Shown one piece after another: positions 1-26,330 of a DNA stretch of 26,330 bases; position 1 is the stretch's first letter, and each line of letters begins with the position of its first letter. The DNA lies in contig NIVC01005098.1 in the NCBI GenBank assembly GCA_002269645.1, forward strand, positions 1 through 26,330. Direction: 5' to 3'. The DNA comes from Macrostomum lignano. Lineage: Eukaryota. The position numbers and the translations under genes were made by a program. The notes below the pieces were generated by a model. It was not told where the DNA came from. It saw only the letters and a program-made list of their open reading frames with translations, and ran no database searches.

Positions 1-370
1 CTGCATCGCTGACTGCTGATCGCGGCCACGTAAGTCAGCGGATTGAAACCGGGGCTATGGCGGGTTGCCGCGGCCGCGGCTGCCCCCGACAGCCGATGAT
101 GACGAGGATGAGGAGTGCACTTTGGCGCCGGGGATTCCAATTGGGCCGCTGCTGCTGCTCGGAAGCCAGGCAACGGGCTGAACGAATCGCTGCCCTGGGA
201 CGAGCTCGCGTGGCCGGGACCGGCGCCGCCAAAGCTAGCGCTGCTGCTGGCGCCGACGAAGCCGACGCTGTCGTGCTCGGAGAGGTCAAGGTCATCCAGC
301 TCTGGTAGCATGGCGCTGCTAGGAGACGCCAGCTGGTTCTGCTGTTGGCCAGCTCTGTGCAGACCGCTGG
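1..370 (-). CDS. unk: Unkempt exon 5 (low-complexity region), continues beyond window start
   Basis: Acceptor ttttttcactgcAG at 372-371. The phase matches the exon 4 donor (G+CC = Ala). The frame stays open to base 1: ASGLHRAGQQQNQLASPSSAMLPELDDLDL... Confidence 0.7.
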
Positions 371-476
371 CTGCAGTGAAAAAACGAATAGAGGCGCAGA
401 ATGTACCAAAGTCAAGAGTCAGAATCCTACTTGCTGCTTTTTTATGGAATTTATCGATTTTTCTCGCCTGTAGTGA

Positions 477-1250
477 GGGGATTGTAGCCTAGTGGTTAGA
501 GCGTTGGACTCACGACTCAAAAGTCGGGGGTTCGATTTTCGACCCACTCGGAACAATTTGTGTCTAGGGATTGCAAAATCCCGGTTTTTAGCGATCCGGG
601 ATCAGAAAAACACAGATTTTTCAGCTTTTGGGTTGAAATTTCAAGGCAAAATATGCTCTAAATGTATTTTTGCTTCCATTTTTTATTGTAATAGACATAA
701 TGATCTTTTCGTAGATGAAAAACAGCATTATCTTGTGACGTATTTAAGAAAGTAGTATAAAAGCACTAATTAGTAGTAAAGAAGCAAATCATATATCAAT
801 ATTTCACATTTAAATCTGTGATGCGGGGTTTAAAAAGGCGCCACGCGACGTGAGGCAATTAACGGAAATTAGCGCAGTATAATAAACTTGTTGTGGGCCC
901 AATTATGTTCATATTACAACACTTTTTGTAAAAATAATAACAAAAATTAGTCCCGGGATTTGGGCCCAATCCCGGAATTTCGGGATCATGGGATCCCGGG
1001 ATTGCAATCCCTATTTGTGTCCTTGAGCAAGGCACTTAACTCTGCATTGCTTCAGTTCACCCAGCTGTAAAATGGGTGCCAGCATTAGCTGGGGTAGTTG
1101 AGGCTGTGTGTGGCGACCCCCAGTCCCCAGTGTCTTTAAACTAACAGCCGTACGCAGCCTTCAGATGCGCCGCGCAATAGCTGCGGCTGAGCTGTCGGTT
1201 GCACATCTGTCCATTATAGAAGGTGTAACCAATTTTTTGTTTCATTATCG
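477..1250 (+). mobile_element. tRNA-derived SINE with Nin-like central domain, split by a MITE (pieces ~477-564 and ~1022-1250)
   Basis: Pol III A-box-like TAGCCTAGTGG and B-box-like GGTTCGATT. After the insertion the sequence resumes with TGTGTCCTTGAGCAAGGCACTTAAC...CACCCAGCTGTAAAATGGGT, which resembles the Nin-domain consensus as I recall it. The 3' end is approximate. Confidence 0.7.
565..1013. mobile_element. Non-autonomous hAT-type MITE, 449 bp
   Basis: 12-bp TIR TAGGGATTGCAA / TTGCAATCCCTA. Perfect 8-bp TSD TTTGTGTC at 557-564 and 1014-1021. Subterminal ATCCCGG/CCGGGAT repeats. Confidence 0.9.
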
Positions 1251-1518
1251 CTTGTATGTTGTAACTAATGGGTGCAACCTATTTATCAAAACCACTTGTC
1301 CGCGTTATTTCACTCCCTAGTAGGTGGTTAGTGCATTGACATCCGGTCCGAACTTGTCCCGTCACGTCCCCGAGACCTGTCTACGTGTAGCATTGAAACC
1401 CGTGAGCCGTACGTGGAAGCTTAGAAATCTGGATAGTTTGATGGGTGGCTAAACAGCTACTTGCACCGAATAGAAATTTACTCTACTAGGAGCAGCAATT
1501 AAGCAATTGAAGCCAAAC

Positions 1519-1828
1519 CTCGATTGCCGCCAACCGCTGCGGATTGCTCCCACACGCTCGGGCTGATGAGACGGCCCAGTGTCAGAGGTGCAGGTCCCGT
1601 CGCCTGCTGTTGCTGCTGCTGCTGCGGCTGCTGCTGCTGCTGCAGATGAAGCTGCGGCAGCTGCGGTGATTGTTGCTGCTGCACAGCGCCCAGCATCAGC
1701 AGGCCCATGTCCTGCATAAAGTTCCGCCCGAAGTTCATCTCCGACTCCTCGTGGGCGAAGGCGCAGAACGGACCCCTTGGACAGTAGTTCTGCTGCATGA
1801 CATCGTTGCACTTTGTCGACTTATAAAT
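1519..1828 (-). CDS. unk: Unkempt exon 4 (last CCCH finger plus polyQ tract)
   Basis: Encodes IYKSTKCNDVMQQNYCPRGPFCAFAH. Acceptor cAG at 1830-1829, donor GTTTGG at 1518; length 310 nt keeps phase. Confidence 0.85.
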
Positions 1829-2016
1829 CTGCGCGAGGGTACGTTGGCAAGAAAATTCGCGTCTATCTACTGACAGTAGAATAAAAAACGTGTGTATTTC
1901 ATTAACAATCACAAGTAAAATCAGCGCCGTCAAGTCAGCTGACGAGATACAGTCACGTGATTTATTGCTTTCGCCCTTAAACGCTAAATGGAAGAACACG
2001 GATCTGCGGCGCTCAC

Positions 2017-2134
2017 CTCTGGGTGGAACTGCTGCTCGGTGCGGGTGTGGCAATACTGACAGTCGTCGGCCTGCTCGCAGAGGCTGCTGTCAAGCCATTC
2101 GTCCGAGCTCTTCACTGCCGGACAGGGAGTTGAT
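2017..2134 (-). CDS. unk: Unkempt exon 3
   Basis: Encodes STPCPAVKSSDEWLDSSLCEQADDCQYCHTRTEQQFHPE. Canonical AG (2136-2135) and GTGAG (2016) boundaries; phases match both neighbours. Not in the ORF track. Confidence 0.9.
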
Positions 2135-3840
2135 CTGCGATTTGGAATAAGAAGGGAGAGGTAATTGTCCAGGCTGAAGTCAATTGTCTGCGGACTGAAC
2201 TGCGCGACTGGAACTAGTTTGACTGGGCCTTTGTGTATTTACTGGGTGGAAGAGTGAGAGATTGAGTAGCTAAGCGTGGATGGCGAGAATGGAGAAAGGG
2301 CAATCGATTTTTCGAAATACAGAGCCCCATCAATCGATACCATTTCGTTGACTAAATTCATCTCGAATAGTGCCATACCGATGCAAGGTAAGGACATCCA
2401 TCTAGCCTGTTAATAATATCAACAAGGAAGTGCAGGTCAATTTGATGAATTCCCTGCCGGAACAAATGGAACATACTCGTGCCTCCAATTAAACTGTGAA
2501 TCGTGTCAGCTGCCTTGCACTTTATCAGGTCGCTACGTATATCTCTATTTATTAAGCCACACCATGCGCGCATGCATCTTGTTAAGTTTGAAGTGCAGCT
2601 AATGGGGGAGCTGACAGCACACTGAATCAAGCAGTGGATATCGCACTTCACTACACTGTACAGTTTGATAAGAGTACAGCTTTGGAAGGGGGAAGAAGGA
2701 GCAGGGGAGAGAGGGCTTAGCAGCTTTAGATTCGTAAGTTAGAGCCGGGCAAACCCGGACAGTCGCTCTGTGGCTAGTATTTATTGATTTTTCCGCCGCT
2801 GGCTGCGCAAGCCTCGCCTCCCCCTCTGCCCGGTCGGACCGAACCAGCCCCCCCCCCAGTGCTCATCGATCCGCGCTGCATTTGGGGTTGCTGTATACGG
2901 GGCTCTAAAAATAGATTTTCGTAAAGCAGGGCGACGGAAAGAGCGTCAGTTCGTATTTGGGGCTGGGGGAGGGGCAAGGGCTGAAGCGGCGAGAGAGGAA
3001 AGACAGTTCAATAAGCTGTCAGACCTGTACAGCCCCGCTCACTGCGTTCAACAACAACCAACCAGCTGTACGTCCGCGTTCTGCACCCCCTTTCTCCGTC
3101 CTCTCATTCGGCTCTTGTAGTTCCAACCAAGTATTCATTTCTTTGCCATATAATCTCTCACCCTCCCCTCTGTTCGCATGCTCAAGGCCTAAGCCAGGGA
3201 GGCCTCCTCCTTCGCGAAATGAAAACAGAAAAAGCTTTTGAAGGGGGAGAGGTAGGGGATGAAGATGAATCGAAAGAGCTTTGCTGACGGAAGCATCTTT
3301 TCCGGCTTCCCGCCCGAATATGCATTTGGCCGTACTGCATGCGCCTTATAGATAAGACTGCTTCGGATTGCACTCAAAATCCAAATTCCTATAGTGCAAG
3401 CTACCTAGGAAATTGCATGCAAGGGGTACGGACACCCTGATTCCACCGCCTCTGCTGGACAACAGGATTAGTATTGACCGAGATTTTTCTAGTAAAAGCA
3501 CAGCAGGACGACAATGCTATTCGCAAAAAATTAGAAATTAAAAAAACCGTTTAAAGAAGACAAACTTATAGTTTAGCTTGTGTTGCCGATGGTCATCTAA
3601 GCTGAGAAAGTTATGCGCCAATCGCTAATCAAACAAGCGTCAAACTGGGTGGACAAGGAAGATATATTTAACAAAGTCTTTGTTTTGATTCGTTACTTCC
3701 GTGTTCTATCAGTGGTGCTAGGCTCACAGGCTACGTACACGGGCACAGCACTCACGCAGAGTTTATAGACTTCCATGACACACGTACACTTCTAGTGTGC
3801 CTTTATAATATGCACCTCACTGGACCTTGATCACACTCAC

Positions 3841-4452
3841 CTGTACTTGTGCACGTGCGGTCCCCGACGCTTGTCCTTGGCGTTGTGATAGAATGGACAG
3901 GCGTAGCCCTGACGGCACATTCGCGGCGGCTTGCGGCACTGCTCGGTTTTGTAGTTGGCCAGCACATAGCCCATGTCGTTCCATTTGGGATCTTCGGACA
4001 GGACACGCTCTTTCTCCAGGCTGGCCGGCAAGTTCACAGGACAGTCGGCGGCCTCTTGAACTTCGCGGATGTCGTAAACAGGCACGCGCAGATCGTTGGC
4101 GCCGTGAGCAAAGGCGCAGTGGGCACCATTTCGTGAGCAGTGACCTCGGGCGTCCGTGTCGTGAATGCAGGTGCCGGTTTTAAAGTAGCGCAGATGGTAG
4201 CGCCTCTCAGTGTCGCCGGCATTTCGGTGCAGGTAGGGACAAGCGTCGGCGTTGGGGCACTCCCCTCGGGTCTCGTCGTACTTGTCGCAATACACATCAG
4301 GCGAATAAGTGAAAGTTCCGTCCGCTTTGCGCAATGGGCGACGCCGGCGCTGATTTGGAAAATGCCAATGAAAGCAGGTGAACGGCTTATGCTGCGTGCA
4401 CTTATGATTCGCAAACAGTGGGCACTGCTGAGTGCGGAAGTCGCGGAGATAA
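3841..4452 (-). CDS. unk: Unkempt exon 2 (tandem CCCH zinc fingers)
   Basis: Encodes YLRDFRTQQCPLF...CFHWHFPNQRRRRP...ERRYHLRYFKTGTC...YKTEQCRKPPRMCRQGYACPFYHN, diagnostic of Unkempt. Acceptor at 4454-4453, donor GTGAG at 3840. Confidence 0.95.
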
Positions 4453-4905
4453 CTGCAATTTGTCAGAAAAAATAAAAAATTAGTAAAGATCCACATATTG
4501 GTATGCATGATACAACATTTACAAAGGTTTGGAACAATTGGAACTGCACATTGCAAAAAGTAGTGCAAAAATTTGTTAAAACAAAACGAAAAGTCTCTAT
4601 GGTAATAAAAATAAATTTATAGCATTTTGTCTCTCAATTATTTTTTAAAACTACTATCAAAATACTTTTAACAGAAACTATTCTGCCCCTGACAAATATA
4701 TGAAAAAGTTAAAAAAAATGTGAATTAATTTTTGTTTCAATGTAGCTTAAACATTTGTTTATATTCTTTATCTAATTTTACTCACAAAACTAATTAAAAT
4801 GTTAAATGTTAAAACAATATAAAAGCTCAGCCATTAAATCAGAAAGTAAATCCATAATTATAGATAAGCAAAACAGCAAAATAATGAATTTAAACTGAGA
4901 CTTAC

Positions 4906-5105
4906 TTTAAATGTTGTGGTTTTACAAAAACAGTTGGCATACCTATTCCTTGTGTTGCTAAATCTAACTCTGGGGGGAGTGGTACACTGCCTGTCAAGTT
5001 CTGAGGCGACGCTTGAGATGACATCATTGGTAGACTTGTAGAGAGAATAACATTAGATAAAGTTGCTAAAGAAGAATTCTGTGCTATGGGAGATAGTGAT
5101 GACAT
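4906..5105 (-). CDS. unk: Unkempt first coding exon
   Basis: ATG at 5105. Ends ...KPQHL-AA|GTAAG; AA+T joins in frame to YLRDFR, matching the Unkempt N-terminal (E)KPxHxxYL motif. Confidence 0.8.
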
Positions 5106-6104
5106 ATTCTAATGTCAAACGGAACATTAGACAGCTTTTTACTTTGAAAAGCCTATTTGTTTGTTGCTGTAAAAGCTGTCTGAAATTCCTGCTGTTGATA
5201 GTACGGAAATCATTGTATCTAATGTAAATACTAATAATGTAGTTTTTTCAAAGCATCCTGCTTATTTTTTTAAATATATATTTCGTAAATATAAACTTTT
5301 AGTAAGAGTTGTACTTTTATTAGGTATGTAAAGCTCTTTTTGTTAATCTGCTACCGTCGCAAGGTACCTTTAAACTGAAAAAAAAGTTTCTAACATAAAA
5401 GACGCTAACTACGAACTTCATCGACCCGACATCAATGATGTTACTACTCTGATTGCATTGTGTTTGTCTGAGTTCACAGAGAGACAGTAGTCTTGTAGTT
5501 TGCTAGTTCACTTCTTCGTCTGAAGCGAACAAATTGTAGGACGCTTAAATTTAACTTAAGCTAATTAACTTTTCTGGCAGTAAACAGGGTGAATTTTAAC
5601 ATAAGTGCCTAGGTGCTAGGCGTAGGCCTAGATATATTATGCTTAATGCTTAGAAAAAGGTTAAATACCTTTTGTTTGCGTAAAGCAATTTGATATATAT
5701 ATACATTTGGACTTGTATGCATATGTATACATTTGTATACATTTGGACAAAAATGATCAGTGTCTAATACTATTAGGCGGCATAGGCCTAAAGCAAAATA
5801 GACTGCAAAAGCATTAGGCCTAGAAATTTAATTTTAAGATAGGGGCCTACAAATTTTTTTTCAATTTTTTGATTAATTTTCAAAAGTATGGTTTATTTTT
5901 ATTTAAGCAACTTAGATTTATCAAATAAAATAAAAATACAAGGTTATTAATATACTACTACTACTAGGTGAAATTCAAAAATTAGGGGCAAGTTCTGTCA
6001 AAATTGTTTTTGGCAATTCAGAAGTAACATGCACAACCTTGGGAATCACTTGGCCATTTCTATTGGCAACACACACACATACAAATTGCTATTGGCTAAG
6101 AGCA

Positions 6105-6114
6105 GTCACGTGAC
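6105..6114. promoter_or_regulatory. Palindromic E-box/CLEAR-type motif GTCACGTGAC between divergent unk and RhoGDI
   Basis: Exact 10-bp palindrome in an otherwise AT-rich region. Function is not shown by sequence. Confidence 0.3.
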
Positions 6115-6174
6115 TAGGCCCTATTATTCTGTCTAATAGTAATTTATATGTGTATGTTGCCAATAGAAATGGCT

Positions 6175-7230
6175 GGGTGAATTCTGTCAAAATGGCCACA
6201 CAACAAAATGGCCACACTGTCAAAATGGCCACACAACAAAATGGCCACATAAAACAAAATGTTACACTTACAGATGTCTATCACATTTACTACTATTAGG
6301 ACTTTATTAATGTAGTTTCGAGTGACATTTAGCTCCAATACTATAGTGCACTACAAAAATCCAAAAGCATGCAAGTACCTTTGTGATTATTTCTACTTTT
6401 GTGATCAATTTAACTTGGGTTTTTTTGCCAGAGACAAGGTGTGAAATCGCACCTTGTGCCAAATTTCAAGGTGCGATTTTAAGGCTTAGAGTGCAATTTC
6501 TCTTGAGTCTTGTTTCAGACAACTAGGAATGTATATTTTAATATCTTACATAAGGCTATAGCCATAGGCTATATCGCCTATATGACTTAATAGGATTTAA
6601 AGAGTTATTTTGTTTCATATTTTAAAGCAGTGCATGAAAAATAGCTTAAGCATGGTTAAGCCTTTAAATAAATGGTTATAAGACCGCACCTAAACCGCAC
6701 CTACTTTTTTAATTTTAGTGTGCAATTTTAAAATTTAAGGTATATACGCATACTCTGTGCACAAAAAAACCCTGCATTTAACTTTTGTGGTAAATTTTGC
6801 TTTGTGATTCATTGTACCTCTATTACTCTATGATGCATTTAACATTTCATTTCAACAATTACTTAACTAATTGTTGGTCACTCTATAAAATACAATTTTG
6901 TCTTCGCTTCTTTGATGCATTCTTTTTGGATGCATGTTGCCTGCATAAATTTCATAATATCTCAATGCATTCACTTCTTTTGCATTTTGATGCAAAATGA
7001 TGCAAGTACCAAAGTTAAAATTAATTAAGAACATGAAGTATACTCAATTACATCAATGTATTACTTTAAGAATAACAAGAGTTTAGAATATTCATAGTAG
7101 AGGCTGTGTTTATCATACAATATTAAGAATGAAACAAGTGGGATACCTGCAATACTTTTTGTTTTATGTAGGCATTTGGTTTTGTAGCCATTTTGATAGT
7201 GTGGCTGTTTTTTATGTGGCTGTTCTGCAT
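6175..7230. repeat. Possible degenerate TIR element with CAAAATGGCCAC subterminal repeats
   Basis: Left end GGGTG..TCAAAATGGCCAC repeated about 4 times (6175-6250); inverted copies near 7185-7230. No TSD found. Confidence 0.35.
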
Positions 7231-7719
7231 GTGGCCATTTTGATAGCACCCTATAAATCCCTAGGTTGCACCCAAGCATGAAAGGCAAAAAGCTTTAAAA
7301 AATATAATTTAGTTTAAAAAATAGAAATATATCTATAAAAGCACAAATTATCTATGTGTAATCTTATTAATTATAAAATGATTTGGTAAAATATTAAATT
7401 TACTTATGTCATATGACTAAAATAACTCTTATAGAAATGATAGAAAAGGTCTTACAGCATATTTATTAATGGTAGAATGGTAGAATGGTAAATGGCAGTG
7501 CACGGGGATGGCTCACAACACAGACAAACCATTTTTATTATATGGGATTATAGACATATATCCAGGGGTCCCTAATATAGTTGGCATACAATTTCTGTCA
7601 TTTTAAAGATATAATTATTTATTTGTCCAACTTATATTTTTTAAATTTTTATTCCTGTATATCTATGTAGTTTCTATTTATTAAGACATAAATAATTAAT
7701 ACTACATAGAAATACATAG

Positions 7720-8505
7720 GGCTCATTCCATATAAGCATGGTCGTAACATGACAGGCTATTTTTACTTATAAAATGAAATATAATAATAGAATATACTAA
7801 ACCAATATTTTAAATGAAAGATAATTTTGTCAAAAATATTTTTATAGAGTTTCATGTAGATATCATCATTAGTATAGATGCTATTAAACCTTGAATGGCA
7901 CTTATGGTCGTAACAACAGGATTTTTGACATATAGAAACTAAAAGGTAAAAGTCTTATAACATTTTTATTTTTGATATTTTGCAATACATTTTTTAAAAT
8001 TTGACTAAGAACATCTTTAGTAATCATACTCTTTTATTAGAATATATAAACTCAAAAAGGCAACAAAGATACAAAAGAAAAGGCAGCCTTATGGTCGTAA
8101 CATTATGGTCGTAACATATTTTTTTCTGTCAATTCAGTAACTTTGAGGTACCAATATATTAAAAATATAATAGATTATTTGGTCACCAATACTTTTATCT
8201 GATGATGCAAGTACTATACTTTTATCTATAGTTTGTTTCAACCTTCCAAAGCTTTCTATTTGTTTTTAAAAGGTACACAAACTTAATGATGTCTTTTGCT
8301 TAGAAAAATGTTTAAATTTTTACAAAAATGACTTTTTGCCACTTGATAGCATACTAATCTAACATTTTATCATTCATTTATTCTTAGATTGTAGATATTA
8401 CACATAAAAAACATTTGGTAAAAAAATGGCTGATAAGACAATGGCAAGCAAAAATATTGACTTTTTTCTATTTTCCAAAAATGTCCATCTTATATGGAAT
8501 GAGCC
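7720..8505. mobile_element. Non-autonomous DNA transposon (MITE-like), 786 bp
   Basis: 17-bp perfect TIR GGCTCATTCCATATAAG / CTTATATGGAATGAGCC flanked by ATAG on both sides. Four internal ATGGTCGTAACA motifs. Confidence 0.8.
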
Positions 8506-8870
8506 ATAGATAGTGTATAGATTGTCTTTTTAAAATTTATTCTACTATATATTCTGCCACTTTTTTAATTATAGATAGCATCTAGTGCATGCTAAAAGTG
8601 CTATATGCTAAATGACTAGCAAGCCGTGCACTGTCTCCTTATTATAAAATACAAACAAGCCAACCATTTTTAGGCTTACAAGCAACATACAATGTCTGCA
8701 GTTATATTAATATCTAAGAATTTGAGAATAAAAATGCAATATATTTTAGCTTTTAATATAGAAAGGACTTGCTAGAGCATAGTACCCCTTGTCCTAATTT
8801 GTAGCTTCAAAAAGATAAAAACAACAAACTTTGATGCAAAAGCTTTAATCACACTAAATTGAAAAAAAAA

Positions 8871-9264
8871 ATGGCTGAAAAAGGCGACAATGATGATCTG
8901 GTCCCGGAGGACACTGGCTTCAAGCCGCCGGCGCCAAAGTCTCTGGACGAGATTCTCAACGCCGACAAGGACGATCCGTCCCTTGAGAATTATAAAAAGC
9001 AACTGCTCGGCAACACTGTGCCGCCTGTGTTTCCTGACAATCCTAGAAATGTGATTGTGCAGAAAATACAGATTGAATTCCTAGGCGAAAGCCGCGAGCC
9101 AGCCAACATCCAACTGATGGATGCGGATCTGTCAGTGCTTAAAAAGTCACCAATCGTGATCAAAGAAGGGGTAAATTATCGGGTGAAAGTGTTTTTCTAT
9201 GTGCAACGTGAGATCGTGGCCGGTTTGCGGTACATCAACTGTTCGTACAAGATGGGCATACGAG
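8871..9264 (+). CDS. RhoGDI: Rho GDP-dissociation inhibitor exon 1
   Basis: Encodes FKPPAPKSLDEILNADKDDPSLENYKKQLLG...IKEGVNYRVKVFFYVQREIVAGLRY. Donor G|GTGAGT at 9265. Confidence 0.95.
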
Positions 9265-9460
9265 GTGAGTTGCCCATAATGTTAGTGTGAATGCGAGTAT
9301 CTAATCTAAGAAGATTCCTATCAATAAGCTGCCCCTAATCCCCCAGAAAAGTTGCCATTTGACTGCCACTAATCCTTCAGAAGTGTTGCTACTAGACTGC
9401 CACTTATCCTCCAGAAGAGTTCCCATTGGACTGGCACAAATCCTCAAGAATATTAGCCAT

Positions 9461-10876
9461 TAGACTGGCACTAATACCCCATAAGAGTCGTCTATAGACT
9501 GGCACTAATACCCCATAAGAGTCGTCATTAGACTGGCACTAATACCCCATAAGAGTCATCATTAGACTGGCACTAATACCCCATAAGAGTCGTCATTAGA
9601 CTGGCACTAATACCCCATAAGAGTCGTCATTAGACTGGCACTAATACCCCATAAGAGTCGTCATTAGACTGGCACTAATACCCCATAAGAGTCGTCATTA
9701 GACTGGCACTAATACCCCATAAGAGTCGTCATTAGACTGGCACTAATACCCCATAAGAGTCGTCATTAGACTGGCACTAATACCCCATAAGAGTCGTCAT
9801 TAGACTGGCACTAATACCCCATAGAGTCGTCATTAGACTGGCACTAATACCCCATAGAGTCGTCATTAGACTGGCACTAATACCCCATAAGAGTCGTCAT
9901 TAGACTGGCACTAATACCCCATAAGAGTCGTCATTAGACTGGCACTAATACCCCATAGAGTCGTCATTAGACTGGCACTAATACCCCATAGAGTCGTCAT
10001 TAGACTGGCACTAATACCCCATAGAGTCGTCATTAGACTGGCACTAATACCCCATAAGAGTCGTCATTAGACTGGCACTAATACCCCATAAGAGTCGTCA
10101 TTAGACTGGCACTAATACCCCATAAGAGTCGTCATTAGACTGGCACTAATACCCCATAAGAGTCGTCATTAGACTGGCACTAATACCCCATAGAGTCGTC
10201 ATTAGACTGGCACTAATACCCCATAGAGTCGTCATTAGACTGGCACTAATACCCCATAAGAGTCGTCATTAGACTGGCACTAATACCCCATAAGAGTCGT
10301 CATTAGACTGGCACTAATACCCCATAAGAGTCGTCATTAGACTGGCACTAATCCTCTAAAAGAGAGCCATTAGACTGGCACTAATCCTCTCAACGAGAGC
10401 CATTATACTGGCACTAATCCTCTAAAAGAGAGCCATTATACTGGCACTAATCCTCTAAAAGAGAGCCATTAGGCTGGCACTAATCCTCTAAAAGAGAGCC
10501 ATTATACTGGCACTAATCCTCTAAAAGAGAGCCATTAGGCTGGCACTAATACCCCATAAGAGTCGACATTAGACTGGCACTAATCCTCTCAAAGAGAGCC
10601 ATTAGACTGGCACTAATCCTCTAAAAGAGAGCCATTATACTGGCACTAATCATCTAAAAGAGAGCCATTAGGCTGGCACTAATCCTCTAAAAGAGAGCCA
10701 TTAGACTGGCACTAATACCCCATAAGAGTCGTCATTAGACTGGCACTAATACCCCATAAGAGTCGTCATTAGACTGGCACTAATACCCCATAAGAGTCGT
10801 CATTAGACTGGCACTAATACCCCATAAGAGTCGTCATTAGACTGGCATCCTCTCAAAGAGAGCCATTAGACTGGCA
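9461..10876. repeat. 34/33-bp minisatellite in RhoGDI intron (~40 copies)
   Basis: Unit GACTGGCACTAATACCCCATAAGAGTCGTCATTA, with a block of variant GACTGGCACTAATCCTCTAAAAGAGAGCCATTA at ~10345-10710. Degenerate copies start at ~9340. Confidence 0.95.
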
Positions 10877-11896
10877 TAGAAATTCTAAGCCATAGAAAAG
10901 TGCTTATTAAACGCAGCTGAAAGGAGAACGCAAAAAAGAAGTGTGTGCACAGAGTAGAAAATTTTGTATAATACTCGTAAAAAACCAACGTAACACTACA
11001 GCAATGCACATTTGGCATGACTCAAGTTCGTGTTCAGGTTGGCAATATAGCAGAGTGTTAAGTGTGAAGCCTTAGTGTGAAGTGCTTGGGCTGTACAATG
11101 TGTAGAGTTATATGTAGTGTCCTGTGACCAGTTTAGATATTCTCTGAGCGTTTACGTGTATGGCAAATTTAGTAATCTGGCATATAATATAGCTTCAATG
11201 CGCAGTGTTTGCTTAGCAGCTGGCACAGTGGCATTATCTGTCCCAACTTTAATAGGCACAAATGAACAACTGCCGCGTCAAGTTGTATGCAATGCATTGA
11301 CTTATTAAGTATGTTAACGTTTTAGTAAAGTACGTAGATTCTAATAAATAGAGTCCCAGCCTTGACCAGCTAGCTAGCTCACTCACTGCTCAGCACCACA
11401 GCTACATAAACCCTAGATTAGTTCACCCTGGTTCCGATAGTTATGCTTATTCCAAGGGCAGAAATAGAGGAGCTGTTTTTAGAACAATATTGCCAGAAAC
11501 AAACTAAAAAAACATTTAGTAGATGATCAAATAAAGACAATAGACAAAAAATTTAGAACAAACACAAAATTACCTATGAGTTAATGCAGAGTGACCTATC
11601 ATTTAATATTGCTTTTGTCATGCTAAGTCAGCAAACAGACATTCAAAGTTGAAAGCCTACATAACAAACTCAGGTGGGGCCATAGACAACACACAAACTT
11701 GCAATTTAGCACTGACGTTAATCAACTCATTTACTGTGAAATATAAACTGCAAGTTTATGTGCTGTCTATGGCCCAACCTGTGTTTGATCTGTAGGCTTT
11801 CAACTTTCGATGACCGTAGATGACCTTGACATGACAAATTTTGGATGACCTGTGCTCGGCGCACCCCTAGCAATGACTCACTTAACTGTCCCTCAG

Positions 11897-12096
11897 TTGC
11901 CAAGGACGACCTGATGGTTGGCAGCTACCCCCCGAAGGCCGAGCCGCACGTGTACAGCAGCCCGGCACAAGAGGCTCCCAGCGGCATGATGGCCCGCGGC
12001 ACTTACACTATAAAGTCGCGCTTTACCGACGATGACAGGAACGACTTCTTGTCCTGGGAGTGGGCCATCAAGATCAAGGACTCGTGGAAGGACTGA
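11897..12096 (+). CDS. RhoGDI: RhoGDI exon 2 (spliced protein 197 aa)
   Basis: Acceptor cctcAG at 11895-11896. Encodes MVGSYPPK...EAPSGMMARGTYTIKSRFTDDD...WEWAIKIKDSW, stop at 12094-12096. Confidence 0.95.
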
Positions 12097-12249
12097 TCAA
12101 TTAAGCAACTCTCTTTAATTCTAATTAGACCGATTTGAGACATGGAAAATAAAAATTACCTTTTTTATCGTTCGCTTATCCCGTGAATCCACAGGCCCCT
12201 GGTTACCTGGAATGGAAACGGACCCGCGCATCACCCCAAGATCTTACCT

Positions 12250-22886: not shown

Positions 22887-23393
22887 CCGCGGGCTTTGTG
22901 CCCCAGTAGCAATAGTTTCAGGTTCGTAAATACCTAATGTATCTATAGGTGGAGCTTTGGGTTTATCGAGTCTCAACTCTTTTAATTCCATATCGGTAAA
23001 AGTTTCAACATCTAAAATTCTATTTCTATCTTTTAAATATTTTTCATATAATTCAACCGCGGTTGATAATTCATGAATCGTTATCTCTCCGTCATCCAAT
23101 ATTTTTTGCACATATAAATATAATTGATTTTTATATTGTTTTGCAACATCTCTTAAAGATTTATATTTTTCCTTTCTTTTTTTAAGATATAATTTAATTG
23201 CTAAAAGTATTGATAAGTTCCTGATCAATTCAAAACCTGATATTGAGCCAATTGAAATACCTAAAAATAATTGAGATAAATTAAGAGTTGGAATAGATTG
23301 TAAAATACCTAAAACGATTACACATAACATTGATAAGCTTCCAAATCCAATATTGAAAAAGTCACTGATGAAAATTACAAACTTATTATCACC
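22854..23393 (-). pseudogene. GasderminX-like Polinton membrane protein, apparently 5'-truncated
   Basis: Hydrophobic hairpin, then KKRKEKY..LA and QKILDDGEITIHELSTAVELYEKY, resembling the Polinton ALxDGxISxEEF motif. The frame extends past ATG 23330 (SDFFNIGFGSLS) to a stop at 23394-23396 with no upstream start. Confidence 0.55.
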
Positions 23394-23819
23394 TCACGAA
23401 ATAGAATAAATCAACTATTAAAATCAAATAATGCTCGAAAAAATAATCATACTATTGATTACCTTGGTTGCTCAATTGAATTCTTTATTGATTGGTTAAA
23501 TTTCACAAAACATTATTATGTTCCAAAAGACTATGGTGGTGCTTTACATATTGATCATTTTATTCCTGCTTCTTCATTTAATTACAAAGACGAAGATCAT
23601 ATGAAAAAGTCTGAACATTGGACAAATAAAAGATACTTAGCTGCTATTGATAATAAAACTAAATTTGTTAAACAACCAACAATTGAAGAATTTGCAAAAC
23701 AATTGGTGCTATCATGTATTTTTAAGGCTATAAAAAATGAGCAATCATGCGACGCATGCGAACCAAAGGTTCGATCGGGCGAAGTCCGCGTTCCTTCGGA
23801 ACGATCAATTAGTATTTGA
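23337..23819 (+). pseudogene. HNH endonuclease (giant-virus/phage type), no start codon, 5'-truncated
   Basis: Open frame DENYKL..SRNRINQLLK...TIDYLGCSIEFF..WL...DYGGALHIDHFIPASSFN..DED..K..HWTN..YL...DN..K matches the LGCS...WHIDH.IP..SF...HY.NL.PL...N..K HNH family. The ORF track shows only the last 72 aa. Confidence 0.75.
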
Positions 23820-23925
23820 AGGAGGATTTTTAGATGTTCAAAAAGGATTAACAAGCTTACCACCAATATTTACTACTGGGAGGTATACGGGTGAGCTACA
23901 CCTACCATCAATGAACTTCACAGGT
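23737..23925 (+). CDS. PLA2X-integrase fusion, exon 1
   Basis: TATAAAAAATG start. Ends GELHLPSMNFTG, the first half of the parvovirus-type PLA2 Ca-binding loop (ELHLPxxNxxGPGT). Confidence 0.85.
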
Positions 23926-24228
23926 TATCCCGTGGCCTGAGTGAGGAAGGCAATGTCCTTGCTAGTCACTATTTGTGGCGACATCTCCAAATTGCGTGAA
24001 ACCCGTCATACAGCTTCAAGTACCACTTCAATTGAGAAATCTTTTGAAGGAACAGAGGTAACTCCTCTTCCCAAAGGTAAAAAGCTTGAAGACATGGTGG
24101 CAATGCGCAGCCAAGCTCCTAAGTATTTTAAATATAAGGAGAAGGTTCAGAGAGCAGACGGAGATGGGCGGTAATTATCGCCGCTTAAGGTGTGCTCCAG
24201 CCTCTTTCGAAAGATTGAGGGTAAACTA
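23926..24228 (+). ncRNA. Group I intron, subgroup IC1, 303 nt
   Basis: P/Q/R/S-like elements AAATTGCGTGAAA, AATGCGCAGCCAAG, GTTCAGAGAGCAGA, TAAGGTGTGCTCC. Pairings P1, P2, P2.1, P3, P4, P5abc, P6, P7, P8, P9.0, P9 and P10 all form. Removal restores NFTG|PGTRL in frame. Confidence 0.93.
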
Positions 24229-25377
24229 CCCGGCACTCGCTTAGATTTGAGATTAAATCCTGACAATACTCCAAAATCTGATTCAATTCCAATAAATGGG
24301 ATTGATTGGTTAGCATACTATCACGACTTAGCATATAGAGATGCTGACAAGAACCCGCCCGAGGAAGCATTAAGATTAAAACATGAAGCCGATCAAAAAA
24401 TGATTCAAGGATTAGATAACTTGCAGGGATTATCGGTAGGGCAAAGATTAACTAGGTGGATGGTTAAAAAGATTTTGCAGTCTAAAGTTAAATTTGGTTT
24501 GGGAATTAATTATAATCAACATGGAAATAATTGTGTCGAGTGTTTATTATTAAGTGGTGGTGGGTTAAGTTCTGATGAGGCAAAGATTCTTCATAAAGAA
24601 TATCGAAAACCTAAATTTTATAGAAAAATCATGAACTTCAAAAAGAATGAAATTTGGTATGCTGATTTAATGTCGATGCCGAACGAAAGAGGATATAAAT
24701 ATATCTTAACCATATTAGATGGTTTTACTCGATACGCGTGGGCTGTTCCTTTAAAATCCAAAAAGGGAGAGGAGGTTGCTGCTGCTTTTAGAAGTCTTGG
24801 AGAAAAAAGCGAAAGATTGTGTGTTGATGAAGGAAAAGAATTTTACAATCCTCATATGTATAAATTGTATCATTTTGAAAAAGGAAAAGAAAGGAAAAAA
24901 GACGCGAATGGGGAGTATATTAATAAAATTTATTCTATTTATGGAGAGAGTAAAAACGCATTAATAGAAAGATTTAATCGAACTTTAGGTAAGAAATTAT
25001 GGTTTCAGTTTAGTCTTAATGGTAACCAAAAGTGGGTAAAAATATTACCAGACGTAGTGAAAGATTATAACAATTCATATCATTCAGCTATAAAGATGAC
25101 TCCTCAACAAGCTTATAACAATCCTGAAAACGTTAAAGTTACTTTTGGAAAATTTGAAAAAAATAAAAAGAAATCTTTTAAGGTTGGTGATTCTGTTTAT
25201 ATCTATAAATGGAAAGATAAGTTTGAAAAAGGAAGAAAAGGATATTGGAAGATAAGTGAGAAATTTACTATCAGTAAAGTTTTAAATACCAATCCTACAA
25301 CCTATATAATTGCTGATAAGGACGGTGAAGAAATATTGGGTTCGTTTTATGAGAACCAACTAATATCAGCGAACTAA
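24229..25377 (+). CDS. PLA2X-integrase fusion, exon 2 (spliced product 445 aa)
   Basis: PLA2 motifs PGTRL, DWLAYYHDLAY, HEAD, KFGLG. Integrase DDE triad WYADL / VDEGKEF / IERFNRTL. C-terminal FKVGD..V..FEKG...W..E.F...Y...D..GE.I.GSFYE..L; no chromodomain. Confidence 0.93.
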   Translation, partial: PGTRLDLRLNPDNTPKSDSIPINGIDWLAYYHDLAYRDADKNPPEEALRLKHEADQKMIQGLDNLQGLSVGQRLTRWMVKKILQSKVKFGLGINYNQHGNNCVECLLLSGGGLSSDEAKILHKEYRKPKFYRKIMNFKKNEIWYADLMSMPNERGYKYILTILDGFTRYAWAVPLKSKKGEEVAAAFRSLGEKSERLCVDEGKEFYNPHMYKLYHFEKGKERKKDANGEYINKIYSIYGESKNALIERFNRTLGKKLWFQFSLNGNQKWVKILPDVVKDYNNSYHSAIKMTPQQAYNNPENVKVTFGKFEKNKKKSFKVGDSVYIYKWKDKFEKGRKGYWKISEKFTISKVLNTNPTTYIIADKDGEEILGSFYENQLISAN

Positions 25378-25387
25378 GTTCGAACAA

Positions 25388-25612
25388 TTACTTGAGACAA
25401 CATGGTAGTAAATTTTTTATAACAAACAAAAACAATATTATTACTATAATTGTTACTAATATTATTATTGACATTTGTTCAACTGTTATCAAACTTAAAT
25501 TTTCATTAAGTTCATTAATCGGCACATTTCCGATGTAGGAATAGTTTACCTTCATTTTTTTATATATATTTTTCACAATAAATGTCGTTTCTGTTATAGA
25601 ATAATAGTTCAT
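25388..25612 (-). CDS. Small membrane protein (74 aa) with C-terminal TM helix and PCC motif
   Basis: TAAAAAATG start; hydrophobic SIIILVTIIVIILFLFVI. Confidence 0.6.
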   Translation of the reverse strand: MNYYSITETTFIVKNIYKKMKVNYSYIGNVPINELNENLSLITVEQMSIIILVTIIVIILFLFVIKNLLPCCLK

Positions 25613-25628
25613 TTTTTAAATATTTTTT

Positions 25629-25942
25629 TCACATAAAAATTTCACTTTCATTCTCTGAATCACTGGTTTCATATGAACTATTTGTTGATTCGGAATCTGT
25701 TGATCTAACCTCCCAATCATCCGAATTTAAATAATCTCCAAGTTGAAATATTAACTCACCCTCTTGTTCTAAATCAACATCTCATCTAGCTCTAATGGAT
25801 AAAGTTTTAGGTCGTGCTTGTCGTCATATTTTAAATAAACTTCATCAATTATTCCATTCAAAATATGTTGTTTTATTATCTCTGCATTTTTAGCAACAGT
25901 CTCAAAAGTATCACTAACAGAAAAGGTGTAAACTCGGGTCAT
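25629..25942 (-). CDS. Acidic hypothetical protein (~104 aa) with 1-nt frameshift near 25783
   Basis: TAAAAATG start, MTRVYTFSVSDTF...YPLELDE / DVDLEQEGELIFQLGDYLNSDDWEV...SDSENESEIFM*. The two frames join with one added base. Not in the ORF track. Confidence 0.55.
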
Positions 25943-25959
25943 TTTTAGTAACAGAAAAA

Positions 25960-26263
25960 GACCCTTCGCGCCTGCGGCGCGGGCAAGGGGTTATAGAGTA
26001 GTAGTATAGAAAAAGACGCTTCTAGATCAGACCTTATTTTAATGGCCGTTTGTAAGGTCTTAAGAGGGGGGGCGCGAGGGGGGTGTTGGGGAGTGTTTGG
26101 AAGTGTTTGGAAGTGATTTTTATTGTTAGGGGTGATTATGGGTGATTAGATGTGTTAAGGGTGTTTAGATGTGTTTTTTTATTTACCCCCGTGTCCCCCT
26201 CTAGACTTAAAACGGTCATTAAAAAAGTGCTCTGGGTCTAGAAGCGTCTTTTTATATACTACT
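25960..26263 (-). repeat. Right TIR
   Basis: Reverse complement of 15496-15802. Confidence 0.95.
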
Positions 26264-26330
26264 CAGCTGGTTGGCAAGGCCTCCGCGAGCCGATTGCGAG
26301 GCTGCGTCCGCTAATTACGAAGGGAGGCTT

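Follow-up and report, generated by a model that had tools for sequence, protein, structure and literature searches.

The stretch of DNA analysed here, 26,330 nucleotides long and referred to below as the window, carries two host genes and a Polinton/Maverick-type element, and the element includes a gene in which a PLA2-like domain is fused to the N-terminus of an rve integrase. The coding sequence of this gene is divided by a group I intron, and the remnant of an HNH endonuclease gene lies directly upstream. The main features, numbered from the first letter of the window, are as follows.

1499–4568, minus strand: host gene for an unkempt-like CCCH zinc-finger protein (exons; PF18384, PF25427, PF23035, PF00642)
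8859–9290, plus strand: host gene for a Rho GDP-dissociation inhibitor (exon; PF02115, 92.9 bits)
15496–26263, no strand assigned: Polinton/Maverick-type element, 10,768 bp, 32% G+C within an animal flank of 42% G+C
15496–15802, no strand assigned: left terminal inverted repeat
17880–21380, plus strand: protein-primed DNA polymerase B with an internal endonuclease VII domain, one frame change
23346–23819, plus strand: HNH endonuclease gene remnant, the last part of which overlaps the beginning of exon 1 in a different frame
23737–23925, plus strand: exon 1 of the PLA2-like/integrase gene, 63 codons from the ATG, ending in ...NFTG
23926–24228, plus strand: group I intron (RF00028), 303 nt, 45.5% G+C, without an ORF of its own
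24229–25377, plus strand: exon 2, 382 codons, beginning PGTRL... and open to the stop
25960–26263, no strand assigned: right terminal inverted repeat

The left flank is rich in minisatellites. The unkempt orthologue encoded there aligns with zinc fingers 1–3 of mouse UNK (5elh) at 246 bits and about 70% identity, and the RhoGDI exon matches RhoGDI structures at 86 bits. Because the element adjoins these unkempt-like and RhoGDI genes, its identification as an animal nuclear Polinton is supported. The contig is taken to be from an animal other than human, in view of the Polinton that it holds, its compact host exons and an identity to mammalian UNK of only about 70%. The element itself is bounded by inverted repeats of about 305 nt, which are 94–95% alike and have the termini 5′-AG...CT-3′; in the left repeat, the terminal 30 nt or so recur in inverted orientation inside the repeat. 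A check for a 6-bp target-site duplication found that the hexamers flanking the element agree at four of six positions. Three hallmarks of Polintons, i.e., a protein-primed PolB, an rve integrase, and long terminal inverted repeats with AG...CT ends, are found here, and with the unkempt and RhoGDI genes in the flank they bear out the first-pass annotation, which had named the carrier a Polinton in an animal genome.

The polymerase gene extends over two frames, both of which are spanned by full-length relatives of about 1150 aa at 960–990 bits, and its domains include PF02945, with PF03175 recognised in the relatives. A 352-aa ORF of the element corresponds to the N-terminal part of this polymerase, for which an alignment-free structure model was poor (pLDDT 34). 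Named relatives of the polymerase come from molluscs, cnidarians, an echinoderm and a spider (Mytilus, Nematostella, Gigantopelta, Anneissia, Araneus and Bradybaena), many of them on megabase contigs. Searches for a capsid protein, a packaging ATPase and a maturation protease detected none within the element, and its small ORFs gave no family or fold match. The element in the window is thus a copy in partial decay.

The composition of the element, 32% G+C against 42% in the flank, raises the question of whether an element of a protist or a protist virus was joined to animal DNA by assembly, i.e., whether the contig is a chimera or carries a contaminant. The right flank comprises only 67 bases, the flanking hexamers match at only the four of six positions given above, and the fold relatives of the HNH protein (see below) include giant viruses of protists, all of which would fit such a chimera. 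However, both ends of the element lie within the window and have clean AG...CT termini, the named relatives of the polymerase are all in animals and on megabase contigs, and relatives of the integrase are found on contigs of 40–180 kb. A chimeric origin is therefore regarded as highly improbable, and the element is treated in what follows as an animal nuclear Polinton.

The insert at 23926–24228 had been interpreted as a group I intron from the sequence alone, and a covariance-model search confirms this interpretation. Using cmscan (Infernal, Rfam 15), the model RF00028 (Intron_gpI) was matched on the plus strand at 23916–24219 over its entire length (model positions 1–253 of 253, untruncated), with a score of 64.2 bits against a gathering cut-off of 50 and an E-value of 6.7e-16 on a 751-nt stretch or 2.4e-14 on the whole 26-kb window. 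The default gathering run with the fast filters of Rfam missed the intron, which was recovered when the search was run in E-value mode; the empty default result thus reflects loss at the filters, i.e., an artefact, and is not a negative result. The insert is a genuine group I intron.

The limits of the intron were obtained from the gene that it divides. In this part of the study the two exons were searched separately, and relatives were compared as translated gene calls, i.e., as proteins. Over its whole length, exon 1 can be aligned with the N-terminal parts of the relatives up to an invariant glycine, with 69% identity to P0241, and its invariant residues in this alignment are D33, Q35, P42, F45, Y50, E53, H55 and G63. 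A GC-rich hairpin cluster in exon 1 was found to be no more stable than its shuffled versions (z −1.46). Exon 2 contains the remainder of the PLA2-like domain with its HDLAY motif, the rve integrase core (PF00665) and a C-terminal domain, and the search with it returned 458 homologues, the full-length ones covering 99–100% of the query. Most of these homologues carry both PF08398 (the parvovirus-type PLA2-like domain) and PF00665, and some carry a chromodomain in addition. When exon 2 was scored on its own, PF08398 reached 17.9 bits (cut-off 23.9), the Ca loop being divided between the exons; in uninterrupted relatives the same domain scores 33–44 bits, which is above the cut-off. The gene is thus a PLA2-like domain fused N-terminally to an rve integrase, and the label PLA2X, which the first-pass annotation had given it, does not hold, since PLA2X denotes PLA2 with a pX-like domain (PMC8502044).

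Among 141 homologue sequences that were read, at least 66 continue without a break through ...[FY]xG/PGT..., where the solidus marks the place of the insert in the window. Uninterrupted genes of this kind include P0001/P0241 (72% identical), P0243, P0004, P0005 and at least 60 others. Because such intron-less relatives read straight through ...NFTG/PGTRL..., the insert corresponds exactly to 23926–24228, and the insertion point separates the Gly codon from the Pro codon in the Ca loop of the PLA2-like domain. The two exons together form 445 codons without a stop or a frameshift, and the insert itself carries two in-frame stops. The description of a 303-nt insert that contains in-frame stops and splits NFTG/PGT was therefore accurate in all its parts.

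The alternative that we are dealing with an ordinary spliceosomal intron, or with an insertion that is not spliced at all, and that the likeness of the insert to a ribozyme is due to chance, is hardly credible. It had been stated that the insert has no usable GT–AG ends, which is correct in that no GT..AG pair removes the insert exactly but goes too far in that three in-frame, stop-free, phase-0 pairs do exist, as a spliceosomal intron would need. However, none of these three pairs restores the junction seen in the relatives, each of them leaving at least five extra codons within the conserved Ca loop, and a spliceosomal GT–AG model was rejected for that reason. A chance resemblance would also have to account for the E-value of 2.4e-14 obtained with the full-length covariance model and for the same core being kept in relatives that are only 48–60% identical in the host protein. 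The group I interpretation is retained, and its structural parts on the plus strand are as follows.

23930–23939, plus strand: internal guide sequence, forming P1 with the 5′ exon and P10 with the 3′ exon
23940–23979, plus strand: P2 (23940–63) and P2.1 (23965–79) hairpins
23993–24146, plus strand: P4–P6 domain, with P4, P5, a three-way P5abc and P6/P6a/P6b
24150–24198, plus strand: catalytic core, with P7, the 3′ strand of P3 (24160–66) and P8 (24167–82)
24199–24228, plus strand: 3′ region, with P9.0, the P9 hairpin (24202–19) and the 3′ tail

A base-by-base check of the pairings showed that P1 is formed by CAGGU (23921–25) and GCCUG (23935–39), with U23925·G23935 at the 5′ splice site, and that it can be extended to eight pairs (23921–28 with 23932–39), of which five involve the exon and three the intron. 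P10 pairs 23930–34 with 24229–33 at four of five positions. The long-range helix P3 is complete (23982–88 with 24160–66, 7 of 7 pairs), and P4 joins 23993–98 to 24104–09. Within the P4–P6 domain, P5a (24014–24 with 24076–91), P5b with a GAAA loop (24036–39), P5c (24054–68) and an A-rich stretch (24079–83) were located, together with a receptor in P6a made of CCUAAG (24118–23) and UAAGG (24135–39); in the Rfam alignment, about 90 nt are inserted in the L5 of the model. P7 consists of G24150, a bulged A and 24152–56, paired with 24193–98 (G-A bulge-GAGCA with UGCUCC), all pairs being standard. P8 is short (24167–72 with 24177–82), P9 (24202–08 with 24213–19) has a GAAA loop and two U·U mismatches, and P9.0 (24199–200 with 24226–27, 2 of 2 pairs) is a helix added here to those described before. 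All the helices that had been listed from the sequence, i.e., P1, P3, P4, P7, P8, P9 and P10, as well as the GAAA of L5b and the receptor in P6a, were recovered at the same positions.

Aligned to the Rfam consensus, P7 differs at two pairs, each altered on both sides yet still paired, while neither the G–C pair of the guanosine site nor the bulged A has changed; the description of this helix as compensated is accordingly upheld. Folding of the 303 nt alone yields P2, P2.1, P3, P4, P5, P5a, P5b, P5c, P6a, P6b, P8 and P9, with a z-score of −2.3 and none of 100 shuffled sequences as stable, and the P4–P6 domain folded alone has a z-score of −3.05. The features by which IC1 introns are recognised (PMC3679873, PMC8395846), namely a P5abc with an A-rich bulge, P2 and P2.1, and a bulged nucleotide at the G-site of P7, are present, and the L5b GAAA and its P6a receptor go with them. 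The intron may thus be described as Tetrahymena-type and IC1-like, in keeping with the first-pass annotation, which had assigned it to IC1; the assignment is one of architecture alone, with a single Rfam model serving all subgroups. A blastn search of the intron against phages gave one 48-nt match in the core, to Brochothrix phages (E 7e-3), which is uninformative. Searches of the window for tRNAs and for other Rfam families found none.

If the intron is active, the guide sequence would pair with the last five bases of the exon, placing U·G at the cut; external guanosine, bound at the conserved G–C pair of P7, would open the 5′ site; and P9.0 together with P10 would position the 3′ site for ligation of the exons, so that the pre-mRNA would be made whole by RNA-catalysed splicing. 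The intron had been called complete, and this holds for the full-length model match and for all the helices but not for the 3′ end, where the residue at 24228, with the boundary taken from the intron-less relatives, is not the near-universal terminal G, a feature on which the first-pass annotation had been silent. The Rfam alignment stops nine bases earlier, at G24219, a base that is in frame yet takes part in P9.

It is conceivable that the intron ends at this G24219, in which case three codons (GKL) would remain in the mRNA within the Ca loop. The RF00028 alignment stops there with the terminal G of the model, and from position 24220 onwards the frame is that of exon 2. However, intron-less alleles in the same 90% protein cluster as an intron-plus allele of the window type do not have these three codons, G24219 closes P9, and P10 (4 of 5) and P9.0 (2 of 2) fit a boundary at 24228/24229 rather than at 24219/24220. 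Gene calls of seven relatives begin with a Met directly before PGT, and P0007 reads ...RRM/PGT; the Met codon in this position indicates that the introns of the P0007 lineage end in G at the same boundary, i.e., a G directly precedes the Pro codon there. An end at G24219 is thus considered unlikely, and the 3′ boundary is placed at 24228/24229, since the relatives, P10 and P9.0 all agree on it.

An intron without a terminal G has been described in the myxomycete Diderma niveum, whose L2066 intron has an A in place of the terminal G and shows complete self-splicing in vitro (PMC3679873). Because of this case, the non-G end of the intron in the window is a departure with a precedent and not a proven defect. 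Another interpretation is that the intron is a fossil, which was functional in an ancestor but is dead in this copy, the PLA2–integrase gene being silent. The lack of the canonical 3′-terminal G is consistent with this interpretation, and so are the divergence of the inverted ends (about 5–6%), the polymerase gene split over two frames, the HNH gene without its N-terminal part, and the failure to detect capsid, ATPase and protease genes in the element. However, the reading frame is open throughout the 445 codons of the two exons, which match the relatives from end to end, all the core pairings are intact, including the G–C pair of the guanosine site, and the Diderma L2066 intron with its terminal A self-splices fully in vitro (PMC3679873). 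That this copy is dead is a serious possibility which falls only a little short of an even chance. It is compatible with the main explanation as far as the intron family is concerned and differs from it for this copy only.

The intron is not confined to the window. In P0002, P0042, P0258 and P0259, the first 13 residues of the gene call match the translated end of the window's intron at 10 of 12 positions and are followed by PGT. P0002, which has the intron, shares one 90% protein cluster with P0243, which is uninterrupted, and another 90% cluster holds P0007/P0249 with the intron and the uninterrupted P0250. The translation of P0249 extends 60 residues back into the insert, and 16 of 23 of these match the translation of window positions 24100–24168, which correspond to P4′, P6, J6/7, P7 and P3′; compared with the window's intron, that of P0249 has a longer P8 region and a shorter P9 region. 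From these translated gene calls, homologous introns are shown at the same site in at least two other lineages of the integrase family, and at the same codon although the host proteins are only 48–60% identical to that of the window. The same comparison shows a presence/absence polymorphism among near-identical genes, intron-plus and intron-minus alleles being found together within single 90% protein clusters.

Further information on the possible mobility of the intron comes from the HNH gene. Its remnant in the window, the end of which is about 110 nt upstream of the insertion site, retains the catalytic domain but lacks the N-terminal zinc-ribbon part and the start codon. Searches of this HNH-like ORF against Pfam, PHROGs and PDB sequences gave no match; a HMMER search found 6360 relatives at E ≤ 1e-3, and the conserved residues are D70, H71, P74, N94, N103 and K106. 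An alignment-based model of the ORF has a pLDDT of 87, and its fold matches in BFVD (E 5.5e-8 to 1e-4, TM up to 0.70) include mimivirus L246, a Hyperionvirus HNH endonuclease and a Bodo saltans virus "intron encoded endonuclease", as well as Marseillevirus proteins and phage HNHc proteins. The top PDB matches of the model are all HNH domains but weak (E > 0.05). Because the closest folds belong to proteins of phages and of protist-infecting giant viruses, an origin of the intron from microbial eukaryotes or their viruses, which the first-pass annotation had thought probable, is only hinted at by the modelled structure.

In P0267, P0416, P0417, P0419 and P0420, which form one cluster, the HNH protein is full-length, consisting of a zinc ribbon and the HNH domain, and passes uninterrupted into about 55 intron-like residues. 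This tail matches the translation of window positions 23959–24102 with 58–60% identity (E 1e-11 to 1e-13) and ends at the position that is occupied in the window by the UAA of CCUAAG. The simplest reading would be that the intron of the P0267 lineage contains the HNH gene on the 5′ side of P3, an arrangement familiar from classical mobile introns. Alternatively, a deletion may have fused the HNH gene to the ribozyme core, which would look the same. A search upstream of the remnant in the window found no further copy of exon 1 or of P1 and no zinc-ribbon part of the HNH gene, and no microhomology was seen between the 3′ end of the HNH gene and the P2 region of the intron. As a separate observation, one member of the P0267 cluster and a PLA2–integrase of an intron-plus cluster are each on a contig of length 42,304.

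Collaborative homing has been described as a route by which a composite mobile intron arises (PMC3984707). We infer that the intron could spread between Polinton copies by endonuclease-driven homing, and that two states of collaborative homing may be represented, i.e., an ORF-less intron with an HNH gene outside it, upstream and truncated, as in the window, and a composite with the HNH gene within the intron, as in the P0267 lineage. As in collaborative-homing systems, the intron of the window has no ORF, interrupts a conserved functional site and is close to an HNH gene, and among the relatives are HNH genes fused to the intron core and a presence/absence polymorphism. Unlike in those systems, the carrier is a virus-like element of a eukaryotic nucleus, the HNH gene of the window is truncated, and cleavage of the intron-less site is putative.

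Group I introns are well known in protein-coding genes of phages and giant viruses. In animals, to our knowledge, their occurrence is limited to mitochondria, and there to those of some non-bilaterians. Reviews place nuclear group I introns exclusively in the rDNA of microbial eukaryotes (PMC3679873, PMC8395846, PMC9223047). Compared with the nuclear IC1 introns of rDNA (Tetrahymena LSU type), the intron of the window has the same P1–P9 core with P2 and P2.1, the extended P5abc, the GAAA of L5b with the CCUAAG-type receptor in P6a, the bulged A beside the G–C guanosine site of P7, and U·G at the 5′ splice site. However, it lacks P9.1 and P9.2, its P8 is very short, its 3′-terminal residue is not G, and it is located in a protein-coding gene of an animal DNA element instead of in protist or fungal rDNA. 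The Diderma niveum L2066 intron (PMC3679873) is similar as a natural group I intron without a terminal G; it is a myxomycete rDNA intron and is unrelated by insertion site or host. Introns at the L2066 site have been classed as IE in the related species Mucilago.

A study published in 2025 reported RF00028 introns in Polinton-like viruses of protists (PMC12220804). These introns, found in Paulinella, Desmodesmus and Rhodomonas, resemble the one described here in being located in a protein-coding gene of a Polinton-related element that is integrated in nuclear DNA and in their size, 309–376 nt compared with 303 nt in the window (PMC12220804). The protist introns interrupt a short gene that lacks annotation and precedes the gene for the capsid (PMC12220804), whereas the intron of the window is in an animal host, in a PLA2-like/integrase gene, and associated with an HNH endonuclease. 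The PLA2 genes of adintoviruses and Polintons (PLA2X; PMC8502044, PMC3671162) share with the gene of the window the parvovirus-type PLA2-like domain (PF08398) and the setting in an animal Polinton. In contrast, the PLA2-like domain of the window is fused to the N-terminus of an rve integrase and split by a ribozyme, and PLA2X combines PLA2 with a pX-like virion-core domain. A literature search for group I introns in animal Polintons or adintoviruses found no report. The fast filters of Rfam miss the intron in a 26-kb scan, which may explain the lack of such reports from animal assemblies.

This is a known kind of intron in a new genomic niche, i.e., a protein-coding gene of an animal Polinton. 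We consider it probable that the window contains a group I, IC1-like intron in the PLA2-like/integrase gene of a Polinton in a non-vertebrate-like animal nuclear genome, which would be spliced and would spread by homing in the manner proposed above. A group I ribozyme in this setting extends the host range of ribozyme introns to animal nuclear DNA, and the question arises of how splicing of such an intron from a pol II transcript is achieved, followed by export and translation of the mRNA. The pair of a free-standing HNH gene and an HNH–intron fusion bears on the origin of mobile introns. A broader proposal is that animal Polintons harbour a resident lineage of group I introns which remains mobile and would spread by homing between copies of the element, with both HNH stages present; this proposal is made tentatively, and we hold it to be somewhat more doubtful than not. 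If it is correct, no earlier ribozyme introns would be known from metazoan nuclear genes transcribed by RNA polymerase II, and these introns would provide a natural record of mobile-intron assembly. The intron recurs, present in some copies and absent from others, in related elements on large contigs.

A search of the whole window (1-26330) with Rfam in gathering mode and with fast filters returned zero matches, with none even to the group I intron (RF00028; 303 nt, 23926-24228) that splits the PLA2-like/integrase gene. Under laxer filters, the same intron was scored at 64.2 bits, which exceeds the cut-off. Since the fast filters drop an intron that passes the cut-off with laxer ones, group I introns of this kind could escape routine annotation.

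The sole DNA-level match beyond the intron's own family was found in Brochothrix phages A9, ADU4 and BtpYZU04, in which a 48-nt stretch is 81% identical to window 24106-24153, i.e., the P6-P7 core at intron positions 181-228. The matched phage stretches, which are unannotated or hypothetical, are presumably those phages' own group I introns. The HNH endonuclease gene remnant (23346-23819, +), missing its N-terminal part, lies immediately 5′ of exon 1 (23737-23925) of the split gene and overlaps it. By fold, its relatives belong to phages and to giant viruses that infect protists. One cluster of relatives has the complete HNH gene joined to the intron core.

Within each terminal inverted repeat of the Polinton/Maverick-type element (15496-26263), the outermost ~30 nt of the element are repeated inverted ~245 nt further inward, as follows.

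15491-15522 / 15736-15767, inverted recurrence, left end
26000-26026 / 26237-26263, inverted recurrence, right end

Because these terminal ~30 nt recur inverted within the repeat, each element end could fold back on itself. The Polinton polymerase (17880-21380) carries an endonuclease VII domain (PF02945) mid-protein, as do most of its relatives from animal genomes. The ORFs in the ~1.9 kb that separate the polymerase from the HNH remnant (21400-23340) occur on both strands and are all small (87-184 aa), and no family match was obtained for any of them; capsid-module genes would be expected in this region.

Four short hairpins, one with a UUCG-type loop, form a GC-rich run (23745-23805) within exon 1, which is AT-rich. 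The 16-nt hairpin sequence at 23760-23775 has an exact second copy within the polymerase gene (20936-20951), and this copy adjoins another small GC hairpin (region 20920-20951). These hairpins may be small GC-cluster insertions; the folding stability of the exon 1 run did not exceed that of shuffles (z = -1.46).

Minisatellite arrays were located as follows.

9287-10990, unit 33-34 nt
12191-12607, unit 14-15 nt
13730-14347, unit 31 nt
14703-15611, unit 21 nt

The 21-nt array borders the left end of the element, and no such minisatellite repeat was found in the short right flank. Between the unkempt-like and RhoGDI genes, window 4500-8500 is AT-rich (26-33% G+C). This stretch, which may be another small element, contains inverted repeats (6205-6262 / 7154-7211) and AAAATGGCCACA-type motifs in tandem.

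What the first reader, a model, noticed from the sequence alone, without database searches (positions are those of the whole stretch)
24193..24233. The intron appears to end in omega-A although its G-binding site is canonical
Seen: protein continuity, P10 and P9.0 (AG 24199-200 pairing with CU 24226-27) all place the 3' splice site after A24228, not G. The P7 G24152-C24197 pair with bulged A is the standard guanosine site. Established: omega-G is near-universal; omega-A is known from the ND5 intron in scleractinian coral mitochondria. Inference: either a natural omega-A ribozyme (slow or factor-assisted second step, potentially regulatory), an inactivating mutation, or a base-call error.
Basis: partly seen in the sequence, partly recalled or inferred. 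Interest (0 to 1): 0.7.

Follow-up and report, generated by a model that had tools for sequence, protein, structure and literature searches.

The report
Self-splicing intron ending in A
A well-formed self-splicing (group I) intron in the integrase gene of a virus-like element inserted in a eukaryotic genome ends in A where all seven related introns end in the usual G, most likely because of a one-base mutation in this copy.

Summary
A group I intron (Rfam 64 bits, E 1e-15) occupies 23926-24228. It splits a phospholipase-A2/rve-integrase gene between the Gly and Pro codons of the conserved NFTG|PGT motif.

Protein continuity, an intron-less relative, P9.0 and P10 all put the last intron base at A24228. 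P9.0 covaries in four pair types and P10 covaries at +3 to +5. The guanosine pocket is canonical: G24152-C24197 with bulged A24151.

I found seven related introns at the same codon junction in metagenomic Polinton-like viruses, and all end in G. The nearest comparable one, L002, matches the window base for base through the whole pocket and P9. So nothing has adapted to an A.

The window copy lies in a 10.8-kb element bounded by inverted repeats. It has a protein-primed polymerase but no detectable capsid genes, and it carries a truncated HNH gene. It sits beside eukaryotic, animal-like host exons.

Best reading (0.6): a private G-to-A change in this endogenous copy that blocks or slows exon ligation. 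Working omega-A ribozyme: about 0.2. Base-call error: about 0.05. Reads, RNA-seq junctions or in vitro splicing would decide.

The parts
23737..23925 (+). 5' exon of the PLA2/rve-integrase gene. It ends ...AAC TTC ACA GGT. The conserved part starts near 23821, and the true start codon is uncertain.
23926..24228 (+). Group I intron, 303 nt, with no internal ORF
23921..23939 (+). P1 hairpin. 5' exon 23921-23925 pairs with the internal guide 23935-23939, and the splice-site pair is U23925.G23935.
23930..23934 (+). 5' part of the guide sequence, which pairs with the first bases of the 3' exon (P10)
23940..23979 (+). P2 (23940-47 / 23956-63) and P2.1 (23965-69 / 23975-79). The related introns L001 and L021 carry endonuclease ORFs at this position.
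23982..23988 (+). P3 5' strand CAUCUCC, which pairs with 24160-24166
23993..24146 (+). P4-P6 domain, including a P5abc-type extension (24014-24091). One window-specific broken pair, A24025.A24075.
24150..24156 (+). P7 5' strand: G24150, bulged A24151, and G24152 of the guanosine pocket
24160..24166 (+). P3 3' strand GGAGAUG
24167..24182 (+). P8, a short hairpin rebuilt relative to the other introns
24193..24198 (+). P7 3' strand. C24197 pairs with G24152.
24199..24200 (+). P9.0 5' strand AG
24201..24220 (+). P9 hairpin with a GAAA loop (24209-24212)
24226..24227 (+). P9.0 3' strand CU
24228..24228 (+). Omega position. A in the window, G in all 7 related introns.
24229..25377 (+). 3' exon. It starts CCC GGC ACT (PGT) and holds the rest of the PLA2 domain plus the rve integrase core and C-terminal domain.
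23337..23720 (+). 5'-truncated HNH-type endonuclease gene fragment with no start codon. It lies just upstream of the interrupted gene, outside the intron.
15496..15802 (.). Left terminal inverted repeat of the integrated element
25960..26263 (.). Right terminal inverted repeat of the integrated element
19032..21380 (+). 782-aa ORF with an endonuclease VII-like N-terminus. The rest is homologous to a protein-primed family B DNA polymerase.

Best explanation
The intron is a genuine Tetrahymena-like group I ribozyme. It belongs to a family that sits at one fixed site in the PLA2/integrase gene of Polinton-like viruses: between the Gly and Pro codons of the calcium-loop motif.

In this copy the last intron base has changed from the ancestral G to A. 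The copy is carried by a 10.8-kb element bounded by inverted repeats and integrated in a eukaryotic chromosome.

Predicted consequences (inferred, not shown):
- The first splicing step, attack by free guanosine after U23925, should be unaffected.
- In the second step the unchanged G-specific pocket (G24152-C24197) cannot hold A24228 well.
- Exon ligation is therefore blocked or greatly slowed, even though P9.0 and P10 still align the correct junction.
- Unspliced RNA stops after ...NFTGYPVA, so little or no integrase is made from this copy.

It is a private loss-of-function or hypomorphic lesion, not an adapted omega-A ribozyme.
For: The omega position is fixed by homology and covariation, and it is G in 7 of 7 related same-site introns: L001, L002, L003, L021, L020, L142 and L016.

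J6/7-P7-J7/3 and J8/7-P7'-P9.0-P9 are 100% identical between the window and L002, which has omega G. No compensating change exists in or around the pocket. The G-C pocket pair is invariant in 5 of 5.

The window lineage was under selection for ribozyme structure until recently. Its own changes at otherwise invariant columns are mostly compensatory: P4 G-C to U.G, P6b C-G to U-A, P3 C-G to U-A, and a rebuilt P8. The uncompensated ones include omega and 24075.

The copy is endogenous and incomplete:
- The inverted repeats have 7 mismatches and 2 small indels.
- No capsid, ATPase or protease gene is detectable, although relatives encode them.
- The HNH gene is truncated and has lost its start.
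- The flanks carry eukaryotic host exons, Unkempt-type CCCH and RhoGDI.

Established knowledge, from memory: in the Tetrahymena intron, changing the terminal G to A blocks exon ligation unless the pocket pair is also changed (Price and Cech 1988; Michel et al. 1989). For Been and Perrotta 1991 only the title was confirmed.
Against: Apart from omega, the ribozyme is the cleanest of the five aligned, with 1 non-standard pair in 74.

Both integrase exons, the 782-aa polymerase ORF and the other ORFs are open, so there is no general decay.

Hexacoral ND5-717 introns end in A and still give correctly ligated exons in vivo (PMC6545197, PMC8146996). With P9.0 and P10 intact, some correct ligation may therefore occur here too.

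No reads, transcripts or sister copies of this locus could be examined.
Confidence: 0.6

Rival explanations
1. A working omega-A ribozyme. P9.0 and P10 hold A24228 in the active site well enough for exon ligation, perhaps slowly or with a protein helper. [quoted passage not shown]
For: The ND5-717 precedent shows omega A with correct ligation in vivo. [quoted passage not shown] In the window, P9.0, P10 and the whole core are intact. The exons and other ORFs of the element are open.
Against: The A is seen in one copy only, and 7 of 7 relatives have G. The pocket and its surroundings are identical to an omega-G relative. There is no conservation evidence for the A. Mutational work on the Tetrahymena intron (from memory) shows a strong second-step defect.
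Confidence: 0.2
2. A base-call or consensus error in the assembly. The real base is G and the intron is ordinary.
For: A single-base difference at a position that is G in all relatives. Nothing else about the intron is unusual.
Against: The two inverted repeats already differ by about 2%. So real substitutions in this copy are probably far more frequent than consensus errors in a polished assembly, though that comparison is an inference. G-to-A substitution is not a typical assembly error type. No reads were available to test it.
Confidence: 0.05
3. A cryptic 3' splice site at an upstream G. Ligation after G24219, or 5' cleavage after U23926 with ligation after G24220, stays in frame and inserts three residues (GKL or CKL) into the calcium loop.
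For: Rfam aligns its terminal G to G24219. The nine extra bases GGT AAA CTA carry no stop. From memory, omega mutants of model introns can use nearby G residues.
Against: G24219 and G24220 are paired inside P9, and no P9.0 or P10 supports these sites. One of three adjacent Gs is always in frame, so the frame match carries no weight. No homologue has an insertion in NFTGPGT. G24221 gives an immediate stop, and G24220 with the normal 5' site gives an early stop.
Confidence: 0.05

Closest known systems
Hexacoral mitochondrial ND5-717 group I intron (omega A)
   Same: A group I fold in a protein-coding gene whose last base is A instead of G. It shows that omega A is compatible with correct exon ligation in vivo (PMC8146996, PMC6545197).
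   Different: There the omega A is reported in a sea anemone and in corallimorpharians, and the intron itself is obligatory and vertically inherited in all hexacorals examined. It is mitochondrial and carries whole genes in P8. Here the A is private to one endogenous copy, all 7 relatives have G, and no transcript evidence exists. It is not homologous in host gene or insertion site.
Tetrahymena LSU rRNA intron (IC1) and its terminal-G mutants
   Same: By eye and from memory, the core strings are alike: AAUUGCGxGAAA, CGCAGCCAAG.UCCUAAGU, GUUCAxAGA. Both have a P5abc-type extension with an A-rich bulge, a G-C pocket pair with a bulged A, and P9.0/P10 that define the 3' site.
   Different: The model intron sits in rRNA. 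Its omega-A versions are laboratory mutants that stall before exon ligation (from memory, not re-read here). The window intron is in a viral protein-coding gene.
Group I introns of Polinton-like viruses and giant viruses
   Same: Rfam-detected group I introns are reported in PLV genomes (51 in a survey, PMC12220804). The window's P6-P7 core string occurs in more than 120 IMG/VR contigs, many of them giant-virus bins, at about 70% identity over P3-P7.
   Different: In the parts of that survey I read, it counts introns and describes one group as lying in a short gene upstream of the capsid gene. I saw no mention of the PLA2/integrase site or of the terminal base. None of the 120 IMG/VR hits lies next to an integrase homologue.
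Polinton/Maverick-type integrated elements
   Same: Terminal inverted repeats beginning AG and ending CT, a protein-primed family B polymerase homologue, and an rve integrase. Relatives carry a double-jelly-roll capsid gene and an A32-type ATPase.
   Different: Only 10.8 kb, with no detectable capsid, ATPase or protease. The integrase is fused to a parvovirus-type PLA2 domain and interrupted by a group I intron.
Free-standing homing endonucleases next to introns ('collaborative homing' in phages)
   Same: An HNH-type gene lies beside the intron-containing gene in the window and in L014. The same HNH family sits inside the intron in L021. The concept is described in PMC11296320, citing Bonocora and Shub 2009.
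   Different: The window copy is truncated and has no start codon. No cleavage site or activity was tested.

Membership tests
Group I intron (Rfam RF00028) | Covariance-model score above the curated threshold | tested here: met
   64.2 bits against a gathering score of 50, E 1.3e-15. The default filtered whole-window run missed it.
Group I intron (Rfam RF00028) | Conserved core helices P3-P8 supported by covariation | tested here: met
   35 of 77 pairs are compensatory and 94.7% of cells are paired. 0 of 500 shuffles reach this, and slid controls give 36-45%.
Group I intron (Rfam RF00028) | P1 with a U.G pair at the 5' splice site | tested here: met
   U23925.G23935, UG in 5 of 5 sequences
Group I intron (Rfam RF00028) | Guanosine-binding G-C pair in P7 with an adjacent bulged nucleotide | tested here: met
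   G24152-C24197 is invariant in 5 of 5, with bulged A24151
Group I intron (Rfam RF00028) | Terminal guanosine (omega G) before the 3' exon | tested here: not met
   A24228 in the window, G in all 7 related introns
Group I intron (Rfam RF00028) | Self-splicing with exon ligation | not testable with these tools
   Needs transcripts or an in vitro assay
Natural omega-A group I introns (ND5-717 type) | Omega A shared and conserved across the intron lineage | tested here: not met
   Only the window has A. L001, L002, L003, L021, L020, L142 and L016 have G.
Natural omega-A group I introns (ND5-717 type) | Correctly ligated exons observed in vivo despite omega A | not testable with these tools
   No RNA data for this locus
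Natural omega-A group I introns (ND5-717 type) | Same host gene and insertion site (ND5 position 717) | tested here: not met
   The host gene is a PLA2/rve integrase
Polinton/Maverick or Polinton-like virus | Terminal inverted repeats | tested here: met
   Arms of about 310 nt at 15496-15802 and 25960-26263, with 296 matches and 7 mismatches
Polinton/Maverick or Polinton-like virus | rve-type integrase | tested here: met
   PF00665 scores 31.6 bits, just under its 32.6 cut-off. Over 1,000 homologues exist, most of the listed ones carrying PF00665, and the D, D and E columns are conserved.
Polinton/Maverick or Polinton-like virus | Protein-primed family B DNA polymerase | tested here: inconclusive
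   The window ORF hits only Endonuclease_7 in Pfam. It is 36% identical (E 2e-125) to an L018 ORF that hits PF03175 at 7.6e-30.
Polinton/Maverick or Polinton-like virus | Double-jelly-roll capsid protein, packaging ATPase, protease | tested here: not met
   No Pfam hit and no tblastn match to the capsid or ATPase ORFs of L001, L003, L021 or L018. Very divergent versions cannot be excluded.

The most novel reading that the evidence does not exclude
The A is real and the intron still splices at the canonical junction using an unmodified guanosine pocket. That would make it a second, independent natural omega-A group I ribozyme. It would lie in a nuclear, protein-coding gene of an endogenous virus-like element, with a slow or factor-dependent second step that throttles integrase production.
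Probability: 0.15. Interest if true: 0.7.

Novelty: new member of a known kind. Interest (0 to 1): 0.35.

Why it matters
As it stands, this is a tidy example of a single-base lesion at the most conserved nucleotide of a group I intron. It probably silences the integrase of one endogenous virus-like element.

It would matter more if transcripts showed correct ligation. Natural omega G relatives with an identical catalytic pocket exist (L001, L002), so the pair would be a ready-made natural experiment on how much P9.0 and P10 alone can position a 3' splice site.

Separately, the intron family is little described:
- It has a fixed site in the calcium-binding loop codons of a PLA2/integrase gene of Polinton-like viruses.
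- Its members are ORF-less or carry either of two unrelated endonuclease ORFs.
- Its core is related to giant-virus introns.

A copy in a eukaryotic chromosome is also unusual, because nuclear group I introns are described as confined to rRNA genes (PMC3679873).

Tried and rejected
- An exact 20-mer of P9 was scanned in IMG/VR, JGI metagenomes and GTDB genomes. All 10 hits were chance matches in unrelated GC-rich or bacterial DNA.
- P0028/L015 looked like an intron-truncated homologue but is an internal deletion with no intron.
- A protein search with the short intron run-on plus PLA2 start returned one candidate only (P0121). That gave another same-site intron with omega G, not a closer relative of the window.
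- No database protein is closer than 72% to the window's integrase. So no sister copies could be examined.
- The 120 IMG/VR contigs sharing the P6-P7 core were checked for the integrase gene, and none has it. They could not be used to score omega by protein continuity.
- Cryptic splice sites at G24219-24221 and G24232-24233 were worked through by hand. Only G24219 stays in frame with the normal 5' site, it lies inside P9, and the others run into stops.
- The GC-rich hairpins at 23759-23803 fold no better than shuffles (z -1.4).
- The literature search for quantitative omega-G-to-A data in the held library found nothing usable. That point rests on memory.
- The host species was not identified. 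I ran no further search on it.

Full report
**What is there**

The Rfam group I intron model matches window 23916-24219 at 64.2 bits (gathering score 50), E 1.3e-15. The default filtered scan of the whole window missed it.

The interrupted gene encodes a parvovirus-type phospholipase A2 domain (PF08398) fused to an rve integrase.
- The upstream ORF ends ...AAC TTC ACA GGT at 23925. Unspliced, it runs on to a stop after YPVA.
- The downstream frame reads CCC GGC ACT (PGT) from 24229.
- The search found more than 1,000 homologues. In an alignment of 32 of them the motif reads H-N-F-T-G-P-G-T with no gap.
- The closest one, P0001/L014 (72% identity), has no intron and reads ACT GGC CCA GGA ACT.
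- The intron is therefore 23926-24228, in phase 0 between the Gly and Pro codons, and its last base is A24228.

**Structure**

I aligned the window intron with four related introns (A2). RNAalifold and an explicit pair count that included the P3 pseudoknot gave these figures:

| Measure | Value |
|---|---|
| Pairs | 77 in 14 helices |
| Cells paired | 94.7% |
| Cells paired when partners are slid | 36-45% |
| Pairs with compensatory changes | 35 |
| Shuffles reaching the observed values | 0 of 500 |

Helices in window coordinates:

| Element | Coordinates |
|---|---|
| P1 | 23921-25 / 23935-39, with U23925.G23935 |
| P2 | 23940-47 / 23956-63 |
| P2.1 | 23965-69 / 23975-79 |
| P3 | 23982-88 / 24160-66 |
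| P4 | 23993-98 / 24104-09 |
| P5 | 24003-08 / 24095-100 |
| P5abc-type extension | 24014-24091 |
| P6, P6a, P6b | 24110-24146 |
| P7 | G24150-C24198, bulged A24151, G24152-C24197, then three more pairs and A24156-U24193 |
| P8 | 24167-72 / 24177-82 |
| P9.0 | 24199-200 / 24226-27 |
| P9 | 24201-08 / 24213-20, GAAA loop |
| Omega | 24228 |
| P10 | 24229-33 / 23930-34 |

By eye and from memory, the core strings and the P5abc-type extension resemble the Tetrahymena (IC1) intron. I did not test subgroup membership.

**Related introns**

Working through truncated homologues and their contigs, I found seven more introns at exactly the same codon junction.

| Locus | Source | 3' end | Notes |
|---|---|---|---|
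| L001 | P0002 | ...GAUUGAGGGAGAACUG\|CCAGGU | Same P9 as the window. Carries a 233-aa ORF with a weak Eco47II-like match. |
| L002 | P0047 | ...GAUUGAGGGAGAACUG\|CCAGGU | Same P9 as the window. Partial intron, cut at the contig's 5' end. |
| L003 | P0029 | ...UAGUCCAUUUAAUG\|CCCGGU | ORF-less |
| L021 | P0079 | ...UAGUCCAUUUUAUG\|CCCGGU | Carries a 239-aa HNH-type ORF |
| L020 | P0003 | ...CACUAAGUG\|CCAGGA | Host protein 69% identical to the window's. Only the last ~50 nt of the intron is on the contig. |
| L142 | P0121 | ...CACUAAGUG\|CCAGGA | |
| L016 | IMG/VR | ...GUGUGAAAAG\|CCUUUC | |

All seven end in G; only the window ends in A.

P9.0 covaries across them as AG/CU, AU/AU, AC/GU and UU/AA. 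P10 keeps one register: +1 is C-G, +2 is mismatched, +3 is C-G, A-U or U-A, and +4 and +5 are paired.

This fixes the homologous omega position independently of the protein argument.

**Has the ribozyme adapted to an A? No.**
- From J6/7 through P7 and J7/3, and from J8/7 through P7', P9.0 and P9, the window is identical base for base to L002, which ends in G.
- The G-C pocket pair is invariant.

The window's lineage had clearly been under selection for structure. Of its 16 private changes at otherwise invariant columns, most are compensatory:
- P4 G-C to U.G (23997/24105)
- P6b C-G to U-A (24126/24132)
- P3 C-G to U-A (24164 with its partner)
- a rebuilt P8

The uncompensated ones include U-to-A at 24075, which opens one P5b pair, and the omega change. 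The window has the fewest non-standard pairs of the five aligned, 1 in 74.

**Context**

The intron-bearing gene lies at the right end of a 10,768-bp element bounded by inverted repeats.
- The arms are 15496-15802 and 25960-26263, with termini AGTAGTATA...TATACTACT.
- They show 296 matches, 7 mismatches and two small indels.

The element contains:
- a 782-aa ORF whose homologue in L018 is a protein-primed family B polymerase with the same endonuclease VII-like N-terminus;
- small ORFs shared with the metagenomic relatives;
- no detectable capsid, ATPase or protease gene, although L001, L003, L021 and L018 encode a double-jelly-roll protein and/or an A32-type ATPase.

Just upstream of the integrase gene, at 23337-23720, is the C-terminal two-thirds of an HNH-type gene. 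It is homologous to the intron-borne ORF of L021 and to a free-standing 97-aa ORF in L014. The window copy has no N-terminal part and reads Ile where L014 has the initiator Met.

Left of the element are tandem repeats and eukaryotic exons: an Unkempt-type CCCH zinc-finger exon at 3837-4568 (minus strand) and a RhoGDI exon at 8859-9290. So this is an endogenous, probably defective, Polinton-like element in a eukaryotic, animal-like chromosome.

**Interpretation**

The most economical reading is a G-to-A substitution private to this copy.

The two repeat arms already differ by about 2%. Real substitutions in the copy are therefore probably far commoner than consensus errors in a polished assembly, so I rate a base-call error as unlikely. 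That comparison is an inference, and no reads were available.

The functional consequence is also inferred, not shown.
- From the classic work on the Tetrahymena intron (memory: Price and Cech 1988; Michel et al. 1989), an A at omega with an unchanged G pocket stalls exon ligation. For Been and Perrotta 1991 only the title was confirmed.
- Against this stands the hexacoral mitochondrial ND5-717 intron, which ends in A and still yields correctly ligated exons in vivo (PMC6545197, PMC8146996).
- With P9.0 and P10 intact, some correct ligation cannot be excluded here. The open reading frames of the element show no general decay.

I therefore give 0.6 to a lesion that blocks or strongly slows the second step, 0.2 to a working omega A, and about 0.05 each to sequencing error and to cryptic upstream G sites.

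The in-frame option after G24219 has no structural support. It lies inside P9, and one of three adjacent Gs is always in frame.

**Comparison and novelty**

Omega A is known from ND5-717. Group I introns in Polinton-like viruses have been counted by Rfam scan (PMC12220804). This case is a new member of known kinds.

The less-described part is the intron family itself:
- It has one fixed site in the calcium-loop codons of a PLA2/integrase gene.
- Its members are ORF-less, carry an HNH-type ORF, or carry an ORF with a weak Eco47II-like match.
- Its core occurs in more than 120 IMG/VR contigs, many from giant-virus bins.

A review states that all known nuclear group I introns interrupt rRNA genes (PMC3679873). 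A copy inside a chromosomal virus-like element is an exception of sorts, if it is ever expressed.

The host flank looks animal-like, so I treated the element as a possible provirus of an animal and printed only pieces of it.

In some searches, scripts sliced the window region that spans the whole element. One slice became a temporary tblastn database and the other was used for a GC count. Nothing was printed, and the files were deleted.

Noticed in passing
window 23337-23720: A 5'-truncated HNH-type endonuclease gene with no start codon (Ile where L014 has Met). It lies just upstream of the intron-containing gene. The same family sits inside the intron in L021 and is free-standing in L014, which recalls 'collaborative homing'.
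   Followed up: partly
window 15496-26263: A complete 10.8-kb element bounded by inverted repeats, with AG...CT termini and arms of about 310 nt. It has a polymerase and an integrase but no detectable capsid, ATPase or protease genes. The six bases flanking each end (CAGATT / CAGCTG) are not an exact target duplication.
   Followed up: partly
window 19032-21380: The protein-primed polymerase homologue carries an N-terminal endonuclease VII-like domain, as does its relative in L018. The polymerase part is too diverged for Pfam to detect.
   Followed up: partly
window 1-15495: Host flank with eukaryotic exons: Unkempt-type CCCH zinc fingers at 3837-4568 (minus strand) and RhoGDI at 8859-9290. 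AT-rich intron-like stretches lie between them. Long tandem repeats run from about 12.2 to 15.5 kb, including a 21-nt unit that abuts the left repeat arm. The host species was not identified.
   Followed up: partly
L001 776-1477; L021 1003-1722: Members of the same intron family carry different ORFs inserted in the P2 region. L001 has a weak Eco47II-like (PD-(D/E)XK-type) match, E 6e-4 and below the Pfam cut-off. L021 has an HNH-type ORF. The window, L003, L016 and L142 have none.
   Followed up: partly
L022-L141 (IMG/VR): The P6-P7 core string of this intron occurs in more than 120 viral contigs, many of them giant-virus bins, at about 70% identity over P3-P7. None lies next to an integrase homologue. 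This suggests intron exchange between giant viruses and Polinton-like viruses.
   Followed up: partly
window 23759-23803: A GC-rich island with two neat hairpins (CGAACCAAAGGTTCG and CGTTCCTTCGGAACG) in the non-conserved start of the integrase ORF. The fold is no better than shuffles (z -1.4) and there is no second copy in the window.
   Followed up: yes
window 23916-24219: The default Rfam 'gathering' scan of the whole window reported nothing. The same hit scores 64 bits, above threshold, under the more permissive filters. Filtered scans can miss such introns.
   Followed up: yes
window 24075: A second window-specific uncompensated change: U to A, which opens the A24025-U pair at the base of P5b.
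   Followed up: yes
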